From contig DAIDJL010000004.1 of assembly GCA_027450205.1 (NCBI GenBank), positions 139,932-203,931 on the forward strand: DNA of 64,000 nt. The letters are read 5' to 3'. This document shows, one piece after another, positions 1 through 64,000 of this stretch (positions are counted from its first letter, which is position 1; each line of letters starts with the position of its first letter). Source of the DNA: Candidatus Parcubacteria bacterium. Lineage in GTDB: Bacteria; Patescibacteriota; Minisyncoccia; UBA6257; 2-01-FULL-56-20. The position numbers and the translations under genes were made by a program. The notes beneath the pieces were generated by a model that was given only the letters and a program-made list of their open reading frames with translations, had not been told where the DNA came from and searched no databases.

Positions 1-288
1 GCTGAAGAACTCGGCTTTATCGGCGCCGGCGCGCTCGTTGCGCTTTTTGCGATCGTCACGTTCCGCATGTTCTGGCTGGCGAAACGCGCCGGCGACCGGT
101 TCGGCCAGCTCATATTGATCGGCTTCGGCACGGTCATCGCCCTGCAGGCATTCGTCAATATGGCGTCCATCTCCGGCGTCATTCCGCTCACCGGCGTGCC
201 GTTGCCATTCGTAAGCTATGGCGGTACCGCGCTTGCGGTCTTCATCACGATGGGCGGCATATCGCTGAACGTCACAAGGTATAATTAA
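1..288 (+). CDS. ftsW: Cell-division/peptidoglycan polymerase FtsW/RodA (SEDS family), C-terminal fragment; gene runs off the window start
   Basis: The frame is open from nt 1. The C-terminal motif ...PLTGVPLPFVSYGGTALAV... is typical of SEDS proteins. The position immediately upstream of murG fits the usual ftsW-murG order. Confidence 0.7.
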   Translation, partial: AEELGFIGAGALVALFAIVTFRMFWLAKRAGDRFGQLILIGFGTVIALQAFVNMASISGVIPLTGVPLPFVSYGGTALAVFITMGGISLNVTRYN

Positions 289-312
289 CGGAACGGCAAT
301 CATTAAAAGATC

Positions 313-1443
313 ATGGAAAAATTTCGCGTGGTGTTCACGGGCGGGGGGAGCGGGGGACATATCTATCCGATCATTGCAGTGGTGGAGGCGCTGCAAAAAC
401 GGCTGACCGCGCTCAATGCGCCAGCGGAGTTTTTATATCTCGGCCCGAAGGATGAGTATAGTGCGCTCCTTGCCGGGCACGGCATTGCCGTCCATCCGAT
501 CGCTGCGGGAAAGCTGCGCCGCTACATGTCCGTGCAAAATTTTCTGGACGCGCCAAAATTTTTGATCGGATTCATCCAGGCGCTGTGGAAGCTATTTTTC
601 ATTATGCCGGACGTTGTTTTTTCCAAAGGCGGCACCGGGGCCCTGCCCGTCGTTGTTGCCGCGTGGTTCTATCGCATCCCTGTTGCCATCCATGATTCCG
701 ACGCTCAGCCCGGGCTCACCAATGTCACTTCCGGCCGCTTTGCCACGCGCGTGTTTCTGAGCTTCGCCCGCGCCGCCGCGTTCTTCCGTGCCGATAAAGC
801 GGCGGTCGTGGGGTCGCCTCTCCGGGCGGAACTGCTTGGTGAGCGCGTTTCACGCGAGGCAGCAAAAGAGATCATGGGATTTGATAAGACCCAGCCGCTC
901 GTACTGATCCTCGGGGGTTCGCAGGGTGCGATGCGTATCAATGAATTCGTGCTTGCGAACATTCAGCAATTTATCGGCCTTGCGTCGGTTCTGCACCAGA
1001 CGGGTGCCGGCAACTTTGCGGAAGTGGAAAGGTTGGCCAAGGTGGCGCTTGCGGATGCGCCGGTATCATTCCGTTATGTGCCGGTGCCGTATTTAAAAGA
1101 CACCGACATGCTGACCGCGCTCTGTGCCGCGGACATTGTCGTGGCACGCTCCGGCAGTTCGGTGTGCGAGTTCGCATCGTTCGGCCTTCCCGCGATCCTT
1201 ATCCCGCTTACCGAATCCGCCAATGACCATCAGCGTGTGGATGCCTACGAGTTCGCCAGCGCCGGCGCGGCGGTCGTCATTGAAGAGGCGAATCTTTTGC
1301 CCGGCATCTTCTTCACCCAGCTCAAAACCATTCTGACCGACAATGACCTGCGCGCCAAGATGAGCGCCGCCTCGCTCGCGTTCTTTATCCCCGGCGCTGC
1401 GGAAAAGATCGCGGAGGGGCTGATGATGATAAGCTCGAAGTAG
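313..1443 (+). CDS. murG: UDP-GlcNAc:undecaprenyl-PP-MurNAc-pentapeptide GlcNAc transferase
   Basis: N-terminal GGGSGGHIYP glycosyltransferase-28 motif; length 376 aa; sits between ftsW and murC. Confidence 0.9.
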   Translation: MEKFRVVFTGGGSGGHIYPIIAVVEALQKRLTALNAPAEFLYLGPKDEYSALLAGHGIAVHPIAAGKLRRYMSVQNFLDAPKFLIGFIQALWKLFFIMPDVVFSKGGTGALPVVVAAWFYRIPVAIHDSDAQPGLTNVTSGRFATRVFLSFARAAAFFRADKAAVVGSPLRAELLGERVSREAAKEIMGFDKTQPLVLILGGSQGAMRINEFVLANIQQFIGLASVLHQTGAGNFAEVERLAKVALADAPVSFRYVPVPYLKDTDMLTALCAADIVVARSGSSVCEFASFGLPAILIPLTESANDHQRVDAYEFASAGAAVVIEEANLLPGIFFTQLKTILTDNDLRAKMSAASLAFFIPGAAEKIAEGLMMISSK

Positions 1444-1489
1444 GGAGTCCCTAGCCCATTCCTCATTTTCGTGCTAAAATAGGGGAGTT

Positions 1490-2986
1490 ATGGAAGCTGC
1501 CGCGCCGAAAATTGCAGGAAAATCGATTCGGGTGCGCTTTGCGCCGAGTCCGACGGGACCGATCCACGTCGGCAGCGTCCGCACGGCGCTTTTCAGCTGG
1601 CTGTTCGCGCGCAAGTATGGCGGTACGTTCGTGCTGCGTATCGAGGACACCGACAAAGTACGCTCTGAAAAACGCTACGACGACGAACTGCTCCAGGGGC
1701 TTTCCTGGCTTGGGTTGGATTGGGATGAAGGTCCGGAACCGATCGGCGCGGGCGGCCAGTTGCCGCTCGGCGGCGAGCGCGGTGAGTTCGGCCCGTACCG
1801 CCAAAGCGAGCGCACGGAGATCTATAAAAAATATTTACGGCAGCTGCTTGAGAGCGGCGACGCGTATTATTGCTACTGCAGCAAGGAAGATATCGAAGCG
1901 CAGCGCCAGATGATGCTTGCGCAGGGGCTCCCGCCGAAGTACGGCGGCCATTGCCGCAATCTTGCAGCGCCGCCGGAGGGTAAGAAGCCGGAGGTCATCC
2001 GTTTCAAGATTCCGGAAATAAAAATTGAGTTCAAGGATCTGGTGCGCGGAAAGGTCATGTTCGACGCCGCGCTTTTCGGGGACATCATCATCGCGAAGGA
2101 TCTCGATAGTCCGCTCTATAACTTTGCGGTCGTGGTGGATGACGCGCTCATGCAGATCTCGCACGTGATCCGTGCGGAGGATCATCTCTCCAACACGCCG
2201 AAGCAGATCCTGATGCAGCGTGCGCTCGGGTTCGCGGAACCGGTCTATGCGCACATTCCGCTCATCCTCAACGCCGACCGGAGCAAGATGTCCAAGCGGT
2301 TTGCCGACCTGGCATTGCTCAATTACCGCGAGCGGGGATACGTGCCGGATGCGATGGTCAATTTTTTGGCGTTGCTCGGCTGGCATCCGAAGGGCGACAA
2401 AGAAGTGCTCTCGCGCGAGGAGCTGATCGCGGAGTTCGATATTGATCGCGTTCAGCAGTCAGGCGCGGTATTCAATGAGGAAAAATTGGATTGGCTGAAC
2501 CGCGAGCATATCAAAGCGATGCCGGTGGCGGAAGTGGCGAAGCTCGCCGCACCGTTCTTTGCAAAGCACGGCATCACGGTGCTCGATGAAGTAATGCTCA
2601 AGCGCGTCATCGCCGTGCAGATCGCGCGCGCAAAGACGCTTGACGATCTTGCGGCTGCGAGTGCGTTCTTCTTCGCCGTGCCGGAATATGAGCCGAAGCT
2701 TTTGATCTGGAAGGATTCATCCACGCTCAGGGAAGTTGCCGAAGTGCTTGCGCATGTGCGCGGCGTGCTGGAAAAAATGTCGGCGGATGATTTCGACCAT
2801 GAGACCCTGGCCGGTTCGCTGCCGGTGATCGTCGGCGAGCGCGCAAGGGGAGTGGTACTGTGGCCGTTGCGTGTCTCGTTGTCCGGCCAGGCGAATTCGC
2901 CCGACCCGATCGAGATCATGGCAGTGCTTGGCCGCAATGAATCGCTTAAGCGCATTGATGCTGCCATCAAGAAGGCCGAGGCGTAG
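1490..2986 (+). CDS. gltX: Glutamyl-tRNA synthetase
   Basis: Class I HIGH-type motif (PSPTGPIHVG) and KMSKS (KMSKR); 498 aa; GGGGAG RBS upstream. Confidence 0.9.
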   Translation: MEAAAPKIAGKSIRVRFAPSPTGPIHVGSVRTALFSWLFARKYGGTFVLRIEDTDKVRSEKRYDDELLQGLSWLGLDWDEGPEPIGAGGQLPLGGERGEFGPYRQSERTEIYKKYLRQLLESGDAYYCYCSKEDIEAQRQMMLAQGLPPKYGGHCRNLAAPPEGKKPEVIRFKIPEIKIEFKDLVRGKVMFDAALFGDIIIAKDLDSPLYNFAVVVDDALMQISHVIRAEDHLSNTPKQILMQRALGFAEPVYAHIPLILNADRSKMSKRFADLALLNYRERGYVPDAMVNFLALLGWHPKGDKEVLSREELIAEFDIDRVQQSGAVFNEEKLDWLNREHIKAMPVAEVAKLAAPFFAKHGITVLDEVMLKRVIAVQIARAKTLDDLAAASAFFFAVPEYEPKLLIWKDSSTLREVAEVLAHVRGVLEKMSADDFDHETLAGSLPVIVGERARGVVLWPLRVSLSGQANSPDPIEIMAVLGRNESLKRIDAAIKKAEA

Positions 2987-3026
2987 ACCGGCACGTGTGG
3001 CGCTGTAAAATGTTATAATAAAAAAT

Positions 3027-3494
3027 ATGAAGAAGAACGTTTCGATGTTCTTTGCGCCGGCGGCTCCGGGCGTGGTTGCCGTCTTTATTTTGTCTTTATT
3101 TTTTACCGGCGCGCCGCAGGCACGCGCGTACGCGGTCGGTTCGACCGGGACCGCTCCTACGAACGGTTCCGGCGGTTATGATGTCGCCGGTTCGCTGCAG
3201 AATATCATTTCGCCGTTCACAAACTTCATAAATGAGCTCAAATTCAATAATAATACGACCATCAACACCAATGGCCAGGGGGTGCCGCTGCCACAGCCGA
3301 TCAATATGGGACCCGTCCTGCAGGACGGCGTGCAAAACATTTTGACCCAATGGTTCGGCCAATTTGATAACTGGTTTTACGGGATCTCGGGCGTACACTT
3401 GTCGGGGATATTTTATGCGATACTCAGTGTTTTTTCTTGGGCGCTTGGATTGGCAAAGAGCGTGGTGGATTGGCTATTGGGATTGTTTCATTAA
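3027..3494 (+). CDS. Hypothetical secreted/membrane-anchored protein
   Basis: N-terminal signal-like hydrophobic segment, Gly/Thr-rich middle, C-terminal hydrophobic helix; no recognisable domain. Confidence 0.45.
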   Translation: MKKNVSMFFAPAAPGVVAVFILSLFFTGAPQARAYAVGSTGTAPTNGSGGYDVAGSLQNIISPFTNFINELKFNNNTTINTNGQGVPLPQPINMGPVLQDGVQNILTQWFGQFDNWFYGISGVHLSGIFYAILSVFSWALGLAKSVVDWLLGLFH

Positions 3495-3637
3495 GACAGG
3501 AATAGAAGATCATTAAAGGTGAATTAAATGGTATTTTCCTATATATCTGACACAAAAGGTATATTGGGCGACAGATAAGACAAAACAAAGGCTCTATTCC
3601 CTAACGGCGCGGATTCAGGCAGAATAACCATACGCAT

Positions 3638-4285
3638 ATGTTAAAACGTATCGGTTTTATTTTTCTTGTGATCCTGGTGATCGCCATTGGCTACGATGTG
3701 GTCGCTTCCATAGGCAATGCCATCGGCGCGGGATCGTTTTCGTCATTCCTCCCGTCAATCGCCCCCGTCACCGGTGCCGATACCGCCGTCGGCGGGCTTA
3801 GGTCGATCAACTTCAGTATTTTCGATAAGGGCGGCGACGGCTACAAGTACATCACGCAGGGCTATGGCCGCACGCCATGGTCGTACATGTATATTGGCGG
3901 CTGGCATAACGGCATTGATATTGCCGCCGACTATGGCGCGCCCATCTATTCGCCTACCGACGGCGTTGTGGTCGCGACAGGCAACCAGGATAATTATTGT
4001 CCGCGCCGCGCATTCGGGCGTTTCGTTGTCGTGGAGGATGACACGAATCACCTCGTTCTGATGTTCGCGCACCTCGCCCAAATTCCGGTGGTGCCGCTCG
4101 AACAGGTCAAAAAGGGGCAGCTCATCGGCACCGTTGGCGCGACCGGCGACGAGACCGGTACGCATCTCCATTTCTCGATTTTCCAAAGCGGGAGCTTCAG
4201 TATGGCGCCTGCGCATGGCTGTGGTCCCTATCCGCAGGGACGCGACGTGAACCCACTTGATTTTTTGGGTTCAACATATCAGTAA
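3638..4285 (+). CDS. M23 (LytM-type) metallo-endopeptidase, membrane-anchored
   Basis: N-terminal TM. HxxxD (HNGIDI) and HxH (THLHFS) zinc-binding motifs of peptidase family M23. Confidence 0.8.
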   Translation: MLKRIGFIFLVILVIAIGYDVVASIGNAIGAGSFSSFLPSIAPVTGADTAVGGLRSINFSIFDKGGDGYKYITQGYGRTPWSYMYIGGWHNGIDIAADYGAPIYSPTDGVVVATGNQDNYCPRRAFGRFVVVEDDTNHLVLMFAHLAQIPVVPLEQVKKGQLIGTVGATGDETGTHLHFSIFQSGSFSMAPAHGCGPYPQGRDVNPLDFLGSTYQ

Positions 4286-4291
4286 ATAAAA

Positions 4292-4312
4292 TGGGAGGAC
4301 TTGCGGTCCTCC
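4292..4312 (+). terminator. GC-rich hairpin just after the M23 peptidase stop; GGGAGGAC-ttgc-GGTCCTCCC with no clear U-tract
   Basis: Perfect 8-9 bp inverted repeat read from the sequence. Confidence 0.35.
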
Positions 4313-4644
4313 CGGTAAACCATATGAGCAGCGAGTTCTTCTCGCCTGATGACTGCCTTACAGCCTCTTTCTCAGTGCCTGCCTGAGTTTTTCGCTGGCC
4401 TCGAACCTCACCAATCGGCGGCTGTGCGCGAGCCGACTTTCAGCGGTTCTACGGATCGTTGTTTATGTGGACATCGCTGTCCTACAAACCGCAGCTCAGC
4501 TGATGGTACTTGATGTTGACCAGGTAAACAACCCCAGTGCATCCTTATGTCACCCTCATCCACGACTTCTGGGCCCATATGGTTTGCTATTGGCATACTA
4601 CCGCAAAGGCAATATTTTTTCAACAACTTTAAAAAGGAGTTATA

Positions 4645-6060
4645 ATGATATCCATCAGTATGAGCATTTTCCCGCCAAAAAGGCCGTCCCTTCCCCGCGT
4701 CCATTTTATTGGTATCGGCGGCATCGGCATGAGCGGTTTAGCTCGATATTTCCTTGCCCATGGATGGTCTGTTTCGGGCTCTGACGCGACAAAGGGGGCA
4801 ATGACACAAGAGCTCATAAAAGACGGCGTAAAGGTCAAAATTGGGCATAAAAAGGGCAGTATACCGGCCGGTACGCAGCTGGTTATCTATAATAGGGCAA
4901 TTCTCCCGGATAACCCTGAATTGGTGGCCGCGGAGTCCGCCGCGCGGGCTGGTAAAGAAATCGTGGTTCTCCCCTATGCCAGGGCACTGGGGCGGATCAC
5001 GGAAGATTATCAGACGATCGCAATCACCGGTTCGCATGGCAAAAGCACCACCACCGCGCTTGCCGGGCTTGCGCTCATGCGCGCAGGACTGGATCCGACC
5101 ATTTTGGTCGGTACTAAAATGGCGGATCTCGGCGGAAAAAATATCCGAATCGGGCGCGGGCCGTATCTCGTGCTGGAAGCGGACGATTTTCACGCCGCGT
5201 TCCTGGACTACTCCCCTGCCATCGCGATCGTCACAAACATTGATCGCGAGCATATGGATTTTTATAAGACGTTTGCGAACGCCAAGCGCGCGTTTTTAAA
5301 ATTTTTGGCACGGACACGGCGCGGCGGCATATTGATTTTGAATCGTGACGACGCGCCGCTTTATTCGTTGCGCGCGGCAATATCGCGGCTGGCAAAAAAG
5401 CGCGAACTAAAGGTGGTCTGGTTCTCGCTGCGTGGTGATGCTACGGAAGCGCGGCGCATAAAAAAGGTCATTCCGATCTCCGGCGCGCACAATATTTCGA
5501 ACGCGCTTGCGGTGGCCAAGCTCGGCGCGATATTAAAAATTCCTGAAAAGAAAACTTTGGCGGCGATCGGTTCGTATCGCGGCGCGTGGCGGCGAATGGA
5601 GCTCAAGGGAACGTTAAAAAACACTAAAATCCCCGTCTACGACGATTATGCGCACCATCCGACGGAGATCCGCGCGACACTCGCCGCATTCAGGGAAAAA
5701 TTTCCGCGGTCGCCGCTGGTCTGTGTTTTTCAGCCGCATCAGGCAAAACGGTTGGAGCTGCTATTTAAAGATTTTGCGTCGGCGTTCGATGCGGCTGATA
5801 TCGTTTTCATCATGCCGCTCTATAAAGTGCTCGGGCGCGATGAAAAATATCCGCACGATTCCGAGGCCTTGGTAAAAGCGCTTATCGGGCGTACGCCAGA
5901 AAAGCCGGTATTCTACCTTCATCAGCCGGCAAGGGTGCGTGAGGCGGTCATGAAAGCGCTTCGCGACGTGCCCCTCGTAAAAAAATTCGCCCACTCCTCC
6001 GTTGTCGTAATGATGGGCGCCGGAGATATTTCCGATCTTACCGGCAGATTGTTAAAGTAA
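4645..6060 (+). CDS. murC: UDP-N-acetylmuramate--L-alanine ligase
   Basis: N-terminal HFIGIGGIGMSGLA Rossmann motif; ITGSHGKSTTTAL P-loop; Mur ligase length; GGAG RBS 6 nt upstream. Confidence 0.9.
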   Translation: MISISMSIFPPKRPSLPRVHFIGIGGIGMSGLARYFLAHGWSVSGSDATKGAMTQELIKDGVKVKIGHKKGSIPAGTQLVIYNRAILPDNPELVAAESAARAGKEIVVLPYARALGRITEDYQTIAITGSHGKSTTTALAGLALMRAGLDPTILVGTKMADLGGKNIRIGRGPYLVLEADDFHAAFLDYSPAIAIVTNIDREHMDFYKTFANAKRAFLKFLARTRRGGILILNRDDAPLYSLRAAISRLAKKRELKVVWFSLRGDATEARRIKKVIPISGAHNISNALAVAKLGAILKIPEKKTLAAIGSYRGAWRRMELKGTLKNTKIPVYDDYAHHPTEIRATLAAFREKFPRSPLVCVFQPHQAKRLELLFKDFASAFDAADIVFIMPLYKVLGRDEKYPHDSEALVKALIGRTPEKPVFYLHQPARVREAVMKALRDVPLVKKFAHSSVVVMMGAGDISDLTGRLLK

Positions 6061-6065
6061 ATAAT

Positions 6066-6833
6066 ATGTTCGACGAATTCAAGGACCTCAATGATTTTAA
6101 GGAGCAATGCGGCTATACGATCGATGGCGACTGGTATCCGCGCGTTACGAAGATCGTGACGATCAAGGCGAAGCCGGCGCTCTATTATTATTACGGCGAG
6201 GCCAAGAGCTATCGCGCGGCGAAAGAGGCCACGGAACGATCGGCCGAAGAAGGTACGATGCTGCACGAAGCGGTGGAGGCGCTTTTGCTTGGTCACGACC
6301 GCGAGATTCCCGCCGAGGTCGCGCCCGCGGTGCGGTCGTTCCGGGAATTTTTTGAGAAGAATCATATCGAGGTGACACCTGATCGTGTGGAGCGGCGCAT
6401 CGTCAATCGCGATCATCGCTATGCCGGCACGGTGGATGCGATCGCGCGTATCGGCGGCAAGCTTGGCGTTTTGGATATCAAAACGTCGCAGTCCATCTAT
6501 CGCGACTATTGCCTGCAGACATCCGCGTACATGGACGCGCTCAGGAACGAATTCGAAGATCTTTCGACGCGCTGGATCTTAAAGATCGACCAGATACAAA
6601 AGTGCGTGCGGTGCGGCGCGATCCGGCGCGTGAAGGGCGGCCGTGAAAAGATCAAAACGGATTGGCGCAACGCGGCGATGCGCGGGTGCGTGCACGAATG
6701 GGGCGAGCTCTACGGCGACATTGAACTGAAGGAGTTTCCTTACTGGCAAAACGACTTCACTGCGTTCCTGGGCGCCAAGCGGCTGTGGGAATGGGAAAAC
6801 GAGGATTGGCTTAAAAAGGCGGCATATTTATAG
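6066..6833 (+). CDS. PD-(D/E)xK nuclease with a 4-Cys cluster (Cas4/RecB-nuclease-domain-like)
   Basis: Motifs D...LDIK (D/E-x-K) and QTSAYMDAL (QxxxY). One N-terminal Cys plus C-terminal CxxC...C, as in Cas4/AddB Fe-S nucleases. Confidence 0.55.
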   Translation: MFDEFKDLNDFKEQCGYTIDGDWYPRVTKIVTIKAKPALYYYYGEAKSYRAAKEATERSAEEGTMLHEAVEALLLGHDREIPAEVAPAVRSFREFFEKNHIEVTPDRVERRIVNRDHRYAGTVDAIARIGGKLGVLDIKTSQSIYRDYCLQTSAYMDALRNEFEDLSTRWILKIDQIQKCVRCGAIRRVKGGREKIKTDWRNAAMRGCVHEWGELYGDIELKEFPYWQNDFTAFLGAKRLWEWENEDWLKKAAYL

Positions 6834-7021
6834 GGAAAATCGGCTAAAAATAGGGCTGGATGGAACATCCACAGCGGCTCTTCCGTATCATCTTGCGGTA
6901 TGGATTATAATGAATGTTCAAAGGGAGCGGCGCATTCGAAAGGTCGAATATCACAAGACGGTGTGTTTCTCCTGTTGGTGACCAGTACTAAAAAACAAAA
7001 AATTATAATCATATCTCTATC

Positions 7022-7330
7022 ATGTCAAAGACCGTAAAAATAATTTTGTGGATCGTTGTTGTCGTGATCGTGGTTGGCGGAATCTGGTGGTGGATGGCAA
7101 GCCGGAGCGGAGGTCCGGTGAGCGAGAATTATACCGCCCCAACCTCCACCGCTGCCGGCGCGGCGTCCAGTACGGCGTCCAGCACGCAGACTGCTTACCC
7201 TCAGGGCAACTCAGATCAGGCAATTAATCAGGATATGACGAGTCTCAACGCCCAAATGAACGGGTTGAGCTCGGATAACGCGAGTGTGACTCAAAGCATG
7301 AACGATCAGCCCGTGCAGCAGGTACAATAG
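7022..7330 (+). CDS. Hypothetical small membrane-anchored protein (N-terminal TM, Ser/Thr/Ala-rich tail)
   Basis: ORF with hydrophobic N-terminus; a TATAAT-like element lies upstream. Confidence 0.4.
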   Translation: MSKTVKIILWIVVVVIVVGGIWWWMASRSGGPVSENYTAPTSTAAGAASSTASSTQTAYPQGNSDQAINQDMTSLNAQMNGLSSDNASVTQSMNDQPVQQVQ

Positions 7331-7377
7331 CGCAACAAAGACCAGATACCAGATAAATGTAACTATATCAAACGATC

Positions 7378-8238
7378 ATGAATAAAAAATATCTTACCAT
7401 GGCCGCATCGATCGGAGCCGCGCTTGCGATCATTGCCGGAGCGGTATCTCCCGCCTTTGCGCTGGCAGGCGTCGGGCTTGGAGTGAGCGCGGGCGCATCC
7501 GGATCGGTGTCCGGCACCGGAGTAGGCGTCGGCGCCGCCATTAATGCCGCCCTTGCCACCCGTATTAAGAACATCACCACTCGTGCCGATGCGGAGATCA
7601 CCCGCCGTATCAATGCAATGAACGCGTTGAGTGCGCGGCTGAGCAACGTCATTCGTCTTTCAGCGACGGAGAAGAACGATCTCTCCGCTACGATACAGGC
7701 GCAGATCGCTGCGATGAATTCCCTGCAGGCGCAGATCGCTGCCGATGCCCAGGCGAACAATACAAGCAGCCTTAAGGCTGACGTGCAGTCCATCATCGCT
7801 TCATATCGCATTTTTGCGCTGATCCTTCCGCAGGCGACGATCGAAGCCGCAGGTGGCCGAGCTCTTACGATCGCGGGCATATTGACCAATCTTAGCGCCA
7901 AGCTTTCGGCGCGCATCTCGGAGGCGCAGACGGCCGGCAATAATACGACCGCCGCCGCTTCGGCCCTCGCCGACATGAACGCCAAGATCGCTGACGGTAA
8001 CACGCAGGCAAATGCGGCGATCGCGGGAGTTGTTTCGCTCAAGCCGGATAACGGCAATAAGACCGTCATGGCGTCAAATGAGGCGGCTTTGAAGGCTGCC
8101 CGCTCAAAGATCCAGGCGGCCCAACAGGATTTTGTTGCCGCGCGCACCGATGCGCTTGCGATCATCAAAGCTCTCAGGACCTTCAAGGTTTCCGCGGGCG
8201 CGAATGCTACCGCGACCGCTTCTACAAGCGTGCAATAA
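7378..8238 (+). CDS. Hypothetical secreted Ala-rich coiled-coil protein
   Basis: Signal peptide; low-complexity Ala/Gln/Asn heptad-like repeats. The overlapping antisense ORF 7368..8186 is judged spurious. Confidence 0.5.
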   Translation: MNKKYLTMAASIGAALAIIAGAVSPAFALAGVGLGVSAGASGSVSGTGVGVGAAINAALATRIKNITTRADAEITRRINAMNALSARLSNVIRLSATEKNDLSATIQAQIAAMNSLQAQIAADAQANNTSSLKADVQSIIASYRIFALILPQATIEAAGGRALTIAGILTNLSAKLSARISEAQTAGNNTTAAASALADMNAKIADGNTQANAAIAGVVSLKPDNGNKTVMASNEAALKAARSKIQAAQQDFVAARTDALAIIKALRTFKVSAGANATATASTSVQ

Positions 8239-8251
8239 CGATCGATATATT

Positions 8252-8310
8252 AAAAAACTGCGGGTTTGCCTCTTGGGCATGATAGTCCGGCAAACCCGCA
8301 GTTTTTTATT
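8252..8310. terminator. Bidirectional rho-independent terminator between convergent genes
   Basis: About 15-bp stem (AACTGCGGGTTTGCC / GGCAAACCCGCAGTT) flanked by an A-run and a T-run. Confidence 0.8.
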
Positions 8311-8319
8311 TTTTGATCT

Positions 8320-9015
8320 TTATTGCCAGACAGTACTGACTGGGACGGTAGAAGAACTGCCGATGGTCGGCATGCTTGATGTTGATTCTACGATGGTGCC
8401 CACTTCTGCGGTCCAGGCGCTCGTGGAAGCATTGAGTCCGCCAAAGATCAGAACATCCTTGCCGAGCGGGCCGGGTGCACAGCCGTAATTGGCCGCATCG
8501 CCGGTAGCGGTAATGGGAAGGGTTCCGGTGAATGGCGTGCAGAGCGTGCCATCGCCAAGCTGCACGAGCCATGCCCAGTTATTGGGCGGAAGGCCGGGTG
8601 GGACCTGCGACGCCGGAAGCGCTTTGGTAAGTTTGAGTACGAATGTGGAAGTGGAGGCCGGCACGGTCGGGTTGATATCGCAGAGCAAGGTGCTTGTACT
8701 GCCCGGGATCTCAAAGCACGGGTCGCTGATGCTGTTTCCTACCGTACAGCGCCAGGCATCGGCTCGGAATGGGGCGGCGATGGAATTCGTCCAGCAGGAG
8801 CCGCTTTTCACCGGCGTGGAACTGGCGGGCGTCGGCGGAACATATGCGATGATCTGTGTGGCGGGCGTCGCCGGCGGGGTCTGCGAAGCGGTGGAGGTTG
8901 TTTGATTTACTATCGAAGGATTGATCGGTGCGAGGCCGGCAAAAAATTGTCCTACGCCAAAGAGCACAACGAGCGCGAGCACCACCACTACGACTATTTT
9001 ATTTGTTTTATTCAT
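8320..9015 (-). CDS. Hypothetical secreted protein (N-terminal TM/signal, Thr/Pro-rich linker, Cys-containing globular C-terminus)
   Basis: ORF and composition only. Confidence 0.45.
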   Translation of the reverse strand: MNKTNKIVVVVVLALVVLFGVGQFFAGLAPINPSIVNQTTSTASQTPPATPATQIIAYVPPTPASSTPVKSGSCWTNSIAAPFRADAWRCTVGNSISDPCFEIPGSTSTLLCDINPTVPASTSTFVLKLTKALPASQVPPGLPPNNWAWLVQLGDGTLCTPFTGTLPITATGDAANYGCAPGPLGKDVLIFGGLNASTSAWTAEVGTIVESTSSMPTIGSSSTVPVSTVWQ

Positions 9016-9029
9016 TGTTGATTGATGAG

Positions 9030-9749
9030 TTATTGAAATTTGAACGTGCCGATGATGGTTTGCATGAGCGAATTTATTTTTTGTTCATCGAATGGTTTCA
9101 GATTGTATGATGACGGATAATTTGCGATCTGGGCAGAATGGACCGTGTATTCGACCGCGTAGCATTTTCCTGCATGGAGCGTGCGATAGCTTGTGGTTTG
9201 ATAGTAGTTCCCCGCGCCGGCCCCCGCAGAGTTGAAAACGGTAAAAGAGGTGCCATTGACCATTGCGGTCGAGGTGGCTGTCGCCGGTCCCCCGCTCTGA
9301 TCCGCGGCCATGCAATCAGCGATGGCGGCACTATTGGCGCTTGCGCCGATAGTGAGCTTCGCGTCAACAAAGTTCGTTTGCGGTTCGAACGCGCGCGGCA
9401 CGGTCAATATGAAATATTTTACTCCTGGCGCACCATTGGCACCCAGGCGCCAGTCCACGGACGGCGTGGCTGAATAATTATCCTGCGTATCGAAATCAAT
9501 CGGGTATGCGATGCTGAATCCCCCATTCATGTTGTTGGCGTCGGTCTGCCATTCGGCGGGATTGTTGTAGTATGCCGCGCTTGTGTTGGTGCCAGTACCG
9601 CCGATGCCCATTGTCTGCACTTTGCCGATCTCCGTGATCGTCTTTCCGTATTGCGTTCCATAATAAAATCCGATGAATGGCAACGCCACGAAAAGCGCCA
9701 GCGCAAGCAGCTTTGAATACCACGTTACTTTATTCCATTCTATTTTCAT
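9030..9749 (-). CDS. Hypothetical secreted protein; start placed at MKIEW... (AAGGAG RBS) rather than the listed 9878
   Basis: Signal/TM after MKIEWNKV; the internal ATG is preceded by aaggag. Confidence 0.45.
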   Translation of the reverse strand: MKIEWNKVTWYSKLLALALFVALPFIGFYYGTQYGKTITEIGKVQTMGIGGTGTNTSAAYYNNPAEWQTDANNMNGGFSIAYPIDFDTQDNYSATPSVDWRLGANGAPGVKYFILTVPRAFEPQTNFVDAKLTIGASANSAAIADCMAADQSGGPATATSTAMVNGTSFTVFNSAGAGAGNYYQTTSYRTLHAGKCYAVEYTVHSAQIANYPSSYNLKPFDEQKINSLMQTIIGTFKFQ

Positions 9750-9857
9750 ATGAATAGTATACTCCTTTCGTTTGAAATGGCGTAGAAGGTGGGGTATGCT
9801 ATGCAAAGGCATTACGGTTTTACAAGCATAAAAACGCACCACTTTAGGGAGGTTGTT

Positions 9858-10310
9858 ATGTCCATCGGTTTTCAGCACGACATAGCTGTTTTCATTTGGG
9901 GATTGTCGCTAATCCAGGCGGGATTCTTTATCGTGACCGCGGTTCGCGGCAGGCAACTTCAGCAACAGAGAGCACGCTGCGGCGTTTCCCGTGAAAATGA
10001 CAATGTTCGCCATGAGCGGCTGGGAAAACGTTCGCTATTTGCGATGGCGGTGATCGTGGCTATCATTGATACCACGATCCACATCCTCAAGCTGCCGTAC
10101 TCACCCTTCTTTAAATGGGTCCACGCGCCGATCCTGGTTTTTCTGGTCCTCTTTCTTGCGCTAACCTTCATGTTCAACGGCAGGAAAGATCCGGCGCGGC
10201 ATGCGATCTTTGCTCCGCTTGCCGTGCTGTTTGTCATTGCGGCGACGATCACCGGGGATATTCTTGTTTACCAGCTTATTTGGCTTCACTACCCGACCGT
10301 TCTTCATTGA
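9858..10310 (+). CDS. Hypothetical polytopic small membrane protein
   Basis: GGGAGG RBS then ATG (MSIGF...); about 4 hydrophobic helices. Confidence 0.45.
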   Translation: MSIGFQHDIAVFIWGLSLIQAGFFIVTAVRGRQLQQQRARCGVSRENDNVRHERLGKRSLFAMAVIVAIIDTTIHILKLPYSPFFKWVHAPILVFLVLFLALTFMFNGRKDPARHAIFAPLAVLFVIAATITGDILVYQLIWLHYPTVLH

Positions 10311-10323
10311 GCGGCCGGGTTTT

Positions 10324-11118
10324 TTATATCTGTATCTTTGAGAAGAAATAGCTTCCAAGTCCGAGGAATACGGCGGTGACAACGGCTAGCACGGCAAAAT
10401 CCGTGCCGAGACCGAAGCTGCCGTTGTTCACAAGCAATATCCGGAACGAATCGATGCCGTACGAGAGCGGGTCGAATTTAACAATTCCAGCCAGTACGGC
10501 CGGCAGACCGTCAAGCGGGAAAAGTGCTCCGGAAAGGAAAAAGAGCGGCATAACGAGGAAGTTCATGATGAGCTGGAAGCCCTGCATGTCATCCAGGAGC
10601 GAAGCGATCGCGGCGCCAAGCGCGGCGAAAAGGAGTGCGACGAGCAACATGAAAAGGATCACCACGGGCACGAGCGCCCAGTTATACGGGCGGAAACCGA
10701 AGATCGTCACCAGTATGAGCACGAGCAGGCCCTGCATGGTGGCGACGGTTGCGCCGCCGAGCGTGCGGCCGATCATGATGTTGAGCCGGTTTACGGGCGC
10801 GACGAGCGTTTCTTTAAGGAATCCGAACTGCCGATCCCAGATCATTTGAATACCGGAGAATATTGCAGTGAAAATGATGCTCATGCCGATGATGCCGGGC
10901 GCAAGGAATTCAAAATAGTTTCCCTCCCCCGCTTTTGCGAATACCGAACCGAGGCCGTAGCCGAGCGCGAGCAAAAAGAGGAGCGGTTGGCCGAGCGAAC
11001 CGATAATGCGCGACTTCGAGCGCAAATAGCGCTTGATCTCGCGGAGCCATAAAATATAGATAGTTTTCATTGGGTTTGATATTGGAATTTGTCGCGCTAG
11101 CGCCTTCCTCCGCGCCAC
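10324..11118 (-). CDS. ABC-2 family transporter permease
   Basis: Six-TM ABC-2 permease pattern. GTG start overlaps the upstream ATPase gene (coupling); an internal ATG at about 11070 is an alternative start. Confidence 0.7.
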   Translation of the reverse strand: MARRKALARQIPISNPMKTIYILWLREIKRYLRSKSRIIGSLGQPLLFLLALGYGLGSVFAKAGEGNYFEFLAPGIIGMSIIFTAIFSGIQMIWDRQFGFLKETLVAPVNRLNIMIGRTLGGATVATMQGLLVLILVTIFGFRPYNWALVPVVILFMLLVALLFAALGAAIASLLDDMQGFQLIMNFLVMPLFFLSGALFPLDGLPAVLAGIVKFDPLSYGIDSFRILLVNNGSFGLGTDFAVLAVVTAVFLGLGSYFFSKIQI

Positions 11119-11900
11119 ATCCTGCCATGCGCGCGCATCTTGTCGGTGGTGCTCGCATCCTCGTCGCGGATCACCGTGCCGGTCAGTTTAAGGAATGCGT
11201 CTTCAAGCGAATTGGTTTTTGTCCGTGATTTCAGCTCCGCTGCGGTGCCGGACGCGACGATCTTCCCATGGTCGATGATGGCGATCCGTTGCGCGATGCG
11301 CTCGGCCTCTTCCATATAGTGCGTAGTAAAGAACACCGTGACCCCCTCCTTTTCGTTAAGGTCTTGAAGATAGCTCCACATATGATTGCGCGTCTGCGGA
11401 TCGAGGCCAAGAGTCGGTTCGTCAAGGAACAATACCGCAGGATGATGCAAAAGCCCGCGTGCGATCTCAAGGCGGCGCTTCATGCCGCCGGAAAACTCCT
11501 TTACCTGGCTGTCGCGTCGATCCCAAAGCTCAACGAAACTGAGCAATTGCTCGATCCGTTCTTTGCGGATCTTGCGCGGGACGCCATAGAGCACGCCATG
11601 GAGATCCATGTTTTCAAGCGCGGTAAGGTCATCGTCCAGGCTTGGATCCTGGAACACGATGCCGAACGAGCGGCGCACGGCATCGGCATCGTTCTTCGCG
11701 TCGTGGCCGTTCAGCTTGATGTCGCCGCCCGTGGGATTCAGGATCGTGGTCAGCATTTTTATCGTGGTGGACTTCCCCGCCCCGTTCGGTCCCAAAAACG
11801 CAAAAATCTCGCCTTTTTTGACGTCGAAGGAAATATCATCCACGGCGGTGAAATCACCGAATTTTTTGACCAGATGCTGCACTTCAATGATATTGTCCAT
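11097..11900 (-). CDS. ABC transporter ATP-binding protein (partner of the ABC-2 permease)
   Basis: Walker A GPNGAGKST, ABC signature, Walker B. Confidence 0.85.
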   Translation of the reverse strand: MDNIIEVQHLVKKFGDFTAVDDISFDVKKGEIFAFLGPNGAGKSTTIKMLTTILNPTGGDIKLNGHDAKNDADAVRRSFGIVFQDPSLDDDLTALENMDLHGVLYGVPRKIRKERIEQLLSFVELWDRRDSQVKEFSGGMKRRLEIARGLLHHPAVLFLDEPTLGLDPQTRNHMWSYLQDLNEKEGVTVFFTTHYMEEAERIAQRIAIIDHGKIVASGTAAELKSRTKTNSLEDAFLKLTGTVIRDEDASTTDKMRAHGRMWRGGRR

Positions 11901-11904
11901 TGAT

Positions 11905-11999
11905 GATGGTATTGATTAATTATAATACCATAATTATTCACTTACTTAACTACCCTGTGGATAACCATACCATTTTGGCCGATTATATGGTATAATACA
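11905..11999. promoter_or_regulatory. Divergent promoter/operator region with two TGGTAT...ATACCA inverted repeats; TATAAT sits 7 nt before the macA-like ATG
   Basis: IR1 TGGTATTgattaattatAATACCA and IR2 ATACCAttttggccgattatATGGTAT; -10 TATAAT at about 11991-11996. Confidence 0.35.
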
Positions 12000-12003
12000 A
12001 CGT

Positions 12004-13572
12004 ATGAACGCAATCATGGCACGCTTCGGGTTCGGGAAGAAAAAAATGATCATCGGGGTGGTAGTGGTGGCGGTCGCCGCACTGGGCTATTTTTTTGTCG
12101 CTTCGCGCGGCGGAGGCAAATATCAGTTCGTGGGAGTTACCCGGGGTACGATCACCGAAGTGGTCAGCGTCACCGGCAATACGACCCCGATCCAGAGCCT
12201 TGACCTTTCGTTCCCTGCGGGTGGAACCATTGCGGCGGTATATAAAAATGCCGGTGATAATGTGAGCGCGGGCGATGTTCTGGTGCAGCTCGATACGGGC
12301 AGCCTGCAGGCGCAGCTTGCACAGGCGCAGGCCGCAGTGGACGCGGCGCAGGCGACGCTTGAAGGGCTTCAGGCGGGACCGACGCCGCAGGCGGTGCAGG
12401 TTTCGAAAGCTGCCCTTGCGACCGCGGAGCAGACGCTTTCAAATACCTATACGGGCATTTCGAATGCGGTCATCGATGCATACGCCAAAGCGAGCGATGC
12501 GGTACGCAATCAGATCGGGGCGTTTTATAACAATCCCGATTCGAACAACCCCCAGCTTTCGTTCTCGGTCAGCGATTCGCAGGTGGTCAACGATGCGAAT
12601 GCGGAGCGCGTCCAGGTCGGACAGGAGCTGGCCGTATGGCAGAATGAGATCAATACACTTTCTCCCGCGGCGGGAACCTCCACATTGGCGCAAATTTTAC
12701 AGAGCACCGCCGGCCATCTTTCGGTTGTCGCGACAATGCTGAACACCGATGCGACCGCTGTCGTGGAGGAGAGCGGCCTTTCGGCGAGCGCGGCGCAGGC
12801 CTATAAGACCGACGTAACGAATGCGATCACGGAAGTGAACGGTGCGGCGGGCGCTATCAATACGATCCAGCAGAGTATCGCTTCGGAACAGGCTGCGGTC
12901 GCTCAGGCACAGGCCCAACTGAGCCTGACGCTCGCAGGATCCACCCCGCAGGCGATCGCCGCGCAGCAGGCGCAGGTGGAGCAGGCGCAGGCGAATGTGC
13001 AGAACATCAAGGTGAGCATCGCGAACGCGACGCTTTCATCCCCTATTAACGGCATTGTCACCGTGCAGAACGCCAAGATCGGGCAGACCGCGGTGGCGGG
13101 GCAAACGATCACATCCATTATTTCCGGAAACAATTTTGAAGTGGACGCCTATGTGCCGGAGACGGACATCGGAAAGGTCGCGATCGGAAACCCCGTCGAT
13201 ATGACCTTCGACGCGTTTCCCGGCGAGACGTTCTCCGGAAAGGTTTTTTATATCGATCCGGCCGAAACGATCCTGAGCGGCGTTGTTGATTATCTTGTAA
13301 AAGTATCATTTATCACTCCCGATGTGCGTATCAAGAGCGGTCTGACCGCGAATCTGGACATCAAGACGCAGACCGACAAGAATGCGCTTATCCTTCCGCA
13401 ATACGCCGTCGCGCAGAACGTGAGCGGCACGTTCGTTGATATTTTACAGAATGGCGTCGAGACGCAGGTGCCGGTGACGCTTGGCATCCGCGATCAGAAT
13501 GGCAATGTGGAGATTACTTCCGGCGTGACCGAAGGCGAACAGGTCATTAATATCGGATTAAAAACTCAGTAA
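12004..13572 (+). CDS. HlyD/MacA-family periplasmic adaptor (membrane fusion protein)
   Basis: N-terminal TM, long Ala/Gln coiled-coil, beta-barrel/lipoyl-like C-terminal segments; followed by MacB-type ABC genes. Confidence 0.8.
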   Translation: MNAIMARFGFGKKKMIIGVVVVAVAALGYFFVASRGGGKYQFVGVTRGTITEVVSVTGNTTPIQSLDLSFPAGGTIAAVYKNAGDNVSAGDVLVQLDTGSLQAQLAQAQAAVDAAQATLEGLQAGPTPQAVQVSKAALATAEQTLSNTYTGISNAVIDAYAKASDAVRNQIGAFYNNPDSNNPQLSFSVSDSQVVNDANAERVQVGQELAVWQNEINTLSPAAGTSTLAQILQSTAGHLSVVATMLNTDATAVVEESGLSASAAQAYKTDVTNAITEVNGAAGAINTIQQSIASEQAAVAQAQAQLSLTLAGSTPQAIAAQQAQVEQAQANVQNIKVSIANATLSSPINGIVTVQNAKIGQTAVAGQTITSIISGNNFEVDAYVPETDIGKVAIGNPVDMTFDAFPGETFSGKVFYIDPAETILSGVVDYLVKVSFITPDVRIKSGLTANLDIKTQTDKNALILPQYAVAQNVSGTFVDILQNGVETQVPVTLGIRDQNGNVEITSGVTEGEQVINIGLKTQ

Positions 13573-13587
13573 AAGGGATCGTTTTGG

Positions 13588-14298
13588 ATGATCGAAGTCA
13601 AAGACCTTAAAAAGGATTATACCGACGAAGGAGAAGTGACTTCCGCGCTGCGCGGGGTTTCCTTTACGATCAACAAAGGAGATTTTGTCTCCATTATGGG
13701 TCCGAGCGGTTCCGGAAAGTCCACGCTCGTGCAGATTTTAAGCTTTCTTGACCGTTCGACCGGCGGAAGCTATGAGTTCAACGGAAAGAAGATCGATGAT
13801 CTTTCCGACGTGGAGCTTGCGCGCATCCGCAATAAAAGCATCGGATTCGTATTCCAGTCGTTCAATCTTCTTACGCGGCTTACCGTCTATGAGAACGTTG
13901 AACTCCCACTCGTCTACTCCGACGTTCCGGTATCCGGCCGGAAAAAATTGATCGAAGATGCCGTGCATAGCGTTGGCTTGGATGAAAAATTGTACGTGGA
14001 AACGGCAAAGCTCTCCGGCGGGCAGAAACAGCGCATTGCGATCGCCCGCGCGCTGGTGAACGATCCGGATATCATTTTTGCCGATGAACCGACGGGCAAT
14101 CTTGACTCCGTTTCCGGCGCCCAAGTGATGTCCATTCTTGACGGGTTGAACCACAGCGGCCGCACGGTGATCCTTGTGACGCACGAGACGAACACCGCCG
14201 AGTTCGCTGATCGTATCATCCGCCTTCGCGATGGCATGGTGGAAAGCGACGAGAAAGTAAAGAACCCCCGGCACTCAAAGGACGAATTCTTCAAATAA
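13588..14298 (+). CDS. MacB/LolD-type ABC ATP-binding protein
   Basis: GPSGSGKST Walker A; LSGGQKQRIAIARAL signature. Confidence 0.85.
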   Translation: MIEVKDLKKDYTDEGEVTSALRGVSFTINKGDFVSIMGPSGSGKSTLVQILSFLDRSTGGSYEFNGKKIDDLSDVELARIRNKSIGFVFQSFNLLTRLTVYENVELPLVYSDVPVSGRKKLIEDAVHSVGLDEKLYVETAKLSGGQKQRIAIARALVNDPDIIFADEPTGNLDSVSGAQVMSILDGLNHSGRTVILVTHETNTAEFADRIIRLRDGMVESDEKVKNPRHSKDEFFK

Positions 14299-14317
14299 CG
14301 ATCGAATATCATTTGAC

Positions 14318-15565
14318 ATGCGCGTAAGCGATCTTATCAAATCTTCCCGGGCAACGCTCAAACACGGCAAGATGCGTTCGCTTTTGACGATGCTCGGTAT
14401 CGTGATCGGCATCTCATCGGTGATCATCCTGATGTCCATCGGCGCATCGGCGCAGGACTATATTTTGGGCCAGGTGCAGGGGCTCGGCTCAAATTTGATC
14501 ATTATCCTTCCCGGAGGAACCAATAACGGGAAATTCTCATCCCCCGCCGCGGCACAGGGCATCATTGTCACAAGCTTGAAGCAACAGGATGTCGACGCGC
14601 TCGGCCGCGACCCGTCGGTCGCCGCGGTGACGGAGGAATCGCGCGGCCAGGCAACCGCGGCGTTCGGCGACAACAGCATGGTGACCACGTTCGACGGGGT
14701 TCCGGCGAACTTCTTTACGGTGCGTAATTTCGCCGTACAAAACGGCTATCCGTTCACCGATGCGGACGTCCAGGCATATAACCACGTGGCGGTCATCGGT
14801 TCCTCGCTCGCGGATACGCTTTTTGGCGCCGGGTCCGACCCGGTGGGTCAATATATCCAGGTGAAGAACATCCAGTTCCGCGTCGTTGGCGTGCTGGCCA
14901 AGAAGGGCACCGGGGCGTTCGGCATCGACCAGGATAATCTGGTGCTGGTTCCGATCACGGTCGCGCAAAAGCAGATGCTCGGCGTGGATTACTTTACCGA
15001 CGTGATGGTGCAGGCGAACGATTCATATAACATCGATTTCGTGAAAGCGCGCGTGCAGAATATTTTAGAACAGGACCACAACATCACCGACCCCAATAAA
15101 GATGATTTTACGATAGAGACGCAGCAGGACGTGCTTTCGCTGCTTGGCAATATCACGAACATTCTGACATTGTTCCTGGCTGCGATCGCATCCATCTCGC
15201 TCATCGTCGGCGGCATCGGCATCATGAACATCATGCTCGTATCCGTCATTGAGCGCACGAAAGAGATCGGCCTGCGCAAATCCGTCGGCGCAACGAACAA
15301 CGATATTCTCCAGCAATTTCTTGTTGAGTCGGTGATGCTCACGTTCATCGGCGGCATTATCGGCATCGCGCTTGGCGGCGTGGTGGTTGGGCTGGCCTGG
15401 CTCGTCATCACGAAGGTCTTTGCCGTTGCATGGACCTTTGAATTCCCGCTTACGGCGATCCTGCTGGCCGTTGCCGTCTCGAGCGTCACCGGTATCGCAT
15501 TCGGCATCTATCCCGCCCGCCAGGCGGCGCGGAAAAGCCCGATCGAGGCGTTGAGGTATGAATAA
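14318..15565 (+). CDS. MacB/FtsX-type ABC permease
   Basis: N-terminal TM, large extracytoplasmic domain, C-terminal FtsX-like 3-TM bundle. Confidence 0.85.
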   Translation: MRVSDLIKSSRATLKHGKMRSLLTMLGIVIGISSVIILMSIGASAQDYILGQVQGLGSNLIIILPGGTNNGKFSSPAAAQGIIVTSLKQQDVDALGRDPSVAAVTEESRGQATAAFGDNSMVTTFDGVPANFFTVRNFAVQNGYPFTDADVQAYNHVAVIGSSLADTLFGAGSDPVGQYIQVKNIQFRVVGVLAKKGTGAFGIDQDNLVLVPITVAQKQMLGVDYFTDVMVQANDSYNIDFVKARVQNILEQDHNITDPNKDDFTIETQQDVLSLLGNITNILTLFLAAIASISLIVGGIGIMNIMLVSVIERTKEIGLRKSVGATNNDILQQFLVESVMLTFIGGIIGIALGGVVVGLAWLVITKVFAVAWTFEFPLTAILLAVAVSSVTGIAFGIYPARQAARKSPIEALRYE

Positions 15566-15619
15566 AAAAAATGACGAGGGAGGTCCCGATGCGACTTCCT
15601 CTCTAGATTGTAAAATAAC

Positions 15620-15648
15620 AAAAAACTCCAGTGAAATGGAGCTTTTTT
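15620..15648. terminator. Bidirectional rho-independent terminator
   Basis: AAAAAACTCCA-gtgaaa-TGGAGCTTTTTT. Confidence 0.7.
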
Positions 15649-15668
15649 GCCGTTGATCTCCGCTAAAT

Positions 15669-16082
15669 TTATCCCCTCGCCTTTTTTGTCGGCCTTGCCC
15701 TGCGCACCGGTTTTTTCTTTGCCGCCTTCTTCGGTGTATACTTGCTCGCCATCTTTTTTGCTTCGGCGTGGATACGCTTCCACTCCCCTTTCAGATCCTT
15801 TCCCGCCGCGAGCATTTCCGCCGCAGCCATTTTTTCGAGCGGGCCGTAGTGTTTGATCGCCTGGTCTACGATACGCGCATATTCTTTTGCACCAAGTTTT
15901 TTTGCGATCTTTGCATTCTTTGCTACCTCCTTGCGCGCACTTACAACCCACTTCTTCGCTCTCGCCTTGGTCTTTTTGTCTGAGAGAAGGTAGGCTCCGG
16001 CCGCAGCCGCGAGTGCCGCCGCCGTCACCGCGCCGCCGAGCTCCCACGCCTTTGCGCTCCCCGATTTCTTTTTTGTCGCCAT
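15669..16082 (-). CDS. Lys/Ala-rich basic small protein (histone H1/Hc1-like composition); function unknown
   Basis: 137 aa, about 30% Lys plus abundant Ala, no hydrophobic core. Confidence 0.35.
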   Translation of the reverse strand: MATKKKSGSAKAWELGGAVTAAALAAAAGAYLLSDKKTKARAKKWVVSARKEVAKNAKIAKKLGAKEYARIVDQAIKHYGPLEKMAAAEMLAAGKDLKGEWKRIHAEAKKMASKYTPKKAAKKKPVRRARPTKKARG

Positions 16083-16113
16083 ATTCGTTATAAAATTAAA
16101 TGATTAAAATTTA

Positions 16114-16389
16114 TTATTTCTTCGACCTTGCTTTCGTTTTCTTGAAAAGGTTCTTTGCGAACATCATAAAACGCTCAATACGAAACCCTTCTTTCTTGAT
16201 ATCACCCCTCAGCTCGCCGATATCCTCGCGAAACAATACCGTTTCTTCCTTCACCTGCCTGGTTATTTCTTTGATGTCGCTCAACACGTTTGCCAGATAG
16301 ATGAGCGCGATGGTGAGCGCGACCGCTACCACGATGACGGCGATCGTCGTCACAAAAAAGAAAATGTCGGCATGCACCAATGTGTTCAT
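16114..16389 (-). CDS. Hypothetical small membrane protein
   Basis: Single N-terminal TM, charged C-terminus. Confidence 0.35.
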   Translation of the reverse strand: MNTLVHADIFFFVTTIAVIVVAVALTIALIYLANVLSDIKEITRQVKEETVLFREDIGELRGDIKKEGFRIERFMMFAKNLFKKTKARSKK

Positions 16390-16397
16390 ATTTGAAA

Positions 16398-17591
16398 TTA
16401 TAACATATCGCCGCGTGCGGTGCGGGTGTTACTCAGCCGATCCAGCGCTTTCTGCTTGTCCGCAAGCGGGAGGCGCGTCTTTCGCACGGCTTTGCCCAGC
16501 ATCATGATCGTCTCGTCGTAGGTCTTCCGGTCAACGGGATACGGCGTGGCATCCTTGCCGCCATGCGCGAAACTATAGCGGGCGGGATCCTCGTATGACG
16601 GCGATGCGCCGTAGATGACCTCGCCCACGAGCGCGAGCGCCCGCATGGTCTTTGCGCCCACGCCTTCGGTGGCCAGGAGTTTTTCGTAGCTCCCCGGCCT
16701 TTCGTCGGTCACTTTCGCAAGTATTTTCTCCAGATATTTGCTCTTGGCAAAATCCTCGTGTACGACGGGGTGATATTTGAACTCGCGTGTTTCGAGATTG
16801 AGCAGCGTGAGTTGCTGGCTCGGACGGCCATCGCCGCCGATCTGGATCTTCGCCATTTGCGAAAGCCGTGAGGAATATTTGCGTAGGAGCGTGATATCCT
16901 TCATCAGCGTCGCATAACCGGCGTGGGTAAGCTCGGTGGATATCTCGCGTGTCTTGTCGCTCTTTGCAGCGCTGAGATCGAGCACGGTCTTTAATGTGAC
17001 CGGCGAAGAAATGCCCGAATGCGGTTCGGATACGAGGTCGTTCACATTCTCCGAATACCAGTGGTACCGGCGCGCGGTGCCACGGTCCGCGTTCATCCCC
17101 TGTTGGACGACCGCCCACGCGCCGCCACGCGAGAAGAAGAATGCATGGTGGTAGAGCTGGAACCCGTCCTGCACGAGCGCGGAATCCACCTTGGCGCTCA
17201 TCTTTGAGTTATAGACAAGCTTGTTCGTCTGCGCCACGGGCAGCGCCAGGCGTTCGCCCCACGCCATGATCTCGTCCGGCGTTTTGCGTGATGTCTTCCC
17301 TTTCCCGCCGGCGATCACGATACCGAAGTCCGCTTCGTGTCCGCGTATCGCCTCTTTCAGCGCCGCGGTCAAAATGGTGGTGAGACCGCTCGCATTCCAG
17401 TCGAATGCGAGCACCGTGCCAAGCGATTGGAACCAGGCCGGGTCCGCGATGCGCTTGATGAATTCGTCCGGGCCATATTCGGCCACAAGCACATACATCA
17501 TTTCGCGTCCGAGCTTTACCATGCGCTCAAAAAGCCACGGCGGGCAGTGGCCGGAATCGAGCCCGAAGGAAGCTATGCCGCGCTGGATCAT
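16398..17591 (-). CDS. Conserved protein resembling the archaeal/CPR DUF763 family; start placed at MIQRGIASF
   Basis: About 400 aa with no known catalytic motif. Family assignment is from memory of DUF763 and should be verified. The internal start avoids an 80-nt overlap with the rseP-like gene. Confidence 0.45.
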   Translation of the reverse strand: MIQRGIASFGLDSGHCPPWLFERMVKLGREMMYVLVAEYGPDEFIKRIADPAWFQSLGTVLAFDWNASGLTTILTAALKEAIRGHEADFGIVIAGGKGKTSRKTPDEIMAWGERLALPVAQTNKLVYNSKMSAKVDSALVQDGFQLYHHAFFFSRGGAWAVVQQGMNADRGTARRYHWYSENVNDLVSEPHSGISSPVTLKTVLDLSAAKSDKTREISTELTHAGYATLMKDITLLRKYSSRLSQMAKIQIGGDGRPSQQLTLLNLETREFKYHPVVHEDFAKSKYLEKILAKVTDERPGSYEKLLATEGVGAKTMRALALVGEVIYGASPSYEDPARYSFAHGGKDATPYPVDRKTYDETIMMLGKAVRKTRLPLADKQKALDRLSNTRTARGDML

Positions 17592-17629
17592 AGCTCTATT
17601 ATAGCGCTTTTGGGAAGGGTTTTTACCGC

Positions 17630-18709
17630 CTAAAACAACCCATGGATGTCCCGCACGGTTAGCACCACCATCAATAAAAGCAGCAAAGCAAAGCCAATGC
17701 CGTTGATCCACGCTTCCACTTTATACGGCATCGCCGAACCTTTTATTTTTTCTACGATCACCATGAGGAACCGGCCGCCGTCAAGCGCCGGGAACGGGAT
17801 GCAGTTGACGATCATCAGGTTGATGGAGATGATCCCGAGAAATTGCAAAAGGTACGCAAGGCCGATCTTGCCGGTTTCCTCCGCGATGCCAAAGATGCCG
17901 ACAGGCCCGACGACGTCGGCGGGGATGGAGGCATGGATGAATATCTGCTTCACCAATTCATAGAACGCCTGAAGTGTGAGCCATGAGATGATCGCGGCAT
18001 CCTGCAGACCGTTCCACAGCGCCGCGAAGAAATTTTCCCGCGCCGCGCCGCCCTCTTCCAATGCTACGCCGAGCGCGCCCTGATCCGCGGGCGGGTTTAC
18101 CCGTGGCGTCATGGTGAAGGTCAGGTCCTTATCGCTCCGGATGACCGTGACGGTGACCGGTTTGCCTTCATTTGCGTCAATATAATTAATGAAGCTTTGT
18201 GCATCAGTGTAGCCTTTGATTACATCGCCGGACTGCAATCCGGCTGCCGCCGCGGGTGAACCCGCCTGCGTTGCCGAGATCACAAGCGTCTGCGGGACGC
18301 CAATCATGAACACGGCGGCGATGAGCAGCCATCCGAGGATAAAGTTCATAAAAACGCCCGCAAGTACGATCGCGCTCTTTTTCCACGCCGGCTGGTTATA
18401 GAAGAGGCGCGCCTGGTCCGCGTCGCCTGTTGGTGTCGCGTCGCCCGGATGGGCGGCGGCATCCATACCATCAGGATTGATCCCTTCAAACTCTCCCCGC
18501 TCGCCGCTGATGCGCACAAATCCCCCGAATGGCAGCCAGTTGATGCTGTATTCCGTATCGCCGAATTTTCGCGCCGTTATGCGCGGCGGGAAGCCGATGC
18601 CGAACTCGTCAACCTTCAGTCCGAATAATTTTGCCACGAAAAAATGCCCGGCTTCGTGGCCGAGGATCAAAAATGATAATCCGACAATGACAAGAACAAC
18701 GATGAGCAT
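17630..18709 (-). CDS. RseP-like site-2 protease (peptidase M50 with PDZ domain)
   Basis: HEAGH zinc motif in TM1, PDZ-like middle domain, C-terminal ALDGGRF motif. Start placed at MLIVVLVIV (the listed ORF begins at an upstream TTG). Confidence 0.8.
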   Translation of the reverse strand: MLIVVLVIVGLSFLILGHEAGHFFVAKLFGLKVDEFGIGFPPRITARKFGDTEYSINWLPFGGFVRISGERGEFEGINPDGMDAAAHPGDATPTGDADQARLFYNQPAWKKSAIVLAGVFMNFILGWLLIAAVFMIGVPQTLVISATQAGSPAAAAGLQSGDVIKGYTDAQSFINYIDANEGKPVTVTVIRSDKDLTFTMTPRVNPPADQGALGVALEEGGAARENFFAALWNGLQDAAIISWLTLQAFYELVKQIFIHASIPADVVGPVGIFGIAEETGKIGLAYLLQFLGIISINLMIVNCIPFPALDGGRFLMVIVEKIKGSAMPYKVEAWINGIGFALLLLLMVVLTVRDIHGLF

Positions 18710-18820
18710 GATGGTCTGTGAAAGCTTACTAAGTATATCAGATGTCCGGCAAAACGGTAGCTTGACGCAATGCCATAATTTCTGCTTTAATGATGCCAGC
18801 GCCAACTTCAGGAGACCGGT

Positions 18821-19063
18821 ATGAAGAAGAATATTTTGCGATGGATATGCATGGCGGTAAATGCCGCCCTCTTCGTTTCGAGCTATATATCTTTCAGGAT
18901 CGGAATGAAGGCAGAATCCCTCCACGTCGCCGTATGGGGTAAGACATTCTTCGAGTGGATGGTCATTGTAACAATATTGGGGATAGCATCTGTCATCGCC
19001 ATAGCGGCGTCGTGCTGGATGATCGACCGCGTTGACCAAACGCCTCAGGAGGAGTCTTCCTGA
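18821..19063 (+). CDS. Hypothetical small 2-TM membrane protein
   Basis: 80 aa with two hydrophobic helices. Confidence 0.35.
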   Translation: MKKNILRWICMAVNAALFVSSYISFRIGMKAESLHVAVWGKTFFEWMVIVTILGIASVIAIAASCWMIDRVDQTPQEESS

Positions 19064-19074
19064 GGCGTTTTTTA
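19041..19074. terminator. Bidirectional rho-independent terminator overlapping the stop of the 80-aa ORF
   Basis: CGCCTCAGGA-ggagtct-TCCTGAGGCG followed by TTTTTT. Confidence 0.8.
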
Positions 19075-19632
19075 TTCTCCCAATTCCCCCAACTTTCCGT
19101 TCACCATCGCCTCGATGTCCCCGTTCGCCTTGTCTATCACCTTTTGGATCCTTTCTTTGCCTTTATACGCGTCATCCTCGGTGATCTCTTTCTTCCCCTC
19201 GGAGTCCTTGAGGCGCTTCATTGCGTCGTCGCGCCGGGCGCGAACTTGGATGCGTGCCGCTTCGGATATTTTTTTGACGAGTTTCGTCATTTCATCGCGC
19301 CGTTCGTCGCCAAGCGGCGAGAGTGTTGCGCGGATGGTGTTGCCGTCGTTGTTCGTTGACAGTCCGAGATGCGCGTCATCGATCGCTTTCATGACCGCGC
19401 CGATCGCGCCCGGATCCCAGACGGTGATCTGGATGGTTCGCGGCGGCAGCACGCTGAGCGATCCGAGTTCCCGTATGCTGAGCTGCTGGTCGTAGAGATT
19501 CAGCCGGATATCCTGGATCATGTCCGGCGACGGCCGGTTGCCGCGGATCTGAGCGAAGTCCTGTTTTAGCTTTGTCGTCACCCCGGCGAGCGCGCCTTCG
19601 AGGTCTTTTGTTATTTGTTCGGAGATGGTCAT
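19072..19632 (-). CDS. frr: Ribosome recycling factor
   Basis: 186 aa with full-length RRF similarity (…RGNRPSPDMIQDIRL…). Confidence 0.9.
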   Translation of the reverse strand: MTISEQITKDLEGALAGVTTKLKQDFAQIRGNRPSPDMIQDIRLNLYDQQLSIRELGSLSVLPPRTIQITVWDPGAIGAVMKAIDDAHLGLSTNNDGNTIRATLSPLGDERRDEMTKLVKKISEAARIQVRARRDDAMKRLKDSEGKKEITEDDAYKGKERIQKVIDKANGDIEAMVNGKLGELGE

Positions 19633-19658
19633 ATTTGCGTGTGATAAAAATTTAATGG

Positions 19659-20555
19659 TTATTTCATAAGTGCTTCCAGTTGCAGGCGCGGATTGAGGCT
19701 GAAATTATTCACGCCCTCGTATAATTTCAATGTTTTGTGCCAAAAAGCCGATTTTGCTTTTGATGGCGTTTCCCATGCCAATGTCATTATAACCGCATCA
19801 AGAAAGGTCCGTAAACTGAAATCGTCCGGGTCTATGAGCTTTTTTATGAAGTCGCGCCGGCCGGCCGGCGCGGTCTTAAGGAACGCCTCCGCAAGTTCCA
19901 AGTTCTTTTGGAATGCCTTGTCATGAAGGATCCGCCATGCAATGCCCGGCTTTCCGAGCGAGCGTTTTGCCAAAGCCGTTGCTTTTGCCCTGGTAAGGCC
20001 TTCGGTTTCCACAAGCCACGTTTCTATGGCTGCTTGCGTTGCCGCCCCAAAATAGATCTTCGGCAAGCGTGAAACGATCGTCGGCAAAATGCTTTCAATG
20101 TCAGATGTGACCAGAATAAGAAGCGACGATGCCGGAGGTTCTTCGGTGATCTTAAGCAATGCATTCTGCGCTTCGATGGTGAGCAACTCGGCGTTGTCGA
20201 TGATAAGCGTGCGCCGCGGGCTCGCGTTTGGCCGCTGCCACAGGAAGTTCTTCACCTCACGCGTGGCGTCTATACCGATCGAATCGCCACTCGCATCCGG
20301 GTCGAGCATTTTCATGAACGCAAGATCGATGATCTTCATGTCTTGCAGAACCTCTTGATCGCCATCCTCGCGGTTCGGTTTGTCGTTGCGGGCCGGTTCA
20401 TAGACTCCTTTTTCAAGATAATGCCCCAGCCCAGCGGCAACGGTTCGTTTTCCTACCATCGCCGGTCCAACAAAAATATAACCGTGCCCCAGCGCACTGC
20501 GGGTAATAAGGCCTTTCAGATCGCTAATGATCGCTTCGTGTCCTATGATAGGCAT
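19659..20555 (-). CDS. holB: DNA polymerase III delta-prime subunit
   Basis: AAA+ clamp-loader fold without intact Walker A (GHGYIFVGPAMVGKRT); LLKITEEPP and SRLP motifs. Confidence 0.75.
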   Translation of the reverse strand: MPIIGHEAIISDLKGLITRSALGHGYIFVGPAMVGKRTVAAGLGHYLEKGVYEPARNDKPNREDGDQEVLQDMKIIDLAFMKMLDPDASGDSIGIDATREVKNFLWQRPNASPRRTLIIDNAELLTIEAQNALLKITEEPPASSLLILVTSDIESILPTIVSRLPKIYFGAATQAAIETWLVETEGLTRAKATALAKRSLGKPGIAWRILHDKAFQKNLELAEAFLKTAPAGRRDFIKKLIDPDDFSLRTFLDAVIMTLAWETPSKAKSAFWHKTLKLYEGVNNFSLNPRLQLEALMK

Positions 20556-20573
20556 CGAACGCGTAGTATGTTC

Positions 20574-21581
20574 TTATCTTTTATTCAGCAATGTCCGCTT
20601 ATACGTGTCCAAATGGTTCAAAATAAGGCCTGTCCCCTTGGCCACGCAGAACAGCGGATCCTCCGCCACGTACGCCTGCACTCCAAGGAAACGTTCAAAG
20701 AACTCCGGAAGGTGGTGGAGCTGGACGCTGCCGCCGCTCAGAATGATCCCCTTCTCCATAATGTCCGCCACGAGCTCCGGCGGGGTTACGTTGAAAACGT
20801 TCTGGACGCTGCTCGCGATCTCTATCAGCAACGGATTGAGTGCCTCCGCGATCTCATTGGAGTTGATAACGACATCCTTCGGCAAGCCGGTCACGAGGTC
20901 GCGTCCGCGCACCTGATATTCCATCTTTTCCTTGGTAGGCATCGCCGAACCAATCTCGATCTTGACCTGTTCCGCGGTCTGCTCGCCGATCGCGAGTGCG
21001 TATTTCTTTTTAATATAATCCATGATCGCCTGGTCAAACTTGTTTCCGGCGATGCGAAGCGAGTTCCATGAGACGATGTTGCCGAGCGCGATCACCGCCT
21101 GCTCGGACGTTCCGCCGCCGATGTTGATGATCATGTTCCCGCTGCGCGCATTGATCGGAATGCCGGCGCCAAGTGCGGCGAGGATCGGCTCGCGGACAAT
21201 GAATGCGTTGCCCGCACCCGCTTCACGCGCTGCGTTCATCACGGCGCGGCGTTCAGTCTGCGTAATGCCCGCCGGAACGGAAATCACGACATCGGGCTTC
21301 AGTATATTGAACCAACCCGACGCCTTTGAGATAAAGTACGTGAGCATGGCCTTCGTAATATAGTAATCCGCGATCACGCCGTCCTTGAGCGGGCGGTATG
21401 CCACGATCTCGTCCGGGGTGCGGCCGATCATTTCCTTTGCTTCCGCGCCTACCGCGAGCACGGTATTATCGGGTTGCATAAGCGCCACAATTGTGGGCTC
21501 GTTAATGATAAATCCCTTGCCGGGCACAAAAACAACGGTGTTAGCCGTGCCCAAATCAATGCCGATCTTCTTGCCAAACAT
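20574..21581 (-). CDS. mreB: Rod-shape determining actin homologue MreB
   Basis: IGIDLGTANT phosphate-1 motif; start placed at MFGKKIGIDLGT. Confidence 0.9.
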   Translation of the reverse strand: MFGKKIGIDLGTANTVVFVPGKGFIINEPTIVALMQPDNTVLAVGAEAKEMIGRTPDEIVAYRPLKDGVIADYYITKAMLTYFISKASGWFNILKPDVVISVPAGITQTERRAVMNAAREAGAGNAFIVREPILAALGAGIPINARSGNMIINIGGGTSEQAVIALGNIVSWNSLRIAGNKFDQAIMDYIKKKYALAIGEQTAEQVKIEIGSAMPTKEKMEYQVRGRDLVTGLPKDVVINSNEIAEALNPLLIEIASSVQNVFNVTPPELVADIMEKGIILSGGSVQLHHLPEFFERFLGVQAYVAEDPLFCVAKGTGLILNHLDTYKRTLLNKR

Positions 21582-21665
21582 AAGAGGGATTATAGCTGAA
21601 ATCATTAAAAAATACAAAAGAAATGGCCCGCCTTTGAAAGCGGGCCCTGATTTTAGTGGTGATTT

Positions 21666-21953
21666 TCAAAAATCAAAATCGTCTCGACCATCCACATACA
21701 TAAATGTGTATACCATATGGCCCATTCCTCGGAATATTACAGCCCAAGCAATAACGGCCAAGATTCCCGGGGGGCCTAGTTTGGCGACGGCCACGATAGT
21801 GGTCCAGATGATAGATCCTGCAAAGAGAAAGTTCAGTATCGCCATGAACGACTCGCTTGTATCATCGGAACACGGAATCAGCAGAGAGATTGCCAGCATC
21901 AACGCCGAGATCCCACCACTAACAAAGAACCAATGCCTGAAGCTTTCAACCAT
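21666..21953 (-). CDS. Hypothetical small membrane protein
   Basis: 95 aa, 3 hydrophobic helices. Confidence 0.3.
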   Translation of the reverse strand: MVESFRHWFFVSGGISALMLAISLLIPCSDDTSESFMAILNFLFAGSIIWTTIVAVAKLGPPGILAVIAWAVIFRGMGHMVYTFMYVDGRDDFDF

Positions 21954-22015
21954 ACTAACCTCCTAACTATTTCAGCTAACCGATTAACGCCAGTATCATA
22001 AATTATATTAAATTT

Positions 22016-23329
22016 TTATACAACCCGCGTGATATCGGCGCCCAGCTGTCGCAGCCGCTCGTCAATCCGCTCGTATCCCCTGTCGATCTCTTCCACGCCA
22101 TCCACTTCGGAGACGCCGCTCGCGACGAGCGCGGCGAGGATATCCACCATGCCGGAGCGGAGATCGCGTACGGTGAGATTCTTGCTTGAGAGCGGCGTGG
22201 GGCCTTCGATTGTGGCAAAGTGATAGTGGCTTTTGCCGTTAAGGCGGCATGGGTCGTCCGGCGGACAGTCGATCGCCACCTTTATTTTTGCGCCCATCTC
22301 GTTGAGGTCAAGCGCATACGCGAAACGGTCCTCGTAGATCGTCTCGTGGATGGTGCTCGTGCCGCGCGCTTGCGTGAGCAGCACCGCGAGCGGCTGCTGC
22401 CAGTCGGTCATGAATCCCGGATGGACGTCGGTATGGATGTGGAGCGGGTGAAGTCCGCCGCCGCCCCGGGCGACGCTGCGCGAGAATGCGATGCCGTCGT
22501 CCGTTACCTCATATTCCCCGCCCATACGCCGCACGGCATTCAAAAATGTGATGAGGTGTTCCTGATTCGCACCGTTCAGCATGATCCGTCCGTTCGTGGC
22601 GATCGCGAGGCATGCCATGGATACCGCTTCATTGCGGTCGGGCGGCGTGCGATGGGTCACGCCGTGAAGATGTTCTACGCCTTCTATCATGATCGTTCTT
22701 GGCGGCGAGAGCTCCACGATCGCACCCATTTTCTGGAGCATCTTCATGAGCTCTATGATTTCCGGCTCGAGGGCGGCATTCTTGATGACCGTCTTGCCCT
22801 TGGCAAGCACTGCCGCGAGCATGATGTTCTCCGTAGCGCCGACACTCGGGAATCGCAGCTCGATTTCCGCGCCACACAGGCCGTCCTTCGCCCATGCGTG
22901 ATAACTGTCTTTTGTTATCTGGATCTGCGCGCCGAGCTTTGCCAGTCCTTCCAGATGGATGTCCACCGGGCGCGGCCCGATCTTATCGCCGCCGAGCACG
23001 GGCACCTCAGCCTCGCCGGTGCGCGCCAAGAGCGGTCCGAGTGCGAGGATCGGGATACGGTTGCGGCGCGTGAGCATCGTCACGCGGTTGTTTGCGATCG
23101 TCGGCGTTGCGACCTTCACGACATCGCCGGCTTTGTCGATCGCCGACCCGATGTTCTTTAAGAATTCAAAAATGATATCCAACTCTCCGATCGTCGGGAC
23201 GTTTTCCAGGATGCACGGTTCGTCAGTGAGCAGTGATGCCACCATCATCTTGGAGGCAGCATTCTTGGCTCCCGCGATCGTGATCTCACCGAACAGCGGT
23301 TTGCCGCCTTTAACGATAAATTTTGCCAT
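22016..23329 (-). CDS. murA: UDP-N-acetylglucosamine 1-carboxyvinyltransferase
   Basis: N-terminal MAKFIVKGGKPLFGEITIAGAKNAA; EPSP-synthase fold length. Confidence 0.9.
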   Translation of the reverse strand: MAKFIVKGGKPLFGEITIAGAKNAASKMMVASLLTDEPCILENVPTIGELDIIFEFLKNIGSAIDKAGDVVKVATPTIANNRVTMLTRRNRIPILALGPLLARTGEAEVPVLGGDKIGPRPVDIHLEGLAKLGAQIQITKDSYHAWAKDGLCGAEIELRFPSVGATENIMLAAVLAKGKTVIKNAALEPEIIELMKMLQKMGAIVELSPPRTIMIEGVEHLHGVTHRTPPDRNEAVSMACLAIATNGRIMLNGANQEHLITFLNAVRRMGGEYEVTDDGIAFSRSVARGGGGLHPLHIHTDVHPGFMTDWQQPLAVLLTQARGTSTIHETIYEDRFAYALDLNEMGAKIKVAIDCPPDDPCRLNGKSHYHFATIEGPTPLSSKNLTVRDLRSGMVDILAALVASGVSEVDGVEEIDRGYERIDERLRQLGADITRVV

Positions 23330-24746
23330 GGAGGAACTCGGTCAGCTTGTCCATCGTCACCCGCTCCTGCTTACCGGTATCGCGGTCACGCACCGTCACC
23401 GTATTTTTATTGGCCGCTTCGCCTTCGCCCAGCGTATCAAAATCAACCGTGACGCAGAACGGCGTGCCGATCTCGTCCTGCGCATAGTAGCGCTTACCGA
23501 TGTTGCCACGGTCGTCCCAGGCCACCGGGAAGCGTTTTTGCAGGTCCGCATAGATCTCGCGGGCTTTCTCCACGAGCGCCGGCTTATTGGCAAGGAGCGG
23601 GAAGACAGCTGCCTTATAGGGCGCAAGGCGTGGCGGGAGCTTAAGAAATATACGCTCGCCATCTTCGGTGTAGGCGTCGAGCATCACCATCGCCATCAGG
23701 CGGTTCACACCCACCGCCGGTTCGATCACGTGCGGCACAAATTTGCGTCCGGAGGCCGGATCGGTGTACGAAAGGTCTGTGCCGGAATACTTCATATGCT
23801 GGTTGAGGTCGTAATCGGTGCGGTACGCCAGACCCCAGAGCTCCTTGAAGCCGAACGGGAAGTTATATTCAAGGTCCTCGGTGCGCTTACTATAGAAGCT
23901 GCGTTCCTCATCGCCATGCTCGCGCCAGCGGAGCATGTCCGCGCGTACGCCGAGATTTCCGGTGACGAACGTCCACATATCCCCTTTCCACTGCTCGTAT
24001 AATTTCTTCCAGTCGGTCGCTTCCGGATCGAAGAAATATTCTATCTCCGCCTGTTCGAACTCGAGCGTGCGGAAGATAAAATTGCCTTTGGTGATCTCAT
24101 TGCGGAAGCTTTTTCCAAGCTGGCCGACACCGAACGGCAGCCGCACGCGGGTGGAATCCAGAATGTTCTTAAAGCTGATGAAGATCCCCTGCGCCGTCTC
24201 GCCGCGCAGGTAGACCTTTGACTGTGCTTCCGGCACGATGCCGACATGTGTCTCGAACAACAGGTTGAATTTGCGCACCGGCGTCCAGTCGAACTTTCCG
24301 CAGGTGGGACATTTGATCTTCTCCTGCTGGATCACTTCATCCAGCTCCTTTTCCGATTTTCCTTCAACGCTGATCTTTTCACCCTTCGCTTCAAAGTGGT
24401 TCTCGATCAAGTGATCCGCACGGGTGCGCGTATGGCATGCTTTGCATTCCACCATTGCGTCCACCAATCCCGCAACGTGCCCCGATGCTTCCCATGTCTT
24501 CGGGTGGAGAATAATAGAAGAATCGAGACCTACCATGTCGGCGCGTTCGCGCACGAACACGCGCCACCACTCGTCCTGAATGTTTTTCTTCAATTCGACG
24601 CCTGCCGGGCCGTACTCATAGGAGTTCGCCAGTCCGCCGTAGATTTCCGATCCCGGAAAGACGAAACCGCGCCGCTTGGCGAGCGATACGATCTTTTCCA
24701 TGAGTCCCGATTCTGAAGGGTTTTTTGCCGCTTCTCTTTTTTTCAT
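23310..24746 (-). CDS. glyQS: Glycyl-tRNA synthetase, dimeric (archaeal/eukaryotic-like) type
   Basis: Class II motifs; Zn-knuckle CKACHTR...CPTCGK; 478 aa. Confidence 0.85.
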   Translation of the reverse strand: MKKREAAKNPSESGLMEKIVSLAKRRGFVFPGSEIYGGLANSYEYGPAGVELKKNIQDEWWRVFVRERADMVGLDSSIILHPKTWEASGHVAGLVDAMVECKACHTRTRADHLIENHFEAKGEKISVEGKSEKELDEVIQQEKIKCPTCGKFDWTPVRKFNLLFETHVGIVPEAQSKVYLRGETAQGIFISFKNILDSTRVRLPFGVGQLGKSFRNEITKGNFIFRTLEFEQAEIEYFFDPEATDWKKLYEQWKGDMWTFVTGNLGVRADMLRWREHGDEERSFYSKRTEDLEYNFPFGFKELWGLAYRTDYDLNQHMKYSGTDLSYTDPASGRKFVPHVIEPAVGVNRLMAMVMLDAYTEDGERIFLKLPPRLAPYKAAVFPLLANKPALVEKAREIYADLQKRFPVAWDDRGNIGKRYYAQDEIGTPFCVTVDFDTLGEGEAANKNTVTVRDRDTGKQERVTMDKLTEFLHGKIYR

Positions 24747-24758
24747 ATTTTTAATGAA

Positions 24759-26714
24759 TTATTGCGTCACCTCGCCATTCTGATTTTTAGCAAATGGATC
24801 GTCCGGCAGCTGCGTAGTAATCGCGTTAGTCGATTGCGATATTGCCGTGCCAGTGTAGGCATCCGTGGCGGTGAGCGTTGCGGGACCCATCAGAGTGATC
24901 TGTTGACCGACCTGATTGACCGCCGGCGTGTTCGTCACCTGGAACACGGCTGTGACCGGGGCGCTGATCACGCCCGCAGTTGCCGGAATATATGGGATGG
25001 TCCACGTGACCTCACCGGTCCCCGCGTTATAGGTAGGCAACGTGGTTGATGTGAGGCCGGTGCTCGTGGCAACACCGGTGAACGTGGTACCGGACTGCAG
25101 GTACGCCGATATCGTAACATTTTGCATGTCGGTGGAGTAGTTCACGAGGCTCCAATGGATTGTGTATGTGGTTGGCTGGTCAACTTTTGGCGGATAGGGG
25201 CCGGTATTTTTTATGCCCACGGCGGTCTCTTTATAGAAGGCATCCGATGTGAGCGCGATTTCGCCGCCCACTTTGCTGGTGAGCGAGGCGACGGAAACGG
25301 TGTCTGTGCCGGCGGTGTTTGGCGGTACGGTCGGCGACTGCGCTTTTGCGAAGACGTTCAGGGAATAATCCTTGTCGCTCGGCAGCTTTATCGGAAACGA
25401 TGATTTTGTATTGATGGTAAAATCCACCGACCCCGACTGCCCGGGCGGGATCGCCGCGAGCGCCGGAGCATTCGCCGTGTTCCACGTAATGGTGTTGGAT
25501 TGCGAATTGAACGAACCGTTCGTTTTGAGCGATTTGAAATCGTACATTCGTCCGACGAGTGCCGCAGAAATGTTCACCGCCTGGAACGTCACATCGGAAT
25601 CATTCGTATAGGTCAATGTGTAGTCAAGGTTGTCTCCCAATCCGGCAACGTATGTGGATGAGTTATTCAGTGCGATCGTGAACGAGAGCGGCGACGGGGT
25701 GATCGCAAAGTTCACCGGCGCGATGTTCGCGGGATAGTTTTGCCCGCCGAAATTTGCGCCGATCACGCCGGTCAGCTGATATTGCGCGCGCGCCGGTCCC
25801 ACGATGTTGCCCGTGACGACGATCGTGCCGGTCGCATTCGCCGGAAGATCACCAAGGTTCCATGTTTTTGTTTTAAGAGTGCCGAGATCCCATATTGTTT
25901 CCGCCGGAGCGGTGCCGCTTACCGAAATGAACGTGTATGCCGGCGGGTATTGCAGTTGCAGGTCAACGCCCTGCATATTTTCACCCGTATTGTTCTGATA
26001 ATTCATTGCGATATCAAAATTCTGCCCGCTGAAGATGTTGGAAGGTACGGTATAGGACACCGTGAGCGCTGCCTGCGTGCCGACAGCAAGCGATGTGTTT
26101 GCGGTGTTGGTGAACTGCGTATCGGGCGAAGCCGCGGTGCTGTACGTAAGGACGGCGTTCGCGGTTTGCGATGTCCCCGGATCCCCCGTCGCGATCAATT
26201 CTATCGTTTGCGGCGGATTGATCGTTTGCGAACTGAGTGTTCCTATCGGGATCATGAGCGCGCGCTGGCCGGGCGTGGTCCCGGTCGCCACAAACGATAT
26301 TCCCGTCGGAAGCGTCAGGGTTAATTGCGTGTTTCGCAGGGCGCTCTTTGATTGGTTGGAGACGGTGACGGTCAGTGGGAATGGCTCTCCCAATACGATC
26401 GTACCGGGATCGGAAAATGTTATGGCGATGTTCGGCGTTGAGGGCGGAAGCAATAAGTAATAAATGAATGCCGCAAGGCCGATTGCCAGAAAAATTCCTA
26501 TGGTAAAGAAGAGGAGGCTATGGCGCTTAAAGAACGACGGCTGTGCGGGCGGTTTATTCCCGGATTTTTCACCCGGCGGGGGCGTGCCGCCCGGCAGTGG
26601 ATCCTGGGCGTCTTGCGGACGCTGTGCGGTATATGAGGTTTTGTCCCCCGGCGGCGTGTAAGCGTATTTCTTTTCTTTGCTCCCCCACACCGAATTCGGA
26701 TTATAATCGGGCAT
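24759..26714 (-). CDS. Large cell-surface protein: Pro-rich cytoplasmic N-terminus, single TM, about 550-aa extracellular Thr/Asn-rich beta-repeat region (DUF11/CARDB-like repeats)
   Basis: Composition and repeat pattern only. Confidence 0.45.
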   Translation of the reverse strand: MPDYNPNSVWGSKEKKYAYTPPGDKTSYTAQRPQDAQDPLPGGTPPPGEKSGNKPPAQPSFFKRHSLLFFTIGIFLAIGLAAFIYYLLLPPSTPNIAITFSDPGTIVLGEPFPLTVTVSNQSKSALRNTQLTLTLPTGISFVATGTTPGQRALMIPIGTLSSQTINPPQTIELIATGDPGTSQTANAVLTYSTAASPDTQFTNTANTSLAVGTQAALTVSYTVPSNIFSGQNFDIAMNYQNNTGENMQGVDLQLQYPPAYTFISVSGTAPAETIWDLGTLKTKTWNLGDLPANATGTIVVTGNIVGPARAQYQLTGVIGANFGGQNYPANIAPVNFAITPSPLSFTIALNNSSTYVAGLGDNLDYTLTYTNDSDVTFQAVNISAALVGRMYDFKSLKTNGSFNSQSNTITWNTANAPALAAIPPGQSGSVDFTINTKSSFPIKLPSDKDYSLNVFAKAQSPTVPPNTAGTDTVSVASLTSKVGGEIALTSDAFYKETAVGIKNTGPYPPKVDQPTTYTIHWSLVNYSTDMQNVTISAYLQSGTTFTGVATSTGLTSTTLPTYNAGTGEVTWTIPYIPATAGVISAPVTAVFQVTNTPAVNQVGQQITLMGPATLTATDAYTGTAISQSTNAITTQLPDDPFAKNQNGEVTQ

Positions 26715-27231
26715 CTATTGATATTACCGCATCCCGCCGCGCTTTTGAAGCGTGCGCGTGGCAATAGAATTCCTGGGTGGTGGTGTAAAAATAACGCGGC
26801 TGTCTTTCGCCGCACGCGGCGCATTCGGCGTGTTCCGGATCCCATCCCAGTATGCCAAGTGATGTGGTCCAGTTGAACGTACTGCCGGTGAGCAGTTCCC
26901 AAAGCGCCGGCTCCGGCTCCGCTTCGGGGATAAGCTGGCTCAGGAGGTGCAGGTCATTCAGTGCGACCTCTATTCGTGCAGATTTAAGCGCATCAATAAG
27001 CTGTATTCCTTTTGCTTCCACGAAACGTATCTTAGAGAGGATCCCAGGCTCAAGGTGCGGCGCGAGCTTGGACGTGATCTTGCGTGAACTGGTAGCGCGT
27101 CCTACGACCTTGCCAAATTGTTTTGTGAACAGCGTGTAGCGGCCATTAAGGTCGCCCGATGGATCCTTCCTGAGCACAATGGCATCGGCCACATATTCCT
27201 GCATGCGCTCATTATAGGAAAATCGGGCCAT
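26701..27231 (-). CDS. recO: RecO-like recombination mediator (short form)
   Basis: N-terminal OB-fold similarity (DAIVLRKDPSGDLNGRYTLFTKQFGKV) and C-terminal CxxC...CxH zinc module; start placed at MARFSY. Confidence 0.55.
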   Translation of the reverse strand: MARFSYNERMQEYVADAIVLRKDPSGDLNGRYTLFTKQFGKVVGRATSSRKITSKLAPHLEPGILSKIRFVEAKGIQLIDALKSARIEVALNDLHLLSQLIPEAEPEPALWELLTGSTFNWTTSLGILGWDPEHAECAACGERQPRYFYTTTQEFYCHAHASKARRDAVISIDARL

Positions 27232-27240
27232 ATCCGATAC

Positions 27241-27268
27241 TTGACAAGTATATATTCTATGATACAAT
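27241..27268 (+). promoter_or_regulatory. Near-consensus sigma70 promoter: TTGACA, 16 nt, TACAAT
   Basis: Read directly from the sequence; it drives the 50-aa ORF downstream. Confidence 0.5.
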
Positions 27269-27298
27269 ATCCGAGTAGGTATCCTGGGAGGATAAAAT

Positions 27299-27451
27299 AT
27301 GGATCAGCTCCTTGTCGTTGTAAATAACTTCATTGCTCAGGTTCCCCGGCCGCTAGGGATCATGGCGCTCCCGTTGGGCATTTTATTGCTTTTCAAGCTC
27401 AACGAAGCTCGCGCCTTCAAAAAGGCGCGGGTGCCGCGCAGAAGGTTTTAA
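27299..27451 (+). CDS. Unlisted 50-aa small hydrophobic protein (MDQLLVVVNNFIAQVPRPLGIMALPLGILLLFKLNEARAFKKARVPRRRF); complete promoter-RBS-ORF-terminator unit
   Basis: GGGAGG RBS 7 nt before the ATG; one TM helix plus basic tail; terminator follows. The ORF is below the 60-aa cutoff of the ORF track. Confidence 0.4.
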   Translation: MDQLLVVVNNFIAQVPRPLGIMALPLGILLLFKLNEARAFKKARVPRRRF

Positions 27452-27476
27452 GCCGCCAAACGACCTCACAACAGAA

Positions 27477-27512
27477 AAGACCTCGTGTCTTGCTGGTGCG
27501 AGGTCTTTTTTA
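27477..27512 (+). terminator. Rho-independent terminator
   Basis: AAAGACCTCG-13 nt loop-CGAGGTCTTTTTT. Confidence 0.7.
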
Positions 27513-27549
27513 ATATATCAATTCGTTGTTGTATACTTCTATTGTAAAT

Positions 27550-27894
27550 ATGAAATTATCCGTAAAAAGAGTATATGACCCATATGCAAAAACCGACGGG
27601 TTTCGTGTGCTTGTGGATCGTCTCTGGCCCAGGGGCGTTACGAAAGCCGCGGCAAAAATAGATCTATGGGATAAGCAAATTCCGCCGTCATCTGAACTTC
27701 GCTCATGGTTTCATGTTAATAGGGAAAAGCGATTTAACAGTTTTATAAATAAATATGATCGCGAACTCAGCAGAGGAAAGGCGGTGGCAAACTTAAAAAA
27801 AATACTTCGCGGCAAGAAAACGGTGACAATCGTCACGGCGGCAAAGGATATTGAGCATTCTCATATCCCTGTGTTATTTAAACACTTGCGTTAA
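27550..27894 (+). CDS. DUF488-family protein
   Basis: MKLSVKRVYDP...DGFRVLVDRLWPRG...KIDLWDKQIPPSSELRSWFH...TIVTAAKDIEHSHIPVL matches the DUF488 consensus. Confidence 0.6.
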   Translation: MKLSVKRVYDPYAKTDGFRVLVDRLWPRGVTKAAAKIDLWDKQIPPSSELRSWFHVNREKRFNSFINKYDRELSRGKAVANLKKILRGKKTVTIVTAAKDIEHSHIPVLFKHLR

Positions 27895-27975
27895 CCGTTC
27901 CATCGGTGTGGAGGATGGGATGATATTGATAAATGCATAAAAAAGCTTTATATTAAGATCCAGAGGAGAAAAACC

Positions 27976-28073
27976 ATGTCTCTAACATCTCGGCAGAGGC
28001 TTTTGCTGGTGACCTTGGTCCTTGCCCTCATTTCAATCCTATTTCGGATGATTTCCCCTCATGCCGCCCCTTA
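27976..28073 (+). CDS. Unlisted 32-aa hydrophobic peptide (MSLTSRQRLLLVTLVLALISILFRMISPHAAP) with its own promoter, RBS and terminator
   Basis: Promoter TTGATA-17-TATATT at about 27925-27953; RBS GAGGAGAAAAACC-ATG; stop overlaps a CCGCCCC-ttaaaaa-GGGCGG hairpin followed by TTTAACTTT. Confidence 0.35.
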
Positions 28074-28083
28074 AAAAGGGCGG

Positions 28084-28123
28084 TTTAACTTTGTGCGGGG
28101 TATCGGACCAGGTTCGAACCTAT
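28084..28123 (-). repeat. Repeat A: degenerate copy of the tRNA-Tyr 3' end (T-loop to acceptor), placed immediately 3' of the SET gene
   Basis: Minus-strand reading AAATAGGTTCGAACCTGGTCCGATACCCCGCACAAAG versus the tRNA-Tyr 3' end AGGTTCGAATCCTGCCCGGCGCA. Confidence 0.5.
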
Positions 28124-28124
28124 T

Positions 28125-28532
28125 TCAGTCGTTGAGATAGGGGTCTGTGCTCATTGCGTCAGCCGCATCGAAGGTCCGATAGTTGATCAATATCTCCTCC
28201 CCTGCTTCGATGTCCCGATTTGCAACCCCGCGTGTCTCTGGCTCGCCGTCAAACGGTACTACGTCGAGATTGTTCTTTGTTGATGAATGGTTCATAAAGC
28301 GTGCATCATCAGCGCAATAAATATATTCCCCGCTGTCCGTCGAAAGATAGGCATATCGGACGATGAGGTCTTTCTGTAACTGATCCCATGTCTCGACTTC
28401 TTTTGGATCAAACGAAAGATCAAACCGGGGATCATATTTCCATACACTCGTTCCTTTGGGAATTTTTTCCGTAGCAAACAATCCGAAACCTTCTATGCTA
28501 CTTTGCTTCACAATTGTTTTAACAACAAGCAT
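28125..28532 (-). CDS. Minimal SET-domain protein (vSET-like putative protein-lysine methyltransferase)
   Basis: EGFGLFA...; RFMNHSSTKNN corresponds to the NHSC pseudoknot motif; EEILINY post-SET-like; 135 aa. Leaderless extended -10 promoter TGaTATAAT 6 nt before the ATG. Confidence 0.6.
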   Translation of the reverse strand: MLVVKTIVKQSSIEGFGLFATEKIPKGTSVWKYDPRFDLSFDPKEVETWDQLQKDLIVRYAYLSTDSGEYIYCADDARFMNHSSTKNNLDVVPFDGEPETRGVANRDIEAGEEILINYRTFDAADAMSTDPYLND

Positions 28533-28579
28533 GTCTGTATTATATCAGACTATTAATTTAATGCGTTGAACGGGATTTG

Positions 28580-28732
28580 TGCGCCGGGCAGGATGGGGCG
28601 GATGGGAATCCGCCCCCGAATTGGTTCGCTCGTCGAAAATGAAAACCCGCCCTTGTCGCTTGCCCGTTTTCATTTTCTCCTCGCTGCCAATTCCCGAACC
28701 CTAAAGGGTTCTTATCCTGCCCACCATACGAG
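28580..28732 (-). ncRNA. R1: structured repeat element (copy 1 of 2). Ends with a 15-nt copy of the tRNA-Tyr 3' end. Strand and function unknown
   Basis: Homologous to R2 over conserved blocks with covarying hairpins (GGGGCGGAT/ATCCGCCCC versus GCGCGT/ACGCGC). Long-range pairing GGGCAGGAT/ATCCTGCCC. Confidence 0.45.
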
Positions 28733-28736
28733 TACT

Positions 28737-28765
28737 AAAACAGGATGCCAATGGCATCCTGTTTT
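28737..28765. terminator. Bidirectional terminator hairpin (AAAACAGGATGCC-aat-GGCATCCTGTTTT)
   Basis: Perfect 9-bp stem flanked by an A-run and a T-run. Confidence 0.65.
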
Positions 28766-28801
28766 AGTATGGTGCGGGACAGCGAACCAAATTCGAACCT
28801 A
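28762..28801 (-). repeat. Repeat B: degenerate tRNA-Tyr 3'-end copy abutting the ASCH gene stop
   Basis: Minus-strand reading AAAATAGGTTCGAATTTGGTTCGCTGTCCCGCACCA. Confidence 0.45.
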
Positions 28802-28803
28802 TT

Positions 28804-29196
28804 TTATAGCCGCTCGACCAGGATAAATTCTTCGCAGATAACCTTAGAATTGTCGTTAAATGAGCCGGAGAAGCCCTTAAAGAACTCTCTATGCTTCTCA
28901 CGCCATGCTTCAACATCTGGATCACCTTCCCCTTCCTTTTGGATAAAATCGTACTCAACCCCTAAAAATGACTTAACTTCGGCAGCAGTGTATTGAATAA
29001 TGCAAAATCGTTTACCGTCGCTGCCGAGGATGGCGGCATATTGCCCCTTCACTGGAATTGTTTTGCCCTCCTGCCACAATCCGGTTGTCGCGGTCTTTTC
29101 CCCGGAAAGCACGAGTTGTTTCAGGTGATCAGCCAATTCTTTATCATCACCGAAGTCCCATTCATATAACTGCATTTTTGACCAATCCTTTTCCAT
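28804..29196 (-). CDS. ASCH (ASC-1 homology, PUA-like) domain protein
   Basis: MQLYEWDFGDDKELADHLKQLVLSGEKTATTGLW: the ASCH-like N-terminal beta-barrel pattern; 130 aa. Confidence 0.5.
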   Translation of the reverse strand: MEKDWSKMQLYEWDFGDDKELADHLKQLVLSGEKTATTGLWQEGKTIPVKGQYAAILGSDGKRFCIIQYTAAEVKSFLGVEYDFIQKEGEGDPDVEAWREKHREFFKGFSGSFNDNSKVICEEFILVERL

Positions 29197-29206
29197 AATT
29201 TTTCAA

Positions 29207-29932
29207 TTATATCTTCTTTAGAAGCGGGCATACAAAACCCATGGCTTCAAATGGGCAATGCTCCTCATTTGGACGCTTGGCGTTTGATGGTTTTGATCCT
29301 CGCCGTAAATTGAGAACGCTACGCGGAGATTGCGCTTTTAGAATTTCGTTCAAATTATAATTGGCTATTACCTTTAATTGCGGATGGAGCTGAAAAAGAA
29401 CGTAATCTTTGCGTTCAGGGTGGGTGCGTCCTAGTCCGACTACCGGACATACCGCCCCAGTATTCTGCAAAGCGCTCGCTATCTCTTCCCATGAATTGAT
29501 CTGAGTTCCTGTTTGAATATGAAGCAGTATGATCGTTTTTGCATCGTAAGATTTTGCTTTAGATAATTTCGTCCTACTTAAAAATTTTCCAATATCCTCA
29601 TTTGGTGCGGGAAGAAATGAAACCACTTCAACATCTTGATATTCCCAGTGAGGAGCGTGCTCTCCCTCGGGCGGTAGAAAATGCCCAGTCCTTACATCCG
29701 GGCTACCTTCCAAATCTGCTACGGGTTGCATCCAATGATCACCTTCTGCGATTTGAATGCCGAGCAAAGCATAAGCTGCTACTAGTAGCTCATCAGCTTT
29801 TTTGAACGCCTTGGTAGTTTTTTGATCCGCAGGCATCGAATCTAAATGCTGGGCGTAATGATAAATGACGCTATGCGGCGCATACCAAATCGGGTCTTTT
29901 AGCCAGTATGCTTTGTCTCTTTCATTATTCAT
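29207..29932 (-). CDS. Hypothetical 241-aa protein, no recognisable motif
   Basis: ORF only. The start codon directly abuts repeat C and has no SD. Confidence 0.45.
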   Translation of the reverse strand: MNNERDKAYWLKDPIWYAPHSVIYHYAQHLDSMPADQKTTKAFKKADELLVAAYALLGIQIAEGDHWMQPVADLEGSPDVRTGHFLPPEGEHAPHWEYQDVEVVSFLPAPNEDIGKFLSRTKLSKAKSYDAKTIILLHIQTGTQINSWEEIASALQNTGAVCPVVGLGRTHPERKDYVLFQLHPQLKVIANYNLNEILKAQSPRSVLNLRRGSKPSNAKRPNEEHCPFEAMGFVCPLLKKI

Positions 29933-29966
29933 AAACTTTGTGCGGAGTATCGGACTATGTTCAAAC
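29927..29966 (-). repeat. Repeat C: degenerate tRNA-Tyr 3'-end copy between the NUDIX-fold gene and the 241-aa gene
   Basis: Minus-strand reading GGAAATAGGTTTGAACATAGTCCGATACTCCGCACAAAG, the closest match to repeat A. Confidence 0.5.
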
Positions 29967-29990
29967 CTATTTCCTTCAATTCTCTATTTC

Positions 29991-30416
29991 TTAATGATAC
30001 AAATCCAAGGCTTTCAGAAGCTTTACGGACGGAGGAACGAGGTCATATTGCGATAACATCGTCGTCGGTATCCAATCAACCCTTTCCGCACCCGTCGGCA
30101 CCCTTGGTTGGCCGCCGATATATTTACATATCAGATTCACATATGTGAACTCTTTTAAAATACCGTCATGATCGTTCTTTATTTCGGAATCCGAAGGTAT
30201 CGCACGATCATTCACTTCAACATCAATACCCAATCCTTCTTTTAGATAGTCTTTTAAGGTTGTTGAGTCTTCTTGTTTTGCCGTTGGCTCACATCCGAAA
30301 AGATACCACGTTTCTTTATACGGAGGAGATCCCGCAGGTTTTTTACGCATTAAAATCGAACCATCTTTTTCGATAACGGCGATCAGCAATTTCTTCTGAG
30401 GGAGATCGGATCTCAT
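29991..30416 (-). CDS. MutT-like NUDIX-fold protein with a degenerate Nudix box (catalytic Glu residues replaced by Lys)
   Basis: Collinear with MutT (LLIAVIEKDGSILMRKK...; C-terminal DLVPPSVKLLKAL). The box reads GCEPTAKQEDSTTLKDYLKEGLGI instead of GX5EX7REUXEEXGU. Confidence 0.45.
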   Translation of the reverse strand: MRSDLPQKKLLIAVIEKDGSILMRKKPAGSPPYKETWYLFGCEPTAKQEDSTTLKDYLKEGLGIDVEVNDRAIPSDSEIKNDHDGILKEFTYVNLICKYIGGQPRVPTGAERVDWIPTTMLSQYDLVPPSVKLLKALDLYH

Positions 30417-30441
30417 ACGATCATTCTACCACCTTTCTTTG

Positions 30442-30574
30442 TGCGCCGGGCAGGATGGCGCGTAAGAACGCGCGAAATTGGTTCGCTCGTCGAAAATGAA
30501 ATTCCCCTATTTCATTTTCTCCTCGCTGCCAATTCCCGAACCCTAAAGGGTTCTTATCCTGCCCACCATACGAG
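30442..30574 (-). ncRNA. R2: structured repeat element (copy 2), directly downstream of tRNA-Tyr. Ends with ATCCTGCCCGGCGCA identical to the tRNA 3' end
   Basis: See R1; the two share conserved blocks GAAATTGGTTCGCTCGTCGAAAATGAAA... and ...CATTTTCTCCTCGCTGCCAATTCCCGAACCCTAAAGGGTTCTTATCCTGCCCACCATACGAG. Confidence 0.45.
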
Positions 30575-30611
30575 CAAACAAAAACGGTACTAATGGTACC
30601 GTTTTTGTTTG
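30575..30611. terminator. Bidirectional terminator hairpin between tRNA-Tyr and R2
   Basis: CAAACAAAAACGGTAC-taatg-GTACCGTTTTTGTTTG. Confidence 0.65.
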
Positions 30612-30614
30612 TAG

Positions 30615-30698
30615 TGCGCCGGGCAGGATTCGAACCTGCGTAGCCCATAGGGCGACAGATTTACAGTCTGTTGCGATTGACCACTCCGCCACCGACGC
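30615..30698 (-). tRNA. tRNA-Tyr (anticodon GTA), class II long variable arm, CCA not encoded
   Basis: GCGTCGGTGGCGGAGTGGTCAATCGCAACAGACTGTAAATCTGTCGCCCTATGGGCTACGCAGGTTCGAATCCTGCCCGGCGCA. The acceptor pairs 7/7 (one G-U) and the T-loop is GGTTCGAATCC. Confidence 0.85.
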
Positions 30699-30707
30699 AA
30701 TGTTAGG

Positions 30708-31037
30708 TTATTCAGGCCTTTCTCCTTCCTTATTCTGCCCGCTGATCTCCTTAAAATCAATGGTCGGGCGCTTATCTTCCTCCGGTTTGATCTTTTGCAG
30801 ATGCCGTGCGAGCATATTGTCCAGCTTGAGCACCAATACTTTTATCTTCCGCAGGAACTTGAGTAAAAAATTGTTGAATGCGGCATCGATCTTTTCCGGC
30901 ATCTCGGAGTGCGCCCAGCGCTCCAGAAATCCCCTCTCCTCTGCCGGCGTCTCTTCGATGCGCGGCAATGCCTGCACCGTCAGATAAAACACGATACCGA
31001 GACACACCATCAAGATCGTTGTAAAGATGAATTCCAT
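30708..31037 (-). CDS. Hypothetical small membrane protein (N-terminal TM)
   Basis: ORF only. Confidence 0.35.
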   Translation of the reverse strand: MEFIFTTILMVCLGIVFYLTVQALPRIEETPAEERGFLERWAHSEMPEKIDAAFNNFLLKFLRKIKVLVLKLDNMLARHLQKIKPEEDKRPTIDFKEISGQNKEGERPE

Positions 31038-31078
31038 GTAAGATGTGCGATCAAATGGGCATGCGGGATATACGTACG

Positions 31079-31549
31079 CTATGCTTCAACGCGATAAAAC
31101 TCGCCGACGGTGATGTTTTCCCCCACTTTTGCAATCACTTCGCCGATGATATCCTTTACCGTACGCGATTCGTCCTTTATATACGGCTGGGCCATCAGCT
31201 CTTCTGCATTTTTTGGCGCCGCCGCCGCAATGTGCATCGCAAGATCGTGTGCCAGCTCTTTGAACGGCTCAGAGCGGACGACAAAGTCCGTTTCGGCGCT
31301 CAAATGGAGCAAAACGCCGATCCGCTCGTTATGAACATATGATTGCACGAGTCCCGCGCCCGTCGCACGATCGGAACGCTTTTCTACTTTTACCAAGCCT
31401 TTTTCTCGGATGATCCTGACAGCGGCATCGATGTCGCCATTCGCTTCAATGAGCGCTTTGCGGCAATCCATTACTCCCGCACTTGTGATATCGCGTAATT
31501 TTTGAACCAGTTCCGCCGTGACCGTTGTTTTGGTTTCCATAGTTTTCAA
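31079..31549 (-). CDS. tsf: Elongation factor Ts (short form)
   Basis: N-terminal UBA-like TAELVQKLRDITSAGVMDCRKAL; 156 aa; downstream of rpsB. Confidence 0.85.
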   Translation of the reverse strand: MKTMETKTTVTAELVQKLRDITSAGVMDCRKALIEANGDIDAAVRIIREKGLVKVEKRSDRATGAGLVQSYVHNERIGVLLHLSAETDFVVRSEPFKELAHDLAMHIAAAAPKNAEELMAQPYIKDESRTVKDIIGEVIAKVGENITVGEFYRVEA

Positions 31550-31580
31550 TTATACTACATTCTCCTTTCTTACAGACAAT

Positions 31581-32387
31581 TTATTTTTCGTTCGTAGAAG
31601 CGGTCTGGGTGGCGGGCGATTCTGGCGCCGGTGCTGCCACTGCTGCCGCCGCGCGCAACTTAACCCCTTCTTCGTACGCCTTCCCTATCCGCTCCAAAAA
31701 CCATTCAATGCTCTTCTTTGCCTTATCGTTTCCCGGAACGACATAACTGATCTTGTCCGGGTCTGCATCCACATTGGCGAGCGCGACAACCGGGATTTTT
31801 TTGGTATTTGCTTCGCTGACCGCCGTATGGTGCAGGATGGGGTCGATCACGATGACGACATCCGGTTCTTTGGTCATCGCCTCGAGGCCTCCCATCAGCT
31901 CCTCCAAGCGGCGCATCTCGCGCTCCATTTCCAGTCGTTCTTTCTTGGTGTATTTATTGACGAGCGCACCGGATGCGAGATCGGCGCGGAGCGTCTTCAT
32001 GTGTTCGATGCGCTTGACGATGATCTTGAAATTTGTGATCGCGCCGCCGACCCAGCGGGTCGTGACATATGGGATGCCGAGCTTCTTTGCGAGCGCAGTG
32101 ACGCTGGCTTCTGCCGCCGGGACGGTACCCACGAGAAGGATCAGGCCGTTGTTGCGTACACGTTCCTTAATGAACGCCGCCGCCGCATCCATCATTTCCT
32201 CGGTCTTTTGAAGATTGATGATCTCTATTCCCCCGCGGTTGGCCAACACGAACGGGCGCATCTTGGGGTTCGTTTTACTCTTTTTGCGCCCATAAAAAAC
32301 ACCCGCATCCATCATTTCGCGGGAACCTTCCGCCGGATATCCGGACGTCTGGTTGTTCTGCATCGCTATAACTGTGTCTTCTGGCAT
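31581..32387 (-). CDS. rpsB: 30S ribosomal protein S2
   Basis: Full-length S2 similarity (...VTTRWVGGAITNF...); rpsB-tsf order. Confidence 0.9.
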   Translation of the reverse strand: MPEDTVIAMQNNQTSGYPAEGSREMMDAGVFYGRKKSKTNPKMRPFVLANRGGIEIINLQKTEEMMDAAAAFIKERVRNNGLILLVGTVPAAEASVTALAKKLGIPYVTTRWVGGAITNFKIIVKRIEHMKTLRADLASGALVNKYTKKERLEMEREMRRLEELMGGLEAMTKEPDVVIVIDPILHHTAVSEANTKKIPVVALANVDADPDKISYVVPGNDKAKKSIEWFLERIGKAYEEGVKLRAAAAVAAPAPESPATQTASTNEK

Positions 32388-32394
32388 ACGAGAA

Positions 32395-32422
32395 AGTATA
32401 ACAAATGGTCGGAGATAGTCAA
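32395..32422 (-). promoter_or_regulatory. Sigma70-type promoter TTGACT-16-TATACT ending 7 nt before the rpsB ATG (leaderless rpsB-tsf transcript predicted)
   Basis: Hexamers read on the minus strand. Confidence 0.5.
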
Positions 32423-32507
32423 ATAAGATAGGCGTCTTTTGTTATGTTATAAAAAAAGAGCCGCGGGCAAATGCCTTTGGCTCAAACCTTTTGGACGCAG
32501 GATCACT

Positions 32508-32660
32508 CTACGGTGAAGCCTTTTCTGCGCAATTCGGAGAGCATACCTCCCCGTAATAGCGGGTTTCTATTCCTTGTCCGTTTATTGCCTCATAACAGAC
32601 GCCGCACCTTCTTTCCGATAGCCACTTCCTTATGCGATCCTTCCAACGATCTTTCTTCAT
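32508..32660 (-). CDS. Unlisted 50-aa zinc-ribbon protein (MKKDRWKDRIRKWLSERRCGVCYEAINGQGIETRYYGEVCSPNCAEKASP)
   Basis: GGGAGG RBS 5 nt upstream; extended -10 TGcTATAAT about 35 nt upstream; CxxC...CxxxC motif; lies in the 340-nt mraY-rpsB gap. Confidence 0.45.
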   Translation of the reverse strand: MKKDRWKDRIRKWLSERRCGVCYEAINGQGIETRYYGEVCSPNCAEKASP

Positions 32661-32725
32661 AAAATCCTCCCATGAGAAAATCGCCGTATCTCAGGTCGTA
32701 TTATAGCATCACTACCCCGCCGGGG

Positions 32726-33784
32726 TTAATGCGAGAGGAAAAAGATCACGAGTCCGAGCGCGCAGAACACGGCGGAGATGATCCAGAAGCGCATGGTCAC
32801 CTGCGACTCCGGCCAGCCGAGCGCCTCAAAATGATGGTGGATCGGCGCGGAGCGAAACACTTTTTTGCCACGCCGCAATTTTTTTGAGGCAATTTGGATG
32901 ATCACGGAAAGCGACTCGATCACGAGGATGACGGTAAAAAAGGGCAGGATGAGCGTGGTGTTGGTAAGCATCGCAATGACGCCGATCGTGATACCGAGCG
33001 ACATCGAACCGGTGTCCCCCATGAAGAACTTGGCGGGGTAGATATTGAACCAGAGGAATGCAAGGAGCGCGCCGATGACGACGCCGCTGAATGCCGCGAG
33101 ATCGTAGCGGTGCAGGACGAACGCCACGGTAGCGAGCGAAACGAACGCAAAAAGCGATACGCCGCCAAGCAGGCCATCCAGGCCGTCGGTTTCGTTTGCG
33201 CTGAAAGCGGCAGCGAAGATGATGAATATGAAGATCGGGATGTACCACCAGCCGATCGTGACACTGCCGACGAACGGGATCTCAAGCACGTTCCATCCGA
33301 GGCGGAAATAGAACCACCACGCGCCAACGAGCGCGACGATCATATAAAAAACCGCTTTCTGTCGGATCTTCAATCCCCCGCCGGAGGCACCGCCGAGCTT
33401 GAGCACGCCAAGCCAGTCGTCGAGCAGGCCGAGAAGCGCGGCGATGAGAAATGCCGCGATCGGCAGATATGTCTCGGCGCGGTCGACGAAGTTAAAGTAA
33501 TGCCATACCCCATCAAACAAGTGGTTCATCACATCAAAGAAGATCGCCATACCGATCACGGTGGAAACAAAGATAAGCCCGCCGCTCGTCGGCGTGCCCA
33601 GCTTGTTCTTATGCAGCTCGCTGTAGACCGGCGCATCCGTATAATTACGCAGCTGCTTGCCGAAATATTTTTTTAAGAATTTGAACCAGAGCGGCGTGAC
33701 AAGAAGCGCGATCACGAATGACAGCGTCGTGAGAATGGTGACGCGTACAGCCTCACTGAGCAACATTGATTGCATAAGTAACAT
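32726..33784 (-). CDS. mraY: Phospho-N-acetylmuramoyl-pentapeptide transferase
   Basis: 10-TM profile; NETDGLDGL and MGDTGSMSLG motifs; start placed at the internal MLLMQSM. Confidence 0.9.
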   Translation of the reverse strand: MLLMQSMLLSEAVRVTILTTLSFVIALLVTPLWFKFLKKYFGKQLRNYTDAPVYSELHKNKLGTPTSGGLIFVSTVIGMAIFFDVMNHLFDGVWHYFNFVDRAETYLPIAAFLIAALLGLLDDWLGVLKLGGASGGGLKIRQKAVFYMIVALVGAWWFYFRLGWNVLEIPFVGSVTIGWWYIPIFIFIIFAAAFSANETDGLDGLLGGVSLFAFVSLATVAFVLHRYDLAAFSGVVIGALLAFLWFNIYPAKFFMGDTGSMSLGITIGVIAMLTNTTLILPFFTVILVIESLSVIIQIASKKLRRGKKVFRSAPIHHHFEALGWPESQVTMRFWIISAVFCALGLVIFFLSH

Positions 33785-33800
33785 ATATTTGTTCGTACGG

Positions 33801-34790
33801 TTATTTATAATTGGCCCGGTACCAGGAGTATAGCATTGAGGTGTCAATGAACGGGAGCGCGGGAGCGCCGAGCACGGTGACCAACACCGGGGTCCCGTTG
33901 TCGTTGAACAGCGAAAGGAGATTTGCGTCCGCCTGCGGCGTGTTCCCGGTCTTGCCGCCGATGAAGTCCGGCGTACCCGCGAAATTATTGATGCTTCGCA
34001 CAGTGATCGTTCTTCCGGAGTTCAGTTCGGTGATCGTCGTCACCGGCGTGTCGGTGATGGCGAGGATGCCCGGATAGTTTTCGTACACATGTTGCGCGAG
34101 GATCATGAGGTCCTTCGCAGTGGATTGGTTTGCGGCAGAAATGCCGGATGGGTCGTCAAAATAAGTGTCGGTCATCCCCCATGCCGTTGCGCGAGCATTC
34201 ATCTCGTTCATGAATTGTGCGCGTCCGATGTAATCGGCCATCGCCTGCGCGGCCACATTGCTTGACGGCATGAGCATCAGATGCAAAAGATCCTCAACGG
34301 TATAGGTGCCTCCGATCACGAGCGTGCGTTCGTCCGGATCCGCCGCGAACATTTGCGGCGTAATGGTGATCCGGGTGCTTGTCGTGAGTTGATCAAAGAC
34401 AAGCGTAGCGGTCATTAGTTTGGTGAGTGACGCCGTTGGCCAGCGCTTTGACACATTCGCACCGGCAATGATACTGCCGGTGGAAAGGTCGGCCACCATA
34501 TATGCCTCACTGCTGAAATTTGGCAGTGGCGTGAGGTTTGTTGTCGTATTGTTTTCGGTAACAGTGTTTGCGTTGGCACTGGCGTTGACAGTGTTGTTCG
34601 CGCTGTTCACGGAAGTTTGCGGCAACACGAGCGTCGGAGGCGCGGTTGCGGTCTCGGCGTCCGCGGTCTGCGGCCGATCATTGCCAGCAGATACCGGTAC
34701 GCCGGAAATGTTGGGGTATGCGAAACGCGCAAAAAAAACGGCGGCTATGATAACGAACAAAAAAAATAATTGTTCCGTTTTTTTTATCAT
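33801..34790 (-). CDS. D-alanyl-D-alanine carboxypeptidase (S11, PBP5-like), membrane-anchored
   Basis: SxxK (ASLTK), SxN (SSN) and KTG motifs at canonical spacing. Confidence 0.75.
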   Translation of the reverse strand: MIKKTEQLFFLFVIIAAVFFARFAYPNISGVPVSAGNDRPQTADAETATAPPTLVLPQTSVNSANNTVNASANANTVTENNTTTNLTPLPNFSSEAYMVADLSTGSIIAGANVSKRWPTASLTKLMTATLVFDQLTTSTRITITPQMFAADPDERTLVIGGTYTVEDLLHLMLMPSSNVAAQAMADYIGRAQFMNEMNARATAWGMTDTYFDDPSGISAANQSTAKDLMILAQHVYENYPGILAITDTPVTTITELNSGRTITVRSINNFAGTPDFIGGKTGNTPQADANLLSLFNDNGTPVLVTVLGAPALPFIDTSMLYSWYRANYK

Positions 34791-35410
34791 GCCTGTTCCT
34801 GGGCGGATGCGCTTTCGGCATCCGACATATTCTTTATTTCTGCGCCCGGGATATCTTCCGGCTTGGCGCTGCTCGGCTGTTGCGGGTCGAATACCTTCAA
34901 TAATTCCTGGAATTTTTCGTAATCCGGGAGGCCTTCTTTTTCTTTTATTCCAAGATGCTTCATGAGGTCGAATGTTCCGCGATAAAGAAAGCTTGCAGGA
35001 TGTTCCGGATCGGGAAAACGTTCCACGAGACCCCGGATCATGAGGCTGCGCAAAATGACGATAGAATTCACGCCGCGCAAATATTCCAGCCGCGCGCGCG
35101 AGATCGGCCCGAGGTACGCAACAATAGAGAGCGCTTCGAGCGATGCCGGTGAAAGGTCCTCGGAGATCTCCTCCTTCATAAAGCTCTCCAAGATCGGGTT
35201 GAACTCCGGCTTGGTGGCGAGCTGCACTTTTTCGCGATCGGAAATCAACTGCAGGCCGCGCGTGTCATTTTCCAAGTCGGCCTTCAGTTCAGCGATAAGC
35301 GCTTCCAGTTCTTCTTTTTCTATTCCCAAAACGGATTGTATTTTTTTATACGAGAGTGGTTCTCCGTGGATGAATAGTAATGCTTCGAGCGATGCGCGGG
35401 ACGGTTTCAT
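34787..35410 (-). CDS. scpB: Segregation and condensation protein B
   Basis: Tandem winged-helix ScpB signature (SLEALLFIHGEPLS... / SLEALSIVAYLGPISRARLE). Confidence 0.85.
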   Translation of the reverse strand: MKPSRASLEALLFIHGEPLSYKKIQSVLGIEKEELEALIAELKADLENDTRGLQLISDREKVQLATKPEFNPILESFMKEEISEDLSPASLEALSIVAYLGPISRARLEYLRGVNSIVILRSLMIRGLVERFPDPEHPASFLYRGTFDLMKHLGIKEKEGLPDYEKFQELLKVFDPQQPSSAKPEDIPGAEIKNMSDAESASAQEQA

Positions 35411-35428
35411 AGGCTTTTAATCTTTTTT

Positions 35429-36220
35429 TCACGATTTTTTCTTCACCATTATATCAGAAAAATTGTCCATTTGCTCCAGGAGCACAAGTTGTTCGCGCGC
35501 CAGATGAAGGATGGCAAGGAAGACCACGATCATCTCGCCGCGCGACTTCTCGCCGGACAAGTTGTTAAAATGCATGTCCCCTTCCTTTTGAATGCGGCCG
35601 AGCACCTCCGAGATCTTTTCTTCCAACGTGACGATCTTCTCACGGATCGTCTCCGTCTCGATATCGTATGTTTTTATTGAATCGAAGATATTCCCGAGCG
35701 CCTCGGTCAGCGCCGATGCATGCAGGTTGTTGCCCGGGTAGAACATTTGCCGCCCCGGAACATTGCCCGCGCCGCGGCCAAGAAAATAGGGGCGGCTGAA
35801 CGATTTGTGGCTGGTGAGCCAGAGTTGATGGATCAACCGGATCGCCGGCTTGAGCTGTTGGTAGATATGCAGACGCGATTCCAAATCTTTGATATCCGCC
35901 TCTTCTTCGTCCGTAAGCGTGAGTCCCGGCAATAAATATTTTGATTTGAGGAAAATGAGCTTGCTCGCGACGGAAACAAAGTCGGCGAGTACGCGCAGAT
36001 CCACGCGGAATTTATTTTCCGCGTCTGTGGCGGTTGTTTTGACATTCGCGCCCGCGACATCCTCCGCCATCCCTTGCTTAAACCTGTCCAAATACCGCAA
36101 AAAATCATCCGTGACCTTGGCCAGGCTGACCTCGTTGATGTCCATCTTTTCCGCCTCTATGAGCTCGAGCAGCTTCTCGAGCGGGCCGCTGAACTCCCCT
36201 ACGCGCGTTTCATATTCCAT
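35429..36220 (-). CDS. scpA: Segregation and condensation protein A
   Basis: Kleisin ScpA similarity; scpA-scpB operon. Confidence 0.85.
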   Translation of the reverse strand: MEYETRVGEFSGPLEKLLELIEAEKMDINEVSLAKVTDDFLRYLDRFKQGMAEDVAGANVKTTATDAENKFRVDLRVLADFVSVASKLIFLKSKYLLPGLTLTDEEEADIKDLESRLHIYQQLKPAIRLIHQLWLTSHKSFSRPYFLGRGAGNVPGRQMFYPGNNLHASALTEALGNIFDSIKTYDIETETIREKIVTLEEKISEVLGRIQKEGDMHFNNLSGEKSRGEMIVVFLAILHLAREQLVLLEQMDNFSDIMVKKKS

Positions 36221-36321
36221 GGGTGGAAGGCTATGTGTTTATGATAGAAGAAATATGAATGGGAATCAATAAAAAAAAATAGCGGCTGATCATCTAGAAA
36301 TTCGATGATCAGCCGGTGGGT

Positions 36322-36831
36322 TTAGCGCCGTCTAAGTTGCAAGACGCCGACGGTCGAAGTTATCTTCGAGTCATCATTTTCAAAGCTCAATTCGTCCGTC
36401 GCCGCCCAACCATGGGGAGACATGTTTTGGCTAATTCTTGCAGCGATAAAGCTGGCTGCATCGGCTTTTGACATCCCTTCAGGGAGTTCGAACTTTGTTA
36501 ATTCGGTGTTGAATGTTACGTCCCCCGATTCCGATTTTCCTACGCCGACGACCTTAAACTCATGCGGCAATAGATCTGGACAAACGTGAAAACTCAATTG
36601 CTGAATTTTTTCAGAATTCTGTCGAGCGTGGTCAAAATTCCAGAAGAGTGTGTCGAGGGTTCGTGCGATACATTGTTCAAGTTTAATGAGATCCACAAAC
36701 CCAAGCGCTAAAATTCTCATATTTCCTCCATGCGTCCCATGATGGGAAACGTCTCCTTGTGGAGAAACGTGGATTGAACTGGACGAATCCAGAACTGGTA
36801 ACAATATATCATAAATTTGAGAATTTTGCAA
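36322..36831 (-). CDS. Hypothetical protein
   Basis: ORF only; no motif recognised. Confidence 0.35.
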   Translation of the reverse strand: MQNSQIYDILLPVLDSSSSIHVSPQGDVSHHGTHGGNMRILALGFVDLIKLEQCIARTLDTLFWNFDHARQNSEKIQQLSFHVCPDLLPHEFKVVGVGKSESGDVTFNTELTKFELPEGMSKADAASFIAARISQNMSPHGWAATDELSFENDDSKITSTVGVLQLRRR

Positions 36832-36852
36832 CTAACGCTATAATAATCTCAC

Positions 36853-37995
36853 ATGGCACAAGCGCTCTATCGTAAATATCGGCCGCAGAAGCTGGACGAC
36901 GTACTCGGCCAGGAGACGAACGTCGAGATCCTCAAGAACGCCGCGAAGGCGGGGCGGCTCGGGCAAGCTTATATTTTTTATGGTGCGCGGGGCACGGGCA
37001 AGACGACGACGGCGCGGCTGATCGCAAAGCTGCTCAACTGCGAGAAGCGCCGCGATGATCCGGAATTTGCCAAGCTCGGCGAGCCGTGCAACGAGTGCCG
37101 CGAATGCCTGGCGATCGACGCGCAGAACTCGTTCGACGTGGTTGAGATCGACGCGGCGTCCAATCGCGGCATCGATGAGATCCGCAACCTTAAGGAAAAT
37201 ATTCGTACCTCCCCCGCCAGCGCCGATCACAAAGTTTATATTATAGACGAAGCTCATATGCTTACCGGCGCGGCGTTCAACGCGCTGCTCAAGACGCTCG
37301 AGGAGCCGCCAAAGCACGCGGCGATCATTCTGGCGACGACCGAATTCGAGAAATTGCCGTCGACGATCACCTCGCGTGCGCAACGGTTCATATTCAAAAA
37401 ATTGCCGAAGGCGACGATCATGGAAAAGCTGACGTCCATCGCGGCGAAGGAAAAAATAAAAATTGATGAGGCGGCGATCGAGCTCATTGCGGCGGCGGCA
37501 GAAGGAAGCTTTCGCGATGCGGAGTCGTTGCTGGACCAGATCTCGTCGCTTGAAGGAGCGGGTACGGACGATGGCAAAGATGGCGCGAAGTCAAAGGGCA
37601 TTTCCCTCGCCGACGCGGAGCGCGTTACCGGCCGCACCGGACTCAAAAAAGTGCATGAATTTGCCGATCTTATTGTTAAAAAAGATATAAAAGACGCACT
37701 TGGTTATTTGAACGAGCTGAATGAAGACGGCCACAACCTCGTGCAATTTAATAAAGATTTAATACATTATTTACGCAAAGTGCTGTCGCTCAAAGTAAAT
37801 CCTTCGCTCAAGGCGGTCATGGAACGCGACCTTACGCGCGATGAGGTAGCCGCAGCCATCGCGCTGGGCGTTGCCGCCGACATCGCTGTTCTTGTTAAAA
37901 TGATCAAAGCGCTCATCCGCGCGTACGCGGAGATGCGCTATTCCCCGTTTGCCATTGTTCCGCTCGAAGTGGCGCTCGTTGAGAACCTCTCATGA
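36853..37995 (+). CDS. dnaX: DNA polymerase III subunit gamma/tau (short, gamma-like)
   Basis: Walker A GARGTGKTT; Zn module CNECRECLAI; SRAQRF sensor 2. Confidence 0.85.
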   Translation: MAQALYRKYRPQKLDDVLGQETNVEILKNAAKAGRLGQAYIFYGARGTGKTTTARLIAKLLNCEKRRDDPEFAKLGEPCNECRECLAIDAQNSFDVVEIDAASNRGIDEIRNLKENIRTSPASADHKVYIIDEAHMLTGAAFNALLKTLEEPPKHAAIILATTEFEKLPSTITSRAQRFIFKKLPKATIMEKLTSIAAKEKIKIDEAAIELIAAAAEGSFRDAESLLDQISSLEGAGTDDGKDGAKSKGISLADAERVTGRTGLKKVHEFADLIVKKDIKDALGYLNELNEDGHNLVQFNKDLIHYLRKVLSLKVNPSLKAVMERDLTRDEVAAAIALGVAADIAVLVKMIKALIRAYAEMRYSPFAIVPLEVALVENLS

Positions 37996-38981
37996 AGGCA
38001 CTTTTTTCAAAATATTTCATCATCGTCATTTGGGTGGTCGCGCTCGGAGTGATCGGGACGCTTTTTGTATTCGTGGTGGAACCAAGCCTGAATCCCGCAC
38101 GACAGGGCGCGGGAAATAATTCGACCGCCGCGGCCGGATCGGCGCCGGTTGCGCCGGTAACGCCAAGCGTGGAGCTTACGATCGTAAAGACCAAAGCCGG
38201 AAATTCGCTTTATATCCAATGGGCCAACCTGCCGGGGAACACTACGGGGCTTAATATTTTCCGGGGATTGAAGAACAGTACGAGCGGCTGGTCGCTTTGG
38301 AAAACGCTCACGCTGACCCCGGGCGAGATCGCGAGCGGAAACGCATCGATCGGCCTCGGCAGGGCGACGCTCGCCGGATATTCCTTTTATGTGGAAGCAA
38401 TAAGCGGAAACAATAATGGAACGAGTACGGGCAACGGTGCGGGATCGAATCCGGCGGTGCTTTGGACATCATCCGTGACCGACCCCGCGGTCGCCACTTC
38501 CACGCCGCAAAGCATCCCGACAAGCAATACGTCGCCGACGGGAACACAAACGCCTTCTTCAACATCTTCATCGACATCCCCCGCGCCCGCGCCGTCTTCG
38601 ACCGCCACCTCAACCAGCCCAACGCCGACCACTCCCCCTTCCGCGCCAACCGGCACGCCATACTATAGTCCAAAAATGCAGATCGAAGGTTACGGCTCCG
38701 CGCAGACCAATAATTTCTGGGTCCAGCACGTTGACCAGAAGATCCAGATCGGCTGGCAGAATCTTCCGCCGACCACCACGAGTATCGTCATCCTGCGATC
38801 GCAAAACCAGAACGGTCCGTGGGCAGCCATGCTCACCCAGCAGAACCCGGGCGTGAACGGCGCATATTCGATCCAGGTGGTGGACAATACCCTGGGGGTC
38901 CCTTACTACTATGAGATGAACGCGCTCGCGGGAAATACAGTGATCGCAACGTATGGACCAGTCTATCTACCCGGCAATTAA
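37992..38981 (+). CDS. Hypothetical membrane-anchored extracellular protein with Ser/Thr/Pro-rich linker
   Basis: N-terminal TM and PT-rich low-complexity region. Confidence 0.4.
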   Translation: MKALFSKYFIIVIWVVALGVIGTLFVFVVEPSLNPARQGAGNNSTAAAGSAPVAPVTPSVELTIVKTKAGNSLYIQWANLPGNTTGLNIFRGLKNSTSGWSLWKTLTLTPGEIASGNASIGLGRATLAGYSFYVEAISGNNNGTSTGNGAGSNPAVLWTSSVTDPAVATSTPQSIPTSNTSPTGTQTPSSTSSSTSPAPAPSSTATSTSPTPTTPPSAPTGTPYYSPKMQIEGYGSAQTNNFWVQHVDQKIQIGWQNLPPTTTSIVILRSQNQNGPWAAMLTQQNPGVNGAYSIQVVDNTLGVPYYYEMNALAGNTVIATYGPVYLPGN

Positions 38982-38986
38982 GGCGC

Positions 38987-39457
38987 CTATTGCGTGACGG
39001 AAATCGTCTTGTTCAGTTCCGCAAACGGCGCGGATACCGTGATCTGCCCCGTGGAAGAATTGGCAGCGATAGAATAAGCGCTGTCATAATCGCTCACGGA
39101 GTTATAGTAACTGCTTGTCGCGCTCGGATCGAAGGGAAAACTGAAGAGGCCGTACGCGCCATTTCCAAGGACGACGCACGGTGCGATATTATATCCCCCG
39201 GCGGAGCTTTTCATGCGTGCGGTGGAGGTCGGGATGGCGCCCGATGCGCAGGAAAACTGTTCGTTGCTTTGGTCCGCGATGTTCTGACGGATCGCGTTCA
39301 TGATGGTTTGCAGATTCGAGATCCGCTGAGTGTTCCGCGCTGATGCTAATTGTCCGGCGGGATTCGCGGCGATAAGATAGACGCCCGTGATGATCGCAAT
39401 AAGCGATATCGTTACAATAAGCTCTATCAGAGTGAATCCGTTCCGTTTTCTGATCAT
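38987..39457 (-). CDS. Type IV pilin (prepilin-type N-terminal cleavage/methylation domain)
   Basis: RNGFTLIELIVTISLIAII class-III signal motif. Confidence 0.75.
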   Translation of the reverse strand: MIRKRNGFTLIELIVTISLIAIITGVYLIAANPAGQLASARNTQRISNLQTIMNAIRQNIADQSNEQFSCASGAIPTSTARMKSSAGGYNIAPCVVLGNGAYGLFSFPFDPSATSSYYNSVSDYDSAYSIAANSSTGQITVSAPFAELNKTISVTQ

Positions 39458-39461
39458 TTAT

Positions 39462-40895
39462 TCATTGTACTTCTTCCCATGAAATCGGCGAATACTGGTC
39501 GGTGGTCAGCGGGAAGCTCGGCGGCGGGCTATAGAGAAGATTGGTATCATAATTGTAATCCCGATTCTGATATCCGCTCACCACCGGATTTCCCCACGCG
39601 ACCCCCGCTTGTTGGTTGCTCGCGATGATGCCGAGCGTGGTCAATTGATTGCGAAGATATGACGATCCGCAGTATGAGCTGTAATAGTAGCGCCGAACGG
39701 CGCCATTCTGCGCGATGAGCGCGGCGTCGACCGTAAGATTATTGTCGCTATTAAGGCCATAAATGATATTGTTCTGTGCGATGAGCGCGATGGTATCCGA
39801 TCCGTTGAAGTTGGTGTAATTGATGCTGTTGTTCACGATGATATTGGTGTACGTAGATTGGTTCGCCGGGAATTTTCCGGAGGCGATCGTCACCCGCGCG
39901 CCATCCACGGTTCCCCGCACCCAAAGATTGTCGGCAAAGAACATATTTCCGTTCTGCGGAATCGTTCCGGTGGCATAGAGCGTTTCCGACTGGATGCTCC
40001 ACGTCCCCCAACCCGTTTCGTTCTGGGAGTTGGTGCAATATCGCGGCGGAGATACGAGCGCCGTCACCTTATAGACGGTGAACGTCGTCGATGAAAGCGC
40101 AAGGTCGTATCCGAACGCGCCGGAACCGGTGGCGTAATATCCCGTTGCCTGCGCATTTGCCTCGATCGTCGCAAGATCCTGGGTGATGCCGGCAAAATCC
40201 ACCGCCGGCACGCCAAGCGACCGGCCGGCAAGAAACACGTTCGAGGTGCTGGTAGGTAACGGTGTAGGCGGCTGAGGATCGGCCGGCGGGGTTGTGGTAT
40301 ATACCGCCCACTCAGTGCGGTTGCCGTTGGCCGGATCCGTATAGGTGGTAAGCGCGCTTTCCACAAGATTGTGCGCGGTACCGTCAAATTGGATGCCGCC
40401 ATTGGAATCGATCACGCCGTAGACCTGCGCCGTCGTGCCGAAAACGACATTGCTGTTCAACACCCACGCATATTTTGCGAATGACGGGATCCCCATCTGC
40501 ACTTTTATTATTTTTTTAATGCTTGCATCGGCGGTCACGGTACCGGCGCTTGAAATGGTGACGACCGTAGAACCAGGCGGCGGCGGCGTGATCGTAAGCG
40601 TGAACTGCCCGATCTCATTGCCGTTCTTGTCATAATAATTATGAACATATGGGCCAGGCTGCCCCGTTCCGTCCTGATAATCCGTCGGCGCATGCGCGAG
40701 ATGCCACCGGTAATATTCAATGCCTGCTTCGGCGATCGCGAACGCCTGCAGTTTATTCTGGGCGCGCACGGAAAGCTGAAGGAATGATCCCGCAAGCGAA
40801 ATGAATCCGCCGATCACCGTCACGATGATGGCGGAAAGGAAAAGCATTTCTATGGCAATCTGCGCGGTTCGATTGTGCGTGGTGTTCATGGTCAT
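39462..40895 (-). CDS. Pilus-associated large protein (PilX/minor-pilin-like N-terminal helix, Thr-rich beta region)
   Basis: N-terminal hydrophobic helix with a Glu at +5-like position; lies inside the pilus operon. Confidence 0.4.
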   Translation of the reverse strand: MTMNTTHNRTAQIAIEMLFLSAIIVTVIGGFISLAGSFLQLSVRAQNKLQAFAIAEAGIEYYRWHLAHAPTDYQDGTGQPGPYVHNYYDKNGNEIGQFTLTITPPPPGSTVVTISSAGTVTADASIKKIIKVQMGIPSFAKYAWVLNSNVVFGTTAQVYGVIDSNGGIQFDGTAHNLVESALTTYTDPANGNRTEWAVYTTTPPADPQPPTPLPTSTSNVFLAGRSLGVPAVDFAGITQDLATIEANAQATGYYATGSGAFGYDLALSSTTFTVYKVTALVSPPRYCTNSQNETGWGTWSIQSETLYATGTIPQNGNMFFADNLWVRGTVDGARVTIASGKFPANQSTYTNIIVNNSINYTNFNGSDTIALIAQNNIIYGLNSDNNLTVDAALIAQNGAVRRYYYSSYCGSSYLRNQLTTLGIIASNQQAGVAWGNPVVSGYQNRDYNYDTNLLYSPPPSFPLTTDQYSPISWEEVQ

Positions 40896-41509
40896 CAGTT
40901 GCTTCTTAGATTTCGTATGTCAATGAGTGCGGAAAAATATTGCGGGGGTTGTGATTGTTGCGCGCTCGCTCCGGAGCTGGAAAAAAATGATATGCCGACG
41001 AGTCGGATCGCGGATACGCTCACCGGAATCGTGAGGGCGCTTTGGGTGCCGGTGTAGTTCGCGTCATAATAGCTGAACAGCGGCGTAGAGCTCGCAAGGG
41101 TGACATTATCGATGACGTCGGTCACGACCTCGGATGATGTCGGATAGGTCGCCGGCGTCCCGGTGGGCGCGATCACCCCTTTATAGATGGTGGACGACGA
41201 AAGAAAATACCGCACATGCTCCACCCTTCCGTCCTTGTTGATATCGCTGTAGAACGCGAACGAGCTCGTGCCCGCGGCGTCGATCGGATAAGATCCGTTC
41301 TGTGAGAGGCTCGCGGAACGGATCTCGCTCGTCATGATCTGGAGCGTTTGCGCAGTATCGGACTTTGACTGAAGCTGCTGGCTGATCAATATGTTCAGAT
41401 CGTTCACATTGCCGCTGAAATTGCTCGCAATAATCACGAGTGATGCTGCGATCGCCACAACAATGAGCACTTCCACCAATGAAAATCCTTTATGTGACGG
41501 TTTTTTCAT
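40895..41509 (-). CDS. Minor pilin/pseudopilin (prepilin-type N-terminus)
   Basis: KGFSLVEVLIVVAIAA. Confidence 0.7.
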   Translation of the reverse strand: MKKPSHKGFSLVEVLIVVAIAASLVIIASNFSGNVNDLNILISQQLQSKSDTAQTLQIMTSEIRSASLSQNGSYPIDAAGTSSFAFYSDINKDGRVEHVRYFLSSSTIYKGVIAPTGTPATYPTSSEVVTDVIDNVTLASSTPLFSYYDANYTGTQSALTIPVSVSAIRLVGISFFSSSGASAQQSQPPQYFSALIDIRNLRSN

Positions 41510-41510
41510 A

Positions 41511-43277
41511 TCAGAGATGGATAAGCGGAACGGTTGACGATTGGAATCCGGGACCGACGGATACCGTGGTGGAATTCTGATTATAATTCGCCGCGCTCAC
41601 GCTTACCGTGTATGTACCTTGCGGAAGGCTGGTAAAAAGCGTCTGCGCAGGCGGCACACAGTTCGCGGAGAAACCGAACGTGACGCCCGTAAGCGCCGGC
41701 GTATAGTTCTGATCCTGGGTGGACATGAATACCTTATAGCGCAGGTAGCGGTTTCCAGAAAGCGACACAGGCAATGTGCTCGGGGTCGTCGTGAAATAGG
41801 TGCCGGACGTTCCGTCGGGACCGACGAAATTCCATGTGGCATCGTCGTTGTTCGCCGCAACCTGGAACGCGATGCTTCCCGCACCCGTCTGCGACGGTTG
41901 TGATACCGGCGTCCACGACATCCACGGGATCGTAGAGCTCGATCCGCCGAGATCGATCGTATTGGAAATGAGCCATTCGGTCACCGAAGTCGGGAATGTT
42001 CCCGATGCGTTCACAAGCAGTTGGAGCACGCCGGGTACGCTCGTATCCATTCCCCCGCTCTGGCTCGCGTATTGTCCGCCCGACCAGTCCGTCTGGGAGA
42101 CCGTTGCCTGGCCGGTGGTCTGCGTTTCGGAAAATCCGGATCCCGACATGGTAACGCTTGCCCCCGTGATCCCCGCCCCCGTCGCCGCATCGGTGACGGT
42201 GGTCAGGAGCGACGGGTCAGCCGCCGGTTCAAGCACGAACTGAAATGCCTGCGTGGAACTGGGATTCACGGTCACTGGGTCAAGCGGGATGGTACCCATA
42301 AGATCGCGGGAAACATCGGAAAGTGAGAGCGTATACGTGTCCCATTCCATGTTTTGCATCAACGTCGTGCCGTTTGCACCCATCGTCGTTGTAGTGGAGA
42401 ACTTCAGAACGTCCGGCGATGTACCGATCAATTTTGCACCGGCGATGGAGAATGATTCGTTCGGCACGGCATTGCACCGGTCATCGGTCGCGGATACAGC
42501 AAGGGAGCTCGTGCGGTCAATGGCAAAGGTTATGGCGGTCACGGTCTGCGCCACAACGGTCGCATTCGGCTTGATTGGATTGGGATTTCCGGCGCCGCCG
42601 ACCGGGTAGGTCTGGTCCGTCGAGTAACCCGGCTTGGTGACGCTGATCCAATATCCCTGCGTGCTTGTCGGCACCCCCACGAGCTCCAACACGCCGCTCG
42701 CGTTCGTCGTATCGGTGAGATCGATGGATGGTGTCACTGACGCGTTCACCACATTTACCGTCGCTCCGGGGACGCCTATGCCGTTCGCGTCGAGCGCGTA
42801 GATAAAAAGGGATCCGTCCTGCGTGGCGCTTTCCAGATTTTTGGGCGCGACGGTCGTCGTGATGGTCATGGAGACGGGATTATCGCAGAGCGGACATAAC
42901 GCCGTGATGGAAACCATTTTGTAATCGGCGGGCGCGGTGTCGTTCGGATTACCGCCAAGCGTGCCGTCAAACGGGTCATCGATGTTGCGGATCGTCGTCT
43001 GGAGGATGAAATTATAGCTGCCCATGGTGACAGTCTGCGACTGCGGGATGATGCCGGTCGGCACGCCGCCGACCGTTCCAACGCTGTCGTACGGCAGATC
43101 GCGGATCATCTCTATTTCATTGCCGACAGCCGCCGTTTCCGCGCTGCGCACGCTCACGTTCGCTACGGCGGTGATGATGGAAAAATAGACGAGATAGATG
43201 CCGCCGAACAATACCGCGACGATCGCCATACTGATCACGAGATCTATTAAGCTGGTTCCTTTAGTGGCCTGTTTCAC
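41511..43277 (-). CDS. Large prepilin-type protein (588 aa) with carboxypeptidase-regulatory/Ig-like beta domains; putative pilus tip or adhesin subunit
   Basis: KGTSLIDLVISMAIVAVLF prepilin-like N-terminus followed by a long Thr/Ser/Gly-rich beta region. Confidence 0.5.
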   Translation of the reverse strand: MKQATKGTSLIDLVISMAIVAVLFGGIYLVYFSIITAVANVSVRSAETAAVGNEIEMIRDLPYDSVGTVGGVPTGIIPQSQTVTMGSYNFILQTTIRNIDDPFDGTLGGNPNDTAPADYKMVSITALCPLCDNPVSMTITTTVAPKNLESATQDGSLFIYALDANGIGVPGATVNVVNASVTPSIDLTDTTNASGVLELVGVPTSTQGYWISVTKPGYSTDQTYPVGGAGNPNPIKPNATVVAQTVTAITFAIDRTSSLAVSATDDRCNAVPNESFSIAGAKLIGTSPDVLKFSTTTTMGANGTTLMQNMEWDTYTLSLSDVSRDLMGTIPLDPVTVNPSSTQAFQFVLEPAADPSLLTTVTDAATGAGITGASVTMSGSGFSETQTTGQATVSQTDWSGGQYASQSGGMDTSVPGVLQLLVNASGTFPTSVTEWLISNTIDLGGSSSTIPWMSWTPVSQPSQTGAGSIAFQVAANNDDATWNFVGPDGTSGTYFTTTPSTLPVSLSGNRYLRYKVFMSTQDQNYTPALTGVTFGFSANCVPPAQTLFTSLPQGTYTVSVSAANYNQNSTTVSVGPGFQSSTVPLIHL

Positions 43278-44341
43278 TTGATGCCCGACGAAATGGAATA
43301 AATGGGGGTGATGATGGAGAGCGCGACGAAGCCCACCAGCAGTCCCATGACGAGCAACATAATGGGTTCAATGAGCGACGTGAGCGCGTGCAGTTTTATA
43401 TCCACCTCATCGTCGTAATATTCCGCGAGATATTCCAGATTGTCCTCAAGATTGCCGGTCGTTTCGCCGATCTGCACCATGCCGTAAACCAGCGGCGGAA
43501 AGAATTCTTTTTTTGTGGAAAGATAGGCGCCCAGAACGCCCCCTTTGGTGATCTCTTCTTTGGAATCGAGGAGTATTTTCCGATAGACCTGATTATTGAA
43601 CGTCGCGGCGGTGATATCGAGCGATTCCACGATCTTGACGCCGCTCTTTAAAAGCAGGGAGAGTACGCGGGAAAAGTTCACCATATTCACACCAACAATG
43701 ACGCCCGAAACAACCGGCGCATGAAGTGCAAGCGTGTCCAGGAAATATTTCACCGGTTGCACCTGCTTGGTGATGATCCGGATCGCGATGACGAAGACGA
43801 TGATACCAAGGAGAATCCAGATGCCATACGTCTGGGCAAAACTTAACATCCATAGCATGATGCGCGTCGTAAGCGGAAGCTGCACGTTAAGACTTGAGAA
43901 GACCGGAATAAGCTTGGGGAAAACATAGAATGTGAGGAATCCCGCGACCGCGAGTGTGGCTACAAGGATAACGAGCGGATAGATCATCGCCGAGCGCACT
44001 TTGTTCTCCAGCGATTTCGCACGCTTGAGCTCATCGGCAAGATAGAGCAGGTTCTTTGCAAGCGTTCCGGACGTTTCGCCTACGCGGACGATATTGATGA
44101 AAAATCCCCCGAAAAGGTAGTCGAATTTTTGGAGGCCATCGGCAAGGAACTTGCCGTTGTTCACGTCAAGGATGAGGCTGTCTACCACCTTCTTCAGTAC
44201 CGGCGACTCGGTTTGTTCTTTAATGATGGTAAGGCCGTTGTAGATCGGCAGCCCCGCTTTAATGATAAGCGAAAGGTGGCGCGCAAAATTGATCCGGTCC
44301 TGAAGCGAGATGCGATCGAACACCCGGGAATAGAATTTCAT
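43274..44341 (-). CDS. pilC: Type IV pilus assembly platform protein PilC (GspF family)
   Basis: Two GspF repeats and 3-TM topology. Confidence 0.85.
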   Translation of the reverse strand: MKFYSRVFDRISLQDRINFARHLSLIIKAGLPIYNGLTIIKEQTESPVLKKVVDSLILDVNNGKFLADGLQKFDYLFGGFFINIVRVGETSGTLAKNLLYLADELKRAKSLENKVRSAMIYPLVILVATLAVAGFLTFYVFPKLIPVFSSLNVQLPLTTRIMLWMLSFAQTYGIWILLGIIVFVIAIRIITKQVQPVKYFLDTLALHAPVVSGVIVGVNMVNFSRVLSLLLKSGVKIVESLDITAATFNNQVYRKILLDSKEEITKGGVLGAYLSTKKEFFPPLVYGMVQIGETTGNLEDNLEYLAEYYDDEVDIKLHALTSLIEPIMLLVMGLLVGFVALSIITPIYSISSGIK

Positions 44342-44353
44342 GGCGAGAAACGG

Positions 44354-45586
44354 TTATTCGTGGATGACCCGCAATATTTCCTCGATGGAGGTAAGCCCCT
44401 TTCCGGCGCTTATGAGCGCATCGTCTATCATCGTGGTCATGCCGTCCTGGATCGCCGCTTCCTTGATCTCGTTGGCATCCGCGCGGCTCATGATCAATTT
44501 CTGGATCGAGTCCCTTACTTCCAGAACCTCATGGATGGCGATGCGGCCGCGGTATCCGGCATTATTGCATTCTTCGCAGCCCTTCGGGCTATAGAATTTC
44601 ATATCTTCATCAAGCGACGGGATCAACTCCTTCAAACTGCGGATCTCTTCCCGGGACATTTTCCGCTCAACCTTGCAACTCTGGCAAAGCTTGCGCACCA
44701 ACCGCTGGCTGATCGCAACGTTCACCGTGGACGCCACAAGGAATGACGGCACGCCCATATCGAGCAGGCGCGGGAATGTCGTTGCGGCATCATTGGTATG
44801 CAGCGTGGAAAGCAGCAGGTGTCCGGTGAGCGCGGCCTGCACCGAGACCGATGCCGTCTCTTCGTCGCGGATCTCGCCCACCATGATGATATTCGGATCC
44901 TGCCGCAAAATGGAACGTAATCCGGCGGCAAATGTAAGGCCGACATCGGTGTTGGTCTGGATCTGCGTCGTTCCGTCAAGAGAATATTCTATCGGGTCTT
45001 CGATCGTGATGATGGATACCTCCGGCTTATTGAGCTGCTTCAAGATGGTATATAAAAGCGTTGTCTTTCCGGAACCGGTTGGGCCGTTTGCAAGGATCAT
45101 ACCGTACGGCTTCGCGATCGCGCCCCGGATCTTTTTAAGATCCGCCGGCGAAAAACCGAATGTATCAAGCTCGAAGGTTTGCGTTTCCGCGAGCACGCGC
45201 ATGATCACATTCTCGCCGTAATATGTCGGGATGATGGAAACACGCACATCAACACCTCCTGTTTCTTCGATCACGACCTTAAAACGTCCGTCCTGCGGCA
45301 AAAGATGTTCATCGGTGCGCAGGCCGGCAAGAACCTTGATGCGGCTCACCACTTCCTGATGGAGCTCTTTTTTTATCTTTGCCTCTTTGAAGCTGTCGTA
45401 GAGCAGTCCGTCAATGCGATAGCGCACGCGGAGCATATCCTTCGTCGGTTCAATATGAATATCCGACGCACCAATGGCGTAGGCATATTCCACGAACAGA
45501 TCCACAAGTTTTATGATAGAAACCTTCTCCAGCGACTCCGCGAACTCTTTTTCAATAAGGGGTTTAAGGGATTTGATATCGCGCAT
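44354..45586 (-). CDS. pilB: Type IV pilus assembly ATPase PilB (GspE family)
   Basis: Walker A GPTGSGKTT; Asp box; His box; C-terminal tetracysteine CxxC...CEEC. Start placed at MRDIKSL so it does not overlap tRNA-Gln. Confidence 0.85.
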   Translation of the reverse strand: MRDIKSLKPLIEKEFAESLEKVSIIKLVDLFVEYAYAIGASDIHIEPTKDMLRVRYRIDGLLYDSFKEAKIKKELHQEVVSRIKVLAGLRTDEHLLPQDGRFKVVIEETGGVDVRVSIIPTYYGENVIMRVLAETQTFELDTFGFSPADLKKIRGAIAKPYGMILANGPTGSGKTTLLYTILKQLNKPEVSIITIEDPIEYSLDGTTQIQTNTDVGLTFAAGLRSILRQDPNIIMVGEIRDEETASVSVQAALTGHLLLSTLHTNDAATTFPRLLDMGVPSFLVASTVNVAISQRLVRKLCQSCKVERKMSREEIRSLKELIPSLDEDMKFYSPKGCEECNNAGYRGRIAIHEVLEVRDSIQKLIMSRADANEIKEAAIQDGMTTMIDDALISAGKGLTSIEEILRVIHE

Positions 45587-45640
45587 GGTTCTATTGTACC
45601 ATATGAAGCGCGGGCATGCTGCACCGCAAGCTTTATAATT

Positions 45641-45711
45641 TGCCGGATCATCTAATGGTAGGATAGTGGACTCTGAATCCATTCATCTTGGTTCGAATCC
45701 AAGTCCGGCAG
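45641..45711 (+). tRNA. tRNA-Gln (anticodon CTG), U1:A72 with G73 discriminator
   Basis: TGCCGGATCATCTAATGGTAGGATAGTGGACTCTGAATCCATTCATCTTGGTTCGAATCCAAGTCCGGCAG folds into a cloverleaf. TATAAT lies at about 45633-45638. Confidence 0.8.
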
Positions 45712-45747
45712 CACGAGATTCTGCTATTGGCCTCTCGACGATCTTTC

Positions 45748-46938
45748 TTACGGACGGCCGGCAATCAGACGGCCGAGCATCTGCATGAACGAAGCGAAAG
45801 GATAAAGAATGGTTGCGCCAAGCGTTGATGTGGCGATCGGCGTAACGGACGACGCGGGTGGCGCACCACCTCCTTCGTTGAAATTGCATATCTGGCCCGC
45901 CGGACACGGAGGCGGCGTGCCGCCAGGCACCATCGCCGGGCTGGCAACGCATTCGCTTCCATTCCAATATTCATTCTCGCCGCATCCGCCGGGATGGCCG
46001 TATGGAGTAGAAGAGCCGGTTATTATGTAATGCGACATCGTGGATGTTCCCGGATTGTAATTGGATTGTTTGCTGAATGCCTGGCATTCCGCAGCGTGTG
46101 CGGGATCGCTGCAGTATGCCTGGCATGATGCATCCGATGTGCAACCGCCCGGTCCGGCCTGCGTCACCTTCATATTGCCCTGTGCCGCTCCCATCGCTTC
46201 GCCGAACGCACCACAGGCAGAGCCATGACCCGGGTCATTGCAATAGGTAAGGCATGCCTGAAGCGTGGTGCATCCGCCGGGCGTTCCCCCGCTCTGCAGC
46301 AGCTGCTGAAACTTTTGCAGTGCCTCTGGTGAAACATCGTTCGGCCCTCCATTCTGACCGCCAATACGAAGACCCGCCTTCTCCGAAAAAGCCGCACACG
46401 CCGGCGCATGGCTTTCGTCGCTGCAATATGCGTTGCACGAATCCTTTGAATCGCAGCCGCCCGGCATCGTTCCGCCCGCATTCAGATATGCAAGCACTTT
46501 TTCCGCATCGCCGAGGTCGCCGCCCGTGATGTCATGCGCTTTTGCAAATGCGACGCAGGCGCTCAAATGGGAAACCGTGGTGCAGTATGCGTCGCATGCG
46601 TCCGGCGAGCTGCATCCGCCGGGACCGGTTCCGGCATTTGCAAAGAGCGCGGCGAACTGGTCGGCATTCTTCGCTTGAGCCGCGCTTTCAATGCCGTTAC
46701 TTTCCGCAAATGCGGTGCACGCCTTCATATTCACAGGTTCGTTGCAGTATGCATGGCATGATGCCTGATCCGTGCAGTTGCCAAGCGCCGCGACCGGGAA
46801 TGCAATGCTGTTCGGTGATAGCGTAGACGGCGGAGGCGTAGATGACGAAGTCTGTGCGAATGCGACGAGTGCGAACAGCGCGCTTCCCGCAACCACTGCC
46901 ATTCTTATGGCGTTCCCGACAAGAAAAGAGATCTTCAT
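45748..46938 (-). CDS. Secreted protein with five tandem about 55-aa 4-Cys repeats (G-C-x-x-x-D/Q-x-C-x-A/T-Y-C-x-D/E-P-x-H-x-x-x-C-x-A-F)
   Basis: Signal peptide MKISFLVGN...AFAQ. Repeats read directly from the sequence. C-terminal Pro/Gly-rich tail. Confidence 0.5.
   Translation of the reverse strand: MKISFLVGNAIRMAVVAGSALFALVAFAQTSSSTPPPSTLSPNSIAFPVAALGNCTDQASCHAYCNEPVNMKACTAFAESNGIESAAQAKNADQFAALFANAGTGPGGCSSPDACDAYCTTVSHLSACVAFAKAHDITGGDLGDAEKVLAYLNAGGTMPGGCDSKDSCNAYCSDESHAPACAAFSEKAGLRIGGQNGGPNDVSPEALQKFQQLLQSGGTPGGCTTLQACLTYCNDPGHGSACGAFGEAMGAAQGNMKVTQAGPGGCTSDASCQAYCSDPAHAAECQAFSKQSNYNPGTSTMSHYIITGSSTPYGHPGGCGENEYWNGSECVASPAMVPGGTPPPCPAGQICNFNEGGGAPPASSVTPIATSTLGATILYPFASFMQMLGRLIAGRP
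45950..46760. repeat. Five tandem about 165-bp coding repeats inside the Cys-rich protein gene
   Basis: Recurrent GGC...GACGC...TATTGC... units at DNA and protein level. Confidence 0.5.
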
Positions 46939-46954
46939 AATGGTCGTAAAAAAA

Positions 46955-47248
46955 TTAAAATGGGTTTTTATAAGCGCCCTGGAATGGATCAAGACTGCTG
47001 CCGACGGTTCCCGTGGCGCTTGTACTTGTACTTGCATTTGTGCTTGCACCCGCGCCCGTACCGGATGCGTTGCTTGCGGCTGTCGTTGTGGCAATGTTCA
47101 TTGACGAAGTGGCCGTGGCGACGGCGGGATTTGCCGGTACCATCGGAGGGGTCGGCGCGGATGAATGCGGTAGCAGGAAATACCATACCGCAAAACCCAA
47201 CACTGCAATAACGACCGCCACCACGAGGATGATGAGATATTTTTTCAT
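46955..47248 (-). CDS. Hypothetical small membrane-anchored Ala/Thr/Ser-rich protein
   Basis: ORF with N-terminal TM. Confidence 0.35.
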   Translation of the reverse strand: MKKYLIILVVAVVIAVLGFAVWYFLLPHSSAPTPPMVPANPAVATATSSMNIATTTAASNASGTGAGASTNASTSTSATGTVGSSLDPFQGAYKNPF

Positions 47249-47313
47249 ATTTTTATTATAACATTTGACAGCGTTGCATATTTAATGCTTGTATCCCCGA
47301 GGAGGATGCCATT

Positions 47314-47586
47314 ATGGTGAACATTGAAATCCACGGTTTTTCGGCGCAGGAGACTGAAACGAAATATTCGCAAATAGAGCGGATGCTTCGCGATTTACCG
47401 CTCGCGGGCGGCGTAACGATCAGCAAGTACGGCGATGTTGTCCTGGACCTTAAGGGATACCACCAACCATACATTCGCCTTGCCTTCACTGACGGACCGG
47501 ATATACGACAGGTGATCGACCTGCTCAAACCGTTCAAGCTTAACGTGCAGCTTCTTCGTCTGTATGCGACCATCGATCATGGTTGA
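47314..47586 (+). CDS. Hypothetical 90-aa protein
   Basis: Perfect TTGACA upstream plus GAGGAGG RBS. Confidence 0.4.
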   Translation: MVNIEIHGFSAQETETKYSQIERMLRDLPLAGGVTISKYGDVVLDLKGYHQPYIRLAFTDGPDIRQVIDLLKPFKLNVQLLRLYATIDHG

Positions 47587-47688
47587 ATGCACCCCAACCC
47601 GCTCAATGGAAACCCATTGCCAGCGGGTTTCCTATTTTATGGTCAGGATTATGAAGGTATGCAATACCACGATCGCCGATGTATAATG

Positions 47689-48222
47689 CATGCGATGATC
47701 CTCCTCTTTACCGGCAATGGAAAAGGAAAAACGACCGCTTCCCTCGGGCAAATGATCCGGGTGCTGGGGCGGGACAAGACTGCGCTCATGATCCAGTTCA
47801 TCAAAGGGCCGTGGATATCCGGCGAAGACGAGTTCGCATCCGCATATGGCATCGCAAAAGACCGGTTTGAGATCCGAAAGATGGGATTGGGATTCGTCGG
47901 CATCCTCGGCGACCCTCTGCCGATCGAAAAACATAAAGAAGCGGCGCGGGACGCCCTCACAACCTTCATAGAGGAGAAGAATTCCGGAAAGTGGCACCTG
48001 ATAGTGCTCGATGAGATCAGTGTCGCGCTTTCGCTGGGACTGCTTGCACTGGACGAAGTCGTCAATGCCGTCAAAGATTATCCTGATAGCCGCATCCTTG
48101 TCCTGACCGGCCGCGGCGCGCCGCAGGAATTGATCGATGTCGCGGACCTTGCAACCGAGATGCGCGAGATAAAACATCCATTCAACGAAGGCAAGCCCGG
48201 GCAGGTCATGGTCGAGTTCTAG
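47689..48222 (+). CDS. ATP:cob(I)alamin adenosyltransferase (CobA/CobO/BtuR family)
   Basis: LLFTGNGKGKTTASLG P-loop and family-wide similarity; start placed at an internal Met. Confidence 0.65.
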   Translation, partial: HAMILLFTGNGKGKTTASLGQMIRVLGRDKTALMIQFIKGPWISGEDEFASAYGIAKDRFEIRKMGLGFVGILGDPLPIEKHKEAARDALTTFIEEKNSGKWHLIVLDEISVALSLGLLALDEVVNAVKDYPDSRILVLTGRGAPQELIDVADLATEMREIKHPFNEGKPGQVMVEF

Positions 48223-48255
48223 CGGTGCCGTGGATATGGTATCCTAGCAGTATTC

Positions 48256-49431
48256 ATGCGTAATTTCTTTAAAAAGTGGGCGGCATTTTTAATTCTTGTC
48301 GCTGCGGGAATCGTTTGCATGCTTTTTTATATCGCCACGCACGCGAATGTCCTTTCAAAGAAGTATGCCATCTTTGGAGATGGTGGCGGCGTTGCGAGCG
48401 GAACAAACGACCCATCGTCCGGTAGCGGCGTTGCGGGAACAAGCACCTCCCTTTCCGCGCTTACGCCGATCGATATCGCCGCATATAACGCGAAACTGTT
48501 ACAGCTCGCGAACATGCCACCCCGCACCATAACCGTCATCGTCACCTCTACCATCCCCGGCACCACTACGATCCAGCGGATAAGGGTTATCAAGGTTGTT
48601 TCCTCCACAAGCTTATGGCCGGTCAAAACGGTCTATCCGAACGCCGGGGCGCTTCTGCCCTTCAATCGCATCGTGGCGTACTACGGCAATTTTTATTCCA
48701 CCCAGATGGGCGTACTCGGGGAATATCCGACCGCCCAGATGATGGCGATGCTCGCTTCAACGACCGCGGAGTGGCGCGCGGCAGATCCATCCACGCCGGT
48801 GATCCCCGCGCTTGATTATATTGTGGTCACCGCGCAGGGCAGTCCGGGTGCCGATGGAAAATATCGCCTGCGCATGCCCGACAGCCAGATCGATAAAGCG
48901 CTTGCGCTCATGGCACCGGTGAACGGATTGGTGTTTTTGGATTTTCAGGTAGGCTGGAGCAACGTGCGGACGGAAGTTCCGCTTTACGCATCATATCTCA
49001 AGCTTCCCAACGTGGAACTTTCGCTCGATCCGGAATTTGATATGCCAAATGGCGCCCGCCCGGATACCGTGATCGGGACGATGGACGCAAGCGATATCAA
49101 TTGGGCAGCGAATTTTTTGGCGAACATCGTGGACCAGAACGGTCTCCCGCCGAAAATTCTGGTGGTGCACCGGTTTACCGAAAGCATGGTCACCAATTAT
49201 CGGCAGATCACGCCGCTTCCCCAGGTGGAAATCGTGATGGACATGGACGGATGGGGTTCGCAGGCAAAAAAGATAAATACGTACGAGCGGGTCATTGCGG
49301 CGGATCCCGTGCAGTTCACCGGATTCAAGCTGTTCTACAAGAACGATCTTTTGCCGCCGAGCACCGGAATGCTTACGCCGACTCAGGTGCTCAAGCTCAG
49401 CCCGCAACCAAGCTATATTCAGTATCAATAA
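48256..49431 (+). CDS. Hypothetical membrane-anchored extracellular protein
   Basis: N-terminal TM, Ser/Gly-rich linker, about 280-aa globular domain of unknown function. Confidence 0.4.
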   Translation: MRNFFKKWAAFLILVAAGIVCMLFYIATHANVLSKKYAIFGDGGGVASGTNDPSSGSGVAGTSTSLSALTPIDIAAYNAKLLQLANMPPRTITVIVTSTIPGTTTIQRIRVIKVVSSTSLWPVKTVYPNAGALLPFNRIVAYYGNFYSTQMGVLGEYPTAQMMAMLASTTAEWRAADPSTPVIPALDYIVVTAQGSPGADGKYRLRMPDSQIDKALALMAPVNGLVFLDFQVGWSNVRTEVPLYASYLKLPNVELSLDPEFDMPNGARPDTVIGTMDASDINWAANFLANIVDQNGLPPKILVVHRFTESMVTNYRQITPLPQVEIVMDMDGWGSQAKKINTYERVIAADPVQFTGFKLFYKNDLLPPSTGMLTPTQVLKLSPQPSYIQYQ

Positions 49432-49432
49432 T

Positions 49433-50206
49433 TCACGCGATCTTCTCCATCAGTGTTTCATAATCCTTTGTTGTGATATGCCAATCCCCCGGCCTCAGCG
49501 GGTTATCAAGATCGATCAGTACGAGGAAAATGGAATATGCGAGGCTGGCGATGCTCGCGGTAAAGAGGAATGCGAGATAGATATCATTGATGGCAATGAA
49601 CATAGAGAGAGCGATCAGCAGAAACGCGGCAAAGCGCAATGTGTTCCGCAACAGCGGCGGAATATGTTCGGCGCTGTGCTGCAGCCGTGCCGAACGATGG
49701 TTGAGCACGACGGACAACAGCGCGAATGATGTCGGCATAAGCTGCGGTGCCTCGTCAAAAATTTTGTAAATACTGTTATTGAGGTCGGCGATGACATCTT
49801 CCACCTCCTTGCTCTTCTCCCCCTTTTCGCTATACTGCCAGCCTTCTTTTATAATGAGCGCGAGATAGCGTTTGATATTGGTATGGATCTCGTTCTTTAT
49901 TGTTTTCGGAAAATTGCTTGACCAGAGATACAGCTTTTCAAGCCCGTCCACCTCGCCGCGCACCGCATCGGTGAGCGAGTTCCATTCATCCCATTCTTTT
50001 TGAATGGCAAAACCGGCAAGCACGCCGAAAATGGTACCGACAACGGCGTAGAGCCATGGAATGCCGTCGCTGTTTGAAAGCAATAGACGCGTGTCATATA
50101 AGCTGCTCGTGCGAATAAAATAAAATATCGTCCAAAAAATCGCCAGAAACGGAATAAGTTTTTTAATGAGTGCCATATGGAGTAATATTATCACGTATAC
50201 CGTCAA
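49433..50206 (-). CDS. Hypothetical membrane protein (2 N-terminal and 2 C-terminal TMs flanking a cytoplasmic domain)
   Basis: Topology inferred from hydrophobicity. Confidence 0.4.
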   Translation of the reverse strand: MTVYVIILLHMALIKKLIPFLAIFWTIFYFIRTSSLYDTRLLLSNSDGIPWLYAVVGTIFGVLAGFAIQKEWDEWNSLTDAVRGEVDGLEKLYLWSSNFPKTIKNEIHTNIKRYLALIIKEGWQYSEKGEKSKEVEDVIADLNNSIYKIFDEAPQLMPTSFALLSVVLNHRSARLQHSAEHIPPLLRNTLRFAAFLLIALSMFIAINDIYLAFLFTASIASLAYSIFLVLIDLDNPLRPGDWHITTKDYETLMEKIA

Positions 50207-50211
50207 TCATC

Positions 50212-50715
50212 ATGTACATCCCGCGAAGACAATGGAGCCGCCGGCCGCCGCCGAACAATGAACCGGTCTACCTGACGCCGGAAGGGATCGAACGCCTCCG
50301 GACGCGGCTTGCGCGGCTAAAGGCTTCGCTTCCCGCGGCGATCGAGGAAACGGCGCGGACCTCCGCCTATGGCGATCGTTCCGACAACGCGGAATACAAA
50401 GAGGCAAAAGGGATCTTGCGCCGGACGAAGGGGCAGATTTTGAATATCGAGGATCAGCTGAAGCGTGTGGTGGAGATTTCCACCGGCCCGGACGACGCGG
50501 GCCGCGTGCGGCTTGGCTCGACGGTCAAGCTTTCTATTGAAAGTAAAATAAAAACATTCCGCATTGTCGGATCGTCGGAAACAGACCCTTCCCGTGGACG
50601 CATCTCGCATACTTCGCCTCTTGGCGCGGCATTGATCGGGCACATTGTCGGAGATACCGTAACCGCCCAGACGCCGGCCGGGGCTCAGAAATATATCATA
50701 GTTGATATACGATAA
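50212..50715 (+). CDS. greA: Transcription elongation factor GreA
   Basis: Coiled-coil N-terminal domain plus FKBP-like C-terminal domain (…SPLGAALIGHIVGDTV…). Confidence 0.85.
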   Translation: MYIPRRQWSRRPPPNNEPVYLTPEGIERLRTRLARLKASLPAAIEETARTSAYGDRSDNAEYKEAKGILRRTKGQILNIEDQLKRVVEISTGPDDAGRVRLGSTVKLSIESKIKTFRIVGSSETDPSRGRISHTSPLGAALIGHIVGDTVTAQTPAGAQKYIIVDIR

Positions 50716-50778
50716 AAAAAGCCGCGCAATCATCAGTAGAATGGATTATGCGGCGATATTGGTGAAACAAGCGGAGTG

Positions 50779-51108
50779 TCATCCGATAAGTTTTAGCACC
50801 CCGATGCGTTCCAAAATTTCATACAGCGTTATATCCATTTCGGCTTCCGAAGAGGATTGTTCCCTCATCTGGATATACAAGCGGCAATCGGGGCATTTGA
50901 GCAGATGGTTGATGCCTTCAACATCTTGATTGTTTTCAAGCCTGCTCATAACGGCATTAAGGGAATCATGCCGTTGATCATAGAATGGTTTACAGGCGAG
51001 TGATGGAGGAGGTCCATCGTGGTGACGAGATTTTGTGATTACAACAAACGATGTTTCTCTGTACATCAGTTCCTCCCAAGGGCCGCCTATCACTCTATCC
51101 CCGCTCAC
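50779..51108 (-). CDS. Hypothetical protein
   Basis: ORF only, with one CxxC. Confidence 0.3.
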   Translation of the reverse strand: MSGDRVIGGPWEELMYRETSFVVITKSRHHDGPPPSLACKPFYDQRHDSLNAVMSRLENNQDVEGINHLLKCPDCRLYIQMREQSSSEAEMDITLYEILERIGVLKLIG

Positions 51109-51303
51109 TTTTTATGTCAACAAAATAATATGGACGGCGCTGGTACGCCGTCCGCTGTTCTTTAATCGCCGACGACTCGGACGCCGACACACCGCTTCAT
51201 AAAAAGAATTGAACACTTCGCCACACTCCCAATCGCTGCCAAATTCCACCATCTGCGCCTCCCCACCCCATGATCAGTATTCTCATAAAATCTTAGATTA
51301 CAT

Positions 51304-51332
51304 TTGGAAATATCTCAACCTTGCGGTACAAT
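51304..51332 (+). promoter_or_regulatory. Promoter TTGGAA-17-TACAAT about 9 nt upstream of the tig ATG; no SD
   Basis: Read directly from the sequence. Confidence 0.45.
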
Positions 51333-51341
51333 CAAGCGGCT

Positions 51342-52475
51342 ATGGAAAAATCATACACAAAACTTAAAAAATTGAGCGAAAAGAACGGCGATATCGAATT
51401 TCAGGCGGAGGTGCCGGTGGAATTACTGGAGGAATATTCGCTGGCGGCGTTGGCAGAACTGGCGCAGGATTTCGCCCTCCCCGGGTTCCGCAAGGGAAAA
51501 GTGCCGCATGAAAAAGTGCGCGAACACATCGGCGAAATGGAGCTTTTGGAGGATGCTGCGAATGAAGCGTTGCGTGATGCGATGCAGCAGATCGCCGAGG
51601 ACGAAAAACTCAATATCGTCGGCCGGCCGCAGGCGATCATCACCAAGATCGCACCGAAAAATCCGCTGGAGTTCCGGATCCGTTACGCGCTTCTCCCCGA
51701 TGTTTCACTTCCTGATTATAAAAAGATCGGTAAGACCATTTTTGAGCGCAAGGACCCGACCGATGTAACCGAAAAAGAAGTGGATGAGGCCGTGGAGCGC
51801 ATCCAAAAAATGATCGCGCCGATGCTCGCGGGTGCAACGCCCGGCGCGGCAGAAGCACCGACAACGCCGGGCGAGGCGCCCGCGAAAGACGCGCCCATTC
51901 CCCCGCTTACCGACGAAACGGTCAAGCAGTTCGGCAACTTCAACACCGTTGCGGATTTTCGCGCCGAATTAAAACGCCAGCTTGAGCAGGAAAAAGTACT
52001 GCACGCGAAGGATGGCCGGCGCGAGGAAATGATCAAAGAGATCGTTAAGCATGCCAAAATAAAAGTTCCGCAGCTGCTTATTGAACAGGAACTCTACGAA
52101 TTCCTGGCCGACCGCGACGAACAGCTGAAGACCGCCGGGCTTTCACTCGAAGAATATCTGAAACAGATCGGAAAAACCTCTGAGCAGCTCGAAAAGGACG
52201 AGCGGGCGCTCATAGAGGACGATCTGCGGATGAGCCTTGTTGTCCAGGAGATCCGTAAGGCGGAAAATATCACGGCGGACGACCGTGACATCCATAGCTT
52301 GATGGCGCAGTTAAAGATCCGTTATCCCGAACGAAAAGAGCAGGAACTTCACCGCACTGCCGAGGCGATGATCATTCAAAACAAACTTTTTGCCGTTTTG
52401 GAAGGCACGCCCGCGCCGGAGCTGAAAGAGATATCAAGCGGCGATGTAGTAGTAAACGACGAAGTGATAAAATAA
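51342..52475 (+). CDS. tig: Trigger factor
   Basis: GFRKGKVP ribosome-binding signature; PPIase-like middle; start placed at MEKSY. Confidence 0.85.
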   Translation: MEKSYTKLKKLSEKNGDIEFQAEVPVELLEEYSLAALAELAQDFALPGFRKGKVPHEKVREHIGEMELLEDAANEALRDAMQQIAEDEKLNIVGRPQAIITKIAPKNPLEFRIRYALLPDVSLPDYKKIGKTIFERKDPTDVTEKEVDEAVERIQKMIAPMLAGATPGAAEAPTTPGEAPAKDAPIPPLTDETVKQFGNFNTVADFRAELKRQLEQEKVLHAKDGRREEMIKEIVKHAKIKVPQLLIEQELYEFLADRDEQLKTAGLSLEEYLKQIGKTSEQLEKDERALIEDDLRMSLVVQEIRKAENITADDRDIHSLMAQLKIRYPERKEQELHRTAEAMIIQNKLFAVLEGTPAPELKEISSGDVVVNDEVIK

Positions 52476-52488
52476 CAACCTGACAACC

Positions 52489-53199
52489 ATGGAAATCAAA
52501 GATAAGGTCATTATTGTGACCGGGGCGTCCGACGGGATCGGCGAAGCGATCGCAAAGAAGCTGGCGCGCGCGGGAGCAAAAGTGGTGCTCGCGGCACGTT
52601 CCGATGAAAAACTTGCCGCGCTCGCGCACGAGCTCCCCGGTTCCGTTGCGGTGCACGCCGACATGACCCAGCAGGCGGATATCCAAAACCTCATCGACCG
52701 CACAATGGAGGTTGACGGGCGTATTGATATTTTGATCAACAACGCCGGCCAGGGCATGTATGGTCCGATGGAATCGATCGATATCGATAAGTACAAGCAC
52801 ATCATGAACTTGAACGTGTACGGACCGCTTTATGCGATGCAGCTTGTGATCCCAAAAATGCGGGAGCAGGGCGGCGGAATGATCCTTAACATCAGTTCAC
52901 GCGTTTCAAAGAATTATTACCCCAATCTTTCGGCGTACGCCTCCACGAAATACGCTTTGAATGCCCTCTCGTTGACCGCGCGTGACGAGCTTAAAAAAGA
53001 CAATATCATTGTGAGCGTTTTCCACCCAAAGATGACGGCGACAAGTTTCGGTAAAAATGCGGTCAACGCCGATCCGGCGACGCGCGAGACATATGCCGAA
53101 CGGGCGCGTGCGGCAGGCATGGAGGTGGATACCGCCGAGCAAGTGGCGGATAAGGTGCTGGAACAGATCGGATCCGAGGAACCCGAGGCTTCAATGTAA
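52489..53199 (+). CDS. SDR-family oxidoreductase
   Basis: TGASDGIG; NNAG; S...YxxxK (YASTK). Confidence 0.8.
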   Translation: MEIKDKVIIVTGASDGIGEAIAKKLARAGAKVVLAARSDEKLAALAHELPGSVAVHADMTQQADIQNLIDRTMEVDGRIDILINNAGQGMYGPMESIDIDKYKHIMNLNVYGPLYAMQLVIPKMREQGGGMILNISSRVSKNYYPNLSAYASTKYALNALSLTARDELKKDNIIVSVFHPKMTATSFGKNAVNADPATRETYAERARAAGMEVDTAEQVADKVLEQIGSEEPEASM

Positions 53200-53265
53200 C
53201 GCCAAAAACCCCGTTCATACGCCGGGGTTCTTTTTAATCTCGTTATAGGGTACGATTGATTTGCA

Positions 53266-54228
53266 ATGCTTATTGATGATGTAAACGTCCGGATCTCGGC
53301 GGGACACGGCGGCAAAGGTGCCGTGGCTTTTAATAAAAATTTAATGAGTCTGGGGCCGGCGGGGGGGAGCGGCGGCAAGGGCGGGAGTGTCTATGCCGAG
53401 GGTGTGTCCGACCTTTCTGCCCTTGGCCAATTCCGTTTCAAGAAAGAATTCCCCGCCGAGGACGGCATGGATGGCCGCGGTCAGTTTCGTGACGGCCACG
53501 ATGGCAAAGACCTTGTTTTAAAAGTTCCCGTCGGTACGATCGCGCATAATTTGACGACCGGCGTTGATGCGGAAATTGACCGCGTCGGTGAACGCATCCT
53601 GCTTGCCAAAGGGGGTAATGGCGGCAAAGGCAACTTTCTTTTCCGTTCGTCGCGCAATACGACGCCGAAGCAATCCCAGCCCGGACTCCCCGGCGAATCG
53701 TTCGAATTCCGCCTCGAGCTTAAATTCATTGCCGATGTTGGATTCGTCGGCTTGCCGAATGTCGGTAAATCAAGTTTATTGAACGAGCTCACGAACGCGA
53801 AAAGTAAGGTGGCGAACTATGCCTTTACCACGCTTGAACCGAATCTCGGCACCTATTATGAGCTGATTTTGGCCGACATTCCAGGACTCATAGAAGGTTC
53901 CTCACAGGGCAAAGGCCTTGGCACGCGATTCCTGCGCCATATCGAGCGCACGCGGACACTCTTCCATTTTATTTCCGCCGAATCCCCCACTCCGGTGGCC
54001 GACTATAAAACGATCCGCGCAGAACTTGGCGCATATAGCAAAGCGCTGCTCAAAAAACCCGAGCATTTATTTTTGAGCAAGGCGGATGTGGTGAATGAAA
54101 AACAATTGAAGACTGCTTTGACGAAACTAAAAAAAATAGACCCGAAGGTCATCGCGATCTCTATTATTGACGACGAGAGCATCAAGAAAGTGCGAATGCT
54201 TTTGAATACGATCAAAGCAAAGAAATAG
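53266..54228 (+). CDS. obg: GTPase Obg/CgtA
   Basis: Gly-rich Obg fold N-terminus; G1 GLPNVGKSS; G3 DIPG. Confidence 0.85.
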   Translation: MLIDDVNVRISAGHGGKGAVAFNKNLMSLGPAGGSGGKGGSVYAEGVSDLSALGQFRFKKEFPAEDGMDGRGQFRDGHDGKDLVLKVPVGTIAHNLTTGVDAEIDRVGERILLAKGGNGGKGNFLFRSSRNTTPKQSQPGLPGESFEFRLELKFIADVGFVGLPNVGKSSLLNELTNAKSKVANYAFTTLEPNLGTYYELILADIPGLIEGSSQGKGLGTRFLRHIERTRTLFHFISAESPTPVADYKTIRAELGAYSKALLKKPEHLFLSKADVVNEKQLKTALTKLKKIDPKVIAISIIDDESIKKVRMLLNTIKAKK

Positions 54229-54268
54229 TGGCGGCAAACTTGTGGAGCAAAGTGATCGCTTTTAACGC

Positions 54269-54309
54269 AAAACGCCTGCGATAGAAATCATCGCAGGCGT
54301 TTTCTTTTC
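54269..54309 (+). terminator. Rho-independent terminator after obg
   Basis: AACGCCTGCGAT-agaaatc-ATCGCAGGCGTTTTCTTTT. Confidence 0.75.
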
Positions 54310-54336
54310 ATTAAAAATGTGTTAATATATCAACAA

Positions 54337-54353
54337 ACGCGCGGTCCGCGCGT
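54337..54353. promoter_or_regulatory. Perfect 8-1-8 GC palindrome ACGCGCGG-t-CCGCGCGT in the AT-rich leader of the ABC-F gene
   Basis: Read directly from the sequence. Confidence 0.3.
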
Positions 54354-54392
54354 TCTTATTATGTATCAAACGTAATAGGTAATCATTGCGTC

Positions 54393-55847
54393 ATGGCAAA
54401 CAACGAAGTAATCCTCAGGTTTAACGATGTGTCGTTCGAATACGGCAAGAAGCCCATTCTTAATGAGGCCACGTTTTCGGTGCGCCGCGGTGCAAAGATC
54501 ACGCTCATGGGCCAAAATGGCGCGGGTAAAAGCACGATGTTTCGGCTTATTATGGGCGAACTGCCTGCCGAGGAAGGCAATGTGATCTTGGAAGAAGGGC
54601 TTACAAAAGCAGTCTCCAAGCAGGTTATCCCCCGCGACCAACTCGACTCAACCGTGCTCGAATTCTTTACAAGCGCCTTTCCGGGTAAAAAAGTATACGA
54701 TATCGAACCGCGTATCAAGAAAGCGCTTGATGTGGTGAACCTCGTGGCTCCGCTTGATCGGATCGTAAAAAGCTTTTCCGGCGGCCAGCAGGCACGGCTA
54801 CTTCTTGCGCACGCGATCATCCAGGATCCGGACATGCTCCTGCTCGACGAGCCGACGAATAATCTCGACAAGGCCGGCATTGAACATCTCACGAAGTTTT
54901 TGATCGATTCAAAGAAAACATGCATCGTTATTTCCCACGACGCGGATTTTTTGAACTCATTCACGCAAGGCGTGCTCTATTTGGATATTTTTACGAAAAA
55001 AGTCGAGCAATATACCGGAAACTATTTTGACGTCCTGAAAGCGATCACGGAACGGCTTGAGCGGGAACGCATGAAGAACGTTCGGCTCCAGCGTGATATC
55101 ATGCACCGCAAGGAACAGGTAAACTTCTTTGCGCAAAAAGGCGGTCATATGCGCGATGTCGCCCGGAAGATGAACGAAAAGATCGCGGAGCTCGAAGAAG
55201 AAGTGGTTGACGTCCGTCAAGACGACAAGACCATCCGCGGCTTTGCTATCCCCTGCCAGGAAGACATCAGCGGCCGAATTCTAGAACTCAGCTCGGTCAA
55301 TGTGATCAAGAACCACAAACCGACGGCGAAGAAGGTAAATGTGACCTTAAAGAGGGGCGAACGCCTGCATTTGATCGGCCCGAACGGCATCGGCAAGACG
55401 ACGCTTCTTGAGGCACTTGCAACCGGCCACGCCAAGGGCGAGGTGGTAGAGAAAGGCATCCGCATCGGCTATTATCGCCAGGATTTCTCCACGCTCGATT
55501 TCGACGCCACCGTCTGGGATACGCTCGCCCGCGCCATGCGCGAAGGCGATCAGGATAAATTGCGCTCCACCGCGGCGGGATTTTTGATCGACGCAGATCT
55601 GCTTCGCGCAAAAGTAGGCGCGCTCTCAGAGGGACAGAAAGGACTTGTTGCATTCGCCAAGCTGTCGCTTGAAGCACCCGGCCTGCTCATCCTGGACGAA
55701 CCGACGAATCATATCAACTTCCGCCATATTCCGGTGATCGCAAAAGCGCTTGATCGCTACGAGGGTGCGATGATCCTCGTCAGCCACGTTCCGGACTTTG
55801 TGAAGCAGATAAAGATAGACTATACGCTGGATCTGGCGGCGCTTTAG
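54393..55847 (+). CDS. ABC-F family translation-associated ATPase (two NBDs, no TMD)
   Basis: Two Walker A motifs (GQNGAGKST, GPNGIGKTT) and two signature motifs. Confidence 0.85.
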   Translation: MANNEVILRFNDVSFEYGKKPILNEATFSVRRGAKITLMGQNGAGKSTMFRLIMGELPAEEGNVILEEGLTKAVSKQVIPRDQLDSTVLEFFTSAFPGKKVYDIEPRIKKALDVVNLVAPLDRIVKSFSGGQQARLLLAHAIIQDPDMLLLDEPTNNLDKAGIEHLTKFLIDSKKTCIVISHDADFLNSFTQGVLYLDIFTKKVEQYTGNYFDVLKAITERLERERMKNVRLQRDIMHRKEQVNFFAQKGGHMRDVARKMNEKIAELEEEVVDVRQDDKTIRGFAIPCQEDISGRILELSSVNVIKNHKPTAKKVNVTLKRGERLHLIGPNGIGKTTLLEALATGHAKGEVVEKGIRIGYYRQDFSTLDFDATVWDTLARAMREGDQDKLRSTAAGFLIDADLLRAKVGALSEGQKGLVAFAKLSLEAPGLLILDEPTNHINFRHIPVIAKALDRYEGAMILVSHVPDFVKQIKIDYTLDLAAL

Positions 55848-56230
55848 TCTTCCTTTTTCTCCAGCTCCAAGCAGACGGAATTGATGCAGTATCGCTTTCC
55901 GCCCTTGTCTTCGGGCCCGTCATCAAAGACGTGGCCGAGATGCGCGCCGCAGGTTTTGCAAACCACCTCCGTGCGCTTCATGCCAAAACTGCTATCGGTT
56001 TTCAGTTCAACCTTTTCCAGATTGACCGGTTCGGTAAAACTTGGCCAGCCGGACTTTGAATCGAACTTGGTTTCGGATGAAAATAATTCCGTGCCGCACA
56101 CGGCGCACTTATACATTCCTTTTGCGTGCTCATTCCAATATTTTCCCCTGAACGCGCCTTCCGTGCCGCCCTCACGCGCGATATGATAGAGCTCCGGATT
56201 CTCCGCCTTCAACTCTTCGTCGGTTTTCAT
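55844..56230 (-). CDS. msrB: Peptide methionine (R)-S-oxide reductase MsrB
   Basis: Two CxxC zinc motifs and the catalytic RYCINS. Confidence 0.9.
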   Translation of the reverse strand: MKTDEELKAENPELYHIAREGGTEGAFRGKYWNEHAKGMYKCAVCGTELFSSETKFDSKSGWPSFTEPVNLEKVELKTDSSFGMKRTEVVCKTCGAHLGHVFDDGPEDKGGKRYCINSVCLELEKKED

Positions 56231-56258
56231 GATATTTTAATAATACTATTATCGGTGA

Positions 56259-56825
56259 TTATTTTGATTTTTCTTTTAACAGATTCGCAAACTGTTTTTG
56301 CAATTTCTCCACCTTCGGCTCAATGATGATCCGGCAATATCCCGCGTCCGGATGATTTTTGAAATATTGTCGATGATAATCTTCCGCCTCATAGAACTCG
56401 CCGAGCGGAACCACTTCGGTGACGATCGGCCGGCCGCCTGGATCGGATGCCGTCAGCTCGGCGATAAATTTTTCCGCCTCTGTTTTTTGTTCCGGTGTCG
56501 AATAGAAGATCGCCGAGCGGTACTGCGTGCCGATATCATTCCCCTGCCGGTTCAGCGTAGTCGGGTCATGCGAGGCAAAGAATACGGTGAGCAGGTCGCG
56601 ATAGGTGATCTGCGCCGGATCGTATTCCACGCGCGTCGCTTCCGCGTGGCCGGTCTCGCCGGTGCAGACCGCATCGTATGTCGGATCCGGCACCGTGCCG
56701 CCGGTATAGCCCGGCACCACGGAAACCACCCCGCGCAGCTCCTGAAATACCGCTTCGGTACACCAGAAGCACCCACCGCCAAAGACCGCGACCTCGTTCT
56801 TATTTCCCATTTTTCTTTTATCCAA
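56259..56825 (-). CDS. msrA: Peptide methionine (S)-S-oxide reductase MsrA
   Basis: GGGCFWC active site; likely start at an internal MGNK. Confidence 0.9.
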   Translation of the reverse strand: MDKRKMGNKNEVAVFGGGCFWCTEAVFQELRGVVSVVPGYTGGTVPDPTYDAVCTGETGHAEATRVEYDPAQITYRDLLTVFFASHDPTTLNRQGNDIGTQYRSAIFYSTPEQKTEAEKFIAELTASDPGGRPIVTEVVPLGEFYEAEDYHRQYFKNHPDAGYCRIIIEPKVEKLQKQFANLLKEKSK

Positions 56826-58047
56826 AAGTGAATGTATACGCCTGTAATCCCGCCGACTCGATGATCAGCTGGAGGGTATGCCGCCCGCCCGCGGCCGGAT
56901 TGTCCACCAGATCATACAGTCGGCTCCCGGAAATAGTTACCTTGCCATTGTGTACATCGCTACCCGCCGCCGAATTCGGGAGTGGTTGGCCGTCCTGCAT
57001 CACATCCACGATCGTTCCCGTCGCGGCTCCCGCCGCCACCATATACACCTTGCCGGCATTATATTCGTAGGTGATCGTCGCGCCGGAGCTCAAATTCTTC
57101 GCATACTGGTCTTCAAAGTCCCATATTCCACCAAGATATAATCGATTGATGTCAATCGCGCTCATTGCAGGCGTTGTAAGCGTTTGGTTGCCATTCACAA
57201 AGAACGCGCCGTTGGCGAGCAGGCTGTTCCGTGCCGCGCCGAAATAGGTTTCCGGACTGTCGATCTCGCTTAAGTTCGGCGGAATGATGTTTACTGTAGA
57301 CGTTGCGATCGCCGACGCGCTCGTACCGAGTATCTGCGCGCGCTGATCCAACAGTTTTTGGATATCCGTTTCCGTTTCAGAATAATATCCCTCGCCGATC
57401 TGATCGTGCACGATATATCCCGCTATATCTATTAAATATTCATGCGGCCAATAAAGATTATCGTAGGCATTCCATGTTCCCTGATTGTTATCGAGCACGA
57501 CGGGGTAATGGATGCCATATTCCTGCACGGCATTCTGTACGTTCGTAAGATTTTTTTCAAAATCAAATTCCGGTGTGTGAATACCGACGATCTCCAGTCC
57601 CTGCGCCGCGTATTTTTGATACCACGCATTGAGGTATGGGATCGTGCGCACGGAATTGATGTTGCTATAGGTCCAAAAATCCAACAGGATCACCTTCTTT
57701 CCGATGGCACTGGACAATCTGAATCCCGGCGCAGTATTGATGAATCCCGTCGGATCCGCGATCTCAATCGCCGGTTTATCTCCTGCCGCCCTGTCCGCGA
57801 CTGCAAGCCGCGCGATCGCGGTCTTCTCGCCGCTATTCAATTGAACTGCCGGCGGCGCACCGGCGACGGCGGTGTTCGTGGCATTTGCCGGGCTGCTGGA
57901 AGCGTCCGCGGGCAACGAACTTACGCCGACCGCCGGCGCACTTTCACCGGGTGCGCTCGGGCGCGCCTTTGAGGTTTCAAAATACCAAATGGAACCAACC
58001 GCCGCCAATATGATGATTATAAATATTGCTTTTTTCTTGGCGTTCAT
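56818..58047 (-). CDS. Membrane-anchored thioredoxin-fold (TlpA/redoxin-like) protein lacking the CxxC pair, plus an about 200-aa C-terminal domain of unknown function
   Basis: VILLDFWTYSNINSVRTIPYL aligns to the TlpA/ResA FWASWCxPC region with the Cys pair replaced. Overlaps the msrA start by 8 nt. Confidence 0.45.
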   Translation of the reverse strand: MNAKKKAIFIIIILAAVGSIWYFETSKARPSAPGESAPAVGVSSLPADASSSPANATNTAVAGAPPAVQLNSGEKTAIARLAVADRAAGDKPAIEIADPTGFINTAPGFRLSSAIGKKVILLDFWTYSNINSVRTIPYLNAWYQKYAAQGLEIVGIHTPEFDFEKNLTNVQNAVQEYGIHYPVVLDNNQGTWNAYDNLYWPHEYLIDIAGYIVHDQIGEGYYSETETDIQKLLDQRAQILGTSASAIATSTVNIIPPNLSEIDSPETYFGAARNSLLANGAFFVNGNQTLTTPAMSAIDINRLYLGGIWDFEDQYAKNLSSGATITYEYNAGKVYMVAAGAATGTIVDVMQDGQPLPNSAAGSDVHNGKVTISGSRLYDLVDNPAAGGRHTLQLIIESAGLQAYTFTFG

Positions 58048-58148
58048 AAAGATACCGTTGTCGATTATTTGCCTATAGTATACCCTATGAATGCGCCCGT
58101 GCGCGAAACCCCATATCTGTCCCGGAGATTGCGCGGTATACTGAAATA

Positions 58149-58631
58149 ATGAGACTTCTTCCGGAAAAAGATTATCATGAACTGTTCCGCATCGGCATAT
58201 TCCTGAAAGCGGCTGACGGCTTTATTGAGGCGTGCGTCGGCATTTTTTTCTATTTTGTCGGCTATGCCACGATCGACGGCATGCTTTTCTCGGTTTTTCA
58301 CGGCGAGATCGTTGAAACCCCGCGCGATGCGTTTTGGCAATTCCTCATCAATGAATGGCATTCCGTCTCTCTTTCCAGCAACTCCTTTTGGGGATTGCTG
58401 TTCGTCGCCCATGGCGCGACAAAACTTATCCTTTCGGCGGCGCTCCTGCGGAACAAGCTATGGGCCTATCCGATTGCCGCCGTCGTGTTCTCCCTGTTTG
58501 TCGGATATGAGATCTATTCGCTCACACACCGCCCATCGCTTCTTTTATGGCTCATCACGGTCTTCGACATCATCGTCGTTGGATTGATCCTCCACGAATA
58601 CCGCCACCTCATAAAAACCCGCGTCGCATAG
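58149..58631 (+). CDS. DUF2127-family membrane protein
   Basis: YHELFRIGIFLKAADGFIEACVGIFFYF matches the DUF2127 N-terminal pattern; 4 TMs. Confidence 0.5.
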   Translation: MRLLPEKDYHELFRIGIFLKAADGFIEACVGIFFYFVGYATIDGMLFSVFHGEIVETPRDAFWQFLINEWHSVSLSSNSFWGLLFVAHGATKLILSAALLRNKLWAYPIAAVVFSLFVGYEIYSLTHRPSLLLWLITVFDIIVVGLILHEYRHLIKTRVA

Positions 58632-58647
58632 GGCGGCGGTTTTTATC

Positions 58648-60459
58648 CTACCAGGTCTTGTTCGCTTTCTTCCTTTCGTTTTCGTTCAAATATTTCTTAC
58701 GAATGCGGATATTCTGCGGCGTGATCTCCACAAGCTCATCATCGCTGATGTAATCCAGCGCATCCTCGAGCGTGAGCGTGAGCGGCACTTCAAGCTGGTC
58801 AGCCAACCCTTCGTTCTTTGCGCGGAAGTTCGTCAATTCCTTTTCGCGCGCCACATGCACAAGCACGTCACCTTCGCGTGGGGTCTCGCCCACCACCATG
58901 CCTTCATAGACCGCGACGCCGGCGCTGATGAAAAGCGTTCCCCTTCCCTGCGCGGTCACGAGGCCGTAATTATTGGAAGTGCCCGCCTGCGTGGCGACGA
59001 TGGAGCCGTGCAGCAACGGCGGAAGATCGCCTTTGTACGGTTCATATCCCAAAAAGATCGTGTTCATGATGCCGGTGCCCTTCGTGGAAGTTAAAAATTT
59101 ATTACGAATGCCGATGAGTCCGCGCGTAGGGATCGTAAAGTCCATATATGCGTTCTTATTATCGTCCACGCGCATGTTCGTCATCATACCGAGACGCTTG
59201 CCCATCATCTCAATGACGGTGCCGGAATACGCTTCCGGAACCTCAATAGAAACCAATTCCATCGGCTCGGTCTTCTTGCCATCAACCTCTTTATAGATGA
59301 CCTGCGGCTTGGAAACTTCGAGTTCAAAACCCTCACGGCGCATTTTCTCAATAAGGATGGCCAAATGGAGTTCGCCGCGGCCGGCGACCACCCAACGGTC
59401 GCTCGCTTCCGTCGGCGTTACCGCAAGCGCGACATCGGTCTCCAGCTCTTTTTCCAGGCGATCCTTAAGATTGCGCGAGGTGGTAAACTTTCCCTCCTTG
59501 CCACGGAACGGCGAGGTATTCACGGAAAACGTCATCTTGATCGTCGGCTCGTCGATATGGATCGTCGGCAGCGCGATCGGATGGTCCGGGTCGGCGATCG
59601 TTTCTCCGATGGAAACATCCGGGATCCCTGCGATGCAAACGATCTCGCCGGCGTTCGCGGATTCAACTTCCATTTTCCCAAGGCCGTCGAACAACATCAC
59701 CGACGTGATCGCAACTTTCTTTATCTCGCCCGCGCGGTTGATATGCGCGACGGTCATATTTTTTTTGAGCGTTCCCGAATAGAGGCGGCCGATGGCGATC
59801 TTGCCCTTATAATTATCGTACGCCAAGTTGACCGTAAGCATCTGCAGGGTATCAATGTCGCTCTTTTTTGGCGGCGGCAGATAATTGACGATCGTTTCAA
59901 ATACGGGCGAGATGTCGGTCATCTTTGAGAGGTCCTTCTCTTTGCCGGCCTTGCCTTCGCGTGCGGCGGCATAAATGACCGGGAATTCGATCTGCTCTTC
60001 CGTTGCATCAAGCTCAAAGAAAAGATCGTATGTTGCGTTGAGCGCCCACTCTACGCGCGCATCCGGCTTGTCGATCTTGTTCACGACGACGACGATCTTA
60101 TGACCGGCCTGAATCGCTTTGCGCAAAACAAACTTGGTCTGCGGCATCGGTCCTTCCTTTGCGTCGATGAGCAAGAGCACGCCGTCCACCATGCGCATGA
60201 TACGCTCCACTTCTCCGCCGAAATCGGCGTGACCGGGCGTATCCACGATATTGATCTTGGTATCTTTATAAATGACGGATGCGTTCTTGGAAAAAATCGT
60301 GATCCCGCGCTCGCGTTCGAGCTCGTTCGAATCCATAATAAGATCGCCGTTCTCGGCGGTCTTTTGCTTGAAACTCGCGGATTGCTTTAATAAGGCATCA
60401 ACGAGGGTCGTCTTGCCGTGGTCAACGTGAGCGATAATGGCGATATTTCGGATATCCAT
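58648..60459 (-). CDS. typA: Translational GTPase TypA/BipA
   Basis: [18 protein letters not shown] motifs; EF-G-like domains; start placed at MDIRNIAII. Confidence 0.9.
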
Positions 60460-60593
60460 GAAAACTTTATTAACAAACAGAAGCCGTGCCCCGCGACACG
60501 GTTTTCGGCCTGATGGAGGAATTATAATCAAAAATTAATGAAATAGCAATGGTTTCATATGGTACTATTAAGGTGAAATAAACAATAAATCCT

Positions 60594-61067
60594 ATGGAAC
60601 CGCTTGAGCCGAACATGCTGGCCCCGGACTTTACCCTTCCCGACCAGGATGGGGTGGGACATTCGCTCTCCCAATATCTCGGGCAATGGGTTCTGTTGTA
60701 TTTCTATCCGAAGGACGACACGCCGGGATGCACCAAAGAGGCGTGCTCGATCCGCGATGCATTCCCTCATTTTAAATCATTGAACATACAGGTGATCGGC
60801 GTAAGCGTGGACTCCGTGGAAAGCCATAAAAAATTTGCCGAAAAATATGACCTGCCGTTCACGCTCCTTTCTGACGCGCATAAAAGAGTAGTAGCGCTCT
60901 ACGGCGTCTGGGGCGAAAAGCATTTCATGGGACGCGAACACGAAGGCGTTATCCGCTCATCGTTCCTTATCGACCCCACGGGCACCATCGAAAAGATCTA
61001 TATCGACGTAAAGCCGGAAAAACATGCCGAAGAGGTTTTGCGCGACCTCAAACGGCTGGAAGAATAG
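60594..61067 (+). CDS. bcp: Peroxiredoxin Bcp (thiol peroxidase)
   Basis: PKDDTPGCTKEAC peroxidatic-Cys motif. Confidence 0.85.
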   Translation: MEPLEPNMLAPDFTLPDQDGVGHSLSQYLGQWVLLYFYPKDDTPGCTKEACSIRDAFPHFKSLNIQVIGVSVDSVESHKKFAEKYDLPFTLLSDAHKRVVALYGVWGEKHFMGREHEGVIRSSFLIDPTGTIEKIYIDVKPEKHAEEVLRDLKRLEE

Positions 61068-61217
61068 GGATTAAGGCCCTGCCGCTTGCAATTTTCCCCC
61101 GCCCGGGGTGATACTATAGGCAGAAACTTAACAAAACCTTCCGCTCTTTGACAGCCTTATATTTTTCCAAAAGGCCGTCATTATTGCACTGAGACATTAA
61201 TTAATCATTAACTATCC

Positions 61218-62174
61218 ATGAAAAGATTACTATTTTTCGCAGCACTGATAGTCGCAATAGGGAGCATTGGAGGGCATATTCTGACAGCGCACGCCCAAAC
61301 CACGAGTTCGCTCACGCCGGCACAAATTGCCGCACTTGAGCAGCAGCTCGATGTCGCCAAAGCCACTTTGGCAAACCTGGAGATGGAGGCAGGCGTCGTA
61401 CCGCCGACCGATTCCGGAACCCCGAGCACGATCCCGCCGTCCATAGCGGGAACCGGCTCGCAGAGTACGGCAACGCCGGCATCGGTTTCCGCATCTACGG
61501 GGCTTTCCGCAGACCAGATCAGCGCGTTCAACGCAACATTGAACACGCTCGCCGCGACGCTCACGCAGCTGAACACCTCGCTCGCCGCAAACACGACGCT
61601 CGCGCCTTCGCAGGAAGCTGCAGTACAGACGACGCTTAACGGCATGCAGGGCACGCTCGTTGCAATGGCCAACACCATCGCAACCGAGAAAAGCGCTCCG
61701 GCAACCGCGCCGGTGGCGGCAGCACAGCCGGCTGGTTCGCCGGTTGCAGTGAATAATCCATCCGCATCGCCCGCGCCGGGCGCATCCGCTCCGGCAACGC
61801 AAGCTCCGGCAGCTGCGCCCTCAACACCGGCGGTAGCGGCGCAAACCGCGCCAAGCGCCGACAACAGCGTACCGCAGACCGCGCAGGCATCGTCCATCTG
61901 GTCTTTCACCAAAGCCCACTGGCCGACCATCGTGATCGTTTTGCTTGTCATCGCGATCCTTGCGATCTTGTTCTGGCCGGAAAAAGAAACGGTAAGAACG
62001 GTATCCACGGCACCGTCGGGATCGGGAAAGCCTAAATCGGCTCCGACCGCGACCATGACCATGAACCAACAGACCGATTCCAATCAGCCACGGGCAGCAA
62101 TGAGCGGCAATTCCAGCGCTCCGTCGCCGGCAACACCGGTAGCGAGTGCAGTGGCCGCGCCGTCACAGAAATAA
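61218..62174 (+). CDS. Hypothetical secreted Ala/Pro/Thr-rich low-complexity protein with C-terminal TM anchor
   Basis: Signal peptide, low complexity, C-terminal TM. Confidence 0.4.
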   Translation: MKRLLFFAALIVAIGSIGGHILTAHAQTTSSLTPAQIAALEQQLDVAKATLANLEMEAGVVPPTDSGTPSTIPPSIAGTGSQSTATPASVSASTGLSADQISAFNATLNTLAATLTQLNTSLAANTTLAPSQEAAVQTTLNGMQGTLVAMANTIATEKSAPATAPVAAAQPAGSPVAVNNPSASPAPGASAPATQAPAAAPSTPAVAAQTAPSADNSVPQTAQASSIWSFTKAHWPTIVIVLLVIAILAILFWPEKETVRTVSTAPSGSGKPKSAPTATMTMNQQTDSNQPRAAMSGNSSAPSPATPVASAVAAPSQK

Positions 62175-62193
62175 GAGGTTCGTCATGAACCGG

Positions 62194-62224
62194 AAAAAAA
62201 CCGCCCCAAAGGCGGTTTTTTTTA
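62194..62224. terminator. Bidirectional rho-independent terminator
   Basis: AAAAAAACCGCC-ccaaa-GGCGGTTTTTTTTT. Confidence 0.8.
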
Positions 62225-62408
62225 TGAGCATTTCTCTATGATGATCGGCGTGTGATCAAATTGGCTGTTTGCGATATATCCCAAGCCAAAACTGAGAGAC
62301 GCCGCAAAGAACAGTATCGCGCCGAACGCGACCTCCCTTTTATGGACGGTGATATATCGCTTTATTTTTTCCACGCAATCACTATAACCGCACCCCTATT
62401 AAAACTAT

Positions 62409-63137
62409 CTAAAACTGCAAATAACTTTCCCATTTTCCATACAGTTCTCGCGTGGCGCGAATGTCGCGCACGTTGTACTTTGCAATGTCCAAAAACCTCT
62501 TTTTTTTGAAAAGCGGACCGACGTCATCCCCCGTCACGCCACCGGCTTTCGGGCTCGGGATACCGAACGCACGGGACCACAGGTGGAGACTCCCCTTCCG
62601 GCGCGTCGCGCCATAGAACGAAAGCTGTTCGGCGAGATCGATATGCAACGCCTCGGGATTGTTCTGGTAGAGATAACGGCCACGCATCAGATCTTTCGTC
62701 GGCCGGATTCCATGGACCGCGGAACGGATCATGATAAACGGCATATCGAACGCACGACCGTTGAATGTGATGAACACCTGATACCGCTCGGCAAGTTCCC
62801 AAAATTTTGCGAGCATATCCTTCTCCGTCATTTGCTTGAAACTGATACCATCCTCCTTGATCTCCGCGTTCCTCTGCCCTGGCGCCTGGTAGTACACCGC
62901 ACCCTCGTTCTTATGGTAATCAAGCAGACCGATCGCCACGATCTCGCCGGTGAGCGGCGAAAACCCCAGGCCGTTCTTAAGGTCTTCCAGCGCGATCTTG
63001 TACTCTTCTTCGCTGCCAGATTCCCGCTTGATCCAACGCGTGATATTTTCCTGGGTAGCTTTGTCGAGCGCCTCAAAATCCTCCCCGATGGTCTCGATAT
63101 CAAGAACAAGCTTGCTGGTTGTTGACATTACCTGCAT
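62409..63137 (-). CDS. DEDDy 3'-5' exonuclease, RNase H-like fold (PolB-exonuclease/YprB-like)
   Basis: Exo I LVLDIETIG; Exo II FNGRAFDMPF; Exo III YNVRDIRATRELY. Confidence 0.6.
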   Translation of the reverse strand: MQVMSTTSKLVLDIETIGEDFEALDKATQENITRWIKRESGSEEEYKIALEDLKNGLGFSPLTGEIVAIGLLDYHKNEGAVYYQAPGQRNAEIKEDGISFKQMTEKDMLAKFWELAERYQVFITFNGRAFDMPFIMIRSAVHGIRPTKDLMRGRYLYQNNPEALHIDLAEQLSFYGATRRKGSLHLWSRAFGIPSPKAGGVTGDDVGPLFKKKRFLDIAKYNVRDIRATRELYGKWESYLQF

Positions 63138-63175
63138 TCTAGCATAAAATGGATGAACAAATCGTTAACTGACAT

Positions 63176-63454
63176 ATGGCACATACCAAAGCTATCGGTT
63201 CAACTAAATTAGGGCGCGACTCCATCGCCAAGCGGCTTGGCGTCAAACTTCAGGACGGCCAGAAGGTGATGGTCGGCCAGATCATCGTCCGCCAGCGCGG
63301 CACCAAGTACACCCCGGGCGCGAACGTCATCCGTGCGGACGACGACACGCTCTTTGCCGGCAAGAACGGCGTCGTAAAATTTTCTACAAAAATGAAGGGG
63401 CACTTTGACGGCTCACGCCGCAAAGCAACAATGGTGCAGGTGATCATCGCATAA
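63176..63454 (+). CDS. rpmA: 50S ribosomal protein L27
   Basis: [16 protein letters not shown]…. Confidence 0.9.
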
Positions 63455-63475
63455 CCACGATCTTAATAAAGCGGG

Positions 63476-63510
63476 AAAAACCCCGGTGAATACCGGGGTT
63501 TTTATTTTTT
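63476..63510. terminator. Bidirectional rho-independent terminator between rpmA and rplI
   Basis: AAAAACCCCGGT-gaata-CCGGGGTTTTTATTTTTT. Confidence 0.8.
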
Positions 63511-63526
63511 CGTGACGGCGCAAGTC

Positions 63527-63976
63527 CTACTCGCCCTTTACCACAATCACCCCCAGTTTTGCAGCTACCCCTTTTTTGAGATCGATCGGCACGGAATATT
63601 CTCCAAGGTCTTTAATGGGATATTTAAGGTCGATGTCCACCCGCTCTGCACCGATCAGCTTATGTTCGCGAAGCGCCTTCATGATTGTTTCCTTATTGAC
63701 CGAACCGAATACGGCGCCAGACCTATCGGTCTTTACCTCGAACTGGATCTTAGTTTCATTTATCTTTTTCGCGAGGGATTGCAGATGGGCCAGCGCTTCC
63801 TTATCTTCTTTTTCATGTTCGGCCTTCACGGATTCAAGTTTTTTTATCGCCGCGGGCGTAGCCGTCTCGGCGAGCTTGTTGGGGAACAAAAAGTTTCGCG
63901 CATAACCGTCGCTCACATCCCTGATTTCATATTTCTTTCCGACGTTGCGTACGTCACTTAAAAATATCACTTTCAT
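63527..63976 (-). CDS. rplI: 50S ribosomal protein L9
   Basis: [32 protein letters not shown]…. Confidence 0.9.
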
Positions 63977-64000
63977 GGTTTTTTAATGATATATATTGGC

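Follow-up and report, generated by a model that had tools for sequence, protein, structure and literature searches.

Introduction

Helical hairpins stabilised by cysteines are well known from the plant alpha-hairpinins, the CS-alpha/alpha toxins and the mitochondrial CHCH proteins with their twin CX3C/CX9C motifs. In eukaryotic endocytosis, NPF motifs are recognised by EH domains. Patescibacteria (CPR) may represent a substantial part of bacterial diversity. They live attached to other microbes, and their surface molecules are little known. Here we describe a locus of this group that encodes an array of four-cysteine units together with a membrane micro-protein ending in NPF motifs. The window, that is, the whole stretch of DNA analysed (64,000 nucleotides), carries both genes on its minus strand. 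The upstream gene (46955-47248), absent from the initial annotation, is invariably linked to the Cys-repeat gene and is the strongest functional clue that the locus provides. The features discussed below are the following (positions in the window, strand, description):

45748..46938, minus strand: Cys-repeat gene, 396 aa plus stop codon, ATG start
46855..46938, minus strand: Sec signal peptide, aa 1-28, with SPase I cleavage predicted between AFA and QT, as read from the sequence
46696..46800, minus strand: unit 1, aa 47-81, capping variant FPVAALGNC-x5-C-x3-C-x8-C-x2-F, pLDDT ~95
46534..46626, minus strand: unit 2, aa 105-135, GPGGC-x5-C-x3-C-x8-C-x2-F, from alignment and AlphaFold2 (AF2)
46375..46467, minus strand: unit 3, aa 158-188, from pattern, alignment and AF2
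46192..46284, minus strand: unit 4, aa 219-249, from pattern, alignment and AF2
46063..46155, minus strand: unit 5, aa 262-292, from pattern, alignment and AF2
45823..46062, minus strand: Gly/Pro/Ser/Thr-rich region, aa 293-372, from composition and AF2
45751..45822, minus strand: C-terminal hydrophobic/amphipathic helix LGATILYPFASFMQMLGRLIAGRP, aa 373-396, modelled by AF2 as a helix at 379-392 with low pLDDT
46955..47248, minus strand: partner gene, encoding a 97-aa bitopic micro-protein, from ORF and translation
45641-45712, plus strand: tRNA-Gln(CTG), between the Cys-repeat gene and pilB

The Cys-Repeat Protein

The longest open reading frame on the minus strand spans 45748-47094. Its start was placed at the ATG at 46938, a choice backed by the near invariance of M1 in the homologue alignment, and the resulting protein is 100% identical to database entry P0001. 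It is built of a signal peptide, five four-Cys units, a Gly/Pro-rich tail and a C-terminal amphipathic helix. The signal peptide, MKISFLVGNAIRMAVVAGSALFALVAFA followed by QT, combines K2 and R12 with a hydrophobic core and an AxA cleavage site, is devoid of a lipobox and is modelled by AF2 as a helix (residues 3-31). In close homologues A28 is invariant and Q29 nearly invariant. These are the traits of a typical Sec/SPase-I signal cleaved between AFA and Q, and this prediction supports a secreted or extracytoplasmic location of the protein, as had been proposed in the initial annotation. Scanning for promoters and terminators returned scores at the level of shuffled sequences.

The first cysteines (C1) of units 1-5 are found at residues 55, 109, 162, 223 and 266, with successive spacings of 54, 53, 61 and 43 residues, and all five units match C-x5-C-x3-C-x8-C-x2-F. 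When the protein was shuffled 20,000 times, only three shuffles contained even one such match, as compared with the five matches observed. The fuller motif of this protein reads (P/L)G(G/N)C-x5-C-x2-YC-x4-(H/N)-x3-C-x2-FA. In a 50-sequence alignment every repeat cysteine is invariant (20/20). Within unit 1 the same alignment shows P48 and L52 to be invariant alongside C55, C61, C65 and C74, and G53 to be nearly so. Family members carry after the signal peptide a capping-unit signature, (I/V)xFP(I/V)AxLG(N/G)C, which takes the form IAFPVAALGNC in the window protein. Pattern match, shuffles and invariant cysteines thus confirm the five tandem 4-Cys units reported earlier. The repeat pattern then given was essentially right, but two of its spacers were off by one: C1 and C2 are separated by x5 and not x4, and C3 and C4 by x8 (C-x2-P-x-H/N-x3-C) and not x9. 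The "GGC" described as invariant is found in units 2-5, unit 1 reading LGNC, while the proline, also taken to be invariant, is present in units 1, 4 and 5 but not in units 2 and 3.

At the DNA level, the units are 51-56% identical to one another, their longest common exact word measures 13 nt, and the TRF program detected no tandem repeat inside the Cys-repeat gene. Slippage is unlikely because the units are too diverged, and the earlier suggestion that DNA repeats could mediate length variation is not supported. The repeat array is ancient and diverged rather than slippage-prone, and the number of units varies on evolutionary timescales.

AF2, run with the 50-sequence alignment, modelled the units with pLDDT values of ~90-97. 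In the predicted fold, C1 is placed in a loop that precedes helix A, which bears C2 and C3 (CX3C). A tight turn then leads to helix B with C4, after which a linker helix of 14-17 residues runs to the next GPGGC. A separate model of two units gave the same fold with a mean pLDDT of 84.8. The modelled geometry of the unit resembles that of cysteine-stabilised helical hairpins, and two disulfides per unit are the most plausible reading of its four cysteines. According to Meheust et al. (bioRxiv 10.1101/335083), genes for an MdbA-like thiol-disulfide oxidoreductase and for VKOR are enriched in CPR. A motif scan of the 64-kb window revealed no MdbA, VKOR, thioredoxin-type CxxC or Dsb-like gene.

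The Gly/Pro-rich C-terminus noted previously is indeed present. The 80 residues that precede the last helix comprise 16% Gly and 15% Pro, as well as four further cysteines located in CGENEYWNGSEC ... PPPCPAGQIC. According to the AF2 model, this region (aa 293-372) would contain a small beta-hairpin at aa 323-332 and otherwise be disordered; it is conserved in the closest relatives only (P0002-P0007). The modelled C-terminal helix may serve as a tail that binds the membrane or the partner. Comparable ends are seen in about half of the family, as 86 of 184 distinct homologue C-termini pass the hydrophobicity threshold. In 57 of these 86 the last residue is R or K, the tail following a Pro/Ser/Gln-rich linker. 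Where present, the helix is short, with 14-16 hydrophobic residues. Judged by sequence, the succession of a Pro/Ser/Gln spacer, a hydrophobic helix and a basic end resembles a stop-transfer sequence or a tail anchor.

Family Size and Distribution

A word-indexed search retrieved 132 relatives at E <= 1e-3. All named relatives are "hypothetical proteins" from Patescibacteria lineages (Kaiser-, Lipton-, Uhr-, Niyogi-, Azam-, Nomura- and Daviesbacteria) or from unclassified bacterial MAGs. An exhaustive HMM search, using the 50-sequence profile against representatives of clusters at 50% identity, yielded 2,056 representatives at E <= 1e-3, of which 1,329 reached E <= 1e-30. These 132 homologues and some 2,000 cluster representatives, the invariance of the repeat cysteines among the homologues and the confident AF2 model refute the idea that the gene is a chance ORF or an annotation artefact, for which the sole argument is that it lacks a database annotation.

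When one genome per GTDB species was scanned with an alignment of 11 closer sequences, 139 species genomes were found to carry a relative. Each of the best 80 among these 139 loci is from an assembly of its own, and on this basis the gene pair appears to be single-copy. Almost all of the 80 assemblies are labelled Patescibacteria/CPR. A few records bear, as given, generic labels such as "Saccharibacteria", "Gammaproteobacteria" or "Eisenbacteria". The pair spans many CPR lineages (Kaiser-, Wolfe-, Uhr-, Azam-, Yanofsky-, Colwell-, Sung- and Daviesbacteria), and the family is restricted to the Patescibacteria clade as far as record names show.

Family members contain from one to 11 units that follow the strict pattern, with a mode of five. 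The family signature, derived from 1,416 distinct units, is (P/L)-G-(G/N)-C-x5-C-x2-(Y/F)-C-x4-(H/N)-x3-C-x2-F-(A/G)-x3-G-(L/F/I). Of ~1,518 motif instances, 1,369 (~90%) have the 5/8 spacing. Proteins with at least two signature units are assigned to the family, and the window protein has five. Some members carry additional modules. A Kazal domain is fused as a separate extra domain in P0073, and a ConA-like lectin domain (Laminin_G_3) is present in P0215 and P0297 (E ~1e-25). Such fusions fit a surface scaffold that presents binding modules.

Neither protein of the pair gave a credible match in Pfam-A (2025), NCBIfam, PHROGs or PADLOC, and for the Cys-repeat protein the PDB returned none by sequence or by Foldseek. 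The earlier statement that the repeat matches no described family therefore holds for all of these resources. The Pfam scan, which also took in 18 homologues, gave for the window protein a single match, Nodulin_late, with an E-value of 0.66 and 10.8 bits versus a cut-off of 30.4. The protein has no match above the gathering score to the Kazal, defensin-like/AtDEF-like, late nodulin, ShK, anaphylatoxin or saposin families. Matches to Nodulin_late and to a Zot-like family were rejected as marginal or compositional. Those to AtDEF-like, AcrIC5 and DUF2680 in homologues were likewise marginal, with zero or one matched stretch, and fell on signal peptides or single Cys motifs. In the searchable literature we found neither the domain nor the NPF-tail micro-protein described, nor the pairing of the two, and searches there turned up no expression, proteomic or genetic data on them.

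The Upstream Partner Micro-Protein

Between the end of the partner gene and the ATG of the Cys-repeat gene lie 16 nt. Its product begins with a short basic N-terminus (MKK), followed by one transmembrane helix (aa 4-26, nt 47171-47239), a linker rich in Ser, Thr, Ala and Pro, and a C-terminal tail ...LDPFQGAYKNPF that runs up to the stop codon (nt 46958-46993), the last residues of which are ...DPFQGAYKNPF. The very short basic N-terminus and the single transmembrane helix imply that the NPF tail must face outward.

The two genes obligately co-occur in every locus examined. A partner is encoded directly upstream and on the same strand in all 74 distinct complete loci (70 were recognised by an automatic rule and the remaining four by inspection), and clustering of all flanking ORFs identified it as the sole conserved neighbour. 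The gap between the two genes is typically from -26 to about +30 nt, the genes often overlapping, and this tight spacing suggests stoichiometric co-expression. Public gene calls at times miss the partner: at locus L001 an ORF on the opposite strand is called instead, and at L010 nothing is called.

A set of 82 distinct partner proteins ranges from 68 to 115 aa in length (median 88). In all of them a single, strongly hydrophobic helix at the N-terminus (median Kyte-Doolittle value 2.8) is followed by a variable low-complexity linker and by one to five NP(F/L/I/V/Y) motifs, mostly two to four, with a dominant spacing of eight residues. NPF closes the series in 78 of 79 cases, with (Y/K)(K/T) before it and 0-2 residues after it, so that the consensus end can be written as ...(Y/K)(K/T)NPF(E). 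A search with the window partner as a single sequence found no relatives. With a 30-sequence partner profile, 72 relatives were retrieved, which measure 74-137 aa, come without exception from CPR and are all annotated as hypothetical. In a reciprocal test, the gene immediately downstream of each of three small-protein matches (3/3) encoded a Cys-repeat protein.

Partners of proteins with more Cys units tend to have more NPx motifs, this correlation being modest, not 1:1 and not phylogeny-corrected (Spearman 0.48, p = 2e-5). The partner is also kept in 33 loci whose large protein has no strongly hydrophobic C-terminal tail by the Kyte-Doolittle threshold, which is consistent with the domains, and not the tail, being bound. 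We infer that the four-Cys domains bind the NPF motifs, by which the array would be tethered to the cell surface.

Proposed Function and Alternative Explanations

The best explanation of the locus as a whole, to which we assign a probability of about 0.45, is that the Cys-repeat protein serves as a scaffold or adhesin of the cell surface, stabilised by disulfides and retained at the membrane through its partner's NPF tail. After export and cleavage of the signal peptide, each unit would be locked by two disulfides, the likely catalyst being the MdbA-like oxidoreductase/VKOR pair enriched in CPR genomes. Two contacts would then keep the array on the outer side of the cytoplasmic membrane: its own C-terminal amphipathic helix, where one is present, and multivalent binding to the NPF tail of the co-expressed micro-protein. 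The complex could thus serve as a cell-envelope scaffold or adhesin, able to display extra modules such as the ConA-like lectin and Kazal domains. A more specific form of this proposal, which we put forward as speculative and would expect to fail rather than to hold, is an extracellular peptide-recognition system whose named lineages are only Patescibacteria. In such a system a disulfide-stapled helical fold would read tandem NPF motifs, and the combination of 2-11 domains with 2-5 motifs would form a surface tether or lattice organising the envelope or the contact with the host, as an independent extracytoplasmic counterpart of EH-domain/NPF recognition.

It is also conceivable, albeit on balance unlikely, that the two proteins act side by side without binding each other. 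The NPF tail might, for example, bind host or cell-wall material, or the micro-protein might be a helper in export or folding, while the Cys-repeat protein would be released as a soluble effector or adhesin acting on a host cell. The lectin and protease-inhibitor fusions would suit such a host-directed factor, and about half of the homologues have no clear C-terminal anchor. However, strict co-occurrence and tight or overlapping gene spacing are typical of stoichiometric partners, and hardly any of the micro-protein would lie in the cytoplasm, nor does it have an enzymatic domain. A different chemistry would be at work if the four cysteines of each unit ligated a metal (Zn, Cu(I) or an Fe-S centre), in which case the array would be devoted to extracytoplasmic metal storage, sensing or electron transfer. 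Many CPR inhabit anoxic groundwater, the four cysteines are absolutely invariant in every unit, and one position between C3 and C4 is confined to H or N (97%), all of which may be counted in favour of metal binding. We nevertheless regard it as improbable. The spacing C-x5-C-x3-C-x8-C corresponds to no known metal site, and no metal-binding Pfam or NCBIfam family matches. At the conserved polar position either H or N is found, and such alternation points to a structural role in hydrogen bonding or capping rather than that of a metal ligand. Moreover, Kazal and LamG, which occur in family members, are classical disulfide-containing extracellular modules, and CPR encode the MdbA-like/VKOR machinery for disulfide formation.

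The neighbourhood of the gene brings up a third alternative, namely that the Cys-repeat protein is associated with the pilus or located at its tip, and works with the adjacent type IV pilus operon. As stated in the initial annotation, the gene adjoins pilB with tRNA-Gln between them: in the window it lies 161 nt upstream of pilB (T2SSE, E = 8.5e-123) on the same strand, pilB being followed, on the minus strand, by pilC (T2SSF) and, further along the operon, by a 588-aa protein and two N_methyl pilins. By eye, the N-terminus of the 588-aa protein looks pilin-like. Proximity to pilus genes is encountered twice more, the module being 80 nt upstream of pilB-pilC in the distant relative L071 and ~4 kb away from pilB/pilC in L080. 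These two loci are, however, the only ones among 92 related loci with pilB/pilC within 10 kb. The linkage was assessed by tBLASTn with the window PilB and PilC on 84 distinct loci with ~1.03 Mb of flanking sequence (95 related loci had been collected, the first 92 of which were used for the context statistics). Two T2SSE loci per ~1 Mb amount to what a random CPR genome would contain, so that the linkage is at chance level and the adjacency seen in the window is not conserved. Clustering of the neighbours ties no pil gene family to the module, and an opposite-strand tRNA gene separates the Cys-repeat gene from pilB. The protein itself has an SPase-I signal and not a prepilin (class III) N-terminus, and it gives no N_methyl match, though the true pilins of the same operon do. 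The pilus association suggested earlier is accordingly very improbable, and membership of the module in the type IV pilus machinery is disfavoured.

As to the wider meaning of the proposed surface scaffold with its NPF-tail partner, the gene pair is a candidate, and one that is easy to recognise, for a component of the envelope or of attachment that would define the Patescibacteria lineage. Its presence in many CPR lineages, apparently in single copy, and its absence from domain databases make this candidate a concrete one. Turned into profile models, the domain signature and the NPF tail could serve to annotate thousands of "hypothetical" proteins.

Comparison With Known Systems

The four-Cys unit shares with the cysteine-stabilised hairpins a short helix-turn-helix, four cysteines and a CX3C pair on one helix. 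It differs from them in having one CX3C only and in the placement of C1 in a loop before helix A. Its 5/3/8 spacing is unique, and the units are arranged in tandem arrays of 2-11 with a linker helix in a bacterial, extracytoplasmic protein. Neither sequence nor Foldseek comparisons matched the units to cysteine-stabilised hairpin structures.

With EH/NPF recognition the likeness is one of analogy only: tandem NPF motifs in a disordered tail and small helical domains, which make multivalency possible, are common to both. The units match no EH or EF-hand family in Pfam and no such structure by Foldseek in the PDB. The module described here is extracellular and cysteine-stabilised, and its binding of NPF is putative.

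The exported, Cys-rich nature of the protein, the monoderm-like envelope and the likely route of oxidative folding are features in common with the MdbA/VKOR-dependent secreted proteins of Actinobacteria and CPR. Pilins are the MdbA/VKOR substrates discussed by Meheust et al., who do not mention the Cys-repeat family (bioRxiv 10.1101/335083).

In its overall layout, the Cys-repeat protein is reminiscent of the LPXTG/MSCRAMM surface proteins of Gram-positive bacteria, which likewise have a signal peptide, tandem repeats, a Pro-rich spacer and a hydrophobic C-terminus that ends with basic residues. It contains neither LPXTG nor another known sorting motif, and no NCBIfam sorting-signal model matches it. 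Unlike those of LPXTG/MSCRAMM proteins, its units are helical and Cys-rich rather than Ig-like, and a separate gene for an NPF-tail partner is always present. The general kind to which the locus belongs, a secreted, cysteine-stabilised tandem-repeat surface protein with an anchoring partner, is thus a familiar one; what is new is the four-Cys domain, the NPF-tail partner and the putative mode of recognition between them.

Domain architecture of the Cys-repeat family

In most homologues with a length of about 600 aa, the four-Cys units are followed by a second and distinct repeat with two Cys per copy, for which alignment A2 gives the consensus APPEVxxCLKxxLGxxxxxxIxxGxxxPxPxxGxxxxxCFExF. This repeat, found at about aa 330-560 of the homologous proteins P0016, P0018 and P0034, has no Pfam match, as is also the case for the four-Cys units, and it is absent from the Cys-repeat protein of the window. 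Some family members (proteins P0026, P0095, P0215 and P0297; loci L039, L054 and L078) have, in place of the hydrophobic helix, an alternative Cys-rich C-terminus of the form ...SCDYVP...C.KCK or ...CSYVG.PDSQNY.YCK.C.P... In addition, a Laminin_G_3 (ConA-like lectin) or Kazal domain is fused to some members, and at one homologous locus (L007) a gene for a Kazal-containing protein is a neighbor:

P0215, aa 841-992: fused Laminin_G_3
P0297, aa 672-825: fused Laminin_G_3
P0073, aa 428-456: fused Kazal domain
L007, 9583-10626: Gmad2 and Kazal protein gene, directly downstream of the Cys-repeat gene

The NPF-tail partner and its annotation

The only low-complexity DNA of the module lies within the partner gene, where TRF detected a short 6/12-nt periodicity (CTTGTA) at window 47019-47048, corresponding to the Ser/Thr/Ala-rich linker of the partner (…STNASTSTSAT…). 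At two homologous loci, this small partner is absent from public gene calls:

L001, 9715-9996 (+): partner; the public call is instead an opposite-strand ORF of 85 aa
L010, about 7703-7996 (+): partner; no gene called publicly

Across CPR genomes, the family is probably under-annotated.

The pilB start and the pilus operon

45682, start of the longest pilB ORF (-)
45641-45712 (+): tRNA-Gln
41511-43277 (-): 588-aa protein of the pilus operon, with CarboxypepD_reg-like domains (E = 1.9e-10)

The longest pilB ORF overlaps the opposite-strand tRNA-Gln; this overlap and the Pfam T2SSE match suggest that the true start is the ATG at 45586 (MRDIKSLKPL...) and not 45682, the region at issue being 45587-45682 (-). 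By eye, the N-terminus of the 588-aa protein is pilin-like (KG|TSLIDLVISMAIVAVLFGG), and no N_methyl Pfam match was obtained in this protein, for which a giant minor pilin and a tip adhesin are possible identities.

Other neighbors and taxonomic labels

By some record titles, which are unverified MAG labels, the module may occur outside Paceibacteria-type CPR, in Saccharibacteria or beyond CPR: the titles read 'Gammaproteobacteria' for L042 and L092, 'Eisenbacteria' for L090, and 'Saccharibacteria' for many TPA loci. Near the module are:

Window 47587-48222 (+): ATP:corrinoid adenosyltransferase (CobA/CobO/BtuR; E = 1.7e-48), adjoining the module
Window 49433-50206 (-): Bestrophin-like membrane protein
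L001, 11424-12065 (+): Bestrophin-like membrane protein

The adenosyltransferase gene seems unusual in a reduced CPR genome. L001 encodes P0005, which is among the closer homologues, and the Bestrophin-like gene near the module in the window and in L001 looks like residual local synteny that is not pilus-related.
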